Made by a program: the position numbers and the translations under genes
Shown here: piece by piece, positions 1 through 64,000 of the stretch
Position numbering within the stretch: position 1 is the first letter of the stretch
How the letters are laid out: every line of letters starts with the position of its first letter
NCBI GenBank assembly: GCA_020632665.1
Contig: JACKFC010000017.1
Coordinates: 40,423-104,422, forward strand
Reading direction: 5' to 3'
From: Deltaproteobacteria bacterium
Lineage (GTDB): Bacteria; Myxococcota_A; UBA9042
DNA: 64,000 bases
The notes under the pieces: model-generated
Databases searched by the model: none
What the model saw: the letters and a program-made list of their open reading frames with translations, nothing else
What the model was told of the DNA's origin: nothing

Positions 1-2
1 GC

Positions 3-353
3 CCCACGGCGCTGCCCTGTGTCGAGATCGCGCCGCGCGGCGAGCGCTTCTTCGACTACGAGACGAAATACGATCCCAGCCTGGTCGACGAGATCGTGCC
101 GGCCCGGATTCCGGCCGCAGCCGAGGCCGCGCTCCGCAGCCACGCCCTGGCGGCGCATCGCGTCCTCGGTTGTCGTGGCGTCTCGCGGACCGACGCGATC
201 CTCGACCGCGACGGCGCGCTCTGGCTGCTCGAGACCAATACCTTGCCCGGCCTGACGCCGGCTTCGCTCTTGCCGAAAGCCGCCGCCGCCGCGGGCTTGC
301 CCTATGCCGATCTGCTGGAGCGGATCATCGCCAACGCGCTCGCCGACGGCTGA
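3..353 (+). CDS. ddl: D-alanine--D-alanine ligase, C-terminal part (5' end lies outside the window)
   Basis: Frame 3 is open from the window edge. The translation ...VEIAPRGERFFDYETKYDPSLVDEIVPARIP...LWLLETNTLPGLTPASLLPKAAAAAGLPYADLLERII matches the Ddl C-terminal ATP-grasp region. Stop codon TGA at 351-353. Confidence 0.85.
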   Translation, partial: PTALPCVEIAPRGERFFDYETKYDPSLVDEIVPARIPAAAEAALRSHALAAHRVLGCRGVSRTDAILDRDGALWLLETNTLPGLTPASLLPKAAAAAGLPYADLLERIIANALADG

Positions 354-497
354 ACCGGTGACAGCGCCGGGTCCGTTGCCGACGCGTAGAAATTCCTTGA
401 CCTCCGGCGCGGGCTTGGCGCAGGTTCCGCGCCCCGCCGAGCCAAGCGCAGTGGTGGAGATCCAGGCACGGCCGCTGCGAGCGACGTCGCCGAGGAG

Positions 498-926
498 TTG
501 CCTTCGATGAGCAAGAATACCGTGATCCAGATCCTCTCGATCGAGCCCAGCGTGATTCGTGTGCAGGAGCCCTTCAAGGCCCATTGGTCGGTGGAAGTCG
601 ACGACCAGGCCGACCTCGGCAACGTCGAGTTGACCTTCCAGACCGACGACGCCCGCCTCCTCCTCTTCGAGCATCAGGGTGAAGAGTCGCCCGTGCTCAA
701 GCCGCTCGCGCTCGGCCCCGGTGCCAAGATCAAGAAGACGACGCTGCTCGAGGTTCGCTTGCGCCAGGGGCTGGTTGGCGAAGAGAGCCGTGACGGCACC
801 GCCGCGCCGCTCTCGGTTCACGCCCGCCTCAACGGCGACGGCCAGCGCCTGCTCGCGATCTCGTCCGGCTACGGTGTGCAGGTCGCGGATTTGGCCGAGC
901 GCCCCTCGACCAAGATCTTCATTTAG
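498..926 (+). CDS. Hypothetical cytoplasmic protein, 142 aa
   Basis: ATG preceded by a GAGGAG ribosome-binding site (RBS). The amino-acid composition is protein-like rather than Arg/Pro-rich. I recognise no family. Confidence 0.5.
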   Translation: MPSMSKNTVIQILSIEPSVIRVQEPFKAHWSVEVDDQADLGNVELTFQTDDARLLLFEHQGEESPVLKPLALGPGAKIKKTTLLEVRLRQGLVGEESRDGTAAPLSVHARLNGDGQRLLAISSGYGVQVADLAERPSTKIFI

Positions 927-2088
927 CCTTCGCGTCGCGCCCGATGGCGGCGCAACGCAGGCGGCCGATCGCCGGTTTGTCGTCCGGCTTGGCCCGGATC
1001 CACGCCCACGCGGTCCCGCTCTCGTCGTCCGGCCAGGTCGCGGCCAGGCAGCCCGGCGCCTGCAGCATCAGCGCTCCGCGTGCGGGCGTGATCGCCGACG
1101 TCGCGTCGAAGCGGACCGCCAGCGCGTTGGGCAGGACCGGGTCGCGGCCGGTGATGGCCGGGCACGTCCCCGCGGTTGCTGCGCCGCTGGTCAGGCCCGA
1201 GTGGTGCAGGCGCGCGTGCTCGGTCGGCGCGACCGCCTTGGCCTGGATCAGCGGCGCCTTGCTGCCTTCCGCAGCGCCTTTCGGGTCCAGCGTCGCGACG
1301 AGATCGCGCGTCCCGGCGCGACTACCCATGCGCAACCAGACCGGGATGCCTCCGGGCGTCTTCGGCTCGATGCCCAAGTCGATCAGGTCTCGACCGGCGA
1401 CGCGCAGCGCGCCCAGCTCGACGCCGGCGCCGAAATCGAGCACCGACCAGCCGATCGAGCCGCCGGCGTAGGTCTTGTCCGGCGGGAAGGCCTCGGCGAC
1501 GGCGAGGATCTCGCCGGTCCGCGCGAAGCCGACGACGCTGCCTTCGGCCTGTAGGACCAGCTCCAGCTTGCGCGCGGCGGGGTCGATCGCGGCCACGCCG
1601 CCGCCGAAGACATAGAGCGGGTAGGGGCCGCCCAGGATCCCGCCGACTTGCGGTCCCTCGCCCGCCGCCGCTGTGGGGGGCAGCGACGTCTGGCCTTTCT
1701 TTGCGCCGGTGCGCGCGTCGCGCAGCTCGACCGTGTGGCGATCGACCGGCTTGCCGTCGAGGCTGAGTCGGCACGCCCGCGGCAACATCAGCACGTCACC
1801 CACCGTCACCGGCATCCCGTGTTGGCATTGCGGTCGGGCCGGCAACCGAGGTCCGGGGTCGACGGTGCAGCGGAAGCGCGCAGCCGCAGCCGCAGGAGCA
1901 GGCGTGGCGGCAGCACGCGACGCGGCCGGCTGGGTCGGCGTCGCGGCCGGCGCAGCGCTCGCTTTGGCCTTGCTCTCGCCGTTCGCTTCGTCGGCGGCGA
2001 GCCCCAAGAGCAACGTCACCGCGGCGAAGGCCGCGACCCCGCCGCGCTGCACCGTGCCGGCGCCGATGATTCCCAGAACGCGCTTCAT
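919..2088 (-). CDS. Secreted hypothetical protein with an Ala/Pro-rich linker
   Basis: Start chosen at the internal Met (MKRVLGIIGAGTVQRGGVAAFAAVTLLLGLAADEA), which gives a signal peptide and has GGAGGA 5 nt upstream. The ORF-track Met at 2127 would add a non-signal leader. Confidence 0.55.
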   Translation of the reverse strand: MKRVLGIIGAGTVQRGGVAAFAAVTLLLGLAADEANGESKAKASAAPAATPTQPAASRAAATPAPAAAAARFRCTVDPGPRLPARPQCQHGMPVTVGDVLMLPRACRLSLDGKPVDRHTVELRDARTGAKKGQTSLPPTAAAGEGPQVGGILGGPYPLYVFGGGVAAIDPAARKLELVLQAEGSVVGFARTGEILAVAEAFPPDKTYAGGSIGWSVLDFGAGVELGALRVAGRDLIDLGIEPKTPGGIPVWLRMGSRAGTRDLVATLDPKGAAEGSKAPLIQAKAVAPTEHARLHHSGLTSGAATAGTCPAITGRDPVLPNALAVRFDATSAITPARGALMLQAPGCLAATWPDDESGTAWAWIRAKPDDKPAIGRLRCAAIGRDAKAK

Positions 2089-2201
2089 CTCATCCTCCGC
2101 TGGCGACACCCTCGATTGCAGACGCACGAGTGGGTCGATAGATTCCGCTCCGATGCAGCTTCGTGGCGGGACGCCGCAGGCGCAAGCGCAGAGGAGGTCG
2201 C

Positions 2202-2303
2202 GTGCAGGTCCGGGGCGAAGAGGTGCGGCAGTGGATCGTCGCGTTGGCCGGCGTGGCCGCGCAGGTCGCCGCCACCGTCTGGGCCATGTCGCTCCTCTTC
2301 TGA
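2202..2303 (+). CDS. Candidate small hydrophobic protein, 33 aa (VQVRGEEVRQWIVALAGVAAQVAATVWAMSLLF)
   Basis: GTG start with a GAGGAGG site 4 nt upstream. Third-codon-position GC content (GC3) is very high. The stop lies 8 nt before the ATG of the downstream membrane protein. The ORF is too short to appear in the ORF track. Confidence 0.3.
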   Translation: MQVRGEEVRQWIVALAGVAAQVAATVWAMSLLF

Positions 2304-2310
2304 CGCCACC

Positions 2311-3234
2311 ATGCTCTCACCGCCGCTCGCCCGCGCCCGCGCCACCGTCCTCGCCGTCGAAGCCACCACGCTCGGGCTCGCTGCCGGCGTGGCCTTGGCC
2401 TTGGCCATCGCCTTGATCTTGCGGCCGAGCGCCGCGATCCATCTGTTGCGGCCGGTCGCCACCCTCGGCGCCGCCGTGGCCACCCTCGGCGCGATGGGCA
2501 CGCTGCTGGCGCACAACCTGGGCCTCGGCGCGCGACGGGTCGTGGTGGAGGCCGATGCGGATGCACCTCCGGGGCCTCCGGCGACCGTGCCAGGAACCTA
2601 CCTCGCCGCCATCGGCGGGGCACTGCTCGCGGTTGGGCTCTTCCTCGCGTCGCGGGCGGCAGACGGCTCGGCTCTGGGCGCCAGCGAGGCCCGCGATCGC
2701 GCCATCCTCTGCGGACTGCTCGCGATCGCCCTGCAAGCGACGCTGAGTTGGCGCGCCTCCGCCGCGCTCGGGCCGTCGGCGACGCCCCTTGCCGAGCTGC
2801 TCCAGCCGAGCGCCGTCGCGTTGCTCGCGGGCTTCGGCCTGACCCTGGTGATCGGCCTGGTGGGCGAATCGATGACGGCCGAGCTCACCTACGAACTCGG
2901 CGCTGGCACGACGATGGCAGCGTTGTGGGCCACCGCGACGACGGGGCGGGTGATGCGCGGCGTGCGGCTGACCCTGCGCCGCGACCGCGAGCAGGGCGTC
3001 ACCGCACCGCCCGTGGAGCGCGCCCTTCGCCACGCTGCACTGGCCACGCTCGCCGGCGTTCTGGTCCCTGCGCTGGTGATCGCGGCCAACCTTGCGACGG
3101 CGCACCTCAACGGTGTCGTGCTCGCCGGAGCGGCGTTGATCGTGGTCGGGCACCCGCTCCGCTATGCGCTCGCGCTCTGCCGCCTCGATGCGCCCGAGGC
3201 TCCGCGTTGCAAATCGGGGCTCGCCCGGCTATGA
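2311..3234 (+). CDS. Polytopic membrane protein, hypothetical
   Basis: Internal ATG at residue 222 of the 1648..3234 ORF. Several hydrophobic Ala/Leu/Gly segments and high GC3. The upstream part of the track ORF is Arg-rich and non-protein-like. Confidence 0.55.
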   Translation: MLSPPLARARATVLAVEATTLGLAAGVALALAIALILRPSAAIHLLRPVATLGAAVATLGAMGTLLAHNLGLGARRVVVEADADAPPGPPATVPGTYLAAIGGALLAVGLFLASRAADGSALGASEARDRAILCGLLAIALQATLSWRASAALGPSATPLAELLQPSAVALLAGFGLTLVIGLVGESMTAELTYELGAGTTMAALWATATTGRVMRGVRLTLRRDREQGVTAPPVERALRHAALATLAGVLVPALVIAANLATAHLNGVVLAGAALIVVGHPLRYALALCRLDAPEAPRCKSGLARL

Positions 3235-3333
3235 CACGGCCTGCAACTTCGATGTCGCGCTCCCCCACGGCGGCGGAATCGCGCATCGGCTGACGCGGCT
3301 CGCGCGCACGAGCGGCGACGAGGGCGGGGGCGG

Positions 3334-5385
3334 ATGCAGCGCAAGTGCCCCGAGTGCGGCCTGGATACGGACGAACTCACCTGTCCCAACGACGGTGAGA
3401 TGACGCTCGTCATCAAGGAAGTCAGGAAGGCCGACAATATGGTCGGTCAAGTCATCGGCGGTCGGTACCGCGTCGAAAAGATCATCGGTCAAGGTGGCTT
3501 CGGCGCCGTCTACATGGCGCAGCACACCGCCACCGGCGATACCCTCGCGATCAAGGTCCTGCGGACCGACGTCGAAGGCGCCTCCGATGTCGTCGCCCGC
3601 TTCCGTCAGGAAGCCAAGGCCACCAGTCGGCTCAAGCATCCGAATACGGTGCGCGTCTTCGACTTCGGTCAGATGGACGACGGCAACCTCTTCTTGGCGA
3701 TGGAATTCCTCGACGGCAAGACGTTGACCGACGTGATGCGCGCCGAGGGCCCGCTGGCGCCGGAGCGCTTGGTCAAGATCGGCGTCCAGGTGCTGAAGTC
3801 GCTCTCCGAGGCGCACAGCAAGGGCCTGGTCCACCGCGATCTGAAGCCGGACAATATCTTCATCCAGAATATCCACGGCGAGCCGGATTTCGTCCGCGTC
3901 CTCGACTTCGGCATCGCCAAGTCGCTGGCCACCGATACCGAAGATCTGACCTCGACCGGCGCGGTGATCGGCACGCCGAAGTATATGTCGCCCGAGCAGG
4001 CGCGCGGCCAATCGGTCGACGCCCGGACGGATATCTACTCGCTGGGCGTGATCCTCTTCGAGGGCATCTCCGGTACGCCGCCCTTCATGGCCGAGACGCC
4101 GCTCGCGATGATCCTCCGCCGCGTGACCGAAGAGCCGCCGCGGGTCCACGACAGCATCGCGCGGCCAACTCCGATCGGCCTCTGCGACGTGGTGCTGAAG
4201 TCACTCTCGCGCCGGCTCGAAGAGCGATACGCCTCTGCGGACGAGTTCGCCGAGGCCCTGCAGTCCGCGCTCGACACGCCTGTCGCCTTGCCGGGCGGCG
4301 GCGTCAGCGCACCGGCCGGCGGCGCGGTCGGCGGCAGCACCGCCGCGTACGGCTCGCTTCCTGCCGGGGGCGACGAGACCGTCGACGTCTCGTCCGAGCA
4401 GGTTGCCGCGCTGACGGGCAATTCTTCGCAAGTCTTCGTCCACGGCGGTGCCGGCGACGACGACGCCACCTTCGAGGCGACCGCGGAGCAGATGGCCGCC
4501 GCGGCCGGCGGAGCGGACGTCACGATCCGCACCGAGACCGACGGACCGGCGACGATCGTCACGCCCGCGACCGCACCGCCCGCATCGCCGCCACCGGGGG
4601 GCGCCAGCGCCGCGCCGTCCTCAGCCCCGGCAGCGAAGGCGGGCTCTGCAGCGAAGGCGGGCCCAGCTGCGCCGCAGTCCAAGCCGAGCGAGCCGGTCCC
4701 GGTGGCCAGCAGAACGCCGTCGAGCCCTGCCCCCGCGGTCGGCGGCAACTCCGACAACAAGATGCCGCTCTACATCGGCGGCGGCATCGGCGTGCTGGTC
4801 TTGGTCCTGATGATCGTGATGATGTCGCGGCCGCAGCAGGTCGTCATCGCGCAGGGGCAGCTCACGTCGAGCGGTCAGGTCGTCGCGATGCAGCAACAGC
4901 AGGTCGCGCAGCAAGCTCCGCCGACGCCCGCGCCCGCGCCCGAGCCCAAACCGGAGCCCAAGCCCGAGCCGAAGCCCGAGCCGAAGCCCGAGCCGAAGCC
5001 TGAACTTGCCGCGGCCCCAGCACAGCAGCAGTCGACGATCGTGCTCGTCCGGGAGCCGGCGTCCGCCGCGGTGACCATCGACGGCAGCGCCATCGTCGGC
5101 GACAAGACGATCTTGCCGCCGGGTAAGCACAAGGTCGAAGCCTCCGCCTCCGGCTACGAGGGTTGGAGCGCCGAGGTCGAGGTCGCCGCTGGGCAGACGG
5201 AGGTCGTGCGCTTCGAGCTGCAGAAGAAGGCGCGCGCGCCGGTCCGCCGTCCGTCTGGTGGTGGTGGGGGTGGGACGAAGTCTGCTCCGGATCCGGTCGT
5301 GAAGGCCCCCGATCCGGTCAAGAAGCCACCGGAGAAGAAGCCGCCAGAGAAGAAGCCGCCGCCCGGTGGCCTGCTGATCGACTAG
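3334..5385 (+). CDS. Hanks-type Ser/Thr protein kinase with an N-terminal Cys4 zinc ribbon, a transmembrane (TM) helix and a C-terminal PEGA-like domain
   Basis: Kinase motifs: GQGGFGAVY, AIKVL, HRDLKPDN, DFG and GTPKYMSPE. N-terminal CPECG...CPNDG. TM segment MPLYIGGGIGVLVLVLMIVMM. Extracellular PEPK x6 and PPEKK repeats. PEGA-like block VTIDGSAIVGDKTILPPGKHKVEASASGYEGW. Confidence 0.9.
   Translation: MQRKCPECGLDTDELTCPNDGEMTLVIKEVRKADNMVGQVIGGRYRVEKIIGQGGFGAVYMAQHTATGDTLAIKVLRTDVEGASDVVARFRQEAKATSRLKHPNTVRVFDFGQMDDGNLFLAMEFLDGKTLTDVMRAEGPLAPERLVKIGVQVLKSLSEAHSKGLVHRDLKPDNIFIQNIHGEPDFVRVLDFGIAKSLATDTEDLTSTGAVIGTPKYMSPEQARGQSVDARTDIYSLGVILFEGISGTPPFMAETPLAMILRRVTEEPPRVHDSIARPTPIGLCDVVLKSLSRRLEERYASADEFAEALQSALDTPVALPGGGVSAPAGGAVGGSTAAYGSLPAGGDETVDVSSEQVAALTGNSSQVFVHGGAGDDDATFEATAEQMAAAAGGADVTIRTETDGPATIVTPATAPPASPPPGGASAAPSSAPAAKAGSAAKAGPAAPQSKPSEPVPVASRTPSSPAPAVGGNSDNKMPLYIGGGIGVLVLVLMIVMMSRPQQVVIAQGQLTSSGQVVAMQQQQVAQQAPPTPAPAPEPKPEPKPEPKPEPKPEPKPELAAAPAQQQSTIVLVREPASAAVTIDGSAIVGDKTILPPGKHKVEASASGYEGWSAEVEVAAGQTEVVRFELQKKARAPVRRPSGGGGGGTKSAPDPVVKAPDPVKKPPEKKPPEKKPPPGGLLID
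4936..5003 (+). repeat. Coding 12-bp microsatellite, about 5.5 copies, encoding the (PEPK)n linker
   Basis: cccgagccgaag-type units repeat directly at 12-bp periodicity inside the kinase ectodomain. Confidence 0.6.
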
Positions 5386-5535
5386 CACATCGCGCTGCGC
5401 AGCGACGGAGCCGCCGCATCCGGCAGCCATCCGCGAAATAGGCGACGCCCCGAGGTTGAGCCTCGGCACGCCGTTCGTTAGCATCCGCTCTCCAGACCCG
5501 GACGCGACGCACGCGATCCATCGGAGGCGAGTCCC

Positions 5536-6591
5536 ATGCCTGGCCGCGGCTTCTCACCGATCCATCTACGACGCCTGCTCGGTGTCGCACTTTGCGGGGC
5601 GCTCGCGCTCGCCGTCGCCCCGGCGACGGTTCACGCTGACGCTGCGGAAGAGTCGCTCGAACTCGCCCGTGCTGGCGCAGGCCACTTCAAGGAGAAGCGC
5701 TACATCGAGGCAGCGCGCGCCTTCGAGTCGGCCTACCGGACCAACCCCGTCGATCCGCGCAACCTCCGCTACGCTGGTCGCGCCTGGGAGGAGGTCGGCG
5801 TCATCGACCGCGCGATCAGCCTCTTCGAGCGCTACCTTCAGGTCGAGAGCAACCCGGAGTATCGGCAGTCGATCGTGCCGCGTCTCGACAAGCTGAAGGC
5901 GACGACCGAGAAGGAGCGCGCTGAAGCGCTCGCGATGGCGACGATCAAATATCCGCAGGGCCGGCTCGAGGAAGAAGCCGCGCAGGCCTTCGAGCGGATC
6001 GGCGACAAGGCGAGCCTCGAGCGCGCCATCAAGCTCTACGAGACCTCCCGCCTCTGGGCCGAGACGCCGGAGGCGAAGGCCAAAGTCGACGCCAACATCA
6101 ACCGCGTCCGCCAGCGGATTCAGGACCTCGACAAGCCGAAGGACCCGAAGGGGCCGACCGGCCCGACTGGCCCGGTGAAGCCGGAAGAGCCGAAGAGCGA
6201 TACGATGGGCATGATCCTGTACGTCGCCGGTGGCGTCGCGCTGGTCGCAGGTGGCGGCCTCGGCGGCTACGGCTACCTCTCCTACGATCAGGCGCTGCAG
6301 GACAACGACGCCGGCAAGTTTGCCACCAAGGCGGCCTACGATTCGGCGACCGAGTCGGCGCGCTCGATGAACCGCGCCGGCTACGGACTCGCCGCCGTCG
6401 GCGTCGGCGTGCTCGGCTGGGCCGTGGTCCGTTCGGTGCTCTCGGGCGGAAACGACAAGGCCGCCGCACCCAAGGCCGACGGTGAGGGCGACGCGCCCGC
6501 CGACAAGGCCGAGGACAAGGATTCGAGCTTCTTCCTGCAGCCGCGACTCGATCGCGACGGCGCCGGCTTCGTGCTCGGCGGCCGCTTCTAG
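5536..6591 (+). CDS. Signal-peptide TPR-like protein with a C-terminal membrane anchor
   Basis: N-terminal LLGVALCGALALAVAPATVHA. Helical TPR-like repeats. A C-terminal hydrophobic stretch ILYVAGGVALVAGGGLGG. GGAGG ribosome-binding site before the ATG. Confidence 0.6.
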   Translation: MPGRGFSPIHLRRLLGVALCGALALAVAPATVHADAAEESLELARAGAGHFKEKRYIEAARAFESAYRTNPVDPRNLRYAGRAWEEVGVIDRAISLFERYLQVESNPEYRQSIVPRLDKLKATTEKERAEALAMATIKYPQGRLEEEAAQAFERIGDKASLERAIKLYETSRLWAETPEAKAKVDANINRVRQRIQDLDKPKDPKGPTGPTGPVKPEEPKSDTMGMILYVAGGVALVAGGGLGGYGYLSYDQALQDNDAGKFATKAAYDSATESARSMNRAGYGLAAVGVGVLGWAVVRSVLSGGNDKAAAPKADGEGDAPADKAEDKDSSFFLQPRLDRDGAGFVLGGRF

Positions 6592-6602
6592 GGGGCCTCC
6601 AG

Positions 6603-9600
6603 ATGACCTTCTCCAAGCGTTTGTTTGCCCCCGCTCGCCTCGCGCGCTTCGGCCCGCTCTGGGCGGCCGCGCTGCTCGCGACCTCGGGCTGCGTCCCCGG
6701 TGCCACCGACGTCCCGGATTGGAACAAGGGCTCGGTCGGAGGCGGCGGCGCCGTCTGCGGCAACGGCAGCTGTGAGGCCGGCGAGACCGAGAATTCCTGC
6801 TCGGTCGACTGTACTGGAGTCTCCGCCGAGTGCGGCAACGGCAAATGCGAGCCCGGCGAAAGCGCGACGACCTGCAAGACCGATTGCGCGGTCGGCGGCA
6901 AGGTCTGCGGCGACGGAACCTGCGAGGGCGAAGAGACCTTCGTCTCCTGCCCGTCGGACTGCAAGCCGAAGTGCAAAGACCCGATTGTCGACTGCGGCGA
7001 GCACGCCAACTCCTGCAAGAAGTACGTCTGCGGGCAGAACGGTGAGTGCGAAGAGGCCAAGCTCGACGACAACACGCCCTGCGACGACGGCAACAAATGC
7101 ACCACCGAGGAGCGCTGCGAGAACGGCGAGTGCAAGGGCGGCAAGGAGCCGGATTGCGACGACGGCGACGCCTGCACGGCCGATGATTGCGACGCCGCGA
7201 ACGGCACCTGCACCAACGTCGCCGTGGCAGACGGCACCACGTGCCCGGCCGGCGGGCCCTGCGAGGGCAACAACCAATGCCAAGCCGGCCAGTGCAAGCC
7301 GACGGTCTGGAAATGCGAGTGCGACGCGAGCAAGCCCAACGACGACGCACAATACGGCTGCGCGAAGAAGAGCCCGGCGAATAAGTGCAACGGCGTCTCG
7401 ACCTGCGTCATCAACGACGACAGCAAGAAGCACGAGTGCGTCATCCCCGAGAGCACCAAGGTCACCTGTGACAGCAGCCTCGACACCGACTGCAGCACCC
7501 ACGTCTGCAATCCGCAGAAGGGCGCTTGCGAGTTCAAGGCCAAGCCGAACAACACGCTCTGCGACGACGGCAGCAACTGCACCAGCGGCGACACCTGCTT
7601 CGGCGGCGAATGCATCCCCGGCACGATGATCTGCGAGTGCGATATCGTGAACTTCAAGTCGCAGTGCGAGAAGAAGTACCAGGGCACCGCGGGGCCTTGC
7701 TCCGGACAATTCTATTGCGCCAACCCCGCCGCCGGCCCCTATGCCGCTGGCGCGACCTCGGAAGAGAAGGCGGCCAAGACGCACTGCGAGATCAACCCCG
7801 CCACCGTCATCAATTGCGAGAGCAAGGACGACACGGCCTGCTCGGTCAACACCTGCGTGGTCGACGGCAACGACGGCGGCTGCAAGATGGTGCCGGAGAA
7901 GGTCGGCAAGCTCTGCGACGACGGCGCCGAGTGCACCCCGAACTCGGCCTGCAACGCGGCTGGGCTCTGCTCGCCGGCGCTCTCCGACTCGCCGCCGTGC
8001 GATGAAAAGGGCCAGTGCTCCAAGGCCGGCACCGTCTGCCAGGACGGCTTCTGCGTCACCAATACCTGCGTCTGCCAGGAGGACGCCGACTGCGCCGCGA
8101 AGGACGACGGTGACCTCTGCAACGGCACCATGTTCTGCAACCAAGCGACCGGCGCTTGCGAGCTGAACAAAGCGACCATCGTCAACTGCGCGAGCTTGAG
8201 CGACACCGCTTGCGTGGTGAATATCTGCTACCCGAAGCTCGGCGTGTGCAAGCTGACGCCGCGTGAGAACGTGTTCAAGGAGACGATCACCGACCCGAAG
8301 ACGCAGGCGGTGAAGGTCTCGGTCAAGCCCTACCCGGTGAAGAAGGTCGACGTCTTCTGCGACGACGGCAACACCTGCACCCCGGTCGACGAATGCGACA
8401 AGGGCGTCTGCGTCTCCGACGACACCAATACCTGCGGCTGCCAGAAGGACAGCGACTGCGCCGGCCAGGAAGATGGCAACGTCTGCAACGGCACGATGTA
8501 TTGCGACAAACTCGCGTCCGGCGGACCCAAGTGCAAAGTCAACCCGGCGACGGTGGTCACCTGCATCGGCGTCGACGACACCGTCTGCGCGCAGAATGTC
8601 TGTGATCCGAAGACCGGTTCCTGCAAGGTCACGCCGGTCAAGGGCACGGTCCTCTGTGACGACGGCAACCCCTGTACACCGAACGACTTCTGCAACGCCA
8701 AGGGGCAGTGCAGCCCAGTCGGCGCAGACGCCAAGGCGTGCGGCGCCGGCGGCAGCTGCCCGATCGGCTATTCCTGCTTCGACGGCAAGTGTGCGACCAA
8801 CGTCTGCCAATGCAGCCAGGACAGCGACTGCGCCAGCAAGGAAGACGGCAACGTCTGCAACGGCACGCTCTACTGCGACAAGGCCACCGGCGCCTGCAAG
8901 GTCAACCCCGCCACCATCGTCAGCTGCAGCGACACCGAGGATTCGACCTGCTTGGCCAACCAATGCAACAAGGCGACCGGCGCCTGCGCGATGACGCCGA
9001 TCAACAACAACAAGCTCTGCGACGACGGCAATCCGTGCTCGGCGACGCCAATTTGCGAGAACGGTGTCTGCAAGGCCGAGACCGAGATCTGCGTCTGCAC
9101 CACCGACGCCGACTGCGCGCCGCTGCAGAGCAAGAACCTCTGCGCCGGCACGCTCTACTGCAAGAAGGGTGCGACCGCCGAGCAGAACACCTGCGCCGTC
9201 AATCCGGGGTCCGTCACGGTGTGTCCGTCCGGCGACGACACGGCCTGCATGCGCAACCAATGCGACGCGAAGACCGGAAAATGCGCCATGGTCAACAAGC
9301 CGGACAACGTCGTACTCTGCGACGACGGCAACCCCTGCACCAGCGGTGATAGCTGCGTCGCCGGTGCGTGCGCGGCTGGCACCAATATCTGCGAGTGCGC
9401 CACCGACGCCGATTGCGCTTCAAAGGATGACGGCAACGCCTGCAACGGCACGCTCTTCTGCGACAAGACGGGCGCGACCAATGTCTGCAAGACCAAGCCC
9501 GGCTCGATCCCGACCTGCAACCCGACCGCGACGGGCAGCTGCTTGGTCGAGAAGTGCATCCCGGCGACCGGCAAATGCGAGAAGATCAGCGCCTCGATCT

Positions 9601-10535
9601 GCAACGACGGCAACAGCTGCACGGTCGACTACTGCGATCTCGGCACCGACAAATGCGCGGTGAAGTCCGTTCCGGATGGCTCGGGTTGTGCCAGCCTCGG
9701 CAACTCCGGTGTCTGCGTCGCGACGTCCGCCTCCGCCTCGGACTGCAGCGTGCAGCCGCAGGCGGAGATGGTCTTCGTGCCGAAGGGCGACTTCCAGCAA
9801 GGCTGCAGCGCCACCGAGGGCGGAGCCTGCCAAGCGGCCGAGCTGCCGCAACACGAGGTCAAGCTCAGCGGCCACTGGATGGACCGCTTCGAGGTGTCCG
9901 TCGCGCGCTACTCTGCCTGCGTCGTCGCCGGTGTCTGCAAGGCCCCCGCGATGACCGGCACCTCCTGCAACTACGGCGACACCTCCAAGCTGCAGCAGCC
10001 CGTCAACTGCGTCAGCCACGCCGAGGCGGTCGCATATTGCACGTGGTATGGCGAAAATAGCGCGGCCGGCAAGAAGACCGGTCGCTTGCCGACCGAGGCC
10101 GAGTGGGAGCGCGCCGCGCGCGGTGGTTGCGAGAACTTCAGCGACTGCAAGACCGAGACGTCGACCTACGTCTGGGGAGACGCGCCGACGCCGAGCTGCG
10201 CGATGGCGATCATGAACGACGGCGGTGGCAAGGGTTGCGACGGCACCGCACCCGCGGATATCGCGTCCAAGCCGGATACGGATCGCAGCGTCTACGACGT
10301 CTACGATCTCGCCGGAAACCTCTCGGAGTGGGTCCAGGACACGTTCTCTGCCAGCTACTACGGAACGCTCGCGAACCCGGCCACCGACCCGGTGAACAGC
10401 GCCGCGGGCAGCACCAAGACCGTTCGCGGCGGCAGCTACGCCAGCACCAAGGCGACCGACCTGCGTGCGGCGGCGCGTGCGTCGGCGAGCGCCGCGTCGG
10501 CCTCTATCGGCTTCCGTTGCGTGATCGTGCCGTAG
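6603..10535 (+). CDS. Giant lipoprotein, 1310 aa: about 20 Myxococcus-type Cys-rich repeats plus a C-terminal formylglycine-generating-enzyme/sulfatase-modifying (FGE-sulfatase) domain
   Basis: Lipobox-like ATSGC. Reiterated CDDGNxCTxxDxCxxGxC modules. The C-terminus reads RLPTEAEWERAARGG...YVWGD...GNLSEWVQD...RGGSY...FRCV, which matches the FGE-sulfatase fold. Confidence 0.85.
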   Translation: MTFSKRLFAPARLARFGPLWAAALLATSGCVPGATDVPDWNKGSVGGGGAVCGNGSCEAGETENSCSVDCTGVSAECGNGKCEPGESATTCKTDCAVGGKVCGDGTCEGEETFVSCPSDCKPKCKDPIVDCGEHANSCKKYVCGQNGECEEAKLDDNTPCDDGNKCTTEERCENGECKGGKEPDCDDGDACTADDCDAANGTCTNVAVADGTTCPAGGPCEGNNQCQAGQCKPTVWKCECDASKPNDDAQYGCAKKSPANKCNGVSTCVINDDSKKHECVIPESTKVTCDSSLDTDCSTHVCNPQKGACEFKAKPNNTLCDDGSNCTSGDTCFGGECIPGTMICECDIVNFKSQCEKKYQGTAGPCSGQFYCANPAAGPYAAGATSEEKAAKTHCEINPATVINCESKDDTACSVNTCVVDGNDGGCKMVPEKVGKLCDDGAECTPNSACNAAGLCSPALSDSPPCDEKGQCSKAGTVCQDGFCVTNTCVCQEDADCAAKDDGDLCNGTMFCNQATGACELNKATIVNCASLSDTACVVNICYPKLGVCKLTPRENVFKETITDPKTQAVKVSVKPYPVKKVDVFCDDGNTCTPVDECDKGVCVSDDTNTCGCQKDSDCAGQEDGNVCNGTMYCDKLASGGPKCKVNPATVVTCIGVDDTVCAQNVCDPKTGSCKVTPVKGTVLCDDGNPCTPNDFCNAKGQCSPVGADAKACGAGGSCPIGYSCFDGKCATNVCQCSQDSDCASKEDGNVCNGTLYCDKATGACKVNPATIVSCSDTEDSTCLANQCNKATGACAMTPINNNKLCDDGNPCSATPICENGVCKAETEICVCTTDADCAPLQSKNLCAGTLYCKKGATAEQNTCAVNPGSVTVCPSGDDTACMRNQCDAKTGKCAMVNKPDNVVLCDDGNPCTSGDSCVAGACAAGTNICECATDADCASKDDGNACNGTLFCDKTGATNVCKTKPGSIPTCNPTATGSCLVEKCIPATGKCEKISASICNDGNSCTVDYCDLGTDKCAVKSVPDGSGCASLGNSGVCVATSASASDCSVQPQAEMVFVPKGDFQQGCSATEGGACQAAELPQHEVKLSGHWMDRFEVSVARYSACVVAGVCKAPAMTGTSCNYGDTSKLQQPVNCVSHAEAVAYCTWYGENSAAGKKTGRLPTEAEWERAARGGCENFSDCKTETSTYVWGDAPTPSCAMAIMNDGGGKGCDGTAPADIASKPDTDRSVYDVYDLAGNLSEWVQDTFSASYYGTLANPATDPVNSAAGSTKTVRGGSYASTKATDLRAAARASASAASASIGFRCVIVP

Positions 10536-10575
10536 CACGGCGAGCCCCCGACGCGGGGCGAGGGAGGAGGGCCGA

Positions 10576-13500
10576 ATGAACGCGCACGTTCGCTTGCAGG
10601 CCCGCGGCTCGACCCGCGTCGCCCTCTTCGTCGCGGCGCTCACGCTCCTCTCCGCCACCGACGCCTGGGCCGCCTTCTGCACCGGCAAGCAGAACGGCCT
10701 TTGGTGCGACGGCGACAAGCTCGTCTACTGCAGCAACGGCAACGTCAGCAGCAGCCAGACGTGCAGCAACGGCTGCCAATCGATGCCGCCCGGTACGCCC
10801 GACCAGTGCAAGGCGGCGACCGGCTTCTGCGCCGGCAAGGCCAGCGGCTATTGGTGCGACGGCAGCAAGCTGGTGCTGTGCAAATCCGGCAACATCAGCA
10901 GCAGCCAGAGCTGTCCGAACGGCTGCCAGTCGATGCCCTCGGGCACCGACGACAAGTGCAAGGAAGCGACCAATTTCTGCACTGGCAAGGCGAGTGGTCA
11001 GTGGTGCGACGGCAGCAAGTTGGTCCTTTGCAAATCGGGCAACATCAGCAGCAGCCAGAACTGTCCGAACGGCTGCCAGTCGATGCCCTCGGGCACCGAC
11101 GACAAGTGCAAGGAAGCGACCAATTTCTGCACCGGCAAGGCGAGCGGTCAGTGGTGCGACGGCAGCAAGTTGGTCCTTTGTAAGTCGGGCAACATCAGCA
11201 GCAGCCAGAACTGTCCGAACGGCTGCCAGTCGATGCCCTCGGGCACCGACGACAAGTGCAAGGAAGCGACGAATTTCTGCACCGGCAAGGCCAGCGGTCA
11301 GTGGTGCGACGGCAGCAAGTTGGTGCTGTGCAAATCCGGCAGCATCGCGAGCAGCCAGAATTGCCCGAACGGCTGCCAATCCAATCCCGCCGGGACCGAC
11401 GACACCTGCAAGGCGGCGACTTCCTTCTGCACCGGCAAGCAGAACGGCGCTTGGTGCGACGGCGACAAGTTGGTCCAATGCCAGAACGGCGCTGTCAGCA
11501 GCAGCCAGACCTGCGCCAACGGCTGCCAATCGATGCCGGTCGGCGTCCCCGATCAGTGCAAAGCGACCGGCGGCACGGGCTTCTGCGCCGGCAAGCAGAA
11601 CGGCCTCTGGTGCGACGGCGACGCGCTGGTCAACTGCCAGAACAACAGCGTCGCCAGCAGCCAGACCTGCAGCAACGGCTGCCAATCCATGCCGGTCGGC
11701 GTCGCCGATCAATGCGCTCCGAGCTCCGGTGGCGGCGGCGGCACTGGCGGCAAGTTGGAGCTCTGCAATCCCTTCAACCCCGCCAAAGCCGTGACCTGCG
11801 GCTTCGGCTGCTACAGCGGCCACAAGGGCAGCGACTACGCCTGCGGCGACGGCACGCCGCTCTACGCTCCGACGAACGGCACCGTCACCAAGGTCGTCAA
11901 CAGCTACAACGGGCAGACCTGCTCGCCGGACTTCGGCAACCTCATCAAGATCGCGACGGGCCCCTACGAGATCATCCTCGCCCACATGCGCAAGGACATC
12001 CTGGTCGGCGCGGGTGAGATCCAAGCCGGCACGCCGATCGGCTATGCCTCCAATACCGGCTACACCCTCACGCAGAAGAACGGCACCTGGGTCTGCCAAC
12101 AGGGCGGCGGCCACCACCTGCACCTCGAGGTCCGCAAGAACGGCGTCGCGGTCGACGCCTACGGCGGTGAGGTCGTCTGGAAGAACTGCGGTGACATCGG
12201 CAACGGCGGCGGCGGCGGGACCACGACTTTCTGTACCGGCAAGCAAAACGGCCTGTGGTGCGACGGCAGCGCGCTGGTCGACTGCAAGGACGGCGCGGTG
12301 GCGAGTAGCCAAACCTGCAGCAACGGCTGCGAGTCGATGCCGGTCGGCGTGCCGGATCAGTGCAAATCCGGCGGCGGCACCGGCTTCTGCAGCGGCAAGC
12401 AGAACGGCGCCTGGTGCGATGGCGACAAGCTCGTGACCTGCAGCGGCGGTTCGATCAGCGCCAGCGAGACCTGCGCCGACGGCTGCGAGTCGATGCCGGT
12501 CGGTGTCCCCGACCAATGCAAGGCCAAGCCGGTGACAGGGCCGTGCGAGGGCGTGCAAAACGCCGCGCTCTGCCACCAGGACGCCGTCGTGATCTGCGTC
12601 GCGGGGGCCGTGCAGCAGACCATCACCTGCCAGTTCGGATGCGTCGACAAGGCCGGTGTCGTCCACTGCAACGAGCCCGCCGCACCCGAGCCATGCGCCG
12701 GCAAGGGCGACGGCGCGAGCTGCGAAGGCGACGTGCTCCGCCAATGCCAATCCGGCAAGACCGCGAGCGCCACGCCCTGTGCCTTCGGCTGCGGCGTGGT
12801 CGGCGGCAATGCGCTCTGCCTGGCCAAGCCCGCACCGGCCGATCCCTGCGCCGGCCTCGCCGACGGCGGCCATTGCGAAGCGGCTTCGCTGCGGACCTGC
12901 CAATCCGGGCAAACCGTCGGCGCCATCACCTGCAACTTCGGCTGTGCCGGAGCGCCAGGGCAGGGCGCCTGCGCGCTCCCCGGCGGCCAAGGGCCGTGCC
13001 AGGGCAAGCCGGACGGTTGGCATTGCGACGGCAGCAAGCGGCTGCGCTGTGCGGCCGGCGCGCTCGCCGAACAAGAGCTCTGCGCCTTCGGCTGCGGCAC
13101 CTTCGCCGGACAGGTCGGCTGCCTCGGCGTCGAAGGCGCAGCGTGCGCGGCCAAGGTCGATGGCGGCGTCTGCCAGGGCGAGCTCCTGCTCGGCTGTGCC
13201 GCGGGACAGGTGCAATCGGCCACCCTTTGCATGCAAGGCTGTGTCGCCGACGGTGCGGCACATTGCGCTGCGGCCGCGGGCGTCTGTGCCGATAAGGTCG
13301 ACGGCGCCTGGTGCGACGCCGGCGCCCTGGTGCACTGCCTGAGCCAGTCCGAAGTCAGCGTCGAGATCTGCAAATTCGGCTGCCTACCGACCCCCGGACC
13401 GGTCGCCGACGTCTGCGCTTCGGCGAAAGACGCGAGCTGCTTCGGCAAGGCCGACGGCACGTGGTGCGACGCCGGGGCCAAGATCGTCTGCAGCGGCGGC

Positions 13501-14649
13501 GTCGAGACCGAACGGGTCGCCTGCGCCCTGGGCTGCCAGGGGCCTGCGGGCCAGGCGAGCTGCTCCGCTGCGGCGGCGTCGAGTTGCGCCGAGCTCGAAG
13601 ACGGGACGCATTGCGCGGGATCCGCCGTGGTCGCTTGCGTCTCCGGCGAGACCACGCTGGTCGCGCCTTGCGTCAACGGCTGCGAGGTCGACCCCGTGCT
13701 CGGGCCGCGCTGCATCAAGGCCGAAGCCGCGGGCTCGGCGATCGCCGTCACCGTCGACGAGGCCGGCTGCGCCCAGGTCGTCGGCTCACTGCTCCTCGGT
13801 GACGTCGCGCACCAGAGCCAGCTCGGCTCCGACGTCGCCATCGGCGCCTGCTCCGACCGTACGATCGCCAGCCACGGCGCGCTCATCACCGCGCTCTCGA
13901 CGGCCTACGCCGCGTTGGGCGCGCCACGAGAGGCGCTCGGCGTGGTCGGCAACACACCGCCGCTGGAGAACCTCTGGCGCAACGAGAACGACGGTTACGC
14001 CGCCTGTGCCGAAGCCGGTGTGTGCTGCGCGCGATGGGATCGCAACCCGGATCCGGTCGCCTTCGACCTCGGCAGCGGCTTCGACGGGGCCTGCCTGCCG
14101 CCTGAGTTGGCCCTGCGCGTCGCCGCGTCGCTGGCCGCCGGTCGCCCCGTGGTCGCCGGCATCCACCCGATCGGCAACCCGCCCGGCGCGCACTTCGTGA
14201 CGATCGTCGGCGTCGGCGAAGGCGGCTGGCAGGTCCTCGACCCGAAGGGAGACGCCGCCCCGGTCGCGCTCGCCGCCATCGCCGCCGTCGAACACGTCCT
14301 CGATTTCGTCGCGATCCCGCGCCTGGACGGAGCCCCGAACGCGGCGTTGTCGCCCAGCGGCGCCGGCGGCCCGCTCCCCGGCGGACCAGGGCGGAACCAT
14401 CCGTCGAGTGGCGCCGACGCGGGCGGCGGCGCGACGGGCGACGCGACCGGCGACGCGACCGGCACGATGGGCGGCGACGCCGGGCTCGACGCGGCTTCGG
14501 ACGGTGCTTGGCAACCGGCGGCCGCACCGAGCGGCTGCAGCGCCTCTCCGGTCCGGGGACGCCTGACGACCGCGCCCTGGGCCTGGCTGACGACGTTGAT
14601 CGCCGCGGCGTGGGCCCTTTGTTTCGCGTTGCGCCGCCGCTCGACTTGA
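10576..14649 (+). CDS. Giant surface protein, 1357 aa: signal peptide, seven 50-aa Cys repeats, M23 (LytM) metallopeptidase domain, two further repeat families, a possible papain-like (C39-like) domain, and MYXO-CTERM
   Basis: Signal peptide LFVAALTLLSATDAWA. M23 motifs HKGSDYA and GGHHLHLEV. C-terminal GCSASPVRGRLTTAPWAWLTTLIAAAWALCFALRRRST fits the MYXO-CTERM pattern (Cys motif, TM helix, Arg tail). The possible papain-like segment is GCAQVVGSLLLG...AHFVTIVGVGEGGWQVLDP. Confidence 0.85.
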   Translation: MNAHVRLQARGSTRVALFVAALTLLSATDAWAAFCTGKQNGLWCDGDKLVYCSNGNVSSSQTCSNGCQSMPPGTPDQCKAATGFCAGKASGYWCDGSKLVLCKSGNISSSQSCPNGCQSMPSGTDDKCKEATNFCTGKASGQWCDGSKLVLCKSGNISSSQNCPNGCQSMPSGTDDKCKEATNFCTGKASGQWCDGSKLVLCKSGNISSSQNCPNGCQSMPSGTDDKCKEATNFCTGKASGQWCDGSKLVLCKSGSIASSQNCPNGCQSNPAGTDDTCKAATSFCTGKQNGAWCDGDKLVQCQNGAVSSSQTCANGCQSMPVGVPDQCKATGGTGFCAGKQNGLWCDGDALVNCQNNSVASSQTCSNGCQSMPVGVADQCAPSSGGGGGTGGKLELCNPFNPAKAVTCGFGCYSGHKGSDYACGDGTPLYAPTNGTVTKVVNSYNGQTCSPDFGNLIKIATGPYEIILAHMRKDILVGAGEIQAGTPIGYASNTGYTLTQKNGTWVCQQGGGHHLHLEVRKNGVAVDAYGGEVVWKNCGDIGNGGGGGTTTFCTGKQNGLWCDGSALVDCKDGAVASSQTCSNGCESMPVGVPDQCKSGGGTGFCSGKQNGAWCDGDKLVTCSGGSISASETCADGCESMPVGVPDQCKAKPVTGPCEGVQNAALCHQDAVVICVAGAVQQTITCQFGCVDKAGVVHCNEPAAPEPCAGKGDGASCEGDVLRQCQSGKTASATPCAFGCGVVGGNALCLAKPAPADPCAGLADGGHCEAASLRTCQSGQTVGAITCNFGCAGAPGQGACALPGGQGPCQGKPDGWHCDGSKRLRCAAGALAEQELCAFGCGTFAGQVGCLGVEGAACAAKVDGGVCQGELLLGCAAGQVQSATLCMQGCVADGAAHCAAAAGVCADKVDGAWCDAGALVHCLSQSEVSVEICKFGCLPTPGPVADVCASAKDASCFGKADGTWCDAGAKIVCSGGVETERVACALGCQGPAGQASCSAAAASSCAELEDGTHCAGSAVVACVSGETTLVAPCVNGCEVDPVLGPRCIKAEAAGSAIAVTVDEAGCAQVVGSLLLGDVAHQSQLGSDVAIGACSDRTIASHGALITALSTAYAALGAPREALGVVGNTPPLENLWRNENDGYAACAEAGVCCARWDRNPDPVAFDLGSGFDGACLPPELALRVAASLAAGRPVVAGIHPIGNPPGAHFVTIVGVGEGGWQVLDPKGDAAPVALAAIAAVEHVLDFVAIPRLDGAPNAALSPSGAGGPLPGGPGRNHPSSGADAGGGATGDATGDATGTMGGDAGLDAASDGAWQPAAAPSGCSASPVRGRLTTAPWAWLTTLIAAAWALCFALRRRST
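10675..11574 (+). repeat. Six in-frame tandem 150-bp coding repeats; the three copies at 10825-11274 are about 90-97% identical
   Basis: The TTCTGC (FC) codon recurs every 150 bp at 10675, 10825, 10975, 11125, 11275 and 11425. The copies at 10975 and 11125 differ by about 5 nt. Confidence 0.8.
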
Positions 14650-14660
14650 TGCGAGGGCAC

Positions 14661-14682
14661 GGGCCGCCTACCTTGGCGGCCC
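14661..14682 (+). other. Intergenic stem-loop GGGCCGCC-tacctt-GGCGGCCC immediately before the ccmE-like ribosome-binding site
   Basis: Perfect 8-bp stem with a 6-nt loop and no U tract. It is followed by AGGAGG and then the ATG at 14695. Confidence 0.3.
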
Positions 14683-14694
14683 AGGAGGTCGCGC

Positions 14695-15219
14695 ATGGCC
14701 GAGCACGTCGAACACCTCAGCACCACCGCCGTCCCGCAGCGCAAGCGCGCCTCGGTGGCGCCGCTGGTCATCGCGGTCGCCGTCGCGGCGATCGGCTTCT
14801 TCGTGATCACCTCGAGCACTTCGGGTGGCTCGGGGATGTTCAACTACGAGTTGGCGGATCTGGTGCAGAAGAAGGCCGAGCTCGCGGGCAAGGACATCAA
14901 GGTCTCGGGCCGCATCGCCAAGGGCAGCGTCCGCGGCGAGCCGGCGAGCGCGTCGTTCCGCTTCGAGCTCGAAGACGACGGCGGCAACCGCGTCTCGGTC
15001 GCCTATACCAAGCTGCTGCCCGATCCCTTCGAAGAGGGCCGGGACGCCATCGTCCAGGGCCGCATGGAGGGCGACACCGTCGTGGCGTCGAGCCTCACGG
15101 TGAAGTGCCCGAGCCGCTACGCCGATACCGAGAATCTCAGCGAGGCGGAGAAGCAACGCTACTACGAGAGCGACTACCGCAAGCACGCCGAGATGGCGAA
15201 AGAAGCCCCGAAACAATAG
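14695..15219 (+). CDS. ccmE: CcmE-family haem chaperone, CxxxY variant, with an N-terminal membrane anchor
   Basis: The OB-fold core VSGRIAKGSVRG...SFRFEL.DDGGNRVSVAYTKLLPDPFEEGRDAIVQGRME aligns with CcmE VxYxGxLPDxFxEGxxVVQG. Where canonical CcmE has LAKHDENYTP, this protein has VKCPSRYAD, so the haem-binding His is replaced by Cys. Confidence 0.8.
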   Translation: MAEHVEHLSTTAVPQRKRASVAPLVIAVAVAAIGFFVITSSTSGGSGMFNYELADLVQKKAELAGKDIKVSGRIAKGSVRGEPASASFRFELEDDGGNRVSVAYTKLLPDPFEEGRDAIVQGRMEGDTVVASSLTVKCPSRYADTENLSEAEKQRYYESDYRKHAEMAKEAPKQ

Positions 15220-15220
15220 C

Positions 15221-15691
15221 TCAGGGGGCGGTCTCTTCGGCAGCGGCGCAATCACCGGCATCGAGGACCTGCAGCGCTTCCTGCCGCTCGATCCGGACCA
15301 AGCCGTAGCCGTAGAGCGGCTCGCTGCCGCCGATGTCGAATGCGCAGCGGATGCCGACGCGGGTCACGTCTGGCCCCAGCTCCAGGTGGATCGGCATCGT
15401 CGCTTCCGGAGCGCTGCCACGCGCGAAGATCCGCTCGACGACGAAGGGCGTCTCGGCGGTCGGGACGCTCAGGCGCAGCCCGATCAGGCGGTCGCGTCCG
15501 AGCGTCGCGTCGCCTTCGTGCCGCTCGAGATGGGTCAGCAGCAGCGACGCCTTCGCGCCCACCACGTCGCGCCGGACCGAGGCCCACGCCGCGAGCAGCC
15601 CGGCGATCAGGCCGACGATGCCCAGCGGCCGTCGCCACCGCTCTGGGATCAGTCGAGGGATTGCCACGCCCGTTGCTCCTTGGCGGCCCAC
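15221..15691 (-). CDS. Membrane-anchored (single N-terminal TM) hypothetical protein, last gene of the LonN-ABC-ABC operon
   Basis: GTG start. RRPLGIVGLIAGLLAAWASV TM helix followed by about 115 aa. GC3 is high. The 5' end overlaps the upstream ABC gene by 43 nt. Confidence 0.45.
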   Translation of the reverse strand: MGRQGATGVAIPRLIPERWRRPLGIVGLIAGLLAAWASVRRDVVGAKASLLLTHLERHEGDATLGRDRLIGLRLSVPTAETPFVVERIFARGSAPEATMPIHLELGPDVTRVGIRCAFDIGGSEPLYGYGLVRIERQEALQVLDAGDCAAAEETAP

Positions 15692-16338
15692 GCCGAGGCC
15701 GGCTCCTCCGCCACGATCCGCCCTCCTTCGAGGTGGGCGACGCGGGCGCCGAGGGCGACCGCGAACGCGGGGTCGTGGCTGACGACCAGCGCCCCACGCG
15801 GGGCGGCGCAGAGCGTACGCAGCAGCGCCGCGAGCGCAACCGCCGTGGCCTCGTCCAAGGCGCTCGACGGCTCGTCGAGGAGCAGCAAGCGGGCGCCGCC
15901 GATGACGGCCCGGGCCAAGGCGACGCGCTGCTGCTGACCACCGGAGAGCGCCCGCGGTAGCCGCCGGGCCTCGGCCTCGGTCAGGCCCACGTCGACGAGC
16001 GCTGCGCTGGCCCGCACCCGGGCGGTCGCGCCGTCGACGCCCGCGACCCGCAGCGGATCAGCGACGGCGTCGCGCACCGGCCACCCGGCCGGCAACGTCG
16101 CGCCGGCGTCTTGCCCAAGCCAAGCCACACCCGCCCAGCGCTCGCGTGGCGGACGTTCCTCCCCGTCGAGCCGAACCACGCCACGTGCGTGCACCAAGCC
16201 GAGGACGACGTCGATCAGCGTGCTCTTGCCGGCGCCGCTCGGCCCGGCGAGGACGACGATCTCGCCCGGTGCGACCGTGAGCGTAACGTCGGTCAACGTC
16301 CGCGCCGAGATGCCGGAGAGCTCGAGCAAGGCGCTCAT
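15649..16338 (-). CDS. ABC transporter ATP-binding protein, 229 aa
   Basis: Walker A GPSGAGKST, signature LSGGQQQRVALARA, Walker B LLLLDEPSSALD, H-loop VSHD. The ATG shares an ATGA overlap with the upstream ABC gene's stop. Confidence 0.85.
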   Translation of the reverse strand: MSALLELSGISARTLTDVTLTVAPGEIVVLAGPSGAGKSTLIDVVLGLVHARGVVRLDGEERPPRERWAGVAWLGQDAGATLPAGWPVRDAVADPLRVAGVDGATARVRASAALVDVGLTEAEARRLPRALSGGQQQRVALARAVIGGARLLLLDEPSSALDEATAVALAALLRTLCAAPRGALVVSHDPAFAVALGARVAHLEGGRIVAEEPASAWAAKEQRAWQSLD

Positions 16339-17009
16339 CCGACCGCCTCCAGCCGGCCGCCAGGGTGCAAGCGCAGCACCCGATCGGCGACCGCGGTCGC
16401 GAACGCGAGGTCGTGCGTGACCAGCAGGATGCCGAATCGGTGCCGCTCGCGGATGCGCCGCAGCAGGCGAGCGACGCGGCGGGAGGCCTCACCGTCCAGG
16501 GCGCTGGTTGGCTCGTCCAGGAGCAGGAGCGTCGGCGCGACGGCGAGCGCCAGCGCAAGGACCAACCGTTGTCGCTGGCCGCCAGAGAGTTGGTGCGGAC
16601 GCCGGGATCGAAGCTCCGCGTGCTGCAGTCCGACCTCGGCGAACGCGTCGAGGCAATGTGCCAGCGGCAATCCGTGGATGCGTGCGTGCTCGCGGAGGGC
16701 GCCGTCGACCGTCTGCAGCGGGTCGAGCGCGCCGCTGCAGTCCTGCGGCAACAACGCGACGCTCCGGCCGCGCATCCGGCGATGCCAGGACGCGCCACCG
16801 ATCTGCAGTCGCGCGATGCGGACCTCTGCGGCGCTGCCGAGCAGGTCGAGGATGGCGCTGAGGAGGGTCGATTTGCCGACGCCGGAAGGGCCGACCACGG
16901 CGACCGACTCGCCCATGCCGACCTGCAGGTGCAACCCCTCCGCGCCGTAGAGGGCGTGGCCCGCGCGCTGTACGCAGAGACCATCCAGGACCAGGGCGGG
17001 GGCGCTCAG
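16335..17009 (-). CDS. ABC transporter ATP-binding protein; start codon unresolved
   Basis: GPSGVGKST, LSGGQRQRLVLALA, LLLLDEPTSALD and VTHD motifs. There is no ATG/GTG/TTG between the upstream LonN stop (17006) and the A-loop. The only in-frame candidate is CTG at 17009. Everything upstream in the 390-aa track ORF is Arg/Pro-rich and non-coding in appearance. Confidence 0.7.
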   Translation of the reverse strand: MSAPALVLDGLCVQRAGHALYGAEGLHLQVGMGESVAVVGPSGVGKSTLLSAILDLLGSAAEVRIARLQIGGASWHRRMRGRSVALLPQDCSGALDPLQTVDGALREHARIHGLPLAHCLDAFAEVGLQHAELRSRRPHQLSGGQRQRLVLALALAVAPTLLLLDEPTSALDGEASRRVARLLRRIRERHRFGILLVTHDLAFATAVADRVLRLHPGGRLEAVG

Positions 17010-17689
17010 TTCAGCAGCCCGACCTCGCCCTCGTGGCCCACGGCTTCGAGCTCGGTCGTGCGCAGCAGCAGATCGCTCGCGATATCGACCAAGCGCTCGG
17101 CGCGTTCCTTCGCCGACGGGGTCTCCAGCAGCGCCTGCCGCACGGTGGGATCGAAGGCGAGAACGGTCGCGACCCGGTGGGTCAGGATTCCGGCCTTCTT
17201 GCTCGAGGAGAGGGCCTGCGCGAGCAGAGAGGCATGATCGCCGCGCTGCATCATCAGGCCGCGCACGGTGCTGCTCAGCCGCTCGATGGCGGCTTCGAGC
17301 TCGACCGGGTCGTCGACGATCTCGTCGATCACTTCGACCTCGCCGGTCCGGTAGGGCTGGAGTTGATGGATCGTGCGGACCCGAACCCGGGCCAGGCAAT
17401 GCACGTAGAGGTTGTAGCGGCCGTCGGCGAGGCGCTCTTCGTTGACGATTCGGCAGAGCGAGCCCACCTCGTGCGCCGGCGGCGAGCCGTAGTAGCTCTC
17501 TTCCCACCCGGGCTTGAGCCCGACCAGCACCAACAGGCGATTGGTCGCGAGGGCGTCGCTGACCAACATCCGGTAGCGCGGCTCGAAGATGTGCAGGCGC
17601 TGGGTGGTCTGCGGGAAGATGACGAAGGTCGGCAGCGGGAAGACGGGCAGCGACTCGTAGCGCTCGTCGACGATGGCGATCGATTGCAT
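17006..17689 (-). CDS. Stand-alone Lon protease N-terminal (substrate-binding) domain protein
   Basis: LPVFPLPTFVIFPQTTQRLHIFEPRYRML is the LON-N signature. Start taken at Met25 (MQSIAIVDE), which has GAGG upstream. The preceding 24 codons are Arg/Pro-rich. Confidence 0.75.
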   Translation of the reverse strand: MQSIAIVDERYESLPVFPLPTFVIFPQTTQRLHIFEPRYRMLVSDALATNRLLVLVGLKPGWEESYYGSPPAHEVGSLCRIVNEERLADGRYNLYVHCLARVRVRTIHQLQPYRTGEVEVIDEIVDDPVELEAAIERLSSTVRGLMMQRGDHASLLAQALSSSKKAGILTHRVATVLAFDPTVRQALLETPSAKERAERLVDIASDLLLRTTELEAVGHEGEVGLLN

Positions 17690-17726
17690 GGCGGGCCTCG
17701 GCTGCGCCCCAGAGAATACGGGCGCG

Positions 17727-17761
17727 CGGTGAGATCCTACGGGATCTCGCCGCCTCGGCAA
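17727..17761 (-). promoter_or_regulatory. Candidate sigma70-type promoter (TTGCCG-16 nt-TAGGAT, reading on the minus strand) with an overlapping perfect palindrome GAGATCC-TACG-GGATCTC (17731-17748)
   Basis: Read from the sequence. It lies in the 85-nt gap between the adenosine-deaminase-like gene and the LonN gene. Confidence 0.3.
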
Positions 17762-17774
17762 GAATTTCCGTCAG

Positions 17775-18800
17775 CTACAAGCCGTAGCCGCCGTCGTCGT
17801 TGCCTCCGGCGGTCAGCCGGGGCCGGTGCCGCCAGTTCTCGACGGCGCGCGCGATGACGAAGCGAAGGCGTGGATCGACGAAAGCGGCCTCGACCGCGCG
17901 CGCCGTGGCGGTGCGCAGCTGCTCGAGCCGCCAGCCGAGGACCCGAGAGACCTGGTCGAGCTCGGCGGTCATCGTCGTGCCGAGCAGGCCGGAGGCGCCG
18001 CTGCCGATCGTGACGAAGAGGCCGGCCTCCATCAGCCGTCCAGCCGAGGGTGGCGCGCCGTCGCGTTGCAGGCCGCAGCGTGTCTCGACCGTCGGCAGGC
18101 AGATCACGGGCACACGACGCGAGCGCAGCTGCAGCAGGGCGGCCTCGTCGCGAGGTAGGTGGTGGCCATGGACGACGCGCGAAGGGTCGAGGGCGAGGAT
18201 CTCTTCGACCTGCCGCCGGCTGCCGCCGTAGCCGGCCGTCACCGCGAGGGCGAGGCCGTCCGCGCGCAGCTTGCCCAGCACCTCCGCGAGGCCGCCGATC
18301 GGCAATGCCTCGTCGCCGGAGAGTGCGACGCCGCACATCCGATCGCCGGCGGCCTCGCGCAACGCGGCGATCGCGGCCGCGGCGGCGTCCGGATCGTCAC
18401 CACGGCGGACTTCGGCGATGATCACCCAGGAGAGCAGGGCGTCTTCCGATTCGTCGATGGCGCGCTCGAAGCCGCGCTCGATGGCGTCGAAGACGACCTC
18501 TCCGCCCAGGGCAGGGCGCAGCGCGTCGACGTGGACCTCGACGTGCACCACCGAGTCGCGGATCATGCGCTGGGCCAGGCTGTAGGCGATCGCCTCGACC
18601 TGCCGCGGCTTGTGCAGCACCGACGCCACCAGGTCCAGCGCGGCGTCCCAACCTGCGGGGCCTTCCTTGGCGAGCAGCGGCGCGACGTCGCGGTCGTCAC
18701 CGGCCTCGTGCATCAACTCGACGAGCTGCTCGACCGTCGGACTCCCGAGCAGACTGGCGCAGAGATCGACTTTGGGTAGGGTCGCGACAATCGTGCTCAT
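17775..18800 (-). CDS. Adenosine-deaminase-fold protein with degenerate catalytic and zinc-binding residues (likely a pseudoenzyme)
   Basis: ADA-like blocks are present: LPKVDLCASLLG (ADA has PKVELHVHLDG), AVTAGYGGS (ADA has TVHAGEVGS), SRVVHGHHL (DRIGHG-like) and TIGSGASG (ADA has SLNTDDP). His15, His17, His214, Glu217 and Asp295/296 are all replaced. Start at Met16 with a GAGAGGAAG ribosome-binding site. Confidence 0.75.
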   Translation of the reverse strand: MSTIVATLPKVDLCASLLGSPTVEQLVELMHEAGDDRDVAPLLAKEGPAGWDAALDLVASVLHKPRQVEAIAYSLAQRMIRDSVVHVEVHVDALRPALGGEVVFDAIERGFERAIDESEDALLSWVIIAEVRRGDDPDAAAAAIAALREAAGDRMCGVALSGDEALPIGGLAEVLGKLRADGLALAVTAGYGGSRRQVEEILALDPSRVVHGHHLPRDEAALLQLRSRRVPVICLPTVETRCGLQRDGAPPSAGRLMEAGLFVTIGSGASGLLGTTMTAELDQVSRVLGWRLEQLRTATARAVEAAFVDPRLRFVIARAVENWRHRPRLTAGGNDDGGYGL

Positions 18801-18810
18801 GCTTCCTCTC

Positions 18811-19467
18811 TCAACCGAGCTGGCGCTCCCAACGTGAGACTTCACGCAGGAAGCTCGCGTGGATGTACTCGCTGCGGATCATCTCGGCCATCTCCTCGAC
18901 GTCCCGGTACTCCTCCCAGGAGACCCGGATCGTCGGGATCCGCTTGCTGATATCTTGCACGAACGACTCGTAGGCGTCGTGCAGCGCGCTGAGATACTCC
19001 ACCGACACGCCGGATTCGACGTCGCGACTGCGCTCGCGGATCCGCGCCATGCTGCTCTCGGGCGAGACATCGAGGTAGATGATCGCCGACGGCTTGCACA
19101 TGAAATTCGACATGTGGCGGAAGAGGTCGACGTAGGTGCGGTAGTCGCGCTCCTCCATCAGCCCGGTCGTCGAGAGCATCTTGGCGAAGATCGCGTCCTC
19201 GTAGATCGTGCGGTCCTGGATCGCCGGGCGGCCACGCCAGATGATCTCCTGGTGCTGCTGGAAGCGGCGGTTGAGCAAGTAGATCTGGGTCGCGAAGCTG
19301 TAGCGCGCGGTGTCGCGATAGAAGTCGGCGAGGTATTCGTTGTCCTCCACCGGCTCGTAGTAGACGTCCAGACCCATATGGCGGCCGAGCGCGGTCGCGA
19401 GCGTGGTCTTGCCGGCGCCGATCATTCCGGCGACGCCGATGAAGAGGTTGTCGAGGCGATCGGACAT
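18811..19467 (-). CDS. Deoxynucleoside kinase (dAK/dGK/dCK family)
   Basis: P-loop VAGMIGAGKTT and family-wide similarity (YYEPVEDN...NRRF...RTIYEDAIFA). The ATG overlaps the upstream stop (TGATG). GGGAGG ribosome-binding site. Confidence 0.85.
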   Translation of the reverse strand: MSDRLDNLFIGVAGMIGAGKTTLATALGRHMGLDVYYEPVEDNEYLADFYRDTARYSFATQIYLLNRRFQQHQEIIWRGRPAIQDRTIYEDAIFAKMLSTTGLMEERDYRTYVDLFRHMSNFMCKPSAIIYLDVSPESSMARIRERSRDVESGVSVEYLSALHDAYESFVQDISKRIPTIRVSWEEYRDVEEMAEMIRSEYIHASFLREVSRWERQLG

Positions 19468-19922
19468 CAGGCCTCCCGTCGGGCGTAGCGCTCCGACAGC
19501 GCGGTCAGGGCAGGGGTCATCGTGCCGAGGGCGGTGACGAGCCGCTGCGCGGCGGTATCGAGCGCCGTGCGCAACGCGGCGGCGTCGATGCTCGTGTCGA
19601 TATCTTCGTAGCTCACCCGGATCAGAGCGTCGCTGCGCTCGAGCTCGGCCTCGATCCGGGTATCGGGGAAGCGGACCACGGCAGCGCGATCGCCGGCGTC
19701 GAGGCGGTCGAGTGCCTCCAGCCAAGCGAGCAACAGGCCGTCGAGTTGGTCCCAGAAATCCGGCCGGCAAAGCGGCGCTTCGGGCGTTCCCAGCTCGAGC
19801 GCACCGTCGAGGCAGCCAGACGCAGCCGCCTGCTCGAGCGCCTCGGTGCACGCGGCATCGCTCCACGGCTCGGGCGACAACTCGGCGCCCACCCGAAGGT
19901 GCAGGATGCACGGTGTCGACAT
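19467..19922 (-). CDS. Hypothetical protein, 151 aa
   Basis: Internal ATG (MSTPCILHL...) 16 nt after the GltJ-like stop. The longer track ORF (from 20084) would overlap the upstream gene by 145 nt. Confidence 0.45.
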   Translation of the reverse strand: MSTPCILHLRVGAELSPEPWSDAACTEALEQAAASGCLDGALELGTPEAPLCRPDFWDQLDGLLLAWLEALDRLDAGDRAAVVRFPDTRIEAELERSDALIRVSYEDIDTSIDAAALRTALDTAAQRLVTALGTMTPALTALSERYARREA

Positions 19923-19938
19923 GCCAGTGGCCAGGCGA

Positions 19939-22023
19939 TCAGCCGCCCACGGCGTAGCGCACGGTGTACTTCGTGGTGCCGCCGGAGGCCTGCGGGAAGC
20001 GGAGCTTCTTCGCGGCGCCGATGATGCACTTGCCGAGCTCGTCGCTCGAGTGCTTACCGATGACCTTGGCGTTGCTGACGCCACCCTGGGCGGCGACGTA
20101 GATGATGACCTTGATGGTCTCGGCGCCGGCGTCGATATCGCCGTGCAGCATATAGCAGCGCAGCACGTCCGAACGCTTGCCCGCGGCGATCTTGTCGACC
20201 TCGGCCTGGCTCATCTTCCGTCCAGCTCCGCCGCTGGAGGGCTCCTCGTCGTCCTCGTCCTTCTTGCTCGGCTGCGGCGCGGTCATCGCCTTGGCCTGCT
20301 TCTTGGCCCGCTCGGCGGCGAGGAGCTTGTCGATATCGTCCATATTCTTGGACGTCTTTGGCGGCTCTGGGGTCGGCTCGGGCTTGGTCTCGGCCTTCTT
20401 CGCCTCACGCGCCTTCTTCTCGGCCAGAATGCGGTCGATCTCGTCCATATTGCCGCTCGACGCGGGCTTCTCGGCCTTGGCTTCGACCTTGGCTTCGGGC
20501 TTCTTCTCGACCTTGGCTTCAGCCTTGGTCTCCGCCTTGGCCTCGGCCTTGGCGGAAGGCTTGGCCTCGGCCTTGACGACCGCCGCCTCTGCCTTCGGAG
20601 CGGTCTCGGTGCCGCCCGCATCAGCCTGCGCCGTCGCGGCGGCCGCTGCGTCCGCTGCAGCCTTCTCGGCGGCGGCCTTCTCCTCTGCAGCCTTCTTCTC
20701 GGCGGCGGCCTTCTCTTCTGCAGCCTTCTTCTCGGCGGCAGCCTTGTCGTCCGCGGCCTTCTTGTCTGCGGCGGCCTTGGCAGCAGCGATCCGCGCAGCT
20801 TCGGCCTGTGGCGCCGGCTGGACGACCTGCGGCGCAACGCCGCGGGTCTCCGTTCCCTTGCCCTTGTTCTTGGCGAGGAAGATGCCGCCGCCGACCAGCG
20901 CCAGGACCACGACGATACCGACGATCAGACCGGCACCCATGCCGCCCTCGTCATCCTTCTTCGCGGTGGCGGCTGCCTTGCCGGCGGCAACCGGGTTGGC
21001 GCCACCGACCGAGGGCTTGCCGCTCCCAGCCTTGCTGCTCGCGGTCGCTCCGCTCGTCTTCGCCGCTGGGGTCGACTTGGCCTGCGTCGCCGTCGCGCCA
21101 GCCGTGCCGGCCGCGGCCGCGGCTGCACCGGCCTTGCCACGGGCCGTGTCCTTCTTGCCCGCGGCAGCCTTCGCGTCGGCCGCGGTCTCTTCGGTCGGGA
21201 TGGCCTCGACGCGCGTCGCCGCCTCGTCCTGGCCGCTCGCCTTGGCCTCGGCCTTGCCCGGCAGCGCCACGACGCCAGCCTTGCGCTTGCCGGTGGGGAC
21301 GGCCGGGGGGGCGTCGCTCTCGGCCCCAGGAACCGGCGGCGGATCGGCGTCCTCGGAAGCCGGCACCGGCGGGGGCTCTGCCGCTGCCGTCGCGGCCGAC
21401 GTCACCGCGGCCTTGGCCACCGGGGGCGGCTCCTCGTCGACGTCGGCCTCCTCGGCGATCAGCGCGACGTCGCCGCCGGCAGGCAGCGCCGGAGGCTCGG
21501 CCTCGCCTTCGCCGCCTTCGCCGCCGTCGCCCTGGGCGTCCAGCTTGACGAGCAGCTCGATCATCGCGGCCGAGAGCTCGAGCGTCTGGGCGCGGCGCGG
21601 CGACTTCCGCTTGGCGACCGGCTCGGCCGAAGCGCCGCCGCTCACCTCGGCGACCTTCTCCTGGAAGGGCGCGACCTCGCGCACCGGCGTCCAGGCGCCG
21701 AATCCCTTGCGCCACACCAGGTCGTCCGCCTTGAGGCGGCCGGCACCGATGTGCTCCTGCACCTCCGCCTCGGTCAGCGGACCCACCTGTTTGCCTTCGA
21801 TGCCGGCGAACCAGACACGCTGCGGCGTCGTCGGTGCGGCCTCGGGCATGTCCATCTGGAAGGGCATCGTCGTGCGGCCAGCGTCGGCCTCGGTCGCGAC
21901 ACCGCGGACCCGGATCTCCGCTCCACACTTCTTGCAACCGACCTTGAAGACGCGGTTCTTGCCTTGAACCTTCTCGTCGGGGATTTTGTAGTTCGCGCCG
22001 CAGGCCGGGCAGCTGATCTTCAT
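19939..22023 (-). CDS. GltJ/AgmX-like protein: MJ0042-type zinc ribbon + GYF domain + TM + low-complexity Ala/Lys/Glu/Pro region + C-terminal AgmX-type domain
   Basis: MKISCPACGANYKIPDEKV...GCKKCGAEI zinc ribbon. RVWFAGIEGKQVGPLTEAEVQEHIGAGRLKADDLVWRKGFGAWTPV GYF-like segment. TM LIVGIVVVLALVGGGIFL. Conserved C-terminal ~80 aa (VLRCYMLHG...VIIYVAAQGGVSNAKVI...). Confidence 0.75.
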   Translation of the reverse strand: MKISCPACGANYKIPDEKVQGKNRVFKVGCKKCGAEIRVRGVATEADAGRTTMPFQMDMPEAAPTTPQRVWFAGIEGKQVGPLTEAEVQEHIGAGRLKADDLVWRKGFGAWTPVREVAPFQEKVAEVSGGASAEPVAKRKSPRRAQTLELSAAMIELLVKLDAQGDGGEGGEGEAEPPALPAGGDVALIAEEADVDEEPPPVAKAAVTSAATAAAEPPPVPASEDADPPPVPGAESDAPPAVPTGKRKAGVVALPGKAEAKASGQDEAATRVEAIPTEETAADAKAAAGKKDTARGKAGAAAAAAGTAGATATQAKSTPAAKTSGATASSKAGSGKPSVGGANPVAAGKAAATAKKDDEGGMGAGLIVGIVVVLALVGGGIFLAKNKGKGTETRGVAPQVVQPAPQAEAARIAAAKAAADKKAADDKAAAEKKAAEEKAAAEKKAAEEKAAAEKAAADAAAAATAQADAGGTETAPKAEAAVVKAEAKPSAKAEAKAETKAEAKVEKKPEAKVEAKAEKPASSGNMDEIDRILAEKKAREAKKAETKPEPTPEPPKTSKNMDDIDKLLAAERAKKQAKAMTAPQPSKKDEDDEEPSSGGAGRKMSQAEVDKIAAGKRSDVLRCYMLHGDIDAGAETIKVIIYVAAQGGVSNAKVIGKHSSDELGKCIIGAAKKLRFPQASGGTTKYTVRYAVGG

Positions 22024-22131
22024 GGCGGGGAGCCTCCGTCAGGTCGCGCAAAGGGGGCGAGAATCTAGCGCGCACGTCGCGACTTGGCAACGTCGCCGAC
22101 ACGCACCGACGCACGAGGTCGCGCGTCGATC

Positions 22132-22602
22132 TCAATCCGCCAGAAGCTGCGCCAATGCCGCGGGCGGCGTGACCCCCAGTGCCTCGGTCAAGAGACGCGC
22201 CGCGACGGCGCCGTCCCTGCCGCCCAAAAAGCGGAGCAATGCCTCGATCAGGACGGTCGATCCGGCGTCGATCGCGGCCTCTCCGTTCGGTCGAGCGCGC
22301 ACCACTTGGCGGTACCATTGCGCGTGCCGCCGCAGGCCTTCCGCGTCGTCGTGGCGAAGCGCGAGGACCAATTGTCGCGTGGTCGCGTCGAAATCGGCCT
22401 CGAGGATGCGGATGCCCTTGATGCCGCGATGCGGCGGTAACTCGGGCCGGCGTGTGGCGAGTGTCTGCCCCGCCCAGCCGGTCAGCGAGCGTCGCACAGC
22501 TTCCAGTCGGTCGGCGAGCGCAGCCCGGCCGGCGCCCGGATCGAGAAAATCGATGCCCTCGGCCAGCCAGTCTGCGTCGTCGTCGTCGTCGAAGATCCCC
22601 AT
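22132..22602 (-). CDS. Hypothetical acidic N-terminus protein, 156 aa (MGIFDDDDDADWLAEGIDFLDPG...)
   Basis: Internal ATG. The upstream part of the 243-aa track ORF is Ser-rich and non-coding in appearance. Sits 108 nt upstream of the GltJ-like gene on the same strand. Confidence 0.45.
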   Translation of the reverse strand: MGIFDDDDDADWLAEGIDFLDPGAGRAALADRLEAVRRSLTGWAGQTLATRRPELPPHRGIKGIRILEADFDATTRQLVLALRHDDAEGLRRHAQWYRQVVRARPNGEAAIDAGSTVLIEALLRFLGGRDGAVAARLLTEALGVTPPAALAQLLAD

Positions 22603-22666
22603 CGCGCCCCCTGGGCAGCCGGCCACAGACGTTGCGTCGCGGCGGGTCGTCGGGCATAGGAAGGCC

Positions 22667-23635
22667 ATGATCACGGCCATCGTCAACCCAAAGGCACAGA
22701 CGCGACACGCCGAGCTGGTCCACGCGCTGACATCTGCCAGCGGTCGGCTCCGCATCCTGGCTGCCGACGAACCGTCCGCCATCGACGCGCTGCTCTCGGA
22801 TCCGGACCAACTCGCGGCCACGGAACTGATCATCGTCGCCGGCGGCGACGGCACAGTCTCCAACTTGCTGACCCGCGCCGGCCTCTATGATGCCCTGGAT
22901 CGGCTGCCGCCGATGCTGCTGCTGCCGGTCGGCGATGTCGGCACCGCGGCGCGCGAGCTCGTCGGCGCCGGCGCGGTCGACGCGCTCGCCAGCCGCGTGC
23001 TGGTCGCGTGGGGCCGCGGCGTCCGCCGGATCGCACAGCTGCCGGTGGTTCGCCTGCGGGTCGGCGGCGAGTCGAGTCGCGTTGGCATCACCGCGAGTCT
23101 CGGCGCGATCGCCCGCGCTCATCGCGACTATGCCGCCGCCGTCGTGCCCGGCAGCGTCGGGCTCTCCGAGGTTCTGCTGCGGTTTGGGACCGGCAGCCTA
23201 CCGGACGATCGATTTCGTCGGATCGCGGCGGAAGTGCGCTGGCAAGATCCACTCGGCCGTTCGGGCGCGATGCAAGGCGTCACCGCCGCGCTGCTGAGCC
23301 CACTTCCCGGCTTCTTCGGTTGGGTGCGGCCCTTCCCCGCGGTGCGCGGCCTCGCGGTCGACGGTGTGCATGGGCTGGTCTCCGGCCTGGGGCCATTCGC
23401 GACCAAGCTCTCGCTGCCTCGCCTGCTGCGTGGCGTCCGACCCAATGGCCGCCGCTTCCACGCCGGGCCATTGGCAAAGCTGCAGTTCGAGGTCGAAGAT
23501 GATCCGGACGTCGCCGTCGTCGATGGCGAACGGGTCGCCTTGCCACCCGGCGCCACCGTGAGCGTGGAGGCGTTGGCCCCGCTGCGCGTCGTCGCGTGGC
23601 GGCCGATCCCCAAGGGCGAGATCGTGCCAGGGTGA
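22667..23635 (+). CDS. Diacylglycerol-kinase catalytic-domain lipid kinase (YegS/BmrU-like)
   Basis: LIIVAGGDGTVSNLL motif. Start at the internal ATG (MITAIVNP); the upstream 215 codons of the track ORF are Arg/Ser-rich. Confidence 0.75.
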   Translation: MITAIVNPKAQTRHAELVHALTSASGRLRILAADEPSAIDALLSDPDQLAATELIIVAGGDGTVSNLLTRAGLYDALDRLPPMLLLPVGDVGTAARELVGAGAVDALASRVLVAWGRGVRRIAQLPVVRLRVGGESSRVGITASLGAIARAHRDYAAAVVPGSVGLSEVLLRFGTGSLPDDRFRRIAAEVRWQDPLGRSGAMQGVTAALLSPLPGFFGWVRPFPAVRGLAVDGVHGLVSGLGPFATKLSLPRLLRGVRPNGRRFHAGPLAKLQFEVEDDPDVAVVDGERVALPPGATVSVEALAPLRVVAWRPIPKGEIVPG

Positions 23636-23772
23636 GACAGGTGTCTCACAAAGTGCCTTATTTTGACGCAACCGATCAAGTCGCGAAAACACAACGGAAT
23701 CTCTCTTCCTGGTGTTCCAAAGTGGAGCGCTTTCGCCAAGATGGGCGCCCCGCTCGCTTCGGCTTGCCAGTG

Positions 23773-23787
23773 TGGCCAGCCAACTGC
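23773..23787 (+). promoter_or_regulatory. Possible sigma54 (-24/-12) promoter TGGCCAGCCAACTGC
   Basis: The GG and GC dinucleotides sit at the consensus spacing TGGC-N8-TGC. It lies inside the lower-GC non-coding region upstream of the clp-like gene. Identified by pattern match only. Confidence 0.2.
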
Positions 23788-24114
23788 GCCAAAGTGGCGC
23801 AGTGGAGAAGTTTCTATCTCGTGCTTTTCGGCTGTTGTCGATTCGCCGTGGGAGCGACTTGCAAGTTGGCGTGGAACATGCAACACACCTACTTGCAGAG
23901 CGAGACGCGTGGGCAGAATCCCTATGGCTTCCCTGACCACCCTGTCACCTTGTTCAATCCGCGCCGTGTTTCGCACGGCGCGTCCCTCGGCCGCAGCAGA
24001 CGCGGTCACCATCGCCGGAGCGCGCATCGTTAGGGAGTGCGCCCACCGGAGCCTTCGTGGCGGTGACCGAAGAGTTGTGGGCTCATTTCCTCGAACTCCC
24101 ACCTCGCTCTCTTC

Positions 24115-24162
24115 CCACCGGCGGCCGGAAACGGCCGCCGGTGGGGTTTTTGGCTCGTTTTC
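24115..24162 (+). terminator. Rho-independent terminator CCACCGGCGGCCG-GAAA-CGGCCGCCGGTGG followed by GGTTTTTGGCTCGTTTT
   Basis: Perfect 13-bp GC stem, GAAA loop and a U-rich tail on the plus strand. It ends 1 nt before the TTG that opens the clp-like ORF in the ORF track. Confidence 0.7.
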
Positions 24163-24228
24163 TTGGCAACGCGCTCCGAATCGATAGGCTGCCGCCGACG
24201 GTCAGCGTCGGCGCGTCGAGGGGGGCAA

Positions 24229-26793
24229 GTGAGCGATCTGGAGCACGAGCATCTCGCGCCGGAGACGGTCGTCCCCGAGTTGGTTCGCGTCATGGCGTGC
24301 GCCGATGATTTGGCCCGTGGTGCCGGACATCCGCGCGGCTCGGTCCATCTCCTGCTTGCTTTGCTGACCCGGCCGTCGACGGCCCGCGACGTCCTGCTCG
24401 AAGCCGGGCTCGACCATCGTTCGCTGCTGGCCCATTTTCGTGCGTCCGGCGACGAGATCCTCGATGCCGATCCGGAGGGGACCGTCGCCGAGATCTTGCG
24501 CCAGGCGCGCGCGCTGGCCGCGCGTTCCTCCGGCGAGGTCGACCCCGCGGGGCTGCTCGCGAGCCTGTTGCGCGTTCGCTCGGCCGCCGCGCCTGGGTTG
24601 TTGCGCCGCGCGGGCGTCGATGTCGCTGCCCTGCGCGCGCGCATGATCGGCGCCATCGTCCACGATCTCGAATTCGGAGGAGCCCGCGGCCGCGGCGCCC
24701 GCCGGCCGTCGCGTCCCTCCCTGCCCTCGGTCACGACCGCGCCACAGCTGCCGACGGTTCAGCCGCGCAACCAGGGCGAATCCCTGGCGGCGCCGCGTCC
24801 GCTCCCCGTCGCCGACGGCTTGGTGCCGGCACCGCGGACTCCGCGCCGCGCGCGCACCGCTCCCCCGGCGCAGGTCGCGCTGCCCGAGCCGGCGGCGATG
24901 CCCTCGATGGAGGACGCGCCGACCATCGTCCTCGAGGTCGAGCCGCCGCCGATCCCGCAGCGGCGCGCCTTCGAACTCGACCCCGAGCGTTATCCGACGC
25001 TGTGCCGCATCGGTCGCAACCTGACCCGCGCCGCCCTGGATGGTGAGACGACCCCGCTCGTCGGCCGGCAACAGTTGGTCGACGCCGTCATCGACGTCCT
25101 CTTGATGCGCCGGGTCAACAACCCGTGCCTGGTCGGTGAAGCCGGCGTCGGTAAGACCGCGCTGGTCGAGGGGCTCGCCGCGCGGATCGCCGGCGATGCC
25201 GCGCGCTACGGCCGGCTCGCCGAAGCCGTCATCGTCGAGGTGCCGGTCTCGGCCTTGCTCGCCGGGACGTCGCTGCGCGGCTCGTTCGCCGAGCGGATGG
25301 CCGCGCTGCGGGCCGAGGTCGCCGCTGCCGAGGGCGGAATCATCGTCTTCATCGACGAGATCCACACGCTGATGGGCGCCGGCGCAGGCGATGGGCCGCT
25401 CGACGCCGCCAACGACCTGAAGACGGCGCTAGCGCGCGGGCATTTCCCCCTGATCGGCGCGACCACGCGAGTCGAATACCGCCGCTTCATCGAGGCCGAC
25501 CCGGCGATGGAGCGCCGCTTCCAGGTCATCGACGTGCCGGAGCCTTCGGTCTCCGAGGCGGTCGAGATCCTGGTCGGGCTGGCGCCGACCTTCCGCGAGC
25601 ACCACGGCATCCCCTACAGCCACGCGGCCATCGTCTCGGCGGTCGAGCTCAGTCGCCGCTTCATCCCTGACCGCGCGCTACCGGACAAGGCCGTCGCGGT
25701 CCTCGACCGGGCAGGAGCGCAGGCCCGCCGTCGGGGGCAAGCGCAGGTCGACCGGGCCGACGTCGCACGTGCGGTCGCCTCGCTCGGCACCGTCCCGCTC
25801 GAGCGGCTGCTCGACGACGAGCAGCGCCGGCTGCGCGAACTCGACGTCGAGCTCGGCAAGAGCGTTCTCGGCCAGCCCGAGGCGGTGCGGACGATCGCCC
25901 GCCGGGTGGCGCGCAACCACGCCGGCCTCGGCGGCGAACGACCGCTTGCCAGCTTCGTCTTCGCCGGGCCGCCTGGCGTCGGCAAGGGCGTCGCCGCTGC
26001 CGCGCTCGCCGAGCAGCTCTACCTGCGTTCCGACGCCGTGGCCCGCTTCGACATGAGCGATTACACCGAGTCGCACAGCGTGTCGCGGCTGATCGGCTCG
26101 CCGCCGGGCTATGTCGGCCACCAGCAGGCCGGGCTGCTCGCGGACGCGCTGCACCGTCGACCCTACCGCGTCCTGCTCTTCGAAGAGCTCGACCGCGCAG
26201 CGCCCGAGATCGCCGCGCTGGTTCAGCAATTGGTCGAGACCGGGAGCGTCGTCGACAACCAGGGCCGTCGCCTCGACGCGCGCAACGCCGTCATCGTGGT
26301 GACCACCACGCTCTCGCCGGAGCACCTCGGCCTCGGCCGCCCCGGGGTCGGATTCCTCGGCGCCCCGAGCAACAAGGGGCCGGATCCGGAGCGCTTTGCT
26401 GCTGCCGTGCGGCAGCGACTCGGCGGCGAGTTGGTCAGCCGGGTCGACGACGTCGTCCTCTTCTCGCCGCTGGGTCGAGAGGCGTTGGCCGAGGTGGCGC
26501 GCGCGGAGCTGCAGCGCCTCAGCACCACGCTCTACGACGAGCGCTTGGTCCGGGTCGACTTCTCCCCGTGCGTCGTCGAGATGGTCCTTGCCGCCGAGAT
26601 CCGAGAGGAGCTCGGCGCCCGCTGGCTGCGCAACCGGCTCGCCAGCGCGGTCGAAGATCCGCTCGGCGAAGCGCTGCTCGAAGGGCGACTGCGCCCCGGT
26701 GTGCGGGCCCGGGCGCGCGGTGTCGACGGAGCGCTGCTCTTCGAGATCGTGCCTTCTGCGACCGAGCCGCGCAGCGCCGCCGTCGGTCCCTGA
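24229..26793 (+). CDS. Clp/Hsp100-family AAA+ ATPase (ClpA/ClpC-like, no M-domain) with an intact first ATPase module (D1) and a degenerate second module (D2)
   Basis: Clp_N repeats (EHLLLALL-like). D1 Walker A GEAGVGKTA and Walker B IVFIDEIH. D2 Walker A GPPGVGKG (the Thr is replaced) and D2 Walker B VLLFEEL (the Asp is replaced by Phe). GTG start with GAGGGGGG upstream. An alternative TTG at 24163 immediately follows the terminator. Confidence 0.85.
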   Translation: MSDLEHEHLAPETVVPELVRVMACADDLARGAGHPRGSVHLLLALLTRPSTARDVLLEAGLDHRSLLAHFRASGDEILDADPEGTVAEILRQARALAARSSGEVDPAGLLASLLRVRSAAAPGLLRRAGVDVAALRARMIGAIVHDLEFGGARGRGARRPSRPSLPSVTTAPQLPTVQPRNQGESLAAPRPLPVADGLVPAPRTPRRARTAPPAQVALPEPAAMPSMEDAPTIVLEVEPPPIPQRRAFELDPERYPTLCRIGRNLTRAALDGETTPLVGRQQLVDAVIDVLLMRRVNNPCLVGEAGVGKTALVEGLAARIAGDAARYGRLAEAVIVEVPVSALLAGTSLRGSFAERMAALRAEVAAAEGGIIVFIDEIHTLMGAGAGDGPLDAANDLKTALARGHFPLIGATTRVEYRRFIEADPAMERRFQVIDVPEPSVSEAVEILVGLAPTFREHHGIPYSHAAIVSAVELSRRFIPDRALPDKAVAVLDRAGAQARRRGQAQVDRADVARAVASLGTVPLERLLDDEQRRLRELDVELGKSVLGQPEAVRTIARRVARNHAGLGGERPLASFVFAGPPGVGKGVAAAALAEQLYLRSDAVARFDMSDYTESHSVSRLIGSPPGYVGHQQAGLLADALHRRPYRVLLFEELDRAAPEIAALVQQLVETGSVVDNQGRRLDARNAVIVVTTTLSPEHLGLGRPGVGFLGAPSNKGPDPERFAAAVRQRLGGELVSRVDDVVLFSPLGREALAEVARAELQRLSTTLYDERLVRVDFSPCVVEMVLAAEIREELGARWLRNRLASAVEDPLGEALLEGRLRPGVRARARGVDGALLFEIVPSATEPRSAAVGP

Positions 26794-27702
26794 TCAGCCG
26801 ACGGCGCCGACCCAGACCGCTCGCGGCTTGCCATAGACGTCCGACAGCTCGGCAAAATCCTCCGCGGTGCCGATCTCCCGCAGCAATGCCGGGAAACGCG
26901 CCGCGAACGGGCGCTCGCCATGCGTCAGCACCTCGATCGCGCGGACAACGACTGCGTCCTGTGTCGTCTCCTCGGGCGGGGCCCGTGGCACCACGACGCG
27001 CGTGAGGGCCAGCGCTCCGCCGTGCTCGGCGAGGACGGCTTCACCCGCGGCATCGGAGCCGACGAGGCAGTTGCGCAGCGTGATCTCACCGCCGCCACCC
27101 GCTCCGCCACCGGCCAACGCGACGCTGCCGCGTCCGCCACGGTTGCCGGCGAAGGTACAGCCGACCGCGCGGATCGTGCCGCCACGGCTGGCGAAGAGCG
27201 CGCCACCGCCGGCCCCATCGGCTTGGTTGTCGTGAAAGACGCAGCTCTCGAGCTCGACCAGCGCCGGGCCGCTGCATCGCACCGCGCCTCCTTGCGGCGC
27301 CCGATTGCGGGTCAGCCGACAGCGGAGCAGGCGCACCTCGCCGCGCTGCACGTCGACGGCGCCGCCGCCTTCGCCGCGGCCGCGGCCGCCGGAGAGCAGG
27401 CAACCGACGACCTCGACCTCGGCAGGCATGTAGACCTGAAGGGCCGCGCCAGCGCCGGTTTCCGGTCCTCGAAGGACGAGTGACTCGATCCGAACCCGCT
27501 CCGCTCCCTCGAGCGAGAGCGCGGGGCCTCGATGGCCGACGATGCTGGCGCTGCCCATGCCGCCAGCGGCGACGAGGGTGATGTCGTGTGGGAGTGCAAC
27601 GGGTCCGCGATGCACGCCGGGGCCGAGCGCCACGGTCGATCCCGGCGGCAGCCCGTGCAGGCGCGGGCCGAGCGGGCCGTCGGCGACGTCGTGGCGAAGC
27701 AA
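26794..27702 (-). CDS. Parallel beta-helix repeat protein (pectin-lyase-like fold); true start uncertain
   Basis: Gly-rich ~22-aa repeats, for example ...GGGALFASRGGTIRAVGCTFAGNRGGRGSVALAGG. The ORF begins directly after the calpain gene's TAG, in the same frame. The first codon is TTG. Confidence 0.5.
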   Translation of the reverse strand: MLRHDVADGPLGPRLHGLPPGSTVALGPGVHRGPVALPHDITLVAAGGMGSASIVGHRGPALSLEGAERVRIESLVLRGPETGAGAALQVYMPAEVEVVGCLLSGGRGRGEGGGAVDVQRGEVRLLRCRLTRNRAPQGGAVRCSGPALVELESCVFHDNQADGAGGGALFASRGGTIRAVGCTFAGNRGGRGSVALAGGGAGGGGEITLRNCLVGSDAAGEAVLAEHGGALALTRVVVPRAPPEETTQDAVVVRAIEVLTHGERPFAARFPALLREIGTAEDFAELSDVYGKPRAVWVGAVG

Positions 27703-27704
27703 GG

Positions 27705-28583
27705 CTACATTCCCGTGATGTTCACGTTCGAGTAGAACTTCTTGAAGTCCTCGAGGGTGAGCTCGAAGATGCCGTCGTCCTTGCCGTCCTTGCCGGGCTC
27801 GACGCGACCCCAGGGGTTGCGCAGCTTGACGTAGCGCTTCTTGTCCTTGCCGCGACCTTTCTCGTACGCGCCGAGGATGGTGTAGGCGTGCCAGGCGTAG
27901 AGGTTGGTGCCGGCGTAGATCGCCTCGTCTTCCTTGCCGCGGGTGCCGGCGGACATCGCTTGGTTGTTGTCCGAAGCCTTCTTGATCCGGCTCCAGAGCA
28001 GGTCGTCCGGCGAGCTATCGGTCGACATATAGCTGACGCGCTTGCCCGAGAGGGCCTCGAGCGCCTCGGCCGAGCTGCCGCCCTCGCCGACGACGTTGTA
28101 GCCGCCCTTGAGCTGGGCCCAGGCCTTCTCGTAGAGCGCTGGCCAGAGCTCGCGACCGCCATCTTTGGTCTGCTGACCCTTGGCGTAGCGCAGATCGGAG
28201 TAGCCCTTCTGCTGCGGGAGGTCGCCGTCGATCGTCACCCACGTCTCGGAATAGTTCGATTCCCAGTAGTTCCGCTTGGTGAAGAAGCGGACCTTGTAGG
28301 TGTTGTCGCCGTTGTCGACGATGCCGGTCTTGATCAGGTTCGGATTCTCCGCCGCGACGGCCGAGAGGGCGGCGACGAAATAGCAATCGGCCACCGCGCC
28401 CTGGATCACGTCGGACGCGCGCACGCCGTAGTAGAAGAGGCGGTTGCGCTCGTCCTGGCCGGCTTTGCCGTAGCTCCAATCGTCGCCTTGGTGCTTGTCG
28501 CGCAGGCGCGGGTCCTGCAGGTCACGCGGCTCGATCTTCGGCTTCTTGTCTTTCTTCTGCTGTGGCTGGGCGATATCCGGCAT
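27705..28583 (-). CDS. Calpain-like (C2 family) cysteine protease catalytic domain, 292 aa, no signal peptide
   Basis: Catalytic Cys block QGAVADCYFVAALSAVA, catalytic His block AWHAYTILG, catalytic Asn block VKLRNPWG, and a domain end resembling calpain GIFELTLEDFKKFYSNVNI. ATG with GGAGG 6 nt upstream. Confidence 0.8.
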   Translation of the reverse strand: MPDIAQPQQKKDKKPKIEPRDLQDPRLRDKHQGDDWSYGKAGQDERNRLFYYGVRASDVIQGAVADCYFVAALSAVAAENPNLIKTGIVDNGDNTYKVRFFTKRNYWESNYSETWVTIDGDLPQQKGYSDLRYAKGQQTKDGGRELWPALYEKAWAQLKGGYNVVGEGGSSAEALEALSGKRVSYMSTDSSPDDLLWSRIKKASDNNQAMSAGTRGKEDEAIYAGTNLYAWHAYTILGAYEKGRGKDKKRYVKLRNPWGRVEPGKDGKDDGIFELTLEDFKKFYSNVNITGM

Positions 28584-28771
28584 GACGGCCTCCGGCGCGG
28601 CTTGCTGCGCTCGACCGATAGCGTAGGTCTCGGCCGGATCTGCGGCAAGGCAAGCGGTGCCGGCGCTGTCGACCGCTGGGGGCTCTGCGCCCCGGGGCGG
28701 ACACTCGCCGTGCGACGCGCGTTTCGCTAGAGTCCACCGCCGGCACGGTACGTCGAGCAGGAGTACGCAGG

Positions 28772-29896
28772 ATGAAGTGTTGGTCAGCAACGGGATGGTC
28801 CAGCCGAGCGCTGCTGCTCGGGTCGGTGCTCGGGACGATTCTGCTCGCCGGATGCGGCGGCGATGAAGATGGCAAGGGCGATGCCGCTGCGACGGACGCC
28901 GTGGTCGACGGGACCGACGACGACGCTGCCGACTCTGGAGCGGCCGACGCTGGCAGTGACGGCAAGACGGAAGGAACGCTGAAGTGGATCGCCTTCGCCC
29001 CGCCGGTTGACGGAAAGATGACCGATGGCGCCGCGCTCGGTGCAGCCGGCGAGGGCTACCTGCTGACCGCGGAGGACGGCGGCCTGGTTCGCTTGCTGCC
29101 GACCGGACCGCAGGTCATCACCGTCCCCGGTGTCGGCACCACCGACCTGCGCGCGGTCTACGTCGACGCCACCGGCGAGGCTTGGATCGCCGGCGACGCC
29201 TCGATCCTGGTCCAGGGCAAGGGCAGCGAGTGGCAAGTCCGGGCCGAGATCCCGCCGTCGCCGGTGACCCGCTTTCGCGCCATCGACGGCGACGGCGACG
29301 TGGTCTGGGCGGTCGGCGACGACGCCCGCGCCTACCGCAAGGCCGGCGACGCCGTCTTCGCGGCGGAGGACGTGACCGTCACCGACGGCGAGGCGATCGG
29401 CAGCGGTGGCAACTTCGTCTCGGTGCAGGTCGTCGGCGACGCCGTGTGGATCGCGGTCGACAAGGGCGCGACCAGCGCTGGCCTCGCCTTGGAGAAGACA
29501 GCCGCGGGCTGGAAATCCTATCCGCTCGATACCGCTCCGCGCGCGCTGTGGCGTGGTGCCGACGGCGCCACCTGGGTCGTTGGTGGCACCGTCGAGCCCT
29601 ACGTCGCGCGCCTGCAGGCCGGGGCCTTCGTCAAGATGGACGGGCTGCAGTGGTCGCTCGGCTTCACCGCGGTGGACGGCACCGGCGCCGACGACGTCGT
29701 GCTCGGCGCGTTGAAGGGCCAGATCCGCAGCTGGGACGGCAAGGCCTTCGCCGTCGTCCTGCCGAAAGCGCCGCCGGGGACGGTCAACCCCTTCGCCCAG
29801 CCGAGCGGCGATATCGCGGCTTTCGCCCGCGCCGCGGTCGATGATTGGCTGGTCGTGACCCCCTTCTACGTCTACCGCTACGCGGTGCAGCCTTGA
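28772..29896 (+). CDS. Lipoprotein, hypothetical (Asp/Gly-rich linker then a beta-rich domain)
   Basis: Lipobox LLAGCGG. Confidence 0.6.
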   Translation: MKCWSATGWSSRALLLGSVLGTILLAGCGGDEDGKGDAAATDAVVDGTDDDAADSGAADAGSDGKTEGTLKWIAFAPPVDGKMTDGAALGAAGEGYLLTAEDGGLVRLLPTGPQVITVPGVGTTDLRAVYVDATGEAWIAGDASILVQGKGSEWQVRAEIPPSPVTRFRAIDGDGDVVWAVGDDARAYRKAGDAVFAAEDVTVTDGEAIGSGGNFVSVQVVGDAVWIAVDKGATSAGLALEKTAAGWKSYPLDTAPRALWRGADGATWVVGGTVEPYVARLQAGAFVKMDGLQWSLGFTAVDGTGADDVVLGALKGQIRSWDGKAFAVVLPKAPPGTVNPFAQPSGDIAAFARAAVDDWLVVTPFYVYRYAVQP

Positions 29897-29901
29897 GGCG
29901 T

Positions 29902-30252
29902 GTGACCCGGGGCCCGTTGCTCGGCGCGGCGCTGTTGCTGCTCGGCTGCGGCCAGCCCGAAGAGCCCGGATTCGTCGCGAAGACGGTGCCGGCGTGCACC
30001 TCGATCACTCGCTTCGGCAGCGGTCTGCGCTGCGACAACGACGCCGGGCTCGGTGGCTGCGGCGTCGGCACGGCGGGCCTCTGCGCCTCGGGATGGCTCT
30101 GCTTCGATCGACCGGAGTTGGCGTTCTGCGCCTGCGAGACCGACGCCGACTGCCAGGGGCGCGCCGCCTACATCAACACCGCCCGGGCAGCGAAGAAGGT
30201 CGCGCCGATGGCCGCGCGGTGCGCCGCGGGACGCTGCCAGGGGGCGCCCTAG
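29902..30252 (+). CDS. Small Cys-rich lipoprotein, about 116 aa
   Basis: GTG start 6 nt after the upstream stop. LLLLGCG lipobox. About 10 Cys residues in a CxnC pattern. Confidence 0.45.
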   Translation: MTRGPLLGAALLLLGCGQPEEPGFVAKTVPACTSITRFGSGLRCDNDAGLGGCGVGTAGLCASGWLCFDRPELAFCACETDADCQGRAAYINTARAAKKVAPMAARCAAGRCQGAP

Positions 30253-31136
30253 GCGGCGTCTCGGCGGCCGAGGACCAGCCCGGTCGGCCCGGGTCCGATG
30301 CGCTCGTAGCGGGCGTCGGCGAAGCCGCGTTCTCGCAGCGCGCCGGCGACGATCGCGCCCTGATCCGGATCGCCCAACTCGAAGATGACGCAGCCGCCGG
30401 GCGCGACGACGCGTTGCGCCACCACGACCAGCCGCCGGAGCACGTCGAGTCCATCCTCACCGCCGTCGAGCGCCAGATGCGGCTCGTGGCCACGCACCGT
30501 CGGCTCCAGCTCGGCCATCCGCGCGCGGCGGATATACGGCGGGTTCGAGAGCAGGGCGGCGAAGGGGGCGCGATCGGCGAAGGGGCCCAGCAGGTCGCCC
30601 TCGGCGAGGGTGATCCGCTGCGAGAGGCCGAGCGACTCGACGTTGGCTGCCGCCCAACGCAGTGCCTCGGGGCTGCGGTCGGTGGCGAGCAGCGGCCGCT
30701 CGGGGTCGGTCTCGCCGAGCGCCACGGCGAGCGCGCAGACGATGGCGCCGGTGCCGGTCCCGACGTCGATCACCGGACCTTCGGGTGTGCCTTCGCTGCG
30801 GAGCAGGCTCGCTGCGCGATCGACCAGGTGTTCGGTCTCCGGTCGCGGCACCAGGGCACCCGGGCCAACCTGCAGCTCGATCGCGTGGAACGATTTGCGG
30901 CCGAGGATATAGGCCACCGGCTCGGCCCCGGCGCGGCGCTTGACCAGGGCCTTGAAGCGGGCCAACTCGTCCTGCTGCATCGGCCGATCGTGCTGCACGT
31001 AGAGCTGCAAGCGGGGCAGGGCGATCGCTTCGCCGAGGAGCAACTCGGCGTCGAGTCGCGCCGAGCTCGAACCGTGCTTCTGCAGGAAGGGGCTCGCCCA
31101 CTGCAGGACGCTGCCGACGGTCCAGGGCTCGCTCAC
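30249..31136 (-). CDS. prmC: Release-factor glutamine N5-methyltransferase PrmC/HemK
   Basis: NPPY motif (LLSNPPYI) and the SAM-binding site VIDVGTGTGAI. Confidence 0.85.
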   Translation of the reverse strand: MSEPWTVGSVLQWASPFLQKHGSSSARLDAELLLGEAIALPRLQLYVQHDRPMQQDELARFKALVKRRAGAEPVAYILGRKSFHAIELQVGPGALVPRPETEHLVDRAASLLRSEGTPEGPVIDVGTGTGAIVCALAVALGETDPERPLLATDRSPEALRWAAANVESLGLSQRITLAEGDLLGPFADRAPFAALLSNPPYIRRARMAELEPTVRGHEPHLALDGGEDGLDVLRRLVVVAQRVVAPGGCVIFELGDPDQGAIVAGALRERGFADARYERIGPGPTGLVLGRRDAA

Positions 31137-31837
31137 GCCTCCTCCCGCTCGGCCTGCCAGCAGGCGGTGAGCATCGACATCGCGAGGCCGGCGCGCTCGA
31201 CGCTGAAGGGCGCGTCGGCCGGGCCGAGCCAGGCGCCGATCACGGCCATCGCGGTCGCGCCGGCGGCGACCACGTCCGGGAGCGCGTCCAGGCCGAGGCC
31301 GCCGATGGCGATGACCGGCTTGGCGGTGCGCGACGCGGCCTGCTGCAGCATCGCCATGCCGCGCGCCTCTCCCGCACCCGCCTTGCCGTCGGTGGCCAGC
31401 ACCGGGCCGAAGCCGACGTAGTCGACCGGCATGCGGCGCGCGGCCTCGAGTTGGTCGAGGTCGTGGGTCGAGATGCCGACGATGCCGTCGTCGCCGAGCG
31501 TCGCGCGGGCGCGCTGCGGCGTGTCGTCATCTTGCCCGAGGTGGACGCCCAGGCCGGCGCGGCCGCGGAAGGTCGCCGCGGCTTCGAGGTGGTCGTTCAT
31601 CACGACCGGGATCTGCTCGCCGAAGGCCTCGAGGAGGTCGCGAAACCGGGAGAGCAGCGCGAGGCTGTGCGGCGGCGAGCGCTTGTCGCGGAGCTGCAGC
31701 GCGACCGCGCCGCCCTCGACCGCCGCGCGACCGTAGGCCAGCAGCAGCGCCCGCTCTTCTTCCGGATCTTCGGGCAGCACGGGCAGCAGCCGGTCGATAT
31801 CGAGGATCGCGTAGATTCCGCTCCGCAGCTGACTCAT
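31133..31837 (-). CDS. thiE: Thiamine-phosphate synthase
   Basis: Start at Met142 of the track ORF (MSQLRSGIYAILD) with a GGAGGCGGG ribosome-binding site. ThiE-like blocks LQLRDK, VVMNDH and YVGFGPVLATDGK. Confidence 0.85.
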   Translation of the reverse strand: MSQLRSGIYAILDIDRLLPVLPEDPEEERALLLAYGRAAVEGGAVALQLRDKRSPPHSLALLSRFRDLLEAFGEQIPVVMNDHLEAAATFRGRAGLGVHLGQDDDTPQRARATLGDDGIVGISTHDLDQLEAARRMPVDYVGFGPVLATDGKAGAGEARGMAMLQQAASRTAKPVIAIGGLGLDALPDVVAAGATAMAVIGAWLGPADAPFSVERAGLAMSMLTACWQAEREEA

Positions 31838-32304
31838 CCCGCCTCCGTTGCGCTTTGTGCTGCGCCCGGAAAATCCAGGTGCATCAGCACCGCGTCCTCT
31901 CCATCCGGATAATAGCCGGGGCGCACGCCGTCGCGCGAGAAGCCGAGCGCGGTGTAGAGGGCGAGCGCGGCGACGTTGCCGGCCCGGACCTCCAGGGTCG
32001 CGAAGGTGGCTCCTGCCGCGCGCGCCATCCGCAGCGTGTGCTCGACCAGGCGCCGACCGAAGCCGCGACGCCGCGCCGTGTCGTCGACGACCACCGTCAT
32101 GATCTGCAGCTCGTCGACGACCAGCCATGCGAGGACGGCGGCGCGGAGGACGTCGTCTTCGAAGAGGCCGAAGGTGCGGGTCATGGCGCTCTCGAGTTCG
32201 CGCTCCAGGGCGTCCCGGCTGTAGGGGTCGGGCAGTCCGGCGCGTTGCAGCGCGTCCCACGCCGCGAGATCACGGTGCGCGAGTGGACGCAGCGCGACGC
32301 TCAC
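31834..32304 (-). CDS. GNAT N-acetyltransferase (RimI-like)
   Basis: GTG start overlapping the engB stop (GTGA). Acetyl-CoA-binding segment IMTVVVDDTARRRGFGRRL. Confidence 0.7.
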   Translation of the reverse strand: MSVALRPLAHRDLAAWDALQRAGLPDPYSRDALERELESAMTRTFGLFEDDVLRAAVLAWLVVDELQIMTVVVDDTARRRGFGRRLVEHTLRMARAAGATFATLEVRAGNVAALALYTALGFSRDGVRPGYYPDGEDAVLMHLDFPGAAQSATEAG

Positions 32305-33089
32305 GCGCCGGCCTCGGCGACCTCGTCGAGCAGCCAATCGCGCAGCGCCCGGACGCCGTCGCCCGAGGACGTGCTCGTGCCGAGCGGGATCCGGTCCAGC
32401 TCCATGCCGCGTTGCAGCGCGACGAGGCGGCCGTGGGCGCGGTTGCGGGCGATCTTGTCCATCTTGGTCACGACCAAGCGCACGCGCAGGCCGGCCTCGC
32501 GGAGCCAGAGCAGAAAGCCGAGCGTCTCTTCGTCGGGATCGCGGCGCGCGTCCCAAAGCAGCAGCACGGCGCGCAGCTTCGGCCGTCCGGTGAGGTAGCC
32601 TTCGATCATCGGCCCGAAGCCGTCCCGCACCGCGCCCGGCGCTTTGGCGTGGCCATAGCCCGGCAGGTCGCAGAGTCGCAGGCTGCGGCCGCTGCCGTCG
32701 CTGACGTCGAAGGCGTGGATGCGCTGGGTGCGGCCCGGCGTCTTGCTGACCCGCGCCAGCTTGCTGCTGCCGACCAAAGCGTTGAGCAGCGACGATTTGC
32801 CGACGTTGCTGCGGCCGATGATGGCGACTTCGGCGGGGCCGTGGTCCAGACCCGGCGCCTCGGCGAACGAGCCGAGGTAGCGCACGTCGGGGAAGACGTC
32901 CGTGCCGGTGACCCGCTGCTTCGGGCCGCGCGGCAGGGCAGCTTCTTTCGCCGCCTTGGCGGACTTCTTGTTGGTGCGCTTCGGCTTGGGCGCGAGCGTC
33001 GGCGTGCCCGGCTTGGCGGTCGCACGGCCGCGACGACCGCCGCCGCTGCTGGCGCTGCCGCCGCCGGGGCCTGGGCGTCGTGGACTCAT
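32301..33089 (-). CDS. engB: Ribosome-biogenesis GTPase EngB/YihA with an about 90-aa basic N-terminal extension
   Basis: G1 GRSNVGKSSL, G3 DLPGYG, and TKMDK. The N-terminus is Gly/Lys/Arg/Pro-rich. Confidence 0.85.
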   Translation of the reverse strand: MSPRRPGPGGGSASSGGGRRGRATAKPGTPTLAPKPKRTNKKSAKAAKEAALPRGPKQRVTGTDVFPDVRYLGSFAEAPGLDHGPAEVAIIGRSNVGKSSLLNALVGSSKLARVSKTPGRTQRIHAFDVSDGSGRSLRLCDLPGYGHAKAPGAVRDGFGPMIEGYLTGRPKLRAVLLLWDARRDPDEETLGFLLWLREAGLRVRLVVTKMDKIARNRAHGRLVALQRGMELDRIPLGTSTSSGDGVRALRDWLLDEVAEAGA

Positions 33090-34738
33090 TTGTCGAGCTC
33101 CAGGAGCTGCGCGATGACCACCGGCTTGCGGTCGAGGGCGCGGCGGAAATAGCGCCGCACGTATTGCCGCAGCTCCTCCTGCACGCTCTCACGACCGAGG
33201 CCGCCGGCCAGCATCCGGGTCAACCAGGGCTGAAGCTCCGCCTCGAGCTCGCGCAGCAAGCGGCCGTCGTCGGTCCAGACGCCGCGCGCGTCCGCCGTCA
33301 ACTGTAGCGGGCCGCGGCCGAAGATCGCCGTCACCGCGACGACGCCGAACTGGCCCATCTCGTAGCGATCGTGGACGCCGAGCGAGGCCGCCGTGCCGAG
33401 CTGCCGGCCGTCGAGCAGCCACGGCTCGGCCTCGATCTCGCCGATCTTCTGCGGTCCCTCGGCGTCGAGCTCGATCACGTCGCCGTTGGTCATCAGCAGC
33501 GGCACCTCGGCGCCGACGTCGCGGGCGAGCGCGGCGTGGCGGTCGAGGAAGGTGTAGACACCGTGCACCGGCAGGAAATAGCGCGGCCGCACCAAGCCCA
33601 GCAGCCAGCGCAGCTCGTCTTCGGCGGCGTGGCCCGAGGCGTGGATGGTGTAGTTGTCGCTGCGGTGGACGACGCGGACCCCCGCCTTGGCGAAGGCGTC
33701 GAGCATGGCGTGGATGGCCTTCTCGTTGCCCGGGATCTTGCGCGACGACATCAGCAGGGTGTCGCCTTTGCGGGTCTTGATCTTCGGGTGGTCGCCGCGG
33801 GCGATGCGGGGCAGGGCGGCGCGCGGCTCGCCCTGGCTGCCGGTGCAGACCAAGACCAGCTCGTGGTCTTCGTATTGGTCGACCCGCTTGGCGTCGATCA
33901 GCACGCCGTCCGGAAGCTGCAGGCCGCCCCAGACGTCGCAGGCGTCGAGGTAGCGGAAGATCGAACGGCCGATCAACGCGACCTTTCGGCCGGCCGCGGC
34001 GGCGGCTTTGACCACGGCGTGGACGCGGTAGAGGTTCGACGAGAACAGGCCGACGAAGACGCGCCCCTTGGCCTCGGCGATGGCCTGGCGCAAACCGTCG
34101 GCGACGGTGGCTTCGGAGACGGTATGGCCCCGAACTTCGGCGTTGGTCGAGTCCGAGAGCATCGCCAGCACGCCCTCGTCACCGAAGGCGCGGAAGCCGG
34201 CTTCGTCGAAGCGGGTGCCGTCGGGTAGGCCGTCGTCGCGCTTCCAATCACCGGTGAAGAGCACGTTGCCCGCCGGCGTGCGGATCGCCAGCGAGACGCA
34301 ATCCGGCAGCGAGTGCGTGACCCGCAGCGGGCTGATCGAGACCTTGCCGAAGTGGATCGTGTCGCCCGGCGCGATCTCGTGCAGCTCGAGGTCGCCGACG
34401 CCGCGGTGGCGAGCCTTCTCTTCCAGCAGCGCGAGCGTGAACTTGGTGCCGTAGACGGGCAGGTCCAGCCGGCTCGCGACGTAGGGCACGGCGCCGATGT
34501 GATCCTCGTGGCCGTGGGTCAGCACGATGGCGCGGAGCCGATCGGCCAAGCGGTCGAGCAAGGTCAGCGAGGGCAGCACCAGGTCGGCGCCGGGTTGCAT
34601 GTGATCGGCGAAGAGCACGCCGCAGTCGAGCAGCAGCAGGTCGTCGCCATAGCCGAGGAGCATATTGTTCATGCCGATCACGCCGACGCCGCCGAGGGGC
34701 GTCAGGATCAGCCGGCCGTCGCCGTGGGGGATCGGCAT
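33086..34738 (-). CDS. rnj: Ribonuclease J (metallo-beta-lactamase/beta-CASP)
   Basis: HGHEDHIG motif, beta-CASP motifs, 550 aa. Confidence 0.9.
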   Translation of the reverse strand: MPIPHGDGRLILTPLGGVGVIGMNNMLLGYGDDLLLLDCGVLFADHMQPGADLVLPSLTLLDRLADRLRAIVLTHGHEDHIGAVPYVASRLDLPVYGTKFTLALLEEKARHRGVGDLELHEIAPGDTIHFGKVSISPLRVTHSLPDCVSLAIRTPAGNVLFTGDWKRDDGLPDGTRFDEAGFRAFGDEGVLAMLSDSTNAEVRGHTVSEATVADGLRQAIAEAKGRVFVGLFSSNLYRVHAVVKAAAAAGRKVALIGRSIFRYLDACDVWGGLQLPDGVLIDAKRVDQYEDHELVLVCTGSQGEPRAALPRIARGDHPKIKTRKGDTLLMSSRKIPGNEKAIHAMLDAFAKAGVRVVHRSDNYTIHASGHAAEDELRWLLGLVRPRYFLPVHGVYTFLDRHAALARDVGAEVPLLMTNGDVIELDAEGPQKIGEIEAEPWLLDGRQLGTAASLGVHDRYEMGQFGVVAVTAIFGRGPLQLTADARGVWTDDGRLLRELEAELQPWLTRMLAGGLGRESVQEELRQYVRRYFRRALDRKPVVIAQLLELDK

Positions 34739-34741
34739 GGC

Positions 34742-35938
34742 CTAGACCTTCTCGATGGCGATGGCGATGCCCTGGCCGCCGCCGATGCAGGCGCTGCCGA
34801 CCGCGCGCTGGCCGTCGCCGCGGAAGAGCCGCCACGCGAGGTGCTGCATGATGCGGGTGCCGCTGGCGCCGAGCGGGTGGCCGACCGCGATGGCGCCGCC
34901 GTCGACGTTGGTCTTCTCGCGCGGCAGGCCGAGGACCTTCTCCACCGCGAGGTATTGCGGCGCGAAGGCCTCGTTGACCTCGAAGACGTCGACGTCGCCG
35001 ACCGTCCACTCCGCCAGCGCGAGCGCCTTCTGCACCGCCGGCACCGGGCCGATGCCCATCACCGTCGGATCGCAGCCGACCGAGGCGTAGGAGACCACGC
35101 GCGCCAGCACCGGCCAGCCTTCGCTCGCGGCCCGCTCGGCGGTGGTGACCAGGACCGCGGCGGCGCCGTCGACGATGCCCGAGGCGTTGCCGGCGGTGAC
35201 CACGCCGCCCTTCTCGAAGACGGCCGGCAGCTTGGCGAGGCCCTCGGGCGTGGTCTCGGGGCGCGGATGCTCGTCTTTGTCGATCACCTGCTCGCCCTTG
35301 CGGGTCTTCTTCACGATGGGCGCGATCTCGTCGGCGTAGCGTCCGGCGGCGAGCGCCTCGGCGTAGCGCCGCTGGGTGCCGAGCGCGTAGGCGTCGCAAT
35401 CCTCGCGCGAGATGCCGTGCTCACGGGCCAGCTTCTCGGCGGTATTGGCCATGGCCATGCCGGTGTAGCTATCGGTCAGGCAGGACCACAGGCTGTCCTC
35501 GAAGGGCGCGGGCTGACCGAAGCGCAGGCCCCAGCGCGCGCCGCGGACGATGTGCGGCGCCTGGCTCATGCTCTCGCTGCCGACCGCGAGGGCGACGGTC
35601 GCGGTGCCCAGCTCGATCGCTGCGGCGGCTTGTGCGATGGCCTCGAAGCCCGAGCCGCAGAGCCGGTTCAGCGTCAGCGCTGGCGTGGCGATCGGCGCGC
35701 CGACCTTCAGCCCGACGTGGCGGGCGAGGTAGATGGCGTCGGCCGAGGTCTGCAGCACGTTGCCGGCGAAGACGGCGTCGATCGCGCCCGGGTCGGCGCC
35801 GATCGAGGCGACGGTGGCCTTGGCCGCTTCGACGCCGAGGTCGTTGGCCGAGAGGTCCTTGAGCGAGCCGCCGAACGCGCCGAACGGCGTCCGCTTGCCT
35901 GCACAGATCACGATCGAACGTTGCATCTTGGCCATCAC
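34742..35938 (-). CDS. Acetyl-CoA C-acetyltransferase (thiolase II)
   Basis: Catalytic Cys LNRLCGSG, C-terminal GGGQGIA and CIGGGQG. Confidence 0.9.
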   Translation of the reverse strand: MMAKMQRSIVICAGKRTPFGAFGGSLKDLSANDLGVEAAKATVASIGADPGAIDAVFAGNVLQTSADAIYLARHVGLKVGAPIATPALTLNRLCGSGFEAIAQAAAAIELGTATVALAVGSESMSQAPHIVRGARWGLRFGQPAPFEDSLWSCLTDSYTGMAMANTAEKLAREHGISREDCDAYALGTQRRYAEALAAGRYADEIAPIVKKTRKGEQVIDKDEHPRPETTPEGLAKLPAVFEKGGVVTAGNASGIVDGAAAVLVTTAERAASEGWPVLARVVSYASVGCDPTVMGIGPVPAVQKALALAEWTVGDVDVFEVNEAFAPQYLAVEKVLGLPREKTNVDGGAIAVGHPLGASGTRIMQHLAWRLFRGDGQRAVGSACIGGGQGIAIAIEKV

Positions 35939-36037
35939 TGCCTCCGTCGCGGCGGGATCGGGCCGCGGTGCCCCGCGTTCTAGGCGATGGGCAGCGGCGT
36001 TGCAATCGAAGCGGAGGTTGCGTGCCGGGCGGGCGGG

Positions 36038-36469
36038 CTATTTGAAGACGTAGAAGCGCTCGCCCTGACGGAGCCGGTTCAGCTCGCGGCGGATTGCGTC
36101 GACGCGGACGTCTTCGCGGCGCTCGAGGCCTTCCGCCCGGCTGCGCAGCAGCTCGGTGCGGGCGCGCTCTTCGGCCAACTGCGCCTCGGCGCGGCGCAGC
36201 TCGTTGCGTCGGTCGCGGACGCCGCCCTCACGGACGTAGGCGCCACCGAGGCTGTAGATGACGAGCACGGCGTAGAGCAGGCCCATTGTCCAGGAGAAGG
36301 CGCGGACGGCCTGCCGCACCCGCTCCGGCGCCGGCATCGCTTGCCGCACCGGCTCGGGCGTCTTGTGGATCACCCAGGTCTTGGTGCGATGCATCCGGTC
36401 CCGCCACACCTCGGGATCGAGCTGCGACGGGCGGTGTTTGATATTTTTCGGGGGTTGCCGCAACACCAC
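36038..36469 (-). CDS. FtsB/DivIC-like septum-formation initiator (TM + coiled coil); start may be an internal Met
   Basis: TM LLYAVLVIYSLGG, a heptad-repeat region, and a C-terminal DAIRRELNRLRQGERFYVF resembling the FtsB C-terminus. Confidence 0.55.
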   Translation of the reverse strand: MVLRQPPKNIKHRPSQLDPEVWRDRMHRTKTWVIHKTPEPVRQAMPAPERVRQAVRAFSWTMGLLYAVLVIYSLGGAYVREGGVRDRRNELRRAEAQLAEERARTELLRSRAEGLERREDVRVDAIRRELNRLRQGERFYVFK

Positions 36470-36511
36470 GCCTCCACGACCGATGCGATGGTCGCGGGCG
36501 CGATCGCGGCG

Positions 36512-38326
36512 TCAACTTTTTGTCGGCGGTTCGCGTGGAATTCGCAGCACGAAGGTCGCGCCGCCGCCCGGGGAATCCTGGTAGGCCACTTTGCCGCCGT
36601 GCGAATCGGCGAAGCGACGGACCATCGCGAGGCCGAGGCCGGTACCATCCTTCTTGCCGTGGGTCGCGAAGGCTTCGAACATGCGGTGGCGGAAGGCCGG
36701 CGGCACGCCGGGGCCGTCGTCGACGAAACGCAGCACCAAGCCTTGCTCGTCGCTGTCGATGGTGACGGTGAAGTGGCCGGTGGCGCGGCCCGTCTCGGGG
36801 TCGGTCATCGCCTCGCGGGCGTTGCGGGCGAGGTTCTGCACCACGCGGAGCAACATGAAGCGGTCGAGGCGGGCGACGCCGCGGTCGTTGGCGACCACCT
36901 CGAGCACCACGTCGTGACCGGTGAAGATCGGCTCGCAGAGCTCGGCCAACTCGTTGCGCAGCTCGGCGAGCATCACCTTCTGCACCAGGACCTCGCTGCG
37001 CCCACGGGCAAAGTCGAGGACCTCGCGCGACATATGGACGACGCGCTCGAGCTGGCGTTGCACCGAGGTGGCGAGCTCGTCGCGGCGGGTCCCGTCGTCG
37101 GTCTTCGCCATCAACTGCACGTAGCCGGAGGCGATGGTCATCGGCGTCTTGAAGTCGTGCAGCACCATCGAGAGCGCGCTGCCGAGCGAGGCCATCCGGT
37201 CCTGCCGCTCTTCCTCCTCACGGGCCAAAAAGCGGGTGATCACCCGGGCCACGCTGGAAGCGGCGACCGAGATCAGCTTGATATCGGCCTCGTCGAAGCA
37301 GCCGGCGTCGTCCTTGCGGCCGTAGAGCCCGAGCGCGCCGATGATCTCGCCGTCGCCACCTTCGAGCGGCATCGTCAGCCCGGTCGAGGGGACGAAGCCG
37401 AGGCCCTCGTCGGTGGCGAGCTCGGCGTCGGATTCGCGGTCGCCGCCACAGACGGCGCGCTCCAGCCCGGCGGCGAGGACGCGCCCGGCGAAGCCCGCAC
37501 GCCGGTCGAAGGCGATGGTCTCGATCTCGGCGTCGCCCATCCGCAGGCGATGGCTCAGCATCCCGCCGCCGCGCAGCGCCAGCGTCACCTGCGCGACGTC
37601 GCAGGGCAGGGCGCGCTGCAGCTCGTGCAGCAGCAGCTCGATGGCCGCTTCGAGTGAGAGCGCGCCGGCGACTTCGCGCTCGATCTGGTAGAGCAGATCG
37701 ATCTCGCGGACCCGCTCTTCCAACGAGGCGCGCGCCTGCTGCAGCTGCATATTGCGCATCAGCAGGCTGTGGGTGAGCTGTCCGTTGACGATGGCGATCG
37801 CGGCCATGGCCATGATCGTCCGCATCATCATCTCGTCGTCGAGAGAGAAGTAACCGGACTTCTTGTTGATCGCCTGGACGACGCCGACGATCGTGCCGTC
37901 GCGATGGCGGATCGCTTGGCAGAGCATCGAGCGGGTGCGGAAGCTGTTCTTCCGGTCCCAATCCGGGTCGAAGCGCGGATCGAGGTAGACGTCGCGGATA
38001 TTCAGATCACGGCCGGTGTGCGCGACCCAGCCGGCGATCCCCTCGCCGACCGGCAGCTGGATCTCCTTGACGTCGTCGCCTTGCGCAACGGTGCTGCGTA
38101 GGTAGCGGCCGTCGTCGCTCAGCAGGAAGAGCGAGCTCCGCTCGGCGTCGAGCAGCTCCGTCACGCCGCGCATGATCGTCTCGAGCAGCTCGTGCTCGGC
38201 CATCGGCGCCGACATGCTGCGCGCGATGCGGAGCACGATGCCCAGGCGCGGATCGATGCTCGAGCTCCGCGCCAGGAACTCTCCGGTCTCCGAGATGTCG
38301 CGCGCGGGGTTGCGCCGCTGGCTCAT
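36512..38326 (-). CDS. Cytoplasmic GAF-GAF sensor histidine kinase
   Basis: Start at Met106 (MSQRRNPARD). Two GAF domains. HisKA H-box SMVLHDFKTP. HATPase_c N-box VVQNLARNAREA, FVDDGPGV and GTGLGLA. Confidence 0.85.
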   Translation of the reverse strand: MSQRRNPARDISETGEFLARSSSIDPRLGIVLRIARSMSAPMAEHELLETIMRGVTELLDAERSSLFLLSDDGRYLRSTVAQGDDVKEIQLPVGEGIAGWVAHTGRDLNIRDVYLDPRFDPDWDRKNSFRTRSMLCQAIRHRDGTIVGVVQAINKKSGYFSLDDEMMMRTIMAMAAIAIVNGQLTHSLLMRNMQLQQARASLEERVREIDLLYQIEREVAGALSLEAAIELLLHELQRALPCDVAQVTLALRGGGMLSHRLRMGDAEIETIAFDRRAGFAGRVLAAGLERAVCGGDRESDAELATDEGLGFVPSTGLTMPLEGGDGEIIGALGLYGRKDDAGCFDEADIKLISVAASSVARVITRFLAREEEERQDRMASLGSALSMVLHDFKTPMTIASGYVQLMAKTDDGTRRDELATSVQRQLERVVHMSREVLDFARGRSEVLVQKVMLAELRNELAELCEPIFTGHDVVLEVVANDRGVARLDRFMLLRVVQNLARNAREAMTDPETGRATGHFTVTIDSDEQGLVLRFVDDGPGVPPAFRHRMFEAFATHGKKDGTGLGLAMVRRFADSHGGKVAYQDSPGGGATFVLRIPREPPTKS

Positions 38327-38589
38327 CCAAGCTCCTGCTTCGCCTCGAGAGGCAGCCCGACCATAGACGGGCAAGCGTCGGTCGGGAAGAGGGGGCGGCC
38401 GAGCGACGTTCGGCCTTGTCGCCGCGGGCCGGGGCGTGGCAATTTCCTTGCGGAGGCAGGATGCGGCACGAAGATCGCGAGCAGCGTCAGCGCAATCAGG
38501 GTTCCGAGGGCCGCGCCGGTCCGTCCGGCAAGCAATCGGCGCCACGTGGCAACGTCGCTGCGGGGCATCGCTACGCCACCGGCGCGGCC

Positions 38590-39267
38590 ATGTCGCGGCC
38601 TGACGGTACCGACGGAATGCGCGCGACCAGCGCGGGGCCACGGAGCGACGCGCTCGGCAGCGCGGCGGCGGATCTGCACCTTCGCCACGGCGCCGCGCTC
38701 GCTGCTGCCGCCGACGTCGCGGGCGTCGGGCCCGAGGCGCTGGCCGCGGTGATCCTCACCGAGCAATCCGGCCTCGGCGAGGTCGAGCCCGGCGCGATGC
38801 CGATCCGCTTCGAGCCCTACGTCTTCTGGCAGCGCACCGGACATTGGGTCGTCGCCACGCACCGCGACCAGGCCGCCGAAGCCAGCGCGCTCGACGCCGC
38901 GCGCGCGCTGGACGAAAGCGCCGCGCTCTCCTCGCTGCGGATGGGCTTGGGCCAACTCTCCGGTGCCGAGGCCGAGGCCGCCGGCTTCGCCGATGCCTCC
39001 GCGATGCACGCCGAGTTCGCCACGGACGAAGCGGCGCAGATCGCCGCGCTCGGGACGGTCGTCGCCGCCGACGCCAGCCTGCAATCGGCGATGCAGAGCG
39101 GAGATTGGGCCCACGTCGCCGCCCTGCGCGCTGGGCCGGCCTATCACGCGATCGGCTACGACGAGGGCCTCGCGGCCGCGGCCAGCGTCTACAGCGAGGC
39201 CTATGGCCACGGTGGCGGCGACGACGACGCCGACGAGCCGAAGAAGAAGCGCAAGCGCCGAGGCTGA
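38590..39267 (+). CDS. DUF3380-type N-acetylmuramidase-like protein, no signal peptide
   Basis: PIRFEPYVF...LSSLRMGLGQLSG...FATDEAAQIAALGTVV...GDWAHVAALRAGPAYHAIGYDEGLAAA matches the FEPHVF...GLMQIMG...DWxxFARxYNGP pattern of that family. Start at Met59 of the track ORF. Confidence 0.6.
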   Translation: MSRPDGTDGMRATSAGPRSDALGSAAADLHLRHGAALAAAADVAGVGPEALAAVILTEQSGLGEVEPGAMPIRFEPYVFWQRTGHWVVATHRDQAAEASALDAARALDESAALSSLRMGLGQLSGAEAEAAGFADASAMHAEFATDEAAQIAALGTVVAADASLQSAMQSGDWAHVAALRAGPAYHAIGYDEGLAAAASVYSEAYGHGGGDDDADEPKKKRKRRG

Positions 39268-39288
39268 TCCGAGCCAGCGGGCAGGCGG

Positions 39289-40404
39289 TTAGCCGCGCAG
39301 CAGGATCGCGGTCATATAGCCGGCGAAGCCCAGCAGCATCGCGATTCCGGCGCCACGGCCGATGGCCTTGGTCCGCGCCACCAGCGGCCAGAGCGCCACC
39401 GCCGCGCCGATCATCACCGCCACGTCGAAGCGCAGCAGCGCGGGGTCGACCGGCAGGGGTACGATCGCCGAGGTGATGCCGCAGATGCACAAGACGTTGA
39501 AGATATTGCTGCCGACGACGTTGCCGACGGCGATATCCGCTTCGCCCTGGCGCGCCGCCGCGACGCTGGTCACGAGCTCGGGGAGCGAGGTCCCCGCGGC
39601 GACAATGGTCAGGCCAATGACCGTCTCGGACATCCCGAGCATCCGCGCCAGCCCAGCGGCGCCCGTCACCATCGCGTCGGCGGAGAGCACGACCACGCCG
39701 AGGCCGGCGACGAACATCGCGATCGCGGTCGCCATCGGCGCGCGGCCGGCCGCCGCCAACGCCGCGAATGCGAGATAGGCCGCCAGCGCCGCGGCGAGAC
39801 CGCCCGCCTTGAAGCCGCTGAAGGCGCCTTGTTGCCAGGCGATGCCGACGCAGAGCAGGCCGAGGACGGAGAGCGCGAGGTCCATGCGCCCGAGCGCCTC
39901 TTCTTCGTCTTCGGTGGCCTGCTCGACCGACGCCAGCCGCGCTTTGCGCTCGCGCTGCGCGCCGAGGACGGTCAGCCCGACGTAGAGCGCCAGCAGGGCG
40001 CAGAGGAGCAGGCCGTCGCCCTGGCTGAGGCCACCGTCCAGCGCCAGCAACAACAACAAGACGAAGGCGCCGATCATGATCGGCAGATCGACCCGGACCA
40101 GGCGCGTCTCGACCGTCATCCGCTGCAGCAGGGCAGAGATGCCGAGGATCAGCAGGATGTTGAAGATATTGCTGCCGACGACGTTGCCGACCGCGAGCGG
40201 CGCCATATCGGCGAGGCCACTGGTGAGGCTGACGGCGAGCTCTGGTGCCGAGGTGCCGAAGGCGACGACGGTGAGTCCGACCACGAGCGGCGAGATGCCG
40301 CTGATGTGGGCCGCCTTCGCGGCGCCGCGGACCATGCCGTCGCCGCCGACCACCAAGGCGACCAAGCCGCCCAAGAAGAGGACGATGGCGAGCGCGAGCG
40401 ACAT
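39289..40404 (-). CDS. Ca2+/cation antiporter (CaCA family, YrbG-like)
   Basis: Two alpha-repeats containing GTSAPEL and GTSLPEL, about 10 TM segments. Start at Met48 of the track ORF. Confidence 0.8.
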
Positions 40405-40409
40405 CGTGG

Positions 40410-42209
40410 TCAATCTCCGGACGAGAGCACGGCGAGGAATGCGCTCTGCGGGATCTCGACGTTGCCGACCTGCTTCATCCGCTTCTTGCCCTTCTTCTGC
40501 TTCTCCAAGAGCTTGCGCTTGCGGGAGATATCGCCGCCGTAGCACTTCGCGGTCACGTCCTTGCGCAGCGCCTTGATCGTTTCACGGGCGATGATGCGGC
40601 GGGCGATGGCGGCCTGGATCGGCACGTCGAATTGCTGCCGCGGGATCAGCTTGCGCAGCCGCTCGACCAGGTCGCGTCCGCGCTCGTAGGCGGTGTCCTG
40701 GTGCACGATGAGCGAGAGCGCGTCGACGTTCTCGCCGGCGACCAGCACGTCGAGCTTGACCAGCTTGCCGGCACGGAACTCGATGACCTCGTAGTCGAGG
40801 CTGCCGTAGCCGCGGGTGACGGTCTTCAGGCGGTCGAAGAAGTCGTAGATGATCTCGGCGAGCGGCATCTCGTATTCGATGACGACGCGCTTCTCGGTGA
40901 GGTAGCGCAGGTCGCGCTGGATGCCGCGGCGCTCGGTGCAGAGCTTCACCACCGCGCCGACGTAGTCCGAGGGCGCGTGGATGGTCGCGAGGACGAAGGG
41001 CTCCTCGACCGCTTCGCGCTGGTCCGAGTCCGGGAGCTCCGCCGGCGAGCTGATCGCGCGCATCGTGCCGTCGTTCATCTTCACGTGGTAGACGACGCTC
41101 GGCGCCGTTGTGATCAGGTCACAATCGTATTCCCGCTCGAGTCGCTCCTGGATCACCTCCATGTGGAGCAGGCCGAGGAAGCCGCAGCGGAAGCCGAAGC
41201 CGAGCGCGGCCGAGGTCTCCGGCTCCCAGGTGAAGGCGGCGTCGTTCAGGCTGAGCTTCTGCAGCGCGTCACGGAGCGTCTCGTATTCGTGCGACTCGAC
41301 CGGAAAGATGCCGGAGTAGACCATCTGCTGGACTTCTTTGAAGCCCGCGAGCGGCTCGGTCGTCGGCGCCTTGGCGTGGGTCACGGTGTCGCCGATCTTC
41401 ACGTCCGAGATCTGCTTGATGCCGCAGACGATGACGCCGACCTCGCCGACCGTCAGCTCCTGCACCTCGCGGACCTGCGGCTTGTGCACGCGGACCTCGA
41501 GGACCTCGTAGTCGCGGTCGCTGGCGAGGAAGCGGACCTTGTCGCCCTTGCGCAAGGTGCCGTCGACGACGCGGATCTGCACCAGCACGCCGCGGTAGGT
41601 ATCGTATTGCGAGTCGAAGATCAGGGCCCGCAGCGCGCCGTCCTGCTTGCCGCGCGGCGGCGGGATCTCGCGCACCACCGCCTCGAGGACCTCTGCGATG
41701 CCGAGGCCGCTCTTCGCCGAGCAGAGGATCGCGCCGCTGGCGTCGAGGCCGATGCCCTCTTCGATCTCGCGACGTACCTCGTCGGGTCGCGCGGCGGGCA
41801 GGTCCACCTTGTTCAAGACGGGGATGATGGCGAGGTCGCCGTCGATCGCCAGGTAGACGTTGGCCAACGTCTGCGCTTCCACGCCCTGCGCCGCGTCGAC
41901 CACCAGCAGCGCGCCCTCGCAGGCGGCGAGCGAGCGGCTGACCTCGTAGTTGAAGTCGACGTGGCCGGGCGTGTCGATGAGGTGGAAGATGTAGGTCTCG
42001 CCGTCCTCGGCCTTGTACGTCAGTTGCACGGCCTGGCTCTTGATCGTGATGCCGCGCTCGCGCTCGAGGTCCATCGAGTCGAGATATTGCGCTTGCATCT
42101 CTCGGGCTTCGACCGCGCCGGTGGCCTCGAGGATGCGATCGGCCAACGTCGACTTGCCGTGGTCGATGTGGGCGATGATGCAGAAGTTGCGGATATGCGA
42201 GGCGATCAT
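40410..42209 (-). CDS. lepA: Elongation factor 4 (LepA)
   Basis: [20 protein letters not shown], 599 aa, LepA C-terminal domain. Confidence 0.95.
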
Positions 42210-42382
42210 GAACGACCTGTGGGGCGAATCGCGGGCCGGCTTGGCTCCGGATACGGGGGCGGGAAGGTAGCCGCTCCACCCCGCAAGTCAACGACGACAT
42301 CGGGGCGCGCCGGCCCGCGGCCAAAAAGACCACGGGCCCGCAGCCGTCCCGCTGCGAGCCCGCGTTCTCGGTCGACGAGCGC

Positions 42383-42649
42383 CTACTTGATGTGCTCGAC
42401 GCCCTGCTTCTTGACCTTGGCCTTCCAGACCGTCTCCGGCAGCCAGGACGGACGGTTCGACGGCGACGTCACCTGCTCGCGCCAGCCCTTGAAGACGTGG
42501 ACACGCTTGGTACCGCGCTCGCGGAGCCGGATGTCGGTGTGGCCGCGGCTGGCAGCCTTGAGGGCGGCGCCGCGGGGCTGCCGATTCGAAAAGACGATAT
42601 CGGTGTCCTTGCCGTCCTGCATCAGCACGAAGTTCTTCTTGTCAGACAT
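42383..42649 (-). CDS. MC1-like chromosomal DNA-binding protein, 88 aa
   Basis: NFVLMQDGKDTDIVFSNRQPRGAALKAASRG..IRLRERGTKRVHVFKGWREQVTSPSNRPSWLPE..KAKVKK tracks archaeal MC1 (NFVLRDEDG..VFTGKQPRQAALKAANRG..IRLRERGTKKVHVFKAWKE.V.AP.NRP.WMPEK..KPFVKK), as recalled from memory. GAGGAAG ribosome-binding site. Confidence 0.65.
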   Translation of the reverse strand: MSDKKNFVLMQDGKDTDIVFSNRQPRGAALKAASRGHTDIRLRERGTKRVHVFKGWREQVTSPSNRPSWLPETVWKAKVKKQGVEHIK

Positions 42650-42899
42650 GGTCTTCCTCACAATACCGCGCCAAGCGGGACAGTCGCCCGTGCCCTCCGG
42701 TGTCGACCCCGTGCCCGTTCTGGCCCGGTCGCTGTAGATGAATTCGGTATGGGCGACGCGAGCGGCCTTTGCAAGCCCTTTCCGCACAAAAAACCCGTGC
42801 AACCATGGCGCACTTGCGCGTATCAACGGGAGGCCCTGGCGCGCAACTCGCTGAAGCGTGGTTGAACTGCTTGAAACAACTAGCAAATCAAGATATGGC

Positions 42900-42918
42900 C
42901 TGATCCGTTCTGGATCAG
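42900..42918 (+). promoter_or_regulatory. Perfect palindrome CTGATCC-GTTCT-GGATCAG in the divergent MC1-like/slt promoter region
   Basis: Read from the sequence. Adjacent AT-richer stretch TTGAACTGCTTGAAACAACTAGCAAATCAAGATAT looks promoter-like. Confidence 0.25.
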
Positions 42919-43067
42919 CGCGCGGGCCACGACCGCCGATCGGGGCGTGATCGGCGGTGAGTTCTGGAGGCGCACCACAGCGGTGGTAGCCTGCATGCGC
43001 GCGTGGCGCGAGGAGGAACGGCTCGATGAGCAAGACGGGTTCGCAGCAGAGCAATGGCAAGAGCACG

Positions 43068-45305
43068 ATGGTGAGGCGCTGGCTCGCAGCCGCGCTGACG
43101 GCGGCCGTCGCGCTCGCCGTCGCCCCCGCTGCCGACGCGGCCGGCAAGGGGCCCTGGCGGCAGCTGCAGGCTGCCTCGCGCGCGTTCCGCGTTGGGGACC
43201 ACGCTGCTGCGCGCAAGGCGCTGGAGGCCATGCTGGCCGGCAAAGTGGCCGACAAGGACGCAGCCAGCGCCGCGCACTTCATGCTCGCCCGCAGCTGCGC
43301 CGCGCTCGGCGACGGCCCGGCGGCCACATCGGCGTTCGCCAAGGCAAGCGCGATCCGCAAGCTCACGCCGCAGGCCTACGCCTTCGCCGAGGTCGAGGTC
43401 CTCGCTGCCGCCGGCAAGAAGAAGGAGGCCCACGACGCCCTCGGCGCGCTGCGCAAGCGCTGGCCGAAGTACCGCTGGGCCCAGGCCGACCTGACCTGGT
43501 CGCGGCTCTACGAGGAGCTGGGGCCACCCGAGGCATCGGCCGCCGCCGCGCTCGGCCTCTACGACAAATCGCACCTGCACCTGCCGCAGGACGAGCTGCT
43601 GGCGCGCGCCGCCCGCGGCTACGAGAAGGCCGGGCAGAAGGACCGCGCCCTCGGCCTGTGGAAGAAGCTGCTGATGCGCCACCCCGAGAGCGCCTACATC
43701 GACCAGGCGATTGCGCGGGTCCCGCTCACCTCGCTCTCCATCGAGGAGCGCTTCGACCGCGCCGAGCTGCTCTTCAAGCGGCGCGACTACGAGCGCTGCC
43801 GGGCGGAGTCACTTTACCTCTGGGAGAAGAACTACAAGCGCTCCTCGATCGGCTATTTGCTCGGCAAGATCGGCAGCGAGCGGCTGCGCGACGACTACGC
43901 CGGGGCGAAGACCTATTTCGAGGCCGCCATCGGCGCCGGTGGGCCCTACGCCATGTACGCGCTCGCCTCCTACGGCATCGTCCTCGGCAAGCTCGGCAAG
44001 GTGAAAGAGGCCGTCGCCGCGTTCGACCAATGGTTGGCTCGCTACAGCAAGTCGGCCGGGATGAAGCGGGTCAACGAGGCGATGTACGACCGCTGTCGCG
44101 CGATCCACATCGGCGGCGACTCGCTGGCGGCGGCAAAGGAGTACGAAGCCTTCCTGCTCCGCCACCAGAGCGGCTTCGACTGGGGCAAATATTGGTGGTT
44201 CGTCGCCTTCTGGAACTACCAGGGCGGTGAATACGACAAGGCGATCCAGCAGATGGCGCGGCTCCGCGGCTCGAGCAACCCGCTGGTCGGTGGCAAGGCG
44301 CGCTATTGGACGGGCAAGGCGCAGGAGAAGAAGGGCGACGTGGCCGCGGCGAAGAAGACGATGCTCGCCTTGGTCAACGGCATGCCGCTGAACTACTACT
44401 CGGGCCTGGCCGAGAATTGGCTGGTCGACCACGGCTTCGGCAAGGCGCTTCCGAAGCGCCCCGACCTCTCGAAGGTGGCGTGGAAGGTGCCGGATCCCTT
44501 CTCCGGCATCCCGCATCAGGGGCCGGCACAGGAACTTCGGATCATCGCCCACCTCGGCGAGTTCGACACCCTGCGCGACGCCCTCGGCGACCGGATGCGC
44601 AAGCTGCGCAAGCAAATCGGCGCCGACCGCCTGGACCGGCTCGAATCCGACCTCAGCGACGGCCTCGAGGACTTCGCCCGCGACCGCGGCCGCGCCCTCT
44701 CACGCCACCGCAAGGTGCTGCGCAAGTGGCCGACCCGGCAGACGGTGCAGGCCTGGCGCGGCATCTATCCGCGGGCCTACGCGACCCACACCAAATGGGC
44801 CGCAGATCGCTTCGGCGCGCCGGAGTGGATGGTCTACGCCCACATGCTGCAGGAGTCGCGGTACAAGCCCTGGATGATCTCCGGCGCCCCGGCCTACGGC
44901 CTGCTCGAGCTGCTCGACCGCACCGCGCGTCGCCTCGCCGCCGAGCAGAAAGAGGACTACCAACTCTGGATGCTGATGGTGCCCGGCCACAACGTGCGCT
45001 GGGGGACGCAATATCTCGGCGCGCTGGTGGCCAAGTTCGAGGGGCAAATCCCCTTCGCGATCGCGAGCTACAACGGCGGTCCGATGCTGCTCGAGTACCA
45101 TATGCAGGAGAGCCGAGGAAAAGACTTCGACGTGATGATCGACGATATGGGCCCGCACGAATGCCGCAACTACGTGCGCATGGTCATCGGCCACTTCCTG
45201 CGCTACCTCGCGATCTACGAGAAGCCGGCCAAGGCGAAGGCGCTACGCGACAAGCTGCTGCCGCGATCTTGGCGCCCGGAGTGGAAGAAGCACCCCGACT
45301 ATTAG
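43068..45305 (+). CDS. Soluble lytic transglycosylase (Slt70-like: superhelical domain + C-terminal SLT domain), secreted
   Basis: Signal peptide MVRRWLAAALTAAVALAVAPAADA. Catalytic-Glu block HMLQESRYKPWMISGAPAYGLLEL. ASYNGGP. Confidence 0.75.
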   Translation: MVRRWLAAALTAAVALAVAPAADAAGKGPWRQLQAASRAFRVGDHAAARKALEAMLAGKVADKDAASAAHFMLARSCAALGDGPAATSAFAKASAIRKLTPQAYAFAEVEVLAAAGKKKEAHDALGALRKRWPKYRWAQADLTWSRLYEELGPPEASAAAALGLYDKSHLHLPQDELLARAARGYEKAGQKDRALGLWKKLLMRHPESAYIDQAIARVPLTSLSIEERFDRAELLFKRRDYERCRAESLYLWEKNYKRSSIGYLLGKIGSERLRDDYAGAKTYFEAAIGAGGPYAMYALASYGIVLGKLGKVKEAVAAFDQWLARYSKSAGMKRVNEAMYDRCRAIHIGGDSLAAAKEYEAFLLRHQSGFDWGKYWWFVAFWNYQGGEYDKAIQQMARLRGSSNPLVGGKARYWTGKAQEKKGDVAAAKKTMLALVNGMPLNYYSGLAENWLVDHGFGKALPKRPDLSKVAWKVPDPFSGIPHQGPAQELRIIAHLGEFDTLRDALGDRMRKLRKQIGADRLDRLESDLSDGLEDFARDRGRALSRHRKVLRKWPTRQTVQAWRGIYPRAYATHTKWAADRFGAPEWMVYAHMLQESRYKPWMISGAPAYGLLELLDRTARRLAAEQKEDYQLWMLMVPGHNVRWGTQYLGALVAKFEGQIPFAIASYNGGPMLLEYHMQESRGKDFDVMIDDMGPHECRNYVRMVIGHFLRYLAIYEKPAKAKALRDKLLPRSWRPEWKKHPDY

Positions 45306-45314
45306 CCCAGGCAG

Positions 45315-46727
45315 CTACTTCGGCACAGAGCAGAAATCCGGCGCACCGGCGGGCAGCTTGCCGGCGTGGGCGTCGTCTTTGCTGTCGCGGTCGAAGGCCG
45401 AGAGCCAACTCCAGACGAAGCCGACGTAGTTCGGCGGGATCTTGTGGCCGAGGCTGTGCTCGCAGTCGTGGTGGACGTGACCTTTTTCGGTCAGGTTGGC
45501 GATCAGGCCCTTCGCCAAGGTGTCGAAGTTCTGGCTGTATGCCATATCGGTCGGGCCGCCCCAGGTGACGAGGAAGGGCACCTTGCGCGCCGCGTCCGGG
45601 AAGTCGTGCAGGTAGCCGCCGGCGAGCGGCGCCACCGCAGCGATCGCCTCGCCGCGGTTCAGCGCGAGGAAGGTCGTCATCATGCCGCCGGCGCTCATGC
45701 CGGTGACGTAGAGGCGGTCGGCATCGACCGCGTACTGCTCGGCGACGCATTTGCGCAGGTCGTCGAAAAAGACCAACTCGCGGTTGTCACGGTCGAAGAC
45801 CTTCTCGGCGAAGCGCCAATCGAGGACCGGCTTGCTGCCGTCGACCTCGGGCGTCGTATTCGGGACGACGACGATGGCGCCGGCAGTCTCGTAGTAGGTA
45901 TTCCAGCCGGTCGCCTCGGCGATGCCCTTCGCGTTGCCGGTATTGCCGTGGTAGAGGAAGACGATCGGCAGCTTGGTGCTGGTATCCGTCGCAGCCGCGG
46001 GGAGATAGAGCTCGAACGTGCGCTCGAACGTCGCGCTGGTCATGGTGTTGCTGCCGGCGGCGAGCTTCGGGCAGGTCGCGATCGGATCGTAGCGCTTCGC
46101 CTCCGCGCCGGGGCAGACCACGTCGTATTCCTTGGGAAACTCGCTGGGCCACGGCACGGCGCGGAAGGTCGAGCCCTTCAGGTCGGCCTTGAACGCCGGA
46201 ACCTCGCCGGTGACGTCGCCACAGAAGGTGCCATCGCTGGCGACGGTGCCGTTGATCGTCAGATCTGCCTCGACCGGCGTGCCCGTCGGCGACGCCTTGC
46301 CCGGCACGGTGACCTTGCCCAGCGCGACGGCGAAGGTGCCGTCGGCGGCGATCGCGATATCCTTGCCGCTCGCGATCGGGGCCTCGCTGACGAAGCCGAA
46401 GGCGTTGGCTGCGTAGACGTCGAAGGTCAGGAATTTGCCGGCAGCCCCGGCCTCACCCTCGGCCGTCACGCTCAGCTTCATGACCAGCTGCGCGCCGCCG
46501 AGCGAGAGCTTGATGCCCATGAGGTAGTCGCCGTTCGCCACCAGCGGGGTCGCGCCGCCGGTATCCGAGGCGGTGCCGTCCGCCGCGGAGCCGTCCGCCG
46601 CGGTGCCGTCCGCCCCGCTGGCGTCCTGACCGGTCGCGCTACTCGAGCCGCCGTCGTCGGAGCTGCAGCCCGGTAGGGCGAGTAGGCCGACGAGGCTCCA
46701 ACCGACGATTGTCGCAATCTCGCGCAT
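45315..46727 (-). CDS. Lipoprotein with a C-terminal alpha/beta-hydrolase (esterase/PHB-depolymerase-like) domain
   Basis: Lipobox LLALPGCSS. Nucleophile elbow GMSAGG. Several conserved His residues near the C-terminus. Confidence 0.65.
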
Positions 46728-46895
46728 CAGCGCACCTCGAAACGGGGTCATGGCATCCTCCGGGGCGGGGGTCTCCGCGAACGCGGGAACCTAGCAGAGC
46801 CTTCGCGGGTGAGCGAGTCCGAGGTCGACAGCGGCGGCGGAAGTCGCCATCATCCCGCGCCAGACATCGGGCTCTCAGCCCGCCCAGGAGCCATC

Positions 46896-48227
46896 ATGAC
46901 CGTCGCAGTCGCCCGTCCAGCCGATTCCAACAGCCGCCTCCCGTACAAGGTGGCCGATCTCTCGCTCGCCGATTGGGGCCGCAAGGAGATCGAGATGGCC
47001 GAGAAGGAGATGCCCGGCCTGATGGCGCTGCGCGCGAAGTACGGCCAGTCCAAGCCCCTCGCCGGTGCGCGTGTGGCCGGCTGCCTGCACATGACCGTGC
47101 AGACCGCGGTGCTGATCGAGACGCTGACCGCGCTCGGCGCCGAAGTGACCTGGACCTCCTGCAATATCTACTCGACGCAGGATCACGCCGCCGCCGCGAT
47201 CGCCGTCACCGGCGTGCCGGTCTACGCCTGGAAGGGCGAGACCGAGCCGGAGTACGAGTGGTGCCTCGAGCAGCAGATCTACGCCTTCGAGGGCGGCAAG
47301 GGCCCGAACCTGATCCTCGACGACGGCGGCGACCTGACGTGGTGGATCCACGACAAGCACAGCAAGCTGCTCGGCGATATCCGCGGCCTCTCGGAAGAGA
47401 CGACCACCGGCGTGCATCGCCTCTACCAAGCGTTCCAGCAGGGCAAGCTCAAGGTGCCGGCGATCAACGTCAACGACTCAGTGACCAAGAGCAAGTTCGA
47501 CAACCTCTACGGCTGCCGCGAGTCGCTGGCCGACGGCATCAAGCGCGCGACCGACGTGATGGTCGCCGGCAAGGTCGTCGTGGTCGCGGGCTACGGCGAC
47601 GTCGGCAAGGGCTCGGCGCACTCGATGCGCAGCCTCGGCGCGCGCGTGCTGATCACCGAGATCGACCCGATCTGCGCGCTCCAAGCGGCGATGGAAGGCT
47701 TCCAGGTCGTGACGATGGAAGAGGCGGCTCCGGTCGGCGATATCTTCGTCACCGCGACCGGCTGCAACGGCGTCGTCCGTGGCGAGCACATGAGCGTGAT
47801 GAAGGACCAGGCCATCCTCTGCAACATCGGTCACTTCGACACCGAGATCGACATCGCCTGGCTGGAGGAGACCCCCGGCGTGCGCGAGGAGTCGATCAAG
47901 CCGCAGGTCGACCGCTTCCACCTGCCCAATGGCAATACGCTGGTCGTGCTGGCCCGCGGCCGCCTGGTCAACCTCGGTTGCGCCACCGGTCACCCCAGCT
48001 TCGTGATGTCGAACTCGTTCTCGAACCAGGTGCTCGCGCAGATCGCGCTCTGGACCGAGGAATTCCCGCTCGGCGTGCACGTCCTGCCGAAGAAGCTCGA
48101 CGAAGAGGTCGCCCGCCTGCACCTGGCCAAGCTCGGCGTCAAGCTGACCCGCCTGACCGACGAGCAGGCCGAATACCTCGGCATCCCGGTCGAGGGCCCG
48201 TTCAAGCCCGAGCACTACCGCTACTAG
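46896..48227 (+). CDS. ahcY: Adenosylhomocysteinase
   Basis: Start at Met30. [13 protein letters not shown] and the NAD site [15 protein letters not shown]. Confidence 0.95.
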
Positions 48228-48249
48228 CCGCATACCCCCAGGAGGGACC

Positions 48250-49560
48250 ATGAGTGGCAATGTCGCGCCCACCGCGGCGCAGGCCGAGTGGCTGGCCAGC
48301 GGCCTCTCGCCGATGGCGGCTTCGTTGCGCGGTTCGTCGATCCTGGTGATCGCCGCCCGCGTCCGTGAGTTGGTCGCAGGTGGCGCCGAGGTCTGCAACC
48401 TCACCATCGGCGACTTCGACCCGCAGGCCTACCCGATCCCGACCGAGCTGCGGGTCGGGACCAAGCGCGCGTACGACGCCGGTCATACCAACTACCCGCC
48501 GGCGAACGGCATCCCGGCGCTGCGTACGGCAGTGGCCAAGATGTACGAGCGTCGTTTGGGGATCACGGTCGATCCGGCGAACGTCTCGGTGGCCAGCGGC
48601 GCCCGTCCGTTGCTCTTCGCGGCCTACAACGCGCTGGTCGGCGAGGGGGACAAGGTCGTCTACGCCTCGCCGTCGTGGAACAACAACCACTACACCCAGA
48701 TCGTCGGGGCCAACGCGGTCAAGCTGCCAGTCGGGCCGGAAGACAACTTCTTCCCGAAGATGGAGGCGTTCGCGCCGCACCTGCGGGACGCCCGGTTGTT
48801 CTTCCTCAACAGCCCGCTGAACCCTTCCGGCACGATGATCCGCCGCGAGGTGCTGCAGGAGCTCTGCGCCACCATCGTGACGGAGAACGAGCGCCGTCGC
48901 GCCGTCGGCGAGAAGCCGCTCTTCCTGCTCTACGACCAGATCTACTGGATGCTGCGCCTGGGCGACGTCGAGCACGTCGACCCGATCGGCGTCGACCCGC
49001 GGATGGCCGATTACGCGATCTACGTCGACGGCATCAGCAAGGCGTTCGCCGCCACCGGCGTGCGCGTCGGTTGGGGCGTGTCTCCAGCACCCTTGGCCGC
49101 GGCGATGAACCGCCTGCTCGGTCATGTCGGGGCCTGGGCGCCGCATCCCGAGCAGCACGCCACCGCGGCCCTGCTCGACGATGACGAGGCCGTCGACCGC
49201 TACCTCGCCTGGATTCGGCGCGAGGCGCGGGATCGGCTGCAGATCATCTTCGACAAGGTCTCGGCGATGGCCGACGCCGGCTTGCCGGTGCGCGCGCTGG
49301 CACCCGAGGGCGCGATCTACCTCTCGGTGCAGATCGACGTCCGCGGCTGGAAGGCCGGCGACAAGGTGCTGCAGACCACCGCGGAGATCGGCAACTACCT
49401 GCTCGACGAAGCCGGCGTGGCCGTGGTGCCCTTCGACGCCTTCGGCGCGACCCATGCCCAGGCGTGGTTCCGGCTCAGCGTCGGCGCGGTCGAGCGGGAG
49501 GCCTTGGCCCGTGCGCTCGACCGTGTGCAGGCCGCGCTCGGCCGCCTGCAGCGCCCCTAA
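48250..49560 (+). CDS. PLP-dependent aminotransferase, class I (AspC-like)
   Basis: PLP-Lys block YVDGISKAFAATGVRVGW. GGAGGG ribosome-binding site 22 nt after the ahcY stop. Confidence 0.85.
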   Translation: MSGNVAPTAAQAEWLASGLSPMAASLRGSSILVIAARVRELVAGGAEVCNLTIGDFDPQAYPIPTELRVGTKRAYDAGHTNYPPANGIPALRTAVAKMYERRLGITVDPANVSVASGARPLLFAAYNALVGEGDKVVYASPSWNNNHYTQIVGANAVKLPVGPEDNFFPKMEAFAPHLRDARLFFLNSPLNPSGTMIRREVLQELCATIVTENERRRAVGEKPLFLLYDQIYWMLRLGDVEHVDPIGVDPRMADYAIYVDGISKAFAATGVRVGWGVSPAPLAAAMNRLLGHVGAWAPHPEQHATAALLDDDEAVDRYLAWIRREARDRLQIIFDKVSAMADAGLPVRALAPEGAIYLSVQIDVRGWKAGDKVLQTTAEIGNYLLDEAGVAVVPFDAFGATHAQAWFRLSVGAVEREALARALDRVQAALGRLQRP

Positions 49561-49571
49561 GCTCCGCCGCG

Positions 49572-50648
49572 ATGGCCGATCTCGCCTGGATCGGCGCGGG
49601 TGAGACCGCGTTCGTCTGCCGGCACGGCCACGAGGCTCCCCTCGTCGAAGAATTGCATCGCCTCGGCGCCGCTCCGCGCCCGACGCCGCTGCCCGGATTG
49701 GTGGCTGCCTCGTCTGCCGCCGCCGACCTCGATCCGGTCTGGGCACTGCAGACCCTTCCGCGCGTCCGCGTCCTGCGCGGCGCCTCGGTGCGTGCCCTCG
49801 CCGAGGCCGCGGCAGAGGGGCTGAGCGAGAGACTCGACGCGACCGAGGCGAGCTGGGATTGGCATTGGCTGCTGCCTGCGACCTTGCGTGGCAACCCGCG
49901 GCCGCCGATGCAGCGTCGGGCCGGGTTGGTCCAGGCCGGCGCGGCCGATTGGCTGCAGCGCCGACGCCGACGTCTCGCCCGGCGCCGGGTCGACGGCTCG
50001 CCCGTGCAGCCCGCGGAGTATTTGGCGCAACATCTGCTGCTCGACGCCGAGACGATGCTGCAGAGCGTCGCGCCGTGCCGCCGCCTCGCGGTCGGCAGCA
50101 GCTGGCCGAGCCCGCTGCCGGCCGGTCACGCCGCCGTCCCCGACGATCCCGCCGCGCCGGCGAGCAGCTATCGCAAGCTCGAGGAGGGCTTCGCCTTGCT
50201 CGGCCGCTGGCCCGCCGCCGGGGAATTGGCCGTCGACCTGGGCGCCTCGCCCGGCGGCTGGACCCGTGTGCTGCGGCGCTACGGCGCCCGGGTCATCGCC
50301 GTCGACCGCGCCCCGCTGGCCGCCGACCTCGAAGCCGATGCGGACGTCGACGCACGCATCGGCGACGCCTTTCGCTTCGAGCCGGACGCACCGCTCGATT
50401 GGTTGGTCTCCGATATCGTCGCCTACCCCGAGCGGATCATCGAGCTGCTCGGCAGCCTCGGCACGCTCGCGCCGGAGCGGGGCGTGGTGCAGATGAAGTT
50501 CCGCGGCGACGTGGATTGGGCGGCCATCGACACCGGGCTGCAGACGGCGGCAGGGCAGGGCTATGCTGCCCGCGCCCGACACGTCTTCAACGACAAGAAC
50601 GAAGTGACGATCGCGCTGCGGCGCGCTGGGAAGGAGGCAATTCGATGA
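49572..50648 (+). CDS. rlmM: FtsJ-like rRNA 2'-O-methyltransferase, RlmM-like
   Basis: SAM site DLGASPGGWT, about 360 aa with an N-terminal THUMP-like part. Start at Met37 of the track ORF. Confidence 0.65.
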   Translation: MADLAWIGAGETAFVCRHGHEAPLVEELHRLGAAPRPTPLPGLVAASSAAADLDPVWALQTLPRVRVLRGASVRALAEAAAEGLSERLDATEASWDWHWLLPATLRGNPRPPMQRRAGLVQAGAADWLQRRRRRLARRRVDGSPVQPAEYLAQHLLLDAETMLQSVAPCRRLAVGSSWPSPLPAGHAAVPDDPAAPASSYRKLEEGFALLGRWPAAGELAVDLGASPGGWTRVLRRYGARVIAVDRAPLAADLEADADVDARIGDAFRFEPDAPLDWLVSDIVAYPERIIELLGSLGTLAPERGVVQMKFRGDVDWAAIDTGLQTAAGQGYAARARHVFNDKNEVTIALRRAGKEAIR

Positions 50649-51424
50649 CGGACGGAGAGCGCATCCGCGTGGCGGTGGTCGGCCCGACGGGCCGGATGGG
50701 ACGCCAGGTCCTCGAGATCTGCGAGCAACAGCCGGGCCTGGAGGTCGTCGGCCGGGTCGGCAAGCCCGACGAAGCCGGCGCCGTGCCGATCTCGAGCCTC
50801 GAAGGCGCCGCGGTCGACGTGCTGATCGACTTCTCGCACCGTGAGGCGGTCGCGGCCCACGCGGCGTTCTGTGCGACGCACCGGGTCGCCTGGGTCCTCG
50901 GCACGACCGGCCTCGACGCAGACGACGAGGCGGCCGTCGCCGCCGCCGCCGGTGAGACGCTGGTCTTCCGCGCCTCCAACTTCTCGGTCGGCGTGGCGCT
51001 GCTCGTCGACCTCGTCGCCCGCGCGGCCCGGATTCTCGGCGAGGACGCCGATATCGAGGTCGTCGAGAGCCACCATCACCACAAGGTCGACGCGCCCTCG
51101 GGCACGGCGCTCACGCTCGCCCGAGCGGCGGCCTCGGCGCGTGGCCAAATCCTCGAGGACGTCGTGCAGCACGGCCGCTCCGGCATCTGCGGCGCCCGGC
51201 CGCGCGGCGAGATCGGCATGCACGCGCTGCGCCTCGGCGATATCGTCGGCCACCACGAGGTGCACTTCGGCTGGCAGGCCGAGGGGCTGGTGCTCACCCA
51301 CGACGCCCGCGATCGCGCCGTCTTCGCCCGCGGCGCGGTCCGTGCGGCGCGCTGGACGCATGCGCGTCGGGCCGCCGGGCAGCGCGGTGTGGTGGGCATG
51401 GCCGAGCTGCTCGCCGACGCGTAG
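50645..51424 (+). CDS. dapB: 4-hydroxy-tetrahydrodipicolinate reductase
   Basis: VAVVGPTGRMGR NAD(P) site and ESHHHHKVDAPSGTA. ATGA overlap with the rlmM-like stop. Confidence 0.9.
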   Translation: MTDGERIRVAVVGPTGRMGRQVLEICEQQPGLEVVGRVGKPDEAGAVPISSLEGAAVDVLIDFSHREAVAAHAAFCATHRVAWVLGTTGLDADDEAAVAAAAGETLVFRASNFSVGVALLVDLVARAARILGEDADIEVVESHHHHKVDAPSGTALTLARAAASARGQILEDVVQHGRSGICGARPRGEIGMHALRLGDIVGHHEVHFGWQAEGLVLTHDARDRAVFARGAVRAARWTHARRAAGQRGVVGMAELLADA

Positions 51425-51476
51425 CCGCGGCACTGCAAGGGTGGTAGCGTAGGGCGAACCCTGCACGGAGGAGAGC

Positions 51477-51875
51477 ATGGACGTCGCATCGCTGGCACGG
51501 ATGGTGGCGGGCCGACACGGCTGGCCGATGACCCAAGGACACGACGGGGGCGTGCGGATGGAGATCCGCACCGAGGCCGCGCGGACGCAAGTCGTCCAGC
51601 TGCATCCGGGACAGGACCCCGATGGACGGCCGATCGTCTGGGTCTGGAGCGTGATCTGCGAGACCAGCGGCGTCGGCGACCCGTGGTACCTGCTGCGGCT
51701 CAACGCGACGCTGACCGCCGGCGCGGTCGCGGTGCGCGACCCCAACGTGATCCTGGTCGACACCCTGGCGCTGCAGGGGCTGCAACCGGTGGAGCTCGAG
51801 CGCGTCATCAGCTGGGTGGCCCGGCACGCGGACAGCCTCGAGAAGCAGGTCCACGGCGCCTTCGACCGCAACTGA
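51477..51875 (+). CDS. Hypothetical cytoplasmic protein, 132 aa
   Basis: GGAGGAG ribosome-binding site. I recognise no family with confidence. Confidence 0.5.
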   Translation: MDVASLARMVAGRHGWPMTQGHDGGVRMEIRTEAARTQVVQLHPGQDPDGRPIVWVWSVICETSGVGDPWYLLRLNATLTAGAVAVRDPNVILVDTLALQGLQPVELERVISWVARHADSLEKQVHGAFDRN

Positions 51876-51890
51876 GAAGAGGAAGACGGC

Positions 51891-52589
51891 ATGAACGACG
51901 TGAAACGCTTCCACGCCCTACGCGGCAAAGCACTCGCCTTCGGCTTGGTCGGCGCGATGGCGCTCGGCGCTGCCGGCTGCGGCACGACCGCCGAGGCGCA
52001 GATGAGCCGCTTCAAGGACAACAAGGTCAAGGTCGAGGCGCTGGTCGCCAAGCGCCCGGACCTGAAGGATTCCATCGCCAAGCAGTCGGCGGACTTCCAG
52101 CGCGAATACGACGAGATCCTCGCCGCCGGCGGCGATCCGAAAGAGCAGCTGATCCAGCTCAACCGGCGGATGCGGACCTACCTCGAGACCGTCGATCCGA
52201 GCCAGAAGCTGCGCGCGACGGCGTCGTCCAAGCTCAACCGGGCCAACAACGCGCCACCGCCGGGGACGGCCGCGCCGCGTCCGGGTGCGCCGATGAACGC
52301 GGGCATGGCGCCCGGTGGCAAGCTCGGTGGTGCGCAGCCCGGGGCCCCGGGGACCGCGCCCGGCGCGATCGCGCCGCCGCCGCCCGGTGCGGCGCCGACC
52401 GGCAAGTTGGGCGGCGCTCCCGCCGTGGCACCCGGCGCGGTGCCGCCCCCGCCGCCAGGCGCGATCCCGCCGCCTCCGCCTGGTGCGGCGCCGACCGGCA
52501 AGTTGGGTGGCGCCCCCGGCACTGCGCCTGGCGCGATGCCGGCCGGCGGTGGCGTGGCCCCGACCGGCAAGCTCGGCGGCACGCCGTAG
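51891..52589 (+). CDS. Lipoprotein with C-terminal Pro/Gly-rich (A)PTGKLGGAP repeats
   Basis: Lipobox LGAAGCG. Confidence 0.55.
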   Translation: MNDVKRFHALRGKALAFGLVGAMALGAAGCGTTAEAQMSRFKDNKVKVEALVAKRPDLKDSIAKQSADFQREYDEILAAGGDPKEQLIQLNRRMRTYLETVDPSQKLRATASSKLNRANNAPPPGTAAPRPGAPMNAGMAPGGKLGGAQPGAPGTAPGAIAPPPPGAAPTGKLGGAPAVAPGAVPPPPPGAIPPPPPGAAPTGKLGGAPGTAPGAMPAGGGVAPTGKLGGTP

Positions 52590-52675
52590 GATTCTGATTC
52601 GCGACGGCCATGGCCGGGGCGGTTCGAAGTACCGGTTGGAAACGTCTTGTCACCCGGATTCGGGTTGCATTCGGC

Positions 52676-55600
52676 TTAGGGCGTGAACGTATAGATGACG
52701 ATCTCGCGCTTGCCGGATCCGTTTTGCCCCTCGGCGACGAGGCTCCAACTGTCCCCTAGCCAAACCGCTTGAGCGGCACCTCTCCAGGCAAGACCGGGCC
52801 GCGGGTCGCCGGATTCCATGAGGTCGGTTGACCACGAGCTCGGTGTCAGCAGGTCCGCTGGCTTGACGGCTCCGTCGGCACTCACAGTGAAATACGAGTG
52901 CACGCCAGGGTAGTGCAGGGTGCCCGTATTCATCGTTACGAGCGCTGCACCACCCTTTCCGGCCACGACGCGGGCTCCGAGGATACCTGACGAGCAGCTC
53001 CCCGGGGTCTTGCTGCCTTGCGTGAACACCTGCTTCGCCGTCCAGGTGCCCCCGGGCTTGCCGCGGGCCAGCCAGAGGCTGTCGCTCGACGCTCCTCGGG
53101 TCACGATCGCGACGACCGCTTCGCCCTTGTCCGCGTCCCAGGCGGCATCCAGGGTACAGACCGCCGTCGCGCCGCCGAGAACCGTCGCGCCGGCACCGCT
53201 GCTCCCGGAGGCGAGCCAGGATGCCGGAGTGTCGTCGGTGCCCTTCGCATCCAGCGGGAGGGCCCACAACTCCCGAGTGTACGATCCGGATTTGTTCTTT
53301 TCACCCAACGCGAGGACCCAGAACCGCGCCTTGTTGGCGTCTTCCGCGCCCATGTCGATCACGACCGGGTGGACGGTCGAAAAGGCTCCGAGGAGCGTGC
53401 TGCCGTTGATTGACGGCGAGCCAACGACCCCACCGAATGCCAGGACGTTGCTCGCCGGCGTCACGAGGTCATCCACCTTCGGTCGCGCGAAGATGGCGCC
53501 CCGCTTGCTCGGATCCGTCGACGCTCCGCCAAGGACCGCGAAGCCGGGCGTCATGAACGCCGGCTTGTCGCCACCATCGAGCGGGCAGGTGGTGCCAGCG
53601 ACGGCGCTCCAGGAACCTCCGGAGGTCACGGCCCCACCGTCGAGCCGCGCCAGCCGGGCGATGCCGCCCCGGCCGAAGTTGTCGAGGCAGATCGGCGAGC
53701 CGCCCACGCCGGCTTCGAGCCAGGTCAGCCACGCCTGCGAGCTGGACTCGGGATCGACGGCGACCGCCGGGAACGCCGCCGCGGCTCCGGCGCCGACGAC
53801 GTGGTTGGCGAAGGTGATGACCGCCGGCTTCGGCTTGGTGTCGCCGGGCTTGGCCGCGATGGCCGGGTCGAGCACGACCGCGCGCAGCTTGCTCGGCTGG
53901 TTGATCGCCCACGTCGGGTCGCCGAACTTCTCCGGATCCCCTCCGAGCGAGGGCTTGACGACGGTCGCCGCCGCCTGGCTCTGGTAGACCACCCACAACC
54001 GGTGGCGTCCCGTCTTGGCGTCGAGGACGTGCCGAATCGCGACCGGGTTGGTCGGCGCCGGGTCGTCCGCGCTCTCGCTGACCAGCACCACGGGCTTCGG
54101 CGTCAGGCAGGCCTTGGCGGTGCCGTCGCAGCTGTGGCCGTAGGGGCAATCGTCGACGAAGGCGCAGCCGGTCTTGCTGTCGGCCCAGGCGGTGCCGGGG
54201 TCGCAGGCGTCGACGGTGCAGGGCAGCCCGTCGTCGCAGGCTCCGGCGATGATCTCGTGCTTGCAGGCGCCCGCGGCGGAGCAGGTGTCCTTGGTGCAGC
54301 TCGCGCCGTCGTCGACGCAGCTCGAACCGGCCGCGGCGAGGGTCCAGGCGCTCTGCGACGCGCTCGGCGTGCAGCTCTGGCAGCCCGCTTGCTGCATGGT
54401 GCCCTCGTCGACGCAGGCGCCGTCGATGACGCAGCTCTTGCTGCCGATCGTGAGCTTGCAGCTACCGCCGGCGCATTGCTCGGTCGTGCAGGCGAGGCCG
54501 TCGGTGGTGCAGTCGGCGCTGTTGTTGACGAAGGCGCAGCCGGTCTTGGCCTCACCAGTGGCGCCGGCGCAGGTGTCGCCGGTGCAGACGTTGCCGTCGT
54601 CGCAGGCCGAGTCCACGGCCTTGTGGACGCAGCCGGTGTCGACGGCACCGGCCTTGGGGTCGCAGCTGTCGATGGTGCAGGAGAGGTCGTCGTCGCAGGC
54701 GGCGTCGCTCGGGACCTGCTTTTTGTCGCAGGCGCCAGCGCCGTCGCAATGCTCGGTGGTGCAGGAGAGGCCGTCGTCGCCCTCGCAGGTCGCGCTGGTC
54801 GGCAGCGGCACCGTCTTGCAGCCCTTGACCGCCTCGGCGTCGCAGCTGCCCTTGACGCAGGGGCCGTCCTTGTCCTTGCAGGCGGCGTCGTCGGCAGTCG
54901 CGACGCAGGCGCCCTTGCCGTCGCAGGCGTCGACCGTGCAGGCGATATCGTCGGCCTTGCAGGGCTCGCCGGCGGCGATCGGGGTCCACTTGTCCTGAAC
55001 GATGGTGGCGGCGCAGCGCTGGCAGGGCGCATTCGGGTCGGCATCGCCGTCGGCGATGCAGGTCCCGCTGCCGCCGTCGCCGGCGATGAAGCAGAAGCCG
55101 GCGCTGATCCCCTCGATGACGCACGAGCCCGCCTTGCACGCGCCCGGGCGGCAGGTCGCGCCGTCTTCGCTGCACGTCGTGCCGTCGGCCTTATCCGACC
55201 AGGCTTCCTTCGCCGAGATCGGATCGCAAACCTTGCAGCCCGCGCTGCCGTCCGCTGCGTCGCCGGTTTTGCGGCATTTTCCGTCGATCACGCAGAAGCC
55301 GGTGGCGATGCCGGCAGGCTGGCAGGTGCCGCTGCCGTTGCAGGCGCCCTGGGTGCAGGATAGGCCGTCGGCGTCGTCGCAGCCCGCACCGTTCGGCTTG
55401 TCCGTCCATTTGCGCGGGTCGATGCTCGGGATGCAGGCCTGGCAGCCGTTGCTCGGGTTGTTGGCGTCCGCGGCGACGCAGCTCTTGCTGCCGTTGTCGT
55501 CGATCAGGCAGGTATCGGCCGTCAGGTTCGCGGCGACCGTGCACTCGCCCTCGGCGTCGCACGCGCCGAGGGTGCAGGCGATGCCGTCGCCGTCCTCACA

Positions 55601-55906
55601 CGCGCTGCCGGCGGCCTTGGCGACCATCACGCAGACGCTCTCCTCACACGCGGCAGCCCGACAGGCGCCGGCCTCGGTCGGGGTCCAGCTGCCGTCACCG
55701 AGCGCCGCCTCGCAATCGGCGACCGCCGTGCAGACGAACGCGCCCGCAGCCAAGCAGCGGCCGAGCTTGCATTGCTGGCCGTTGTTGCACTCGGAGTCGG
55801 CGGAGCAGGAGAGGGTCGGATCCGGCACGGTCCCGCAGCCAGCGGAGCCGAGCCACAATCCGATCAGGGTTGCGAGCCGGAGCGTGTTCGGGTTTCGAGT
55901 ATTCAC
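52676..55906 (-). CDS. Giant lipoprotein, 1076 aa: N-terminal Cys-rich repeat region (CDDG..C...C modules) plus a C-terminal beta-rich domain
   Basis: GTG start with GAGGAGG 4 nt upstream. Lipobox LWLGSAGCG. Repeats CDDGLPCTVDACD and CDDGNVCTGDTC. Confidence 0.8.
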   Translation of the reverse strand: MNTRNPNTLRLATLIGLWLGSAGCGTVPDPTLSCSADSECNNGQQCKLGRCLAAGAFVCTAVADCEAALGDGSWTPTEAGACRAAACEESVCVMVAKAAGSACEDGDGIACTLGACDAEGECTVAANLTADTCLIDDNGSKSCVAADANNPSNGCQACIPSIDPRKWTDKPNGAGCDDADGLSCTQGACNGSGTCQPAGIATGFCVIDGKCRKTGDAADGSAGCKVCDPISAKEAWSDKADGTTCSEDGATCRPGACKAGSCVIEGISAGFCFIAGDGGSGTCIADGDADPNAPCQRCAATIVQDKWTPIAAGEPCKADDIACTVDACDGKGACVATADDAACKDKDGPCVKGSCDAEAVKGCKTVPLPTSATCEGDDGLSCTTEHCDGAGACDKKQVPSDAACDDDLSCTIDSCDPKAGAVDTGCVHKAVDSACDDGNVCTGDTCAGATGEAKTGCAFVNNSADCTTDGLACTTEQCAGGSCKLTIGSKSCVIDGACVDEGTMQQAGCQSCTPSASQSAWTLAAAGSSCVDDGASCTKDTCSAAGACKHEIIAGACDDGLPCTVDACDPGTAWADSKTGCAFVDDCPYGHSCDGTAKACLTPKPVVLVSESADDPAPTNPVAIRHVLDAKTGRHRLWVVYQSQAAATVVKPSLGGDPEKFGDPTWAINQPSKLRAVVLDPAIAAKPGDTKPKPAVITFANHVVGAGAAAAFPAVAVDPESSSQAWLTWLEAGVGGSPICLDNFGRGGIARLARLDGGAVTSGGSWSAVAGTTCPLDGGDKPAFMTPGFAVLGGASTDPSKRGAIFARPKVDDLVTPASNVLAFGGVVGSPSINGSTLLGAFSTVHPVVIDMGAEDANKARFWVLALGEKNKSGSYTRELWALPLDAKGTDDTPASWLASGSSGAGATVLGGATAVCTLDAAWDADKGEAVVAIVTRGASSDSLWLARGKPGGTWTAKQVFTQGSKTPGSCSSGILGARVVAGKGGAALVTMNTGTLHYPGVHSYFTVSADGAVKPADLLTPSSWSTDLMESGDPRPGLAWRGAAQAVWLGDSWSLVAEGQNGSGKREIVIYTFTP

Positions 55907-55967
55907 GGCGCCTCCTCAGAACAGAGGGAGGCTAGCATCCCCCGGTCGGGCTGCCAGATTTGCGCGC

Positions 55968-56897
55968 TCAGCTGCCGCGACGGCGCCGACGGCGGCGACG
56001 GCGGCGTCCACCACCGGACTTGCCGCCGGATTTGCCGCCCGATTCGAGGCTGATCACCAGCTTGAACGAGGCGTCTTTGGCCATGCCGTTGCGCGCCTGC
56101 GCCAGTAGATCGGCGCCCGCGGCGAGCAGGGCCTCGGCCAGCGTGTCGGCGCGGCCGCTGCGCTCGACCTTGGCCGAGAAGCCGGCGGGGCCGTCGTCAT
56201 CGCCATCGTCGTCGTCGTCCCCGTCGTCGTCCTCGCTGTCGTCGTCGTCGTCGGCGTCGTCGTCACCCTCGTCGCTGCCGTCGTCGTCATCGTCGGCCGC
56301 TTCGACGCCGTCGGCATCCTCGTCGTCGGTGGCGCCCGAGGTCGCGACCGGGGCGAGCGTCAGGGCGGCGATCGCCGCGGCTTCGGCCGCTTCGATCTCT
56401 TCCAGCGACGGCTGGTCCTTGCGGCGCGCGAAGATGCGCGAGAACGACGGCGGCGGCAGGCCGACCGTCTCGCAGACGCGCGACCAGAGCCGTTGCAGCG
56501 TGCGGTCGCGCAGCTCGTGCAGCGCGTCACCGATCGAGCCGTCCGGCGCCATCGCCTTCTCGAGCGCGGCGGCGGCGCCCTGCAAAGCCTCGACGGTCAC
56601 CCGGTCGACGCCGGCGAGCTCGGCGTCGCGCTGGGCGGTCTTGAAGCGCTGGTGGCAATCGGCGACGTCGCGCCGGGCCAGCGAGTAGCCGGCGGTCAGC
56701 ACGCGCGCGAAGGCCCGTAGATAGGGGTTCTGGTGGTGGTTGTAGCGGCCGAGATCCTCGGCGAGGGCCGAGGCGCCGGGCGCCGGCGTGGTCGGCAGGC
56801 CGGCGAGGGCGTCCTCGAGGAAGCGCTGCTCGCCTTCGGGTAGTGCGGACTTGGACTTGGCGGAGGAAGAATTCCCCCGGGAATTGCGGCTCATCAT
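55968..56897 (-). CDS. Hypothetical protein with a 45-aa poly-Asp/Glu block and a C-terminal (GGKS)2GGG-R11 tail
   Basis: The ORF sits between the M3 peptidase gene (28-nt gap) and the giant lipoprotein gene (61-nt gap). Low-complexity regions were read directly. Confidence 0.5.
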   Translation of the reverse strand: MMSRNSRGNSSSAKSKSALPEGEQRFLEDALAGLPTTPAPGASALAEDLGRYNHHQNPYLRAFARVLTAGYSLARRDVADCHQRFKTAQRDAELAGVDRVTVEALQGAAAALEKAMAPDGSIGDALHELRDRTLQRLWSRVCETVGLPPPSFSRIFARRKDQPSLEEIEAAEAAAIAALTLAPVATSGATDDEDADGVEAADDDDDGSDEGDDDADDDDDSEDDDGDDDDDGDDDGPAGFSAKVERSGRADTLAEALLAAGADLLAQARNGMAKDASFKLVISLESGGKSGGKSGGGRRRRRRRRRRGS

Positions 56898-56925
56898 CGG
56901 GCTCCTTGGTGTGGCGGTCGGGCGA

Positions 56926-59004
56926 TCAATCGCGCTCGAGCCAGGCCTGGAAGGACTTGAAGTCGTAGGCGCGACCGAGGAAGTCGCGGACGAGCTCGGC
57001 GGCGTCCTTGCTGCCGCCGGGCTCGAGGATGGCGCGGCGGTACGCCATCGCCGTCGCCGGGTCGAGAATTCCGGCCTTCTCGAAGCGCGAGAACATATCC
57101 TTCGCGATCACCAGCGACCACATATACGTGTAGTAGATCGCCGAGTAGCCGTTCAGGTGGCCGAAGCTGTTCTGCATGTGGGTGCCGTCGACGAAGGGGT
57201 AGGGCGAGTAGCGCCCCATCATCTCGCCGACCAGCTTGTCGTGATCCAGACCCTTCGGATCGCGGTTGTGGAACGAGAGGCTGACCGAGGCGTAGAACAT
57301 CTGGTGCCGCACCCACAGCGCTTTGCCGAGCTCCTCGGCGCGGCGCATCTTCTCGACCAGCGCCTTGGGGATGGTCTCGCCCTTGGCGTTGGTGGCGAAG
57401 CGGGCCAGCGTCTCGTAGTCGGTCGCCCACTCCTCGAAGATCTGCGACGGCGCTTCGACGAAGTCCCACTCCGTCGCGACGCCCGAGAAGCGCATCCACT
57501 TCTGCTTGCCGCCGAGGACGTGGTGCATCAGGTGGCCGAATTCGTGGAAGAAGGTCTCGACCTGCTTGTGCTCCATCAGGCCGTTGCCGGTCTTCGGGCT
57601 GGGGAAGTTGCAGACCAGCACACCCTCGGGGAGCTGGCTGCCCTGCAGGCCGTTCTTCAGCGTGAACTGCGCGGCATGCTTGTATTTGTCGTCACGCGGG
57701 TGCATGTCGAGGAAGATCCGGCCGAGCAGCTTGGCGCCCTCCTTCTCGTAGACGTCGAAGGCCTCGACTTCGTCGTGCCAGACCGGGACGTCGGCCGGGC
57801 GGTATTCCAGGCCGAAGAGCGAAGCCGTCAGGTCGAGCAGGCCCTTCTTCACCTTGTCGTAGTGGAAGTAGGGGCGCAGGGCCTGGGCGTCGAAGTCGAA
57901 CTTCTTCTTCTTCACCCGACCCAGCACGAAGGCCTGCTGCCAATCCTCGACCTGCTTGGCCTTCGGGTCGAGGGTCTTGAGCTCGGCCAGCAGCAGCTTG
58001 CGCTCTGCGACCATCCGCTTGTCGGCGATGGTGCGGATCTTCTCGATGAATTCTGCGGCGTTCTTCTCGCTGCCGATCATCTTGTTCTCGGTCACGAAGG
58101 CGGCCCAATTGGCGTAGCCCAGGAGCGTCGCCAGCTCGTGCCGCAGCTCGAGCAGACGCTGCAAATGCGCCGTATTGTCGGGCGTGCCGCGCTGCCGGTA
58201 GACCGTGTAGAGCTCGCGCCGGGCGCGGTCCGAGGTCGAGTAGGTCATGAAGGGGATGTAATCGGGGTAGTCGGTGGTGACGCCGACCTTGCCGGCGTTC
58301 TCGCCGTCCTTCGCCTTTTTGTGCGCGTCGATCCAATCCTGCGGCAGCCCGTCGAGCTCCTTCGGATCGACCCAGACGGTGCGCTTGTCTTGGATGATCG
58401 TCTTGCTGAACTCCTGGCCGACCTTGACGATCTCGTCGTTGAGCTGGCGGATGCGGCGGCGCGTGGCCTCGTCCTTGTCGACGCCGCTGCGCTTGAAGTC
58501 CTCGAGGGTCTTGGTCACCAGGCGGGTCGTCCCCGCGTCGGCGCCCTCCATCTGCAGCGCGGCGAAGACTTCGTAGAGCTGCCGGTCGAGCGAGAGCGCG
58601 GTGGCCAGCGCGGCGACGTCACGCTCGCAGGACTCCGCGACCCGCCGCATCTCCGAATCGGGGTGGACCGAACGCCAGAGCGACGACTCGGCCTCGGCGT
58701 TGGAGAGCGCGGTCTGCATGCGGTTGAACGCCGTCAGCACGGCGTCGCGCGTCGCGGTGCCGGTCTTGCCGCCGAGGGCCACGATCTGCTCGCGGCTCCC
58801 CTTCGCGGTGGTCAGCGCGTCGGCGCAGCGGCGCTCGAGCTGCGACGCCGGGGTCTCGGGCTTGGCGGCCATCGCGGCCTCCTTCTTGGCGGGCTCCGCC
58901 TTGGACTGTGCAGAGGGGCCACCGCAGGCGACCGCGCCGCTCAACAGCAGCGGCAGCGTCAGGCGAACGGTGCGGGTGGCGAAGAGAGACGTGAGGTGGG
59001 TGGA
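56926..59004 (-). CDS. M3-family zinc metallopeptidase (oligopeptidase A/Dcp-like), lipoprotein
   Basis: HEFGHLMHH (HEXXH). Start set at the TTG (Leu30 of the track ORF) with GGAGG 6 nt upstream, which gives signal peptide STHLTSLFATRTVRLTLPLLLSGAVAC. The upstream 29 codons are Arg/Pro-rich. Confidence 0.8.
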   Translation of the reverse strand, partial: STHLTSLFATRTVRLTLPLLLSGAVACGGPSAQSKAEPAKKEAAMAAKPETPASQLERRCADALTTAKGSREQIVALGGKTGTATRDAVLTAFNRMQTALSNAEAESSLWRSVHPDSEMRRVAESCERDVAALATALSLDRQLYEVFAALQMEGADAGTTRLVTKTLEDFKRSGVDKDEATRRRIRQLNDEIVKVGQEFSKTIIQDKRTVWVDPKELDGLPQDWIDAHKKAKDGENAGKVGVTTDYPDYIPFMTYSTSDRARRELYTVYRQRGTPDNTAHLQRLLELRHELATLLGYANWAAFVTENKMIGSEKNAAEFIEKIRTIADKRMVAERKLLLAELKTLDPKAKQVEDWQQAFVLGRVKKKKFDFDAQALRPYFHYDKVKKGLLDLTASLFGLEYRPADVPVWHDEVEAFDVYEKEGAKLLGRIFLDMHPRDDKYKHAAQFTLKNGLQGSQLPEGVLVCNFPSPKTGNGLMEHKQVETFFHEFGHLMHHVLGGKQKWMRFSGVATEWDFVEAPSQIFEEWATDYETLARFATNAKGETIPKALVEKMRRAEELGKALWVRHQMFYASVSLSFHNRDPKGLDHDKLVGEMMGRYSPYPFVDGTHMQNSFGHLNGYSAIYYTYMWSLVIAKDMFSRFEKAGILDPATAMAYRRAILEPGGSKDAAELVRDFLGRAYDFKSFQAWLERD

Positions 59005-59161
59005 CAACGTCGACCTCCGGGCTGGGCGTGGCTGCGCCGCGCGTGCAGGCAGCAGCGCGGCGCGCGCGGAATCTTGCATGCTCGGGTGCAAAGCGAAAGG
59101 CAGGGGGTGATTGGAAGCCCTGGCCCGGCTCGCGTACGCTGGTCGCGGCGGAGGAGGATGC

Positions 59162-59569
59162 GTGGGCGATCAGGTCGACAATCCGGGGAAGAAGCGGCGG
59201 CGCTTCGACACCGCGTGGGTCGGCTCGGCGCAACACTTCGTCTGGCTGGAGTGGGTGGTTCGCGCGACGCTGGTGCTCAACGTCCTCGACGCCATCCTGA
59301 CCATCTTCTGGATCTCCTCGCACCAGGCGATCGAGGCGAACCCTTTGCTCGCCGAGTTGGCGCACCAGCACCCCTTCGGCTTCGTGATCGTGAAGATGTC
59401 GCTGGTCTCGCTCGGGACCTTGTTGCTCTGGCGCCTGCGCAAGCGACCGCTGGCGGTGATCGCGATCTTCGCTGCCTTCCTGGCCTACTACTTCTTGCTG
59501 ATCTACCACCTCGAGGCGCTGAATCCGCGTCTCTTCACGCGGGTCCTCGCGCTGATCGGGGCGCGCTAG
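59162..59569 (+). CDS. Small membrane protein, DUF5658-like (EANPLL motif)
   Basis: GTG with GGAGGAGG 5 nt upstream. About three TM segments. AIEANPLLAEL. Confidence 0.5.
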   Translation: MGDQVDNPGKKRRRFDTAWVGSAQHFVWLEWVVRATLVLNVLDAILTIFWISSHQAIEANPLLAELAHQHPFGFVIVKMSLVSLGTLLLWRLRKRPLAVIAIFAAFLAYYFLLIYHLEALNPRLFTRVLALIGAR

Positions 59570-60018
59570 CGGGGCAAGGTCGCCGGCGCCGGGCGGACCA
59601 TCCAGATATGCGGAATCTCGGCCTCATCGTATTCTTCTCCGACCGCGGTCCAGCCCATGCGGGTGTACCAGGTGCGGAGGTAGGCTTGCGCCGAGAGCGC
59701 CGCCGGTCGGTCGCCGATGACGGCGTGCACCGCCTCCATGAGCTGCGAGCCGACGCCGCCGCGCTGCAGGTCGCGCGCCACCGCCACACGGCCGACCTTG
59801 ACCGGATCCGAGTCGAGAAAGACGCGCGCGGTCGCGACGACGCGGCCCTGCTCATTCGTACCCCAGACGTGGACGCACTCCGGGTCGCGGCCGTCGACTT
59901 CGGCCTCGCAGGTGATCTTCTGCCCGACCACGAAGACCTCGTTGCGCAGCCACAGCATATCGTGCAGCTCGCGCAGGCCGAGGTCGGCGAAGGGCGCGTG
60001 GCGAAACTCCAACTTCAT
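59566..60018 (-). CDS. GNAT acetyltransferase, ElaA-like
   Basis: Start at Met13. VFVVGQ...GRVVATARV...RGGVGSQLM. Confidence 0.7.
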   Translation of the reverse strand: MKLEFRHAPFADLGLRELHDMLWLRNEVFVVGQKITCEAEVDGRDPECVHVWGTNEQGRVVATARVFLDSDPVKVGRVAVARDLQRGGVGSQLMEAVHAVIGDRPAALSAQAYLRTWYTRMGWTAVGEEYDEAEIPHIWMVRPAPATLPR

Positions 60019-60047
60019 GGCCCACTCCAGCACGAGGAGGCCGCAGG

Positions 60048-60263
60048 ATGACATGGATCGGGTGGGTCGTCGCCCTCTCCAGCCTGAGCCTGGTGCTGCG
60101 CCTGACGGTGCGGTGGTGGAACCGGGTCGAGCGGATCCCGCCCGCCGCGCAGCGCCCGCCGCCCGAGCCCTGGCCGGAGGACGAGCCCGAAGATCCCGAC
60201 GCCGATTGGCCGCAACAGCCGAGCGATTTTCTTGCGGAGTCCGAGGATCGCGAGGGATCCTGA
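60048..60263 (+). CDS. Small membrane protein, 71 aa, with an acidic Pro-rich tail
   Basis: One TM segment WIGWVVALSSLSLVLRL. Immediately upstream of the TSP3 giant gene. Confidence 0.35.
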   Translation: MTWIGWVVALSSLSLVLRLTVRWWNRVERIPPAAQRPPPEPWPEDEPEDPDADWPQQPSDFLAESEDREGS

Positions 60264-60292
60264 ATCAGGTTCTACCGTCGCGGAGTTCGGAT

Positions 60293-63200
60293 ATGTCGAC
60301 AACCAGCCGCCTGGGCGCGTTCCTCTGTGCACTGTTGCTGCCGTCATTGGCGTTCGCCGTCGACTCCGACGCAGACGGCCTCGACGACGCCTGGGAGCTC
60401 TCCAACCTCGGCACGCTCGACAGCGGCCCGACCGACGATCCCGACGCGGACGGCCTCGACAACGCGGGCGAGCTCGAGGCCAAGACCCATCCGCTGGTCG
60501 CCGATACCGACGGCGACGGGCTCAGCGACGGCAAGGAGCTCGCGCCGGACAAAGCGGGCCAGAGCAGCGACCCGACCCGCGTCGACACCGACAAAGACGG
60601 CCTCTCGGACGGTGACGAGGTCCTGATCCACGGCAGTCATCCGGGCAAATCCGACACCGACGGCGACGGCCTGACCGACGGCGCCGAGGTGCTGCAGCAC
60701 AAGACCAGCCCCCTGCTCGCCGACACCGACGGCGGCCTCTCCGACGACGGCGTCGAGGTGCTCAAGGACAAGACCGACCCGACCAAGCCCGACGACGACC
60801 TCTACGACAGCGACGGCGACGGCCTCTCGGATTGGGTCGAGCTGAACCAGACCAAGACCAACCGCTTCCTCGCCGACACCGACGGCGACGGCTTGAGCGA
60901 CGGCGACGAGGTCGACAAATACGGCACCCCGCCGCTCGACGCCGACGCCGACGACGACGGCCTCTCCGACGGTGAGGAGCTGCTCGTGGTCGGCACCGAT
61001 CCCTTCGTCGCCGATACCGACAAGGACGGCCTGGTCGACGGCGTCGAGCATTATACCCACCAGACCGATCCGCTCCGCGTCGACTCGGATTGGGACACCC
61101 TCGGCGACGGCGACGAGGTGCTCAAATACGGCAGCAACCCGCTCGCCGCGGACAGCGACGGCGGCGGCGTCTTCGACCCGGTCGAGGTCGCGGACAAGAC
61201 CGACCCGGCCGATCCGAACGACGACGTCGGCCAGGATCCCGACGGCGACGGCCTCTCCACCAGCTACGAGGTCCTGGTCAGCAAGACCGCGCCGGACGAC
61301 GCCGACAGCGACGGCGACGGCCTCCCCGACGGGCAAGAGGTCTTCCCGCTCGACGATCGCCTCGTCACCCCGCCGCTCGACGCGGATGCGGACGACGACG
61401 GCCTGCTCGACGGCAACGAGGGGGGCATCAGCAAGGACGGCAGCCCGGGCGCGATGCAGAACGGCAAGCCCTCGCCGCTGGTCGCCGATTCGGACGTCGA
61501 CGGCCTCCCAGACGGGCTCGAGCTCGGCCTCGCCGCGCCGCAGAAGAGCGCCAAGGACCCGGACGCGACCGCCGGCAAGAGCTTCCTCGCCGACTCCGAC
61601 CCGAGCAGCAAGACCAGCCCGGTCAAGGCAGACACCGACGGCGATGGGCTGCCCGACGGCATCGAAGACGCCAACAAGAACGGCGCCTGGGACGGACAGC
61701 CGGGTGGCAAGGAGACCGATCCGACGGTGGCCGATACCGACGGCGACGGCATGGACGACGGCTGGGAGAGCCAATACGCCGGCACGGCGGGGCAGGGCAC
61801 CCCGCTCGACCCCCTCGACGGCGCCGACGGACCGCTCGATCCCGACCTCGACGGCCTGACCAACCTGCAGGAATACGAGAACCTCTGGCCCTCCGCCGAC
61901 GGCACGCTGGTCCGCCAGAGCACGCACCCGCGCAAGGCCGATACCGACGACGACGGCCTGCTCGACGGCGTCGAGGTCAAGGCCAGCTACGGTGGCTCGC
62001 CCGCCGGCGTGCCCGGCAGCAACCCGAACGACGCCGATACCGATGGCGACGGCCTGCACGACGGCGTCGAAGACCAGGACCACGACGGCAAGGTCGGCAA
62101 GATCGCCTCGACCGGCCTGCTCGAGCCCAACCCGAAGATCCCCGACAGCGACGGCGACGGCCTCAGCGACGGCGCCGAGGACAAGAACCACGACGGCTTC
62201 TGGGACAAGAGCACGGGCGAGACGGCGGCGACCATCGCCGACAGCGACGGGGATTTCCTCGCCGACGGCGCCGAGGTGCAGACCTACGGCACCGACCCGA
62301 ACGCCGCCGATACCGATGGAGACGGCCTGCCCGACGCGCTCGAGGTCGGTAAGCAGGGCGACCTCGACCCTTCGAGCAAGACCAACCCGAACAAGGCCGA
62401 TACCGACGGCGATGGCCTCTCGGACGGGGTCGAGGACGCCAACCACGACGGCAGCCGCGGGCCGAGCGAGACCGATCCGCTCGCCGCCGACACCGACGGC
62501 GACGGCCTGCCCGACGGCCTCGAAGACAAGAACGACAACGCCAAAGTCGACGCCGGCGAGACCGACCCGCTCGACGCCGACTCCGACGACGACGGGCTCT
62601 ACGACGGGGCTGAAGACAAGAACAAGAGCGGCAGCAAGGACCCCGACGAGACCGATCCGCTGCTCGCCGACACCGACGGCGGCGGCAGCAGCGACGGCGA
62701 CGAGAAGAAGGTCGGCACCAACCCGCTGCTGGCGAAGGACGATTACGCCGGTGATGCCGACGGCGACGGCATCCTGACCGGCGTCGAAGTCGGCCTCGGC
62801 ACCAACCCCCAGTCGGCCGATAGCGACGGCGACGGCATCGGCGACGCGGTCGAGACGGCGTCTGCAGCCACCCCGACCGGTGGCGCCGCGATCGACACCG
62901 ACGGCGACGGCACCATCGACGCGCTCGACGCCGACAGCGACGGCGACGGCCTACCCGACGCGATCGAAGCGGGCGACGCCGACCTCGCGACTCCGGCGGC
63001 AGACAGCAACGCGGACGGCGTGGCCGACTACCGCTCGCTCGACTCCGACAGCGACGGCGTCGCCGACGAGGACGAGGCCGGCTACGGCACCTCGCCGACC
63101 AAGGCAGACACCGACGCCGACGGGCTGGGAGACGGCAAGGAGATCGATCTGGGCACCGATCCGACCTTCGGCGACTCCGACCACGACGGCCTGCCCGACG

Positions 63201-64000
63201 GCAGCGAGAGCCTGCAGGATCTCGACGGCGACGGCCTGATCGGCGCGCTCGACGTCGACTCCGACAACGACGGCATTCTCGACGGCACCGAGGCCGGCAT
63301 CACCGCGCCGCTGCCGGGGACCGACCTCGCTCGCGGCGCCTTCGTCGCCGACCAAGACCCCGGCACGACCACCAACCCGAACAGCGTCGACAGCGACGGC
63401 GACGGCATCCGCGACGGCGCCGAAGACGTCGACCACGACGGCAAGGTTCAGCCGGGCGAATCCGATCCGACCGACAAGAACGTCGCCGTGGCGCTCACCG
63501 ACTCCGATGTCGACGGCCTGCCCGACGCCGAGGAGGTCCACATCGGCAGCGATCCCTTCGACGCCGACACCGACGACGACGGCGTCCTCGACGCGGCGGA
63601 GTGGAATTTCTCCCACGACACCGACGGCGACGGCCTGCCCAACGCCATCGACCCCGACGGCGACAACGACGGCCTGCCGGACGGCCTCGAGCGCGGCCTG
63701 ACCGACGCGACCTCGGCCACCGACCGGATGCGCCACGCCTTCGTCGCCGACGCCGATCCGGCGAGCACGACCTCGCCGCTGCGCGCCGACAGCGACGGCG
63801 ACGGCATCTCCGACGGCTTCGAGGACGCCGATATGGACGGCAAGCCCGACGCCCCCGGGAGCGTCGCCGCCGATAGCGACGGCGACGGCCTGCCCGACGC
63901 CGCCGAGGCCCGGATCGGCAGCGATCCACTCGACGCCGACAGCGACGACGACGGCATCCCCGACGGCGCCGAGGACAACGCCCGCTTCGACGACGACGGC
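60293..64000 (+). CDS. Secreted giant protein made of thrombospondin type-3 (TSP3) calcium-binding repeats, 3' end outside the window (more than 1235 aa)
   Basis: Not in the ORF track because it has no stop in the window. The frame is open from the ATG at 60293 to the edge. Signal peptide MSTTSRLGAFLCALLLPSLAFA. More than 45 DxDxDGxxDxxE units (DTDGDGLSDG...). Confidence 0.85.
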   Translation, partial: MSTTSRLGAFLCALLLPSLAFAVDSDADGLDDAWELSNLGTLDSGPTDDPDADGLDNAGELEAKTHPLVADTDGDGLSDGKELAPDKAGQSSDPTRVDTDKDGLSDGDEVLIHGSHPGKSDTDGDGLTDGAEVLQHKTSPLLADTDGGLSDDGVEVLKDKTDPTKPDDDLYDSDGDGLSDWVELNQTKTNRFLADTDGDGLSDGDEVDKYGTPPLDADADDDGLSDGEELLVVGTDPFVADTDKDGLVDGVEHYTHQTDPLRVDSDWDTLGDGDEVLKYGSNPLAADSDGGGVFDPVEVADKTDPADPNDDVGQDPDGDGLSTSYEVLVSKTAPDDADSDGDGLPDGQEVFPLDDRLVTPPLDADADDDGLLDGNEGGISKDGSPGAMQNGKPSPLVADSDVDGLPDGLELGLAAPQKSAKDPDATAGKSFLADSDPSSKTSPVKADTDGDGLPDGIEDANKNGAWDGQPGGKETDPTVADTDGDGMDDGWESQYAGTAGQGTPLDPLDGADGPLDPDLDGLTNLQEYENLWPSADGTLVRQSTHPRKADTDDDGLLDGVEVKASYGGSPAGVPGSNPNDADTDGDGLHDGVEDQDHDGKVGKIASTGLLEPNPKIPDSDGDGLSDGAEDKNHDGFWDKSTGETAATIADSDGDFLADGAEVQTYGTDPNAADTDGDGLPDALEVGKQGDLDPSSKTNPNKADTDGDGLSDGVEDANHDGSRGPSETDPLAADTDGDGLPDGLEDKNDNAKVDAGETDPLDADSDDDGLYDGAEDKNKSGSKDPDETDPLLADTDGGGSSDGDEKKVGTNPLLAKDDYAGDADGDGILTGVEVGLGTNPQSADSDGDGIGDAVETASAATPTGGAAIDTDGDGTIDALDADSDGDGLPDAIEAGDADLATPAADSNADGVADYRSLDSDSDGVADEDEAGYGTSPTKADTDADGLGDGKEIDLGTDPTFGDSDHDGLPDGSESLQDLDGDGLIGALDVDSDNDGILDGTEAGITAPLPGTDLARGAFVADQDPGTTTNPNSVDSDGDGIRDGAEDVDHDGKVQPGESDPTDKNVAVALTDSDVDGLPDAEEVHIGSDPFDADTDDDGVLDAAEWNFSHDTDGDGLPNAIDPDGDNDGLPDGLERGLTDATSATDRMRHAFVADADPASTTSPLRADSDGDGISDGFEDADMDGKPDAPGSVAADSDGDGLPDAAEARIGSDPLDADSDDDGIPDGAEDNARFDDDG

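Follow-up and report, generated by a model that had tools for sequence, protein, structure and literature searches.

At the locus lies a run of minus-strand genes within the window, the term used here for the whole 64-kb stretch of DNA that was analysed (Table 1). A GltJ-like gene is followed by a gene for a 151-residue hypothetical protein, a gene for a deoxynucleoside kinase (dNK), a gene for an adenosine deaminase (ADA)-like protein, and, beyond it, a gene for a stand-alone Lon N-terminal domain protein (Lon-N). The layout given in the initial annotation, with the GltJ-like and 151-aa genes upstream and 10 nt separating dNK from the ADA-like gene, is upheld. The 341-, 218-, and 227-aa products are exact matches to deposited MAG proteins; the match to Lon-N is MCB9739593.1, and the ADA-like protein is deposited as "hypothetical protein H6747_10025". 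In a consensus scan of positions 15200–22800, the sole sigma-70-like promoter match is that directly upstream of the GltJ-like start, and scanning downstream of this match reveals no minus-strand terminator-like site before the end of the ABC genes; these scans weakly suggest a single long operon. Searches of the region with Rfam and for tRNAs and terminators return nothing relevant, the GC content is uniform, and tblastn detects no true ADA, thymidine kinase (TK), REC-HD-GYP protein, or ribonucleotide reductase (RNR) elsewhere in the 64 kb.

Table 1. Features of the dNK/ADA-like locus, in positions of the window.
Feature	Position	Strand	Description
Sigma-70-like promoter match	22062..22090	minus	directly upstream of GltJ-like start
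GltJ-like gene	22023..19939	minus	694 aa, heads the cluster
Intergenic gap, 16 nt	GltJ-like gene to 151-aa gene	minus	
151-aa hypothetical gene	19922..19467	minus	TGA/ATG overlap with dNK (TGATG)
dNK gene	19467..18811	minus	218 aa
10-nt spacer, dNK stop to ADA-like start	18810..18801	minus	inside purine-rich Shine-Dalgarno-like GAGAGGAAGC
ADA-like (pseudo-ADA) gene	18800..17775	minus	341 aa, ADA-type (beta/alpha)8 barrel lacking the metal site
Codons C14-A15-S16 replacing the HxH Zn-ligand motif	18753..18761	minus	strand beta1, LPKVDLCASLLG versus LPKxELHxHLDG
Codons T188-A-G-Y191 replacing HAGE	18228..18239	minus	Zn ligand H214, proton donor E217
Codons G268-A269 replacing DD of (N/S)TDDP	17994..17999	minus	Zn ligand D295, D296
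Family-specific C-terminal module R313-L341	17778..17864	minus	basic helix LRFVIARAVENWRHRP plus disordered tail ending NDDGGYGL-COOH
Lon N-terminal (substrate-binding) domain protein	17006..17689	minus	227 aa, stand-alone, follows the pseudo-ADA gene in the window's lineage

The GltJ-like membrane protein has a zinc ribbon of the MJ0042 type at its N-terminus, a GYF_2 domain, repeats rich in Ala, Lys, and Glu, a single TM segment, and a C-terminal domain of the AgmX/PglI type, with the ribbon and GYF regions matching Pfam Zn_ribbon_4 and GYF_2. Its NCBIfam gliding_GltJ score of 87.9 bits lies far under that model's cutoff (450), and there is a second match, to myxo_SS_tail; the gene keeps its position both in the window's lineage and in a sister lineage described below. 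The 151-aa protein, whose gene is translationally coupled to dNK through the TGATG overlap, sits in the slot that TK fills in the sister lineage. A degenerate TK was considered but finds no support: the protein shares no sequence similarity with TK, and its fold, which is well predicted (AF2 pLDDT 93), has no significant match in the PDB. It is also without a match in Pfam, NCBIfam, and PADLOC; its homologues number only eight, all of them hypothetical; and it is an orphan.

The kinase carries the features that identify a deoxynucleoside kinase, namely the domain (Pfam dNK, PF01712, 130 bits with a partial query sequence), a P-loop (GMIGAGKTT), a DR(S/T) motif in the form DRT, and an Arg-rich lid (RIRERSRD), the three motifs being intact in the translation. 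Its homologues, which number in the thousands, carry the names deoxynucleoside or deoxyadenosine kinase; the best 120 are 72%–95% identical and include proteins from Myxococcota and Bradymonadales MAGs. The dN/dS of dNK is 0.045, and it is a core gene of the Myxococcota (72%–96% identity). Lon-N matches Pfam LON_substr_bdg at 126 bits, and its gene is found downstream of the ADA-like gene in most loci.

The ADA-like protein retains the ADA-type (beta/alpha)8 barrel, as had been read from its fold-defining blocks. It matches Pfam A_deaminase (PF00962) at 85.1 bits against a gathering cutoff of 27, its AF2 model has a pLDDT of 87, and the best Foldseek matches of this model are ADAL/MAPDA and the murine, bacterial, and human ADAs, with a TM of about 0.8–0.85 (0.84 for the match to ADA/ADAL) and E of about 1e-18. 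The order of blocks is likewise that of ADA/ADAL (MAPDA; PF00962, COG1816), running from LPK-x-(D/E)-L in beta1 to GDE, AG, and a His equivalent to H238. Unlike these enzymes, however, the protein falls under every NCBIfam ADA equivalog cutoff, scoring 80.8 bits against TIGR01430 (cutoff 216.55) and 5- to 20-fold below the cutoffs of the six PRK09358 models.

The metal site and most of the catalytic site are gone. Residues (mouse numbering) were mapped in three independent MAFFT alignments that set the protein against E. coli Add plus four further intact ADAs, and for a second time in phmmer alignments to PDB ADAs. Misalignment of the ligands is ruled out by these mappings, and the ligands are truly absent: Zn ligands H15, H17, H214, and D295 are replaced by C14, S16, T188, and G268, catalytic residues E217 and D296 by Y191 and A269, and D19 by L18. 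Every substitution listed in the initial annotation (at His15, His17, His214, Glu217, and Asp295/296) proves correct. Of the nine metal or substrate-contact residues of ADA, only G184 (here G162) and H238 (H211) are retained; the other seven are lost, with several now bulky and hydrophobic. Since all four metal ligands are absent both here and in every relative, the protein cannot, on sequence grounds, be a conventional Zn-dependent deaminase, and this part of the earlier reading holds.

The suggestion that the barrel still binds nucleosides fares less well. It may be envisaged that the protein binds a purine nucleoside or nucleotide without turnover and, as a small-molecule sensor or buffer, informs the kinase or an HD-GYP phosphodiesterase about (deoxy)adenosine or a signalling nucleotide. 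The barrel is well predicted, the GDE motif (equivalent to G184) is invariant in the window's subfamily, most members of which also keep H238, and the operon partners dNK, TK, and HD-GYP all handle nucleosides or nucleotides. The loss of seven of the nine contact residues nevertheless makes binding in the canonical mode unlikely; D19L, E217Y, and D296A, together with a Trp at the D296 position in the sister lineage, suggest that the former pocket has been filled and is hydrophobic. Moreover, G184 and H238 are not conserved in the wider family, and conservation is strongest in a C-terminal module rather than at the barrel mouth. A sensor or buffer role is thus considered unlikely.

The ADA-like protein and its relatives, designated pseudo-ADA here, form a small, previously undescribed family from one lineage of uncultured Myxococcota. 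A profile search of 1.84 billion representatives yields only 16 matches at E<=1e-30 (about 16 clusters); the two weakest of these, and the weaker matches beyond them, are ordinary ADAs, in which the match stops near residue 310 and the C-terminal module is absent. Members of the family are confined to Myxococcota MAGs. A metagenome scan with a back-translated ARxVExWRHRP DNA pattern returns 20 matches, 8 of which are true members. Literature searches located no description of a catalytically dead ADA-family branch or of ADA pseudoenzymes, and nothing relevant on myxobacterial dNK; the JGI label attached to family members is "adenosine deaminase".

None of the 20+ members keeps the full ligand set. 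The residues found at the vacated positions differ among them, with C/S/Y/F/V/H and others at H15 and T/Q/A/S/E/V and others at H214, which looks like relaxed constraint and not a redesigned site; Gly occupies the D295 position in nearly all members. The loss of all catalytic residues and an NCBI annotation of merely "hypothetical protein" could be taken as signs of a decaying pseudogene or functionless relic. Against this, more than 20 genomes carry the gene with an uninterrupted reading frame, and the dN/dS of pseudo-ADA is 0.19 (0.22 for the neighbouring LonN gene), indicating purifying selection and a gene that is maintained. Invariant residues also persist at 37% pairwise identity, most densely in the C-terminal module, and residues stay invariant at identities of 30%–40%; the family has, besides, acquired a C-terminal extension that is conserved. 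The relic explanation is effectively refuted by these conservation data. Pseudo-ADA combines the loss of its metal ligands with retention under selection, as is expected of a pseudoenzyme, a class with well-established examples among kinases, phosphatases, and certain amidohydrolases (PyrC′ and the CRMPs).

Some enzymes of the amidohydrolase superfamily are metal-independent, and pseudo-ADA could in principle have been neo-functionalised in this direction, with new residues (H86, E88, S124, R208, and R226/R229) supporting another nucleoside or nucleotide reaction. Purifying selection would suit such an enzyme, as would the family-specific invariant polar residues on the barrel strands, which comprise H86, standing in place of a Tyr common to all ADAs, and S124/W125. 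The old active-site positions vary freely among members, however; no recognisable new catalytic constellation is conserved beyond a single His; and no Pfam or NCBIfam domain model other than ADA matches. A metal-independent enzyme is accordingly regarded as improbable. H86, S124, R208, and the Gly at D295 are all family-invariant or nearly so, and may point to a ligand or catalytic site that has escaped recognition, which would speak against a non-catalytic role.

The C-terminal module is found in none of the true ADAs aligned. Its basic helix with E-x-WRHRP is common to all family members, and in most of them it is followed by a disordered tail ending in aromatic-small-Leu/Met; residues 325–341 of the AF2 model have a pLDDT below 50. 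The last 57 residues account for 25 of the 56 columns that are invariant in the window's subfamily, and E321, W323, R324, H325, R326, and P327 are invariant in an alignment of 17 tail-bearing members. The tail is missing in four divergent members (P0135, P0137, P0139, and P0141), an observation that weighs against a partner role. The possibility that the motif is a docking signal common to other proteins was examined and dismissed, since among 1955 ORFs only the pseudo-ADAs carry it. In style, the tail resembles those of RNR beta and SSB, the E. coli NrdB (RNR beta) tail having been verified as DTDDLSNFQL. No RNR genes occur in the sequences examined, and possible mimicry of the RNR-beta tail is offered as a lead only.

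Pseudo-ADA always lies inside one syntenic cluster, whose order is ZnR-GYF protein, TK or orphan-151, dNK, REC-HD-GYP where present, pseudo-ADA, and Lon-N protein. In the window's lineage, dNK is directly upstream of pseudo-ADA in all nine loci (the window, L002–L008, and L020), and in L020 the two genes overlap by 4 nt. In the sister lineage, a REC-HD-GYP response regulator is directly upstream, 4–76 nt away, at seven distinct loci (L010, L012/13, L015, L018, L030, L034, and L041), usually with TK and dNK upstream of this pair. Where enough upstream sequence is available in the sister lineage, dNK belongs to the pseudo-ADA operon in five of six loci; L034 has the REC-HD-GYP/pseudo-ADA pair with no dNK nearby. 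That the immediate upstream gene differs between the lineages is a further observation against a partner role.

The coupling of kinase and ADA-like protein proposed in the initial annotation is therefore borne out in part. The two genes do recur together, invariably as neighbours in the window's lineage, but the whole region of around ten genes, including ClpB, DAGK, and CcmE, is syntenic, and remains so across lineages whose proteins are as low as 30% identical. The adjacency is thus largely inherited and not specific to the pair. In addition, dNK homologues at 73%–78% identity are present without any pseudo-ADA in L014, L016, and L017, which implies that the kinase does not need pseudo-ADA.

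Genomic context also bears on the idea that the dNK/ADA-like pair constitutes a nucleotide-manipulating anti-phage defence system. Active ADA-fold defence effectors do exist, and structures of one, Cad1, are among the Foldseek matches and the system is represented in PADLOC, whose matches here are generic only (dNK to VakA, 38 bits; the ADA domain to CARF_ADA, 35 bits). Cad1 CARF-ADA and RADAR RdrB share the ADA fold with pseudo-ADA, but those effectors are catalytically active deaminases with a fused or paired sensor, and they lie in variable defence islands. In pseudo-ADA, by contrast, the deaminase site is dead, and none of the neighbours is a CARF protein, an RdrA-like ATPase, or another sensor. 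The genes occupy a stable syntenic housekeeping region of uniform GC, which includes a core gene in dNK, and a viral-contig scan recovers no relatives. The locus shows neither a specific match to a model of nucleotide-depletion or ADA-based defence (Cad1, RADAR, dCTP deaminase, dGTPase) with its cognate sensor nor an island-like or mobile context, and a defence function is very improbable.

Pseudo-ADA is probably a non-catalytic partner protein, and not an enzyme or a phage-defence gene. The account that we favour, and hold to be somewhat better than even, is that of a retained ADA-fold pseudoenzyme whose role is not catalytic but that of an adaptor or of a structural or regulatory subunit, docking through its helix and tail. 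This ADA paralogue has kept the (beta/alpha)8 barrel, whereas its Zn site and its acid and base residues for catalysis are irreversibly lost, and it has newly gained a functional C-terminal module, consisting of an arginine-rich helix (..RF..AR.VE.WRHRP) and a flexible tail with a conserved acidic/aromatic-small-Leu/Met carboxy-terminus. Its production may be translationally coupled to whichever gene precedes it, and the basic helix and tail are hypothesised to dock it onto a partner protein. The most plausible partner in the window would be the adjacent dNK, in a PyrC′-like arrangement, and in the sister lineage the HD-GYP response regulator.

A precedent for such an arrangement is the P. aeruginosa ATCase-pDHO complex, in which an inactive amidohydrolase-fold PyrC′ chain is required for ATCase activity and dodecamer assembly (PMC7053772). 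As with PyrC′, pseudo-ADA is an inactive barrel of the amidohydrolase superfamily encoded beside an enzyme of nucleotide metabolism; PyrC′, however, belongs to the DHOase branch and has another partner, whereas pseudo-ADA belongs to the ADA branch, its complex with dNK is hypothetical, and dNK homologues exist without it. A second parallel is provided by the animal CRMP/DPYSL proteins, dihydropyrimidinase-like pseudoenzymes that have lost their metal ligands and possess a binding or scaffold role and a functional disordered C-terminal tail. The amidohydrolase fold, the lost ligands, and the disordered tail are all shared with pseudo-ADA, although CRMP/DPYSL are eukaryotic cytoskeletal regulators with no sequence relation to it beyond the superfamily.

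A stronger version of the favoured account, which we consider speculative and unlikely as it stands, would make pseudo-ADA an obligatory non-catalytic subunit or adaptor with the tail as its docking peptide. The tail would link the salvage kinase (in sister lineages, an HD-GYP phosphodiesterase of cyclic dinucleotides) with a further machine, for instance RNR alpha or, by way of the neighbouring Lon-N protein, a Lon-type protease. If this were true, deoxynucleoside salvage would be coupled with either second-messenger signalling or the de novo synthesis of dNTPs, and pseudo-ADA would become the first pseudoenzyme of the ADA fold to have a defined role in regulation.

The impact of the family is limited by its narrow, uncultured host range. 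Its members can be recognised by a Gly where ADA has D295, a His in place of the beta2 Tyr, and E-x-WRHRP with the tail, diagnostics that prevent mis-annotation: labels of "adenosine deaminase" would lead metabolic models of these Myxococcota to include a capacity for purine deamination in error. Should pseudo-ADA turn out to regulate dNK or an HD-GYP phosphodiesterase as a subunit, it would represent a new layer of control over deoxynucleotide salvage or cyclic-dinucleotide signalling.

The 341-residue product of the gene directly after the deoxynucleoside kinase gene (dNK), here called pseudo-ADA, is an adenosine deaminase (ADA)-fold barrel. It matches Pfam A_deaminase at 85 bits, and its AF2 model (pLDDT 87; residues 325–341 alone are disordered) has as top PDB matches ADAL/MAPDA and mouse, bacterial, and human ADA, with TM scores of approximately 0.8–0.85. 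Alignment with intact ADAs, E. coli Add among them, and inspection of phmmer alignments to PDB ADAs reveal that all four zinc ligands are absent: H15, H17, H214, and D295 (mouse numbering) are replaced by C14, S16, T188, and G268. The proton donor E217 has become Y191, D296 is A269, and D19 is L18, with G184 and H238 the only survivors of the ADA site. The initial annotation had described an ADA-like protein stripped of its zinc ligands, and every detail of that observation is borne out by the Pfam match, the AF2/PDB matches, and the alignments with intact ADAs. Against the NCBIfam ADA equivalog models, too, the protein falls far short of every cutoff. Pseudo-ADA is homologous to adenosine deaminase, yet it fails on ligands, catalytic residues, and equivalog scores, and its annotation as an adenosine deaminase is therefore unwarranted.

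A word-indexed search of 5.8 billion proteins recovered nine relatives at 37%–95% identity and one ordinary ADA at 22%, and when 1.84 billion cluster representatives were searched with a profile, only 16 matched at E ≤ 1e-30. Profile scores drop steadily from 543 to about 130 bits; at about 124 bits and lower the matches are to ordinary ADAs, and their alignments end near residue 310. None of more than 20 aligned family members keeps the four-ligand set, and pseudo-ADA represents a family rather than an isolated accident. The residues at the lost ligand positions vary between members—except at D295, where nearly all have Gly—and this variation looks like a signature of relaxed constraint. Members also share residues missing from ADAs, namely H86 (Tyr in all ADAs), S124/W125, R226/R229, R291, R301, F314, and R318. 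A C-terminal extension comprises E-x-W-R-H-R-P and then 10–15 disordered residues, ending in [D/E]..G-[Y/F]-[G/S]-[L/M] in the window's subfamily and in KGD-[N/G]-W-S-L or GGDPFAM in its sister; of the 56 columns that are invariant in the subfamily alignment, 25 fall in the last 57 residues.

Between the window and L002, a relative's locus (84% identical), dN/dS is 0.19 for pseudo-ADA, 0.22 for the gene of the stand-alone Lon N-terminal-domain protein (Lon-N), and 0.045 for dNK. Pseudo-ADA is thus under purifying selection; that it is a decaying relic is scarcely tenable, being contradicted by both this value and the gained C-terminal module. The fold has been kept, the catalytic centre destroyed family-wide, and selection maintained, and the protein has acquired a conserved basic helix and a disordered C-terminal short linear motif. 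Nucleoside binding in the canonical manner is unlikely, since of nine positions that contact metal or substrate seven have been lost, several of them to bulky hydrophobics (Y/F/L in place of E217; in the sister lineage, W in place of D296). Continued use of the barrel as a ligand sensor is rather doubtful, and a metal-independent neo-enzyme with the invariant H86, S124, and R208 at its core is more improbable still.

The window (GC approximately 70%) carries the gene in a tight minus-strand run at 15.6–22.0 kb (see table), in which the sole promoter-like site, upstream of the GltJ-like gene, and the absence of a minus-strand terminator-like site downstream of it are weak evidence for a single long operon. 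No thymidine kinase (TK), REC-HD-GYP, true ADA, or RNR gene lies within the window.

Features of the window and of relatives' loci
Feature	Position	Strand	Remarks
GltJ-like protein (ZnR-GYF), 694 aa	22023..19939	-	Pfam zinc ribbon and GYF_2; NCBIfam GltJ 87.9 bits, cutoff 450
Tandem repeats in GltJ-like gene	20470-20779		Periods 12-36 nt
Orphan protein (orphan-151), 151 aa	19922..19467	-	
dNK, 218 aa	19467..18811	-	ATG overlaps TGA of orphan-151
dNK/ADA-like spacer, 10 nt		-	Shine-Dalgarno-like GAGAGGAAGC
ADA-like gene, 341 aa	18800..17775	-	
Lon-N protein, 227 aa	17689..17006	-	
Two ABC ATPase genes		-	After Lon-N gene
Small conserved hypothetical gene	22162-22566	-	Between DAGK-like and GltJ-like genes
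Diacylglycerol-kinase-like (DAGK) ORF	22022..23635	+	Domain begins near residue 218
Secreted-looking protein, 1357 aa	10576-14649	+	
REC-HD-GYP response regulator, highly conserved	L010 6856-7917, L012 6777-7844, L015 7805-8842, L018 9032-10141, L034 4245-5306	-	
dNK-TK-dNK trio and next gene	L014 4445-7628		Bradymonadales MAG

All recovered loci come from MAGs or metagenomes labelled Myxococcales, Myxococcota, or Deltaproteobacteria, or mis-binned. In the window's lineage (window, L002–L008, L039, and L020) the order is DAGK(-), small hypothetical, ZnR-GYF, orphan-151, dNK, pseudo-ADA, Lon-N, ABC, ABC, hypothetical, CcmE(-). The initial annotation would have been refuted had kinase and ADA-like genes not been kept as neighbours in relatives, which is not what is seen: dNK is immediately 5′ of pseudo-ADA in all nine loci with visible upstream sequence, and adjacency persists even where pseudo-ADA identity has fallen to 30%, there with a 4-nt overlap between the two genes. 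In the sister lineage (L010, L012/13, L015, L018, L030, L034, and L041) the order is ClpB(-), DAGK(-), hypothetical, ZnR-GYF, TK, dNK, [PAS], REC-HD-GYP, pseudo-ADA, variable genes, Lon-N. Here pseudo-ADA starts 4–76 nt (4–10 nt in three loci) past a response regulator with an intact HHE(K/R)WDG(S/T)GYP motif. In L034 the HD-GYP/pseudo-ADA pair is preceded by a hypothetical and an ABC gene, with no dNK seen within 2.3 kb of upstream sequence, and adjoins a convergent adenylate/guanylate cyclase gene, which hints at a link with cyclic-nucleotide signalling.

The kinase itself is a core gene, with thousands of homologues, the best 120 all at least 72% identical; those of L014, L016, and L017 (other Myxococcota and Bradymonadales; 73%–78% identity) have no ADA-like neighbour. 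In L014 the orthologous dNK belongs to a dNK-TK-dNK trio, near which no ADA-like gene was found; the trio overlaps the gene that comes next, which has a metallo-beta-lactamase fold and weakly matches the Anti-Pycsar Apyc1 Pfam model. Adjacency is weaker evidence than it appears because the entire block of 10 genes is inherited as a unit, which gene adjoins pseudo-ADA depends on lineage, and the kinase clearly works without pseudo-ADA elsewhere. A role in phage defence, also raised in the initial annotation, is highly improbable: PADLOC gave no specific match, viral relatives were not found, and the context is stable and housekeeping.

Pseudo-ADA is most likely a pseudoenzyme that has shifted its function from the mouth of the barrel to the C-terminal module, and it would work by binding another macromolecule. 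By analogy and translational coupling, dNK would be the first candidate partner in the window, and the HD-GYP regulator the candidate in its sister lineage. Other possible partners are the GYF domain of the protein encoded upstream and the Lon-N protein, which may read the C-terminal tail. The tail style—acidic, then aromatic-x-Leu at the carboxy-terminus—bears a generic resemblance to the SSB tail and the RNR beta tail (DTDDLSNFQL in E. coli; sequence checked). Pseudomonas ATCase needs an inactive dihydroorotase-like chain for activity and assembly (PMC7053772). This PyrC'-type chain, likewise a pseudoenzyme of amidohydrolase fold whose gene adjoins that of a nucleotide-metabolism enzyme (PMC7053772), would be the closest functional analogue. 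In its working pseudo-ADA would most resemble known amidohydrolase-fold pseudoenzymes (PyrC' and the CRMPs), although to be placed in that functional class a protein must be shown to form a complex. No account of an ADA-fold pseudoenzyme came up in literature searches.

Several neighbouring genes deserve comment. Orphan-151 is translationally coupled to dNK and occupies the slot of the sister lineage's TK; it has only eight known homologues, and its structure, predicted with very high confidence (pLDDT 93) as a mix of beta-sheet and helices, matches no PDB fold significantly (best TM 0.35), nor does any family model match the protein. Lon-N homologues (57%–83% identical) occur in L002–L010, L012, L018, L020, and L023, and the gene is kept downstream of pseudo-ADA in most loci. 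The GltJ-like protein scores far below the GltJ equivalog cutoff and so should not be taken for GltJ; its repeats encode an Ala/Lys/Glu-rich low-complexity linker (AAEKKAAEEK…) joining the cytosolic ZnR-GYF part to a C-terminal AgmX/PglI-type domain. The small conserved gene, which has a 145-aa counterpart in L010 at 37% identity, implies that the plus-strand DAGK-like ORF is over-extended at its 5′ end. The 1357-aa protein contains tandem Cys-rich repeats, six to seven in number and 150 bp (50 aa) each (TRF; 10674-11693), with further degenerate copies, a putative M23-type peptidase in its central stretch, judged by eye (…HHLHLEV…), and a C-terminal hydrophobic anchor.

JGI/IMG names two members of the dead family (P0003 and P0004) 'adenosine deaminase'; NCBI PGAP calls the window's protein 'hypothetical' (H6747_10025), and the window's proteins have exact GenBank counterparts on a 110-kb contig from a 'Deltaproteobacteria bacterium' MAG. 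Significance is limited by a narrow, uncultured host range and by a family known here from sequence and predicted structure. Metabolic reconstructions with the JGI label would over-predict purine deamination. The pseudo-ADA family is a sharply delimited branch of a textbook enzyme family, dead yet under selection, and its new tail is intriguing.

Follow-up and report, generated by a model that had tools for sequence, protein, structure and literature searches.

The 590-bp gap in front of a Clp-like ATPase gene, in the 64,000-nt stretch of DNA analysed here (the window), probably houses a free-standing gene whose product is a structured non-coding RNA of ~260 nt, which would be transcribed from its own sigma-54 promoter, end at its own terminator and act in trans. 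On comparative sequence evidence, the gene is real and conserved and encodes a structured sRNA that had not been catalogued before; the same evidence supports the RNA gene as such, the type of its promoter, its fold and its independence from clp. A first-pass annotation of the window had listed four elements in this gap, namely a direct repeat, a sigma-54-spaced site, a hairpin and an intrinsic terminator; all four exist, and they resolve into one putative transcription unit, which lies between its neighbours as follows.

Ending at 23635 (TGA at 23633-23635), + strand: gene for a protein with a DAGK_cat domain (lipid-kinase-like), the upstream neighbour.
~23893-24151, + strand: predicted non-coding RNA of ~260 nt, its 5′ end placed from the promoter geometry and its 3′ end at the U tract.
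24229-26793, + strand: gene for a Clp/Hsp100-family double-AAA+ ATPase with a GTG start, preceded by GAGGGGGG; a neighbour, outside the RNA.

The window has a G+C content of ~70%. From 23600 to 24200 the GC fraction is 0.575-0.655, against ~0.70-0.78 in the flanking genes, and the GC-by-codon-position pattern of these genes appears in no frame of the gap. Together with the lack of any Pfam match, this bears out the earlier description of a ~590-bp non-coding region of lower GC, and the two clp codons named there, TTG (24163) and GTG (24229), lie where that description had placed them. The downstream protein had also been called a heat-shock-type Clp ATPase; since it scores far under the NCBIfam cut-offs for ClpB, ClpA and ClpV, this label is not established.

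A protein-guided scan of GTDB representative genomes returned a single close orthologous locus (L001); its Clp protein and that of the window are 68% identical. The 310 bp upstream of clp in L001 align with window positions 23921-24230 at ~82% identity, so that the DNA of the non-coding RNA is better conserved than the adjacent Clp protein. The alignment contains indels of 1, 2, 2, 1 and 3 nt, and compensatory changes fall in the hairpin and in the terminator stem. This pattern bears on the possibility that the region encodes a small protein from an 87-codon ORF (ATG 23924 to 24187), which we regard as vanishingly improbable. The frame is indeed open and its ATG comes directly after a conserved motif; however, the indels against L001 are not multiples of three throughout, the ATG is replaced by AAG, ATC or ATA in four relatives (L082, L091, L089 and L093), the ORFs that cross the gap have no Pfam match and its composition shows no codon periodicity, and the substitutions keep base pairs instead. 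The ORF was therefore rejected as a coding sequence.

Further members were collected from contigs carrying more distant Clp orthologues and by one metagenome pattern scan based on two invariant blocks (ATCCCTA-N92-120-CATYGTTAGGGAGTG). In total, 19 distinct versions of the element were found in metagenome or MAG contigs (the window, L081, L082, L084, L086, L088, L089, L090, L091, L092, L093, L095-L097, L100, L102, L103, L105 and L106). A first DNA pattern run on the metagenomes, GCCGG-N3-7-GCATCGTTAGGGAGTG, was too specific and gave no matches, and neither did a scan of viral_contigs for the RNA. The G+C content of the loci lies between 0.42 and 0.72, and every member is from an uncultivated organism. 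For the low-GC ones, an attempted placement through a neighbouring SDR protein gave matches that did not exceed ~50% identity, came from mixed phyla and were uninformative. Conservation upstream of clp orthologues, which had been proposed earlier as a check on the element, was observed for both sequence and structure.

Conservation across lineages starts ~25 nt upstream of the near-invariant motif AUCCCUA, i.e., at the start site predicted from the following promoter.

23867-23882, + strand: predicted sigma-54 promoter (-24/-12), TGGCGTGGAACATGCA, with GG at 23868-23869 and GC at 23880-23881.

This element has the GG-N10-GC arrangement of a -24/-12 promoter, is close to TGGCAC-N5-TTGCW and is placed so as to start the RNA, whose 5′ end can be set from the promoter geometry within ~3 nt. 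By eye, a GG-N10-GC element with 26-36 nt between its GC and AUCCCUA was read in 14 of the 18 members that have a 5′ flank. The strict form GGCRYR-N5-TGC, searched in a 26-nt interval, is present in eight of the first 13 members, with 0.0017 expected per member (binomial P ~1e-19), and the motif is kept while the spacers differ between members. The corresponding elements are TGGCACGGAACGTGCT in L082, TGGCACAGTCATTGCA in L086, TGGCACGAATCTTGCA in L089 and TGGCACGATTTTTGCA in L102, and similar ones occur in further members. In L091 a sigma-70-type promoter (TTGACA-17-TATCTT) stands in place of the sigma-54 element and predicts the same start, a few nt before helix P1 (see below). A different site had been noted at first, TGGCCAGCCAACTGC at 23773-23787, as having sigma-54 spacing. 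It is present and does have the GG-N10-GC spacing; as a promoter it was discarded because it is not conserved in the nearest relative, where an insertion of 7 nt breaks the spacing.

The position of the promoter also bears on whether the conserved segment is a long 3′ UTR of the upstream DAGK-like gene, with the terminator ending that mRNA. In most members the upstream gene, on the same strand, is DAGK-like, and this holds even for L091, where clp is missing; nor does a terminator intervene from the stop codon (23635) to 24113. On the other hand, the gap contains a conserved promoter whose distance from the RNA is fixed, conservation begins at the predicted start site and not at the stop codon, and the upstream gene differs among members: L099 has PPDK there, L092 a short unannotated ORF that follows an SDR gene, and L082 and L105 a gene on the minus strand. 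We therefore consider the 3′ UTR reading very unlikely, and the sequence from ~23893 to 24151 is treated below as the product of its own gene.

Operator-like palindromes of two types lie 65-260 bp upstream of the sigma-54 promoter.

23634-23647, no strand assigned: candidate activator-binding site, the everted palindrome GAGACA-GG-TGTCTC within GTGAGACAGGTGTCTCAC, overlapping the TGA of the upstream gene.
23717-23728, no strand assigned: first copy of a direct repeat, CCAAAGTGGAGC, a degenerate CCA-N3-TGG half-palindrome; possibly a second operator or activator site.
23786-23800, no strand assigned: second copy of the direct repeat, within the perfect palindrome GCGCCAAAGTGGCGC; possible activator site.

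The palindrome TGTCTC-N5-GAGACA, allowing up to two mismatches, is found 130-285 nt upstream in seven of the nine sigma-54-type members (background 6e-5 per nt) and in none of the four members without a sigma-54 element; its everted form occurs in the window, L081 and L106. The direct repeat reported earlier at 23717 and 23789 is present: the two copies, CCAAAGTGGAGC (23717-23728) and CCAAAGTGGCGC (23789-23800), are 12 nt long, 92% identical and 72 nt apart. The repeat belongs to the second, CCA-N3/4-TGG type of palindrome, CCAAAGTGGCGC being the core of GCGCCAAAGTGGCGC, which resembles the NtrC-type site TGCACC-N5-GGTGCA. Palindromes of this type also lie upstream in L081, L082, L086, L100 and L105, and counterparts of GCGCCAAAGTGGCGC are TGCGCCAGAATGGCGCA in L081, GATCCAGAATGGATC in L082, GATCCGAAATGGATC in L086 and TCCATAATGGA in L100. 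Both types are enriched upstream and co-occur only with a sigma-54 element, and both are plausible binding sites for an NtrC-family activator.

The RNA itself folds at z = -4.6 as a whole. The sequence comparison supports a fold in which a closing helix, P1, pairs the 5′ end with the stretch immediately ahead of the terminator and encloses a variable hairpin and a three-way-junction core, with a 6-bp pseudoknot between the 5′ motif and an apical loop of the core. Its predicted parts are listed here from 5′ to 3′.

23897-23913, + strand: P1, 5′ strand, AGAGCGAG ... GUGGG, part of the closing helix.
23918-23924, + strand: near-invariant 5′ motif AUCCCUA, of which 23919-23924 form the pseudoknot with loop positions 24031-24036.
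23925-23959, + strand: G-poor, C/U/A-rich linker, predicted to be single-stranded.
23960-23982, + strand: hairpin A, the hairpin of the first-pass annotation, whose position is kept and whose sequence varies in relatives.
23989-24082, + strand: core domain from the covariance model, with P2, an internal loop, P3 and a three-way junction with P4 and the small hairpin P5.
24026-24038, + strand: apical loop of P4, 13 nt, AUCGUUAGGGAGU, almost invariant.
24098-24110, + strand: P1, 3′ strand, CCCAC CUCGCUCU; a second G-poor linker (24083-24097) comes before it.

Helix P1 is supported by the 7-mer that immediately precedes CAGN-AUCCCUA: in eight of 12 members, its exact Watson-Crick complement stands 13-17 nt beyond P2. 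Six different 7-mers occur, and each is matched by its own partner (GAGCGAG/CUCGCUC, GAGUGAG/CUCACUC, GAGCAAG/CUUGCUC, GAAUGAG/CUCAUUC, GAGCGGA/UCCGCUC and GGGCGAG/CUCGCCC). A control comparing own with cross pairings by RNAduplex discriminated weakly, since the 45-nt tails used include the terminators and G-U pairs blur the purine-rich 7-mers; the test for Watson-Crick 7-mers at a fixed position was clearer. The hairpin that had been placed at about 23958 is there, at 23960-23982, and contains GCGCCGUG-UUUCG-CACGGCGC; every relative has a hairpin at this place, with a different sequence. The linker after AUCCCUA contains 8-16% G in all 12 members analysed and the one after P2 0-20% G. Most of these loci are nevertheless 61-72% G+C, and the linker sequences are not conserved, which is unusual for a base-pairing seed.

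For the core domain, a covariance model built from the window and L081 only (R1) recovered eight held-out members at full length; these scored 21-32 bits, where noise reached 18 bits at most, and the matches fell at coordinates that had been delimited independently. In the Infernal alignment based on R1, 92.9% of the cells pair, a percentage inflated by the fitting of structural alignments to the structure, and 26 of the 28 core pairs show compensatory changes. The covariation score of the core is 0.852, compared to 0.05-0.11 when the partners are slid, and none of 500 shuffles reached the observed value. Unconstrained minimum-energy folds gave the core architecture in 11 of 13 distinct members, and all z-scores are negative; the individual values for the core domain are modest, from -0.9 to -5.1, with the ends of the domain chosen from the folds. 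A model rebuilt from ten sequences (R2) recovered three more held-out members and five new lineages and gave no matches in 80 control clp loci (~1 Mb). When MAFFT alignments of the full RNA or of the core were analysed with RNAalifold, only the P4 stem was recovered, because the variable regions misalign; per-sequence folds, Infernal alignments and a hand-built structural alignment (A5) were used in their place. A5 has N in place of gaps and is 100% paired by construction, and it served only for counting pair types.

The P4 loop carries only four single-base variants in the 19 members, and two of these are compensated changes in the pseudoknot, in which UCCCUA (23919-23924) is complementary to the loop sequence UAGGGA (24031-24036). 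In the first 13 members covariation of this pairing could not be read, as both strands are invariant, partly because the search pattern required them. Two members found through their protein or through the model each show an exact compensation, L100 having AUCUCUA with the loop UAGAGA and L103 having AUCCCUG with the loop CAGGGA, and the loop variants of L084 and L106 lie outside the paired hexamer. Apart from these two changes, the motif was seen to differ only in L088, whose AUCGCUC is uncompensated; there it sits close to the end of a short contig. These results support a pseudoknot between the loop and the 5′ motif, on the strength of two events, a value reached by 17 of 500 shuffles.

At its 3′ end the RNA is predicted to stop at an intrinsic terminator, which is followed by a promoter-like footprint in front of clp.

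24113-24151, + strand: intrinsic terminator, with a stem at 24113-24146 of 15 pairs (13 of them G-C), a GAAA loop and UUUUU at 24147-24151.
24163-24190, + strand: candidate sigma-70-type promoter of clp, TTGGCA-N16-TAGGCT, a footprint below the sigma-70 consensus filter.

The terminator announced by the first-pass annotation was thus found, with its 13 G-C pairs within a stem of 15. The stem covaries between the window (CCCACC/GGUGGG) and L001/L081 (CCGAAC/GUUCGG). A terminator was called by program in the window and in L092, and by eye all members with a recovered 3′ end were seen to close with a GC hairpin and then a U tract or U-rich tail. The start set by the promoter and these hairpin and U-tract endings together delimit the predicted RNA. 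Beyond the terminator, both hexamers of the clp footprint are identical in L081, with 7 of the 16 spacer positions identical, and similar TTGnnn-N16-TAnnnn elements were read by eye in L082, L086 and L089. Since it fails the sigma-70 consensus filter, this candidate promoter of clp is proposed from its conserved footprint.

Such a layout could also be that of an attenuator or riboswitch-like 5′ leader of clp, in which a ligand, a protein or temperature would set the formation of the terminator at 24113-24151, as had been suggested earlier. P1 closes the fold right before the terminator, as in a classic riboswitch; CCCAC/GUGGG occurs in both P1 and the terminator of the window, so that an alternative pairing is possible; and clp follows the RNA, both being on one strand, in the window, L081-L089, L100, L102, L103, L105 and L106. 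However, the CCCAC duplication is missing from L081, and the gene contexts of other members are unrelated to clp: in L091 the RNA lies between a DAGK-like gene and a convergent DUF2520 gene, with no clp, in L092 an SDR gene precedes it and a tRNA on the minus strand follows, and in L099 it is flanked by PPDK and an ABC-F gene. Conversely, the clp orthologues of L107 and L109, with upstream gaps of 245-293 bp, lack the RNA, as do the more distant Myxococcota clp loci L002-L008. The adjacency of the RNA to clp says little, because the whole neighbourhood is syntenic. In view of the unrelated or convergent contexts, the two clp orthologues without the RNA and the promoter-like footprint between the terminator and clp, a clp leader seems improbable, and the independent sRNA, the other reading offered at first, is favoured. 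The predicted ending at the terminator is kept from that reading, and the conserved promoter, the covarying fold and the unrelated contexts agree with it; its length had to be revised from ~350 to ~260 nt. The 590-bp gap should accordingly not be labelled a clp leader in annotation. Read-through may still couple the RNA to clp, as most members have the RNA upstream of clp on the same strand.

The expression of the independent sRNA, its activator and its mode of action we infer from the arrangement of these elements. On binding to the upstream palindromes, an enhancer-binding protein of the NtrC family would switch transcription on in response to a signal, the RNA would be released at the terminator and then act in trans, and the downstream clp-like gene would be transcribed from its own promoter. 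No enhancer-binding-protein gene was identified adjoining the RNA. The combination of a sigma-54 promoter and conserved operator palindromes with an elaborate fold makes the RNA look like a signal-transduction output, and a regulatory RNA that acts in trans and is turned on by an activator of sigma-54 is our best guess. Most speculatively, the two G-poor, C/U-rich single-stranded linkers, held on a rigid scaffold, might base-pair with mRNAs at their G-rich ribosome-binding regions, or might bind to a protein. Within the window no target site for the RNA was found, and a search across it for sites complementary to the invariant loop gave chance-level results only.

It is possible, rather than likely, that the same stand-alone gene makes an RNA that binds a protein or otherwise works without pairing, as a decoy, an RNP component, a ligand sensor or a ribozyme. 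The complex and rigid fold, with P1, the three-way junction and the pseudoknot, points in this direction, as do seven near-invariant loop bases that lie outside the pseudoknot, single-stranded linkers that keep their composition and not their sequence, and the failure to find a complementary site in the window. Against it, no conserved neighbouring gene offers a partner protein and no repeated protein-binding motif was identified; the present evidence does not separate it from base pairing. A CsrA decoy in particular was considered and dropped, as GGA motifs are not enriched over the expectation from base composition (informal estimate).

Whichever way the predicted trans-acting RNA works, it adds to the catalogue a well-supported RNA family that is absent from Rfam, for which a covariance model works and whose fold can be put to the test. 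Its members stem from uncultivated, little-studied and apparently myxobacterial (Myxococcota) lineages and from relatives of lower GC. The promoter type has been exchanged naturally, most members having a sigma-54 and some a sigma-70-like promoter, which offers a way into the evolution of the regulation. It is conceivable, although doubtful, that the family represents a previously unrecognised class of complex-folded RNA, switched by sigma-54 and spread over several uncultivated lineages (locus GC 42-72%), in which the invariant loop and its scaffold would serve ligand sensing, catalysis or the core of an RNP, beyond antisense pairing.

The comparison with known RNAs included the Infernal scan with Rfam that had been proposed at the outset. 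With the 4227 models of Rfam 15 at gathering thresholds, no family matched in the whole window or on the RNA in 14 related loci, and at E values up to 10 three members gave only chance matches to miRNA, snoRNA and Esr41 models. A full-text literature search for the loop sequence retrieved unrelated primers only. The 6S RNA, of ~180-200 nt, has a long closing stem, a central bubble and a terminal stem; it was set aside, as there is no Rfam match and the present RNA has a pseudoknotted three-way junction for a core. With riboswitches and attenuators the RNA shares a P1-closed fold directly before an intrinsic terminator. Unlike them, it has no conserved downstream gene, a separate promoter footprint precedes clp, and no conserved antiterminator was seen on inspection, the alternative CCCAC/GUGGG pairing of the window being absent in L081.

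Among large structured RNAs, the raiA motif, OLE and ROOL were likewise found by comparative genomics, exceed 200 nt and combine multi-helix covarying folds, pseudoknots and near-invariant loops with varied gene contexts, and their function is unassigned. The present RNA differs from them in fold and lineage, with no credible Rfam match up to E = 10, and a sigma-54 promoter is to our knowledge not a feature of any of the three.

In promoter architecture, the closest parallels are GlmY/GlmZ (sigma-54 with GlrR), the Qrr sRNAs (sigma-54 with LuxO) and CrcZ (sigma-54 with CbrB), all of which have -24/-12 promoters, an NtrC-family activator at upstream palindromes and an intrinsic terminator at the end; CrcZ acts by sequestering a protein. 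The GlrR sites, TGTC-N10-GACA, resemble the TGTCTC-N5-GAGACA found upstream of members of the RNA family. In contrast, the RNAs themselves show no similarity in sequence or structure (no credible Rfam match up to E = 10), GlmY/GlmZ, Qrr and CrcZ come from Gammaproteobacteria, and we know of none among them with a pseudoknotted three-way-junction core.

The Pxr sRNA of Myxococcus xanthus is rich in stem-loops and has a predicted sigma-54 promoter with an upstream enhancer-binding region; three stem-loops are predicted, of which SL1 and SL2 are conserved, and its gene lies downstream of pxrR (PMC5684412). The fold of the RNA described here differs from that of Pxr, its upstream gene is DAGK-like and not an NtrC-like regulator, and no regulator gene adjoins it. 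Pxr is also much shorter than the ~260-nt RNA, which is set apart by the architecture described, with its three-way junction and pseudoknot. As a stand-alone myxobacterial sRNA gene, from what is apparently the same lineage as the window contig, Pxr is the nearest analogue.

The gene block around the RNA, the predicted structured non-coding RNA of about 260 nt, is conserved between window 19939-29896 and the related metagenome loci L081, L084, L086 and L100. In order, it comprises a Zn-ribbon/GYF protein (-), a hypothetical gene (-), the DAGK-like gene (+) and the RNA, followed by the Clp-like ATPase (+), a beta-helix protein (-), a calpain-like Peptidase_C2 protein (-) and hypothetical genes (+). 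The neighbouring of a divergent Clp ATPase and a bacterial calpain-like protease is an unusual pairing. The gene upstream of the RNA is the following:

Window 22022-23635, 537-codon open reading frame with a DAGK_cat domain

Its homologues are about 296-325 aa long and align to residues 210-531, and the minus-strand ORF at 22132-22863 corresponds in position to a conserved hypothetical gene of related loci; the 537-codon frame probably reaches too far at its 5′ end.

The RNA is missing from the loci of two clp orthologues, whose upstream gaps measure just 245-293 bp:

L107 1257-1500, clp upstream gap without the RNA
L109 1209-1500, clp upstream gap without the RNA

Because of these orthologues, we conclude that the RNA is lost or relocated in certain lineages. 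Two further loci carry variant members:

L093 148-468, minus strand, short variant
L088 20-285, deviant member with core and loop present

The L093 variant retains the 5′ motif AUCCCUA and hairpin P4, capped by the invariant loop and directly followed 3′ by a U tract; it lacks helices P2, P3 and P5, and the 3′ strand of the closing helix P1 sits 5′ of P4. In L088, AUCCCUA is replaced by AUCGCUC and the loop carries no matching compensatory substitution; this could be a true exception to the proposed pseudoknot or an assembly artefact close to the contig end.

Promoters also differ between members, a sigma-70-like promoter replacing the predicted sigma-54 element in some of them:

L091 6363-6391, TTGACA-17-TATCTT
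L092 about 3355-3385, and also L095, TGGACA-N17-TCTAAT

These loci represent a natural swap of promoter with the same RNA behind it. The pattern TGGCRYR-N5-TGCW occurs three times in the window (0.64 expected), including two more matches, at 50023-50038 (+) and 59765-59780 (-), which are candidate sites by pattern only. Upstream of the RNA lies a further element:

Window 23634-23647, TGTCTC-N5-GAGACA palindrome, everted form

It shares bases with the upstream gene's stop codon. Counterparts occur in the upstream regions of L082, L084, L086, L089, L090, L096, L097, L100, L102, L103, L105 and L106, the everted form being found in the window, L081 and L106. The palindrome recurs exclusively at loci with a sigma-54-type promoter, and it is probably the binding site of the RNA's activator.

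Follow-up and report, generated by a model that had tools for sequence, protein, structure and literature searches.

Introduction

Chromatin proteins are usually taught as belonging to one domain of life each: HU to bacteria, and histones, Alba, and MC1 to archaea. Recent work on histones in bacteria has shown this division to be permeable. MC1 is a small, basic DNA-bending chromatin protein of methanogens and other archaea, and the archaeal protein bends DNA by about 116 degrees.

The contacts that MC1 makes have been described in an NMR structure of the Methanosarcina thermophila protein bound to DNA. Arg25, together with Gln23 and Gln26, neutralises the compressed major groove, while in the minor groove Pro72 of the arm inserts and Trp74 intercalates. 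Arg4, Lys22, Lys54, His56, Arg71, Lys81, Lys86, and Lys91 contact the backbone, and Ile89 packs on the sugars (PMC6776556). Two further settings of the family have been described. The mimivirus MC1-like protein gp275 is reported to bind, bend, and condense DNA (2024 preprint, 10.1101/2024.02.22.580433). Using archaea-only data, Hocher et al. concluded that marine group II archaea acquired MC1 horizontally (PMC7613761).

For bacteria, our literature searches found no dedicated study of MC1, only the passing remark that HU "might be additionally accompanied by ... MC1 or histones" (PMC5499826, 2017). The original prediction, made from the DNA letters, had called bacterial representatives essentially unstudied, which is a fair description. 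Here we describe an MC1 gene on a bacterial contig. New elements are the bacterial expression signals and the synteny conserved around the gene, the evidence that it is under selection, and its close relationship to marine group II MC1.

Results

A bacterial contig encodes an MC1-family protein

We analysed a 64-kb stretch of DNA (hereafter the window, meaning the whole stretch) from a 110,360-bp contig that NCBI labels as a "Deltaproteobacteria bacterium" metagenome-assembled genome (MAG). An open reading frame on the minus strand starts with the ATG at 42649, ends with the TAG at 42385-42383, and encodes 88 residues (MSDKKNFVLMQDGKDTDIVFSNRQPRGAALKAASRGHTDIRLRERGTKRVHVFKGWREQVTSPSNRPSWLPETVWKAKVKKQGVEHIK). 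Its product is a small, basic, single-domain protein of 10.15 kDa (pI 10.8; 20 Lys and Arg versus 9 Asp and Glu). We searched it against Pfam and found the MC1 family (PF05854) at 105.7 bits (E=1.6e-30; gathering cutoff 23), residues 3-87 aligning with positions 1-95 of the 96-position model. A phmmer search of all PDB sequences returned chromosomal protein MC1 (1t23/2khl/2nbj, E=8e-24; residues 3-87 aligned with 2-92 of 93) and, besides the MC1 structures, no other noteworthy match; no NCBIfam model matched. By these scores the similarity lies far beyond chance.

The original prediction had aligned the protein over its full length with methanogen MC1 and had proposed a search with the MC1 model as a check. 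That search gave a score far above the cutoff, and the motif string of the original prediction agrees with the phmmer alignment to the PDB protein. The identification itself is already in databases: the identical protein in NCBI, MCB9739616.1, is named "chromosomal protein MC1" there, and several relatives carry the same label. PF05854 was present in all 120 close homologues among the matches listed. The alignments thus identify the product as a genuine bacterial member of the MC1 family and not as a new kind of system; the family is known, and what is unexpected is the host domain. An archaeal (euryarchaeal) host is the textbook habit of the family and is absent here, which has no bearing on the homology.

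The frame of the gene can also be read from a GTG as a 327-aa open reading frame. Because a Shine-Dalgarno sequence precedes the ATG at 42649 and all homologues begin at the equivalent Met, we took the 88-aa form as the gene and rejected the longer frame as a spurious extension. The coordinates of the gene and of the features around it are collected in Table 1.

Table 1. Features at and around the MC1 gene (window coordinates).
Feature	Position	Strand	Basis or remark
lepA (elongation factor 4, MCB9739615.1)	40410-42209	-	starts 173 nt past the MC1 stop codon
TTGACT-N16-TACCTT element	42264-42291	-	between the MC1 terminator and lepA
Intrinsic-terminator-like hairpin and T-tract	42321-42364	-	18 nt past the MC1 stop codon
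MC1-family coding sequence, 88 aa and TAG stop	42383-42649	-	Pfam PF05854, PDB MC1 match, dN/dS
Predicted 5' untranslated leader, about 90 nt	42650-42745	-	inferred from promoter position
Shine-Dalgarno sequence GAGGAAG	42653-42659	-	read from sequence; 3 nt before the ATG
Candidate promoter TTGCAA-N17-CATACC (-35/-10 type)	42746-42774	-	cross-locus conservation; about 97-125 nt upstream of the ATG
TPR/SLT-domain lytic transglycosylase (MCB9739617.1)	43026-45305	+	Pfam SLT and TPR; divergent from MC1

As the original prediction stated, MC1 lies just upstream of lepA; both genes are on the same strand (Table 1). On its other side, 376 nt of mildly AT-richer DNA separate it from the divergent transglycosylase gene (hereafter SLT). 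The contig also encodes a PknB-type Ser/Thr kinase, RNase J, a ClpB-like ATPase, and a protein weakly similar to the gliding-motility protein GltJ. Elsewhere in the window two large open reading frames stand side by side, at 6603-10535 (+; 1310 aa) and 10576-14649 (+; 1357 aa). The former has only a C-terminal GldK/FGE-sulfatase-like domain and the latter matched no NCBIfam model.

Candidate transcription signals recur at bacterial loci

A strict sigma-70 consensus scan upstream of MC1 found no promoter, and the promoter call therefore rests on conservation of a motif across loci. TTGCNN-N16-18-[C/G]ATANN occurred within 350 nt upstream of MC1 at 20 of 30 related bacterial loci (0.42 expected from shuffled sequences) and at none of 40 archaeal loci. 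We infer that the copy found here, TTGCAA-N17-CATACC, is the conserved MC1 promoter and would give a leader of about 90 nt; the exact start and stop of transcription are likewise predictions. Rfam and tRNA scans of the window returned nothing, and the long leader is thus explained by no RNA element. The AT-richer upstream region of the original prediction is present, although the effect is mild: GC is 0.57-0.63 over 42550-42999 versus 0.70 for the whole window.

Downstream, a possible hairpin and U tract had been placed at about 42318-42360. We found a 14-bp stem with 11 G-C pairs and a 6-nt loop at 42364-42331 (minus strand), followed by GTCTTTTTGG down to 42321. The stem appears in both the MFE and the centroid folds, and the 86-nt region folds only marginally better than its shuffles (z=-1.6). 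Of 31 related bacterial loci, 20 had a hairpin with a T-run in the first 150 nt past the MC1 gene, where shuffles predict 4.8; its position is kept while the sequences differ.

Between this hairpin and lepA lies a further element (TTGACT-N16-TACCTT), with near-identical counterparts (TTGACA ... [TC]ACC[TC]T) in at least 7 related loci, which is probably the lepA promoter. With a promoter of its own for lepA, MC1 and lepA would be separate transcription units. We propose that MC1 is transcribed from its own promoter as a monocistronic mRNA that would end at the intrinsic terminator before lepA.

The intergenic region between SLT and MC1 holds two more terminator-like hairpins (42787-42813 and 42884-42907, minus strand), both upstream of the putative MC1 promoter. 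One of them consists of GTGCGCCATGGTTGCAC and then GGGTTTTTTG, and no gene on the minus strand would end there. These hairpins may be due to chance, or may be a bidirectional element or a small RNA.

MC1 homologues fall into two bacterial groups and one archaeal group

We next consider where related proteins occur. A word-indexed protein search with the MC1 protein returned 446 homologues, the named ones coming from MAGs called "Myxococcales", "Myxococcota", "Deltaproteobacteria", or "Pseudomonadota bacterium". We also scanned GTDB, at one genome per species, with the clade peptides Q[PA]RGAALKA and RERGT[KN]RVH. This yielded 498 confirmed stretches, and the best 80, which were fetched, fell into three sequence groups. 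Group A (NFVL...NRPxWLP) comprises high-GC bacterial MAGs, largely from lakes, rivers, and groundwater according to the record titles. Relatives come from freshwater data sets of the Mendota, Erken, Baikal, and Tanganyika type. Group B (YFVLQ...NGPxWLG) also comprises high-GC MAGs, with DegP/HtrA, a Ser/Thr kinase, and PmbA/TldD as neighbours. Group C consists of Poseidoniales (marine group II archaea), in which MC1 neighbours a 1747-aa PA14/LamG protein and SdhA/SdhB. In further carriers of group A, the gene beside MC1 encodes flagellin (L016) or the FlgF/G rod proteins (L029, with a homologous open reading frame in L082); thus, more than one bacterial sub-lineage and context is involved.

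Several MAG titles were at odds with the GC content and the neighbours of the locus, the contradicted titles being "uncultured Enterobacteriaceae", "Rickettsiales", "Enterobacterales", "Salinimicrobium sp.", and "Salipiger bermudensis". Among the loci concerned, L006, L007, L019, L031, L041, L046, L048, and L051 look Myxococcota-type, while L037 and L083 share the Poseidoniales gene neighbourhood.

An exhaustive HMMER search over 1.84 billion cluster representatives found only 292 MC1-family clusters at 50% identity. Of the unnamed representatives, a cluster look-up put a name only to P0142, as Myxococcales. The best match, P0120, was the sole representative at E<=1e-30 and falls inside the clade of bacteria and marine group II. 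Some metagenomic representatives are fusions by Pfam: P0146 (293 aa) and P0158 (282 aa) join an N-terminal AMMECR1 domain to a full C-terminal MC1 domain, and P0261 (223 aa) combines a Myb DNA-binding domain with MC1. In P0250, MC1 is embedded in a protein of 527 aa that has no Pfam match in its N-terminal part.

Two long representatives, P0147 (1681 aa) and P0273 (994 aa), were excluded. Both matched MC1 in several stretches, but they belong to the Listeria-Bacteroides repeat (Flg_new) proteins, in which TKEGHTFSGW resembles MC1 by chance. Summed partial matches even lift P0147 over the Pfam MC1 threshold. The Flg_new repeat motif PTKEGHTFSGWSE mimics RERGTKRVHVFKGW of MC1 and is a possible source of false MC1 annotations.

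We also searched mobile genomes. No MC1-clade match was found in 50,697 phage records, and none was confirmed in IMG/VR. Plasmid matches were only haloarchaeal (Halococcus and Salinibaculum, 37-39% identity). Five plasmids of the haloarchaeon Halococcus dombrowskii (NZ_CP095006-CP095010) matched the MC1 query, a single plasmid having as many as three matches. MC1-family genes are annotated on four of them, while the match on NZ_CP095010 is only partial and lacks an annotation. Such multiplicity of a chromatin protein on extrachromosomal replicons is unusual.

MC1 is held in a conserved gene order under purifying selection

Many independent MAGs share the arrangement esterase - SLT(-) - MC1(+) - LepA(+) - CaCA antiporter. 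Among the best 80 of the 498 GTDB stretches, MC1 adjoins LepA at 14 loci (L005-L031; LepA identity 69-98%) and has SLT directly upstream at 23, as it does in four Logan copies. SLT identities go down to 47%, and SLT is the most conserved neighbour of MC1. The identities of MC1 and LepA to the window copies are correlated (Spearman rho 0.63, p=0.02).

We then compared substitution rates. dN/dS of MC1 against eight relatives was 0.06-0.17, and the closest copies showed 10-16% synonymous differences and 0 non-synonymous ones. In base composition the gene (GC 0.64, GC3 0.91) resembles its neighbours lepA (GC3 0.94) and SLT (GC3 0.91). Low dN/dS, preserved synteny, and neighbour-like GC3 together argue that the gene is functional, long resident, and fully ameliorated; on the evidence of synteny, composition, and dN/dS, the reading of MC1 as a pseudogene was rejected. 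The comparisons point to old, vertical residence of MC1 in one bacterial lineage under purifying selection.

MC1 appears to have crossed between domains

In an 88-column alignment, the mean identities were 66% between groups A and C, 65% between A and B, 66% between B and C, and 50% between A and Methanosarcina. The bacterial MC1 protein is 57-77% identical to Poseidoniales sequences (mean 66%) and about 50% identical to Methanosarcina MC1. Groups A, B, and C all carry Gly at the position of Gln26.

We built neighbour-joining trees only, from the 88 columns and rooted on Methanosarcina. Groups A, B, and C, with some unnamed metagenomic representatives, formed a derived clade. Bootstrap values were 72% for group B and 62% for group C, while group A was monophyletic in 1%. 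After removal of the unnamed sequences, the three groups were monophyletic together in 256 of 500 bootstraps; among these 256, the root was placed within the bacteria in 113, at the split of bacteria from marine group II in 83, and within marine group II in 39.

Interdomain transfer of MC1, once or more, is well supported by these comparisons, because bacteria and archaea share a protein of about 66% mean identity that is restricted to narrow lineages in both. There is a weak lean toward a marine group II MC1 that is nested among the bacteria. The original prediction had left it to phylogeny to judge whether the gene is ancient or acquired; the clade that planktonic Myxococcota-type bacteria share with marine group II suggests interdomain transfer and then long vertical inheritance within bacteria. 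The bacterial clade is a candidate partner for the marine group II transfer, and we found no discussion of such a partner in the literature searched.

Nearly all DNA contact residues of MC1 are retained

To place the contacts of the Methanosarcina complex on the bacterial protein, we listed the equivalent residues: K5, R23, Q24, P25, R26, K31, R49, H51, R66, P67, W69, L70, P71, K76, K81, V84, and H86. The equivalents of Arg25, Gln23, Pro72, Trp74, Lys54, His56, Arg71, Lys81, Lys86, and Ile89 are conserved or conservatively replaced. Gln26, which is Gly27 in the bacterial protein, is the sole differing contact position, and this change is clade-wide. Between the helix and b3, Methanosarcina MC1 has a loop 5-6 residues longer than that of the bacterial protein; the short form is the norm of the family (65 of 75 representatives), and it is Methanosarcina, with its insertion, that departs from it. 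An AF2 model (pLDDT 93) predicts the element order b1-b2-helix-b3-b4-arm-b5, and in a Foldseek search with this model giant-virus MC1-domain models matched with TM 0.65-0.80.

We propose by homology that monomeric bacterial MC1 would bind sharply bent double-stranded DNA from its concave side. There the helix would present Arg26, Gln24, and Lys31 to neutralise the compressed major groove, and Pro67 and Trp69 on the long arm between b4 and b5 would insert into the minor groove. Lys, Arg, and His residues on b3-b5 would clamp the DNA backbone. The protein would thereby act as a nucleoid-associated DNA bender and compactor. By homology, then, its most likely function is that of a monomeric, largely sequence-independent bender of nucleoid DNA; the monomeric state, DNA binding, bending, and cellular abundance are extrapolated from archaeal MC1. 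A tblastn search for HU, IHF, H-NS, and histones found none in the window and the fetched loci, which amount to far less than a whole genome.

Discussion

Taken together, the results are best explained by a bacterial DNA bender of the MC1 family that has its own promoter and a monocistronic mRNA and that crossed between domains before a period of vertical inheritance. We hold this explanation as a whole to be quite probable. A chimeric or mis-binned contig, in which an archaeal (marine group II) fragment carries a gene that is not bacterial, might be suspected because, outside bacteria, Poseidoniales proteins come closest (about 70% identity) and because several of the GTDB records clearly carry wrong MAG labels. 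However, four independent Logan assemblies encode the identical protein between SLT and LepA, with the esterase/SLT context unchanged, and the NCBI contig does too; about 20 MAGs, obtained in different studies, show this arrangement again. Its GC and GC3 are like those of the flanking bacterial genes, whereas most Poseidoniales loci have a GC of 0.39-0.50, and the promoter motif upstream is of a bacterial type. The gene therefore has a bacterial host, an archaeal contaminant is untenable as an explanation, and we regard this reading as effectively refuted. No more credible is a recent, transient passenger on a phage, plasmid, or integrative element. MC1-family genes do sit on haloarchaeal plasmids and MC1 domains occur in giant viruses, but the phage records gave no match, IMG/VR gave none that was confirmed, and the plasmid matches came only from haloarchaea, at 37-39% identity. 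The gene is also flanked by housekeeping genes in conserved order, has a fully ameliorated composition, and is under strong purifying selection.

A resident bacterial gene might still serve another purpose. The MC1 fold may have been repurposed in bacteria as a low-abundance, locus-specific regulator or accessory factor instead of a global nucleoid protein, for example one that controls the transglycosylase gene divergent from it, or one that takes part in recombination or repair where DNA forms junctions. SLT is indeed the most conserved neighbour and diverges from the shared intergenic region. In addition, archaeal MC1 has a preference for DNA that is bent or forms minicircles or four-way junctions, and SELEX has yielded a consensus for it (PMC6776556). 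In Haloferax, other candidate nucleoid-associated proteins far exceed MC1 in abundance (PMC7613761), and HU is normally the main packaging protein in bacteria (PMC5499826). However, the link to SLT is not universal, since in other bacteria MC1 stands beside quite different genes (flagellin, FlgF/G, DegP, and kinases). The residues for non-specific backbone contacts are all conserved, and the strong Shine-Dalgarno sequence, dedicated promoter, and terminator fit a well-expressed small gene. We therefore consider a local role unlikely. A little more weight, though still little, goes to the idea that MC1 is ancestral in this bacterial lineage or bacterial in origin, that archaea acquired it from bacteria, and that it is called "archaeal" through sampling history. 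In the Methanosarcina-rooted tree the bacteria form a paraphyletic grade with marine group II nested inside, the root falls inside the bacteria in 44% of the bootstraps in which the three groups are monophyletic versus 15% inside marine group II, and horizontal acquisition by marine group II has been inferred before (PMC7613761). Yet such an origin holds at most for a sub-clade: bacteria and marine group II are one derived branch among the 292 clusters, and the named carriers outside it are Methanosarcinales and haloarchaea, with giant viruses added by fold. Support values are low, and 88 sites are too few to resolve the root.

We return to the preferred reading of a nucleoid DNA bender that crossed between domains and was then inherited vertically. 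Bacterial MC1 would be a second natural case of leakage across the chromatin-protein boundary, after the bacterial histones. With it one could ask directly whether a monomeric bender of archaeal type functions together with HU or as its substitute. It would be a clean natural experiment in chromatin-protein exchange between domains, within the limits set by uncultured carriers that are all MAGs, by the label that databases already give the protein, and by a function deduced from homology. The bacterial clade also suggests which lineage may have been the partner when marine group II gained MC1 horizontally, as archaea-only surveys had inferred. A bolder combination is that a planktonic Myxococcota-type lineage uses MC1 as a major nucleoid protein and that marine group II MC1 came from such bacteria. 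We doubt that both parts hold. If they did, a chromatin protein known as "archaeal" would have reached archaea again by way of bacteria, and chromatin architecture proteins would be interchangeable across domains in nature.

Comparison with known systems

HU and IHF are analogues of MC1: they are small and basic, they sit at the concave side of the bend, and they kink DNA through a hydrophobic residue inserted in the minor groove (PMC6776556). Unlike MC1, they have an unrelated fold, are obligate dimers, and are universal in bacteria. The histone HBb of Bdellovibrio bacteriovorus offers another parallel, being a chromatin protein of archaeal or eukaryotic type that bends DNA in a predatory, delta-proteobacteria-like lineage (PMC11317129). 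It differs from MC1 in its histone fold and its dimeric state.

The giant-virus MC1-domain proteins, including Mimivirus gp275, represent another MC1 outside archaea, and their predicted folds superpose on the AF2 model in the TM range given above. They differ from the bacterial protein in their low identity (16-32% over nine matches), in being embedded in larger proteins, and in being reported as tetrameric and packaged in virions.

The prototype of the family is MC1 of M. thermophila CHTI55 (PDB 1T23, 2KHL, 2NBJ). This protein and HBb have been characterised experimentally, whereas bacterial MC1 is known from its sequence. Compared with the prototype, it has a bacterial host, a shorter loop between the helix and b3, and Gly in place of Gln26. 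Its closest non-bacterial relatives are the marine group II proteins, which share the short loop, the QPRGAALKA signature with Gly27, and a length of 87-88 aa. These in turn differ from the bacterial protein in their archaeal context (the 1747-aa PA14/LamG protein and the succinate dehydrogenase subunits), in their lower GC, in a Gly at the position of Arg71 (NGPAWLP versus the Arg of bacterial NRPSWLP), and in lacking the bacterial-type promoter motif at all 40 loci scanned.
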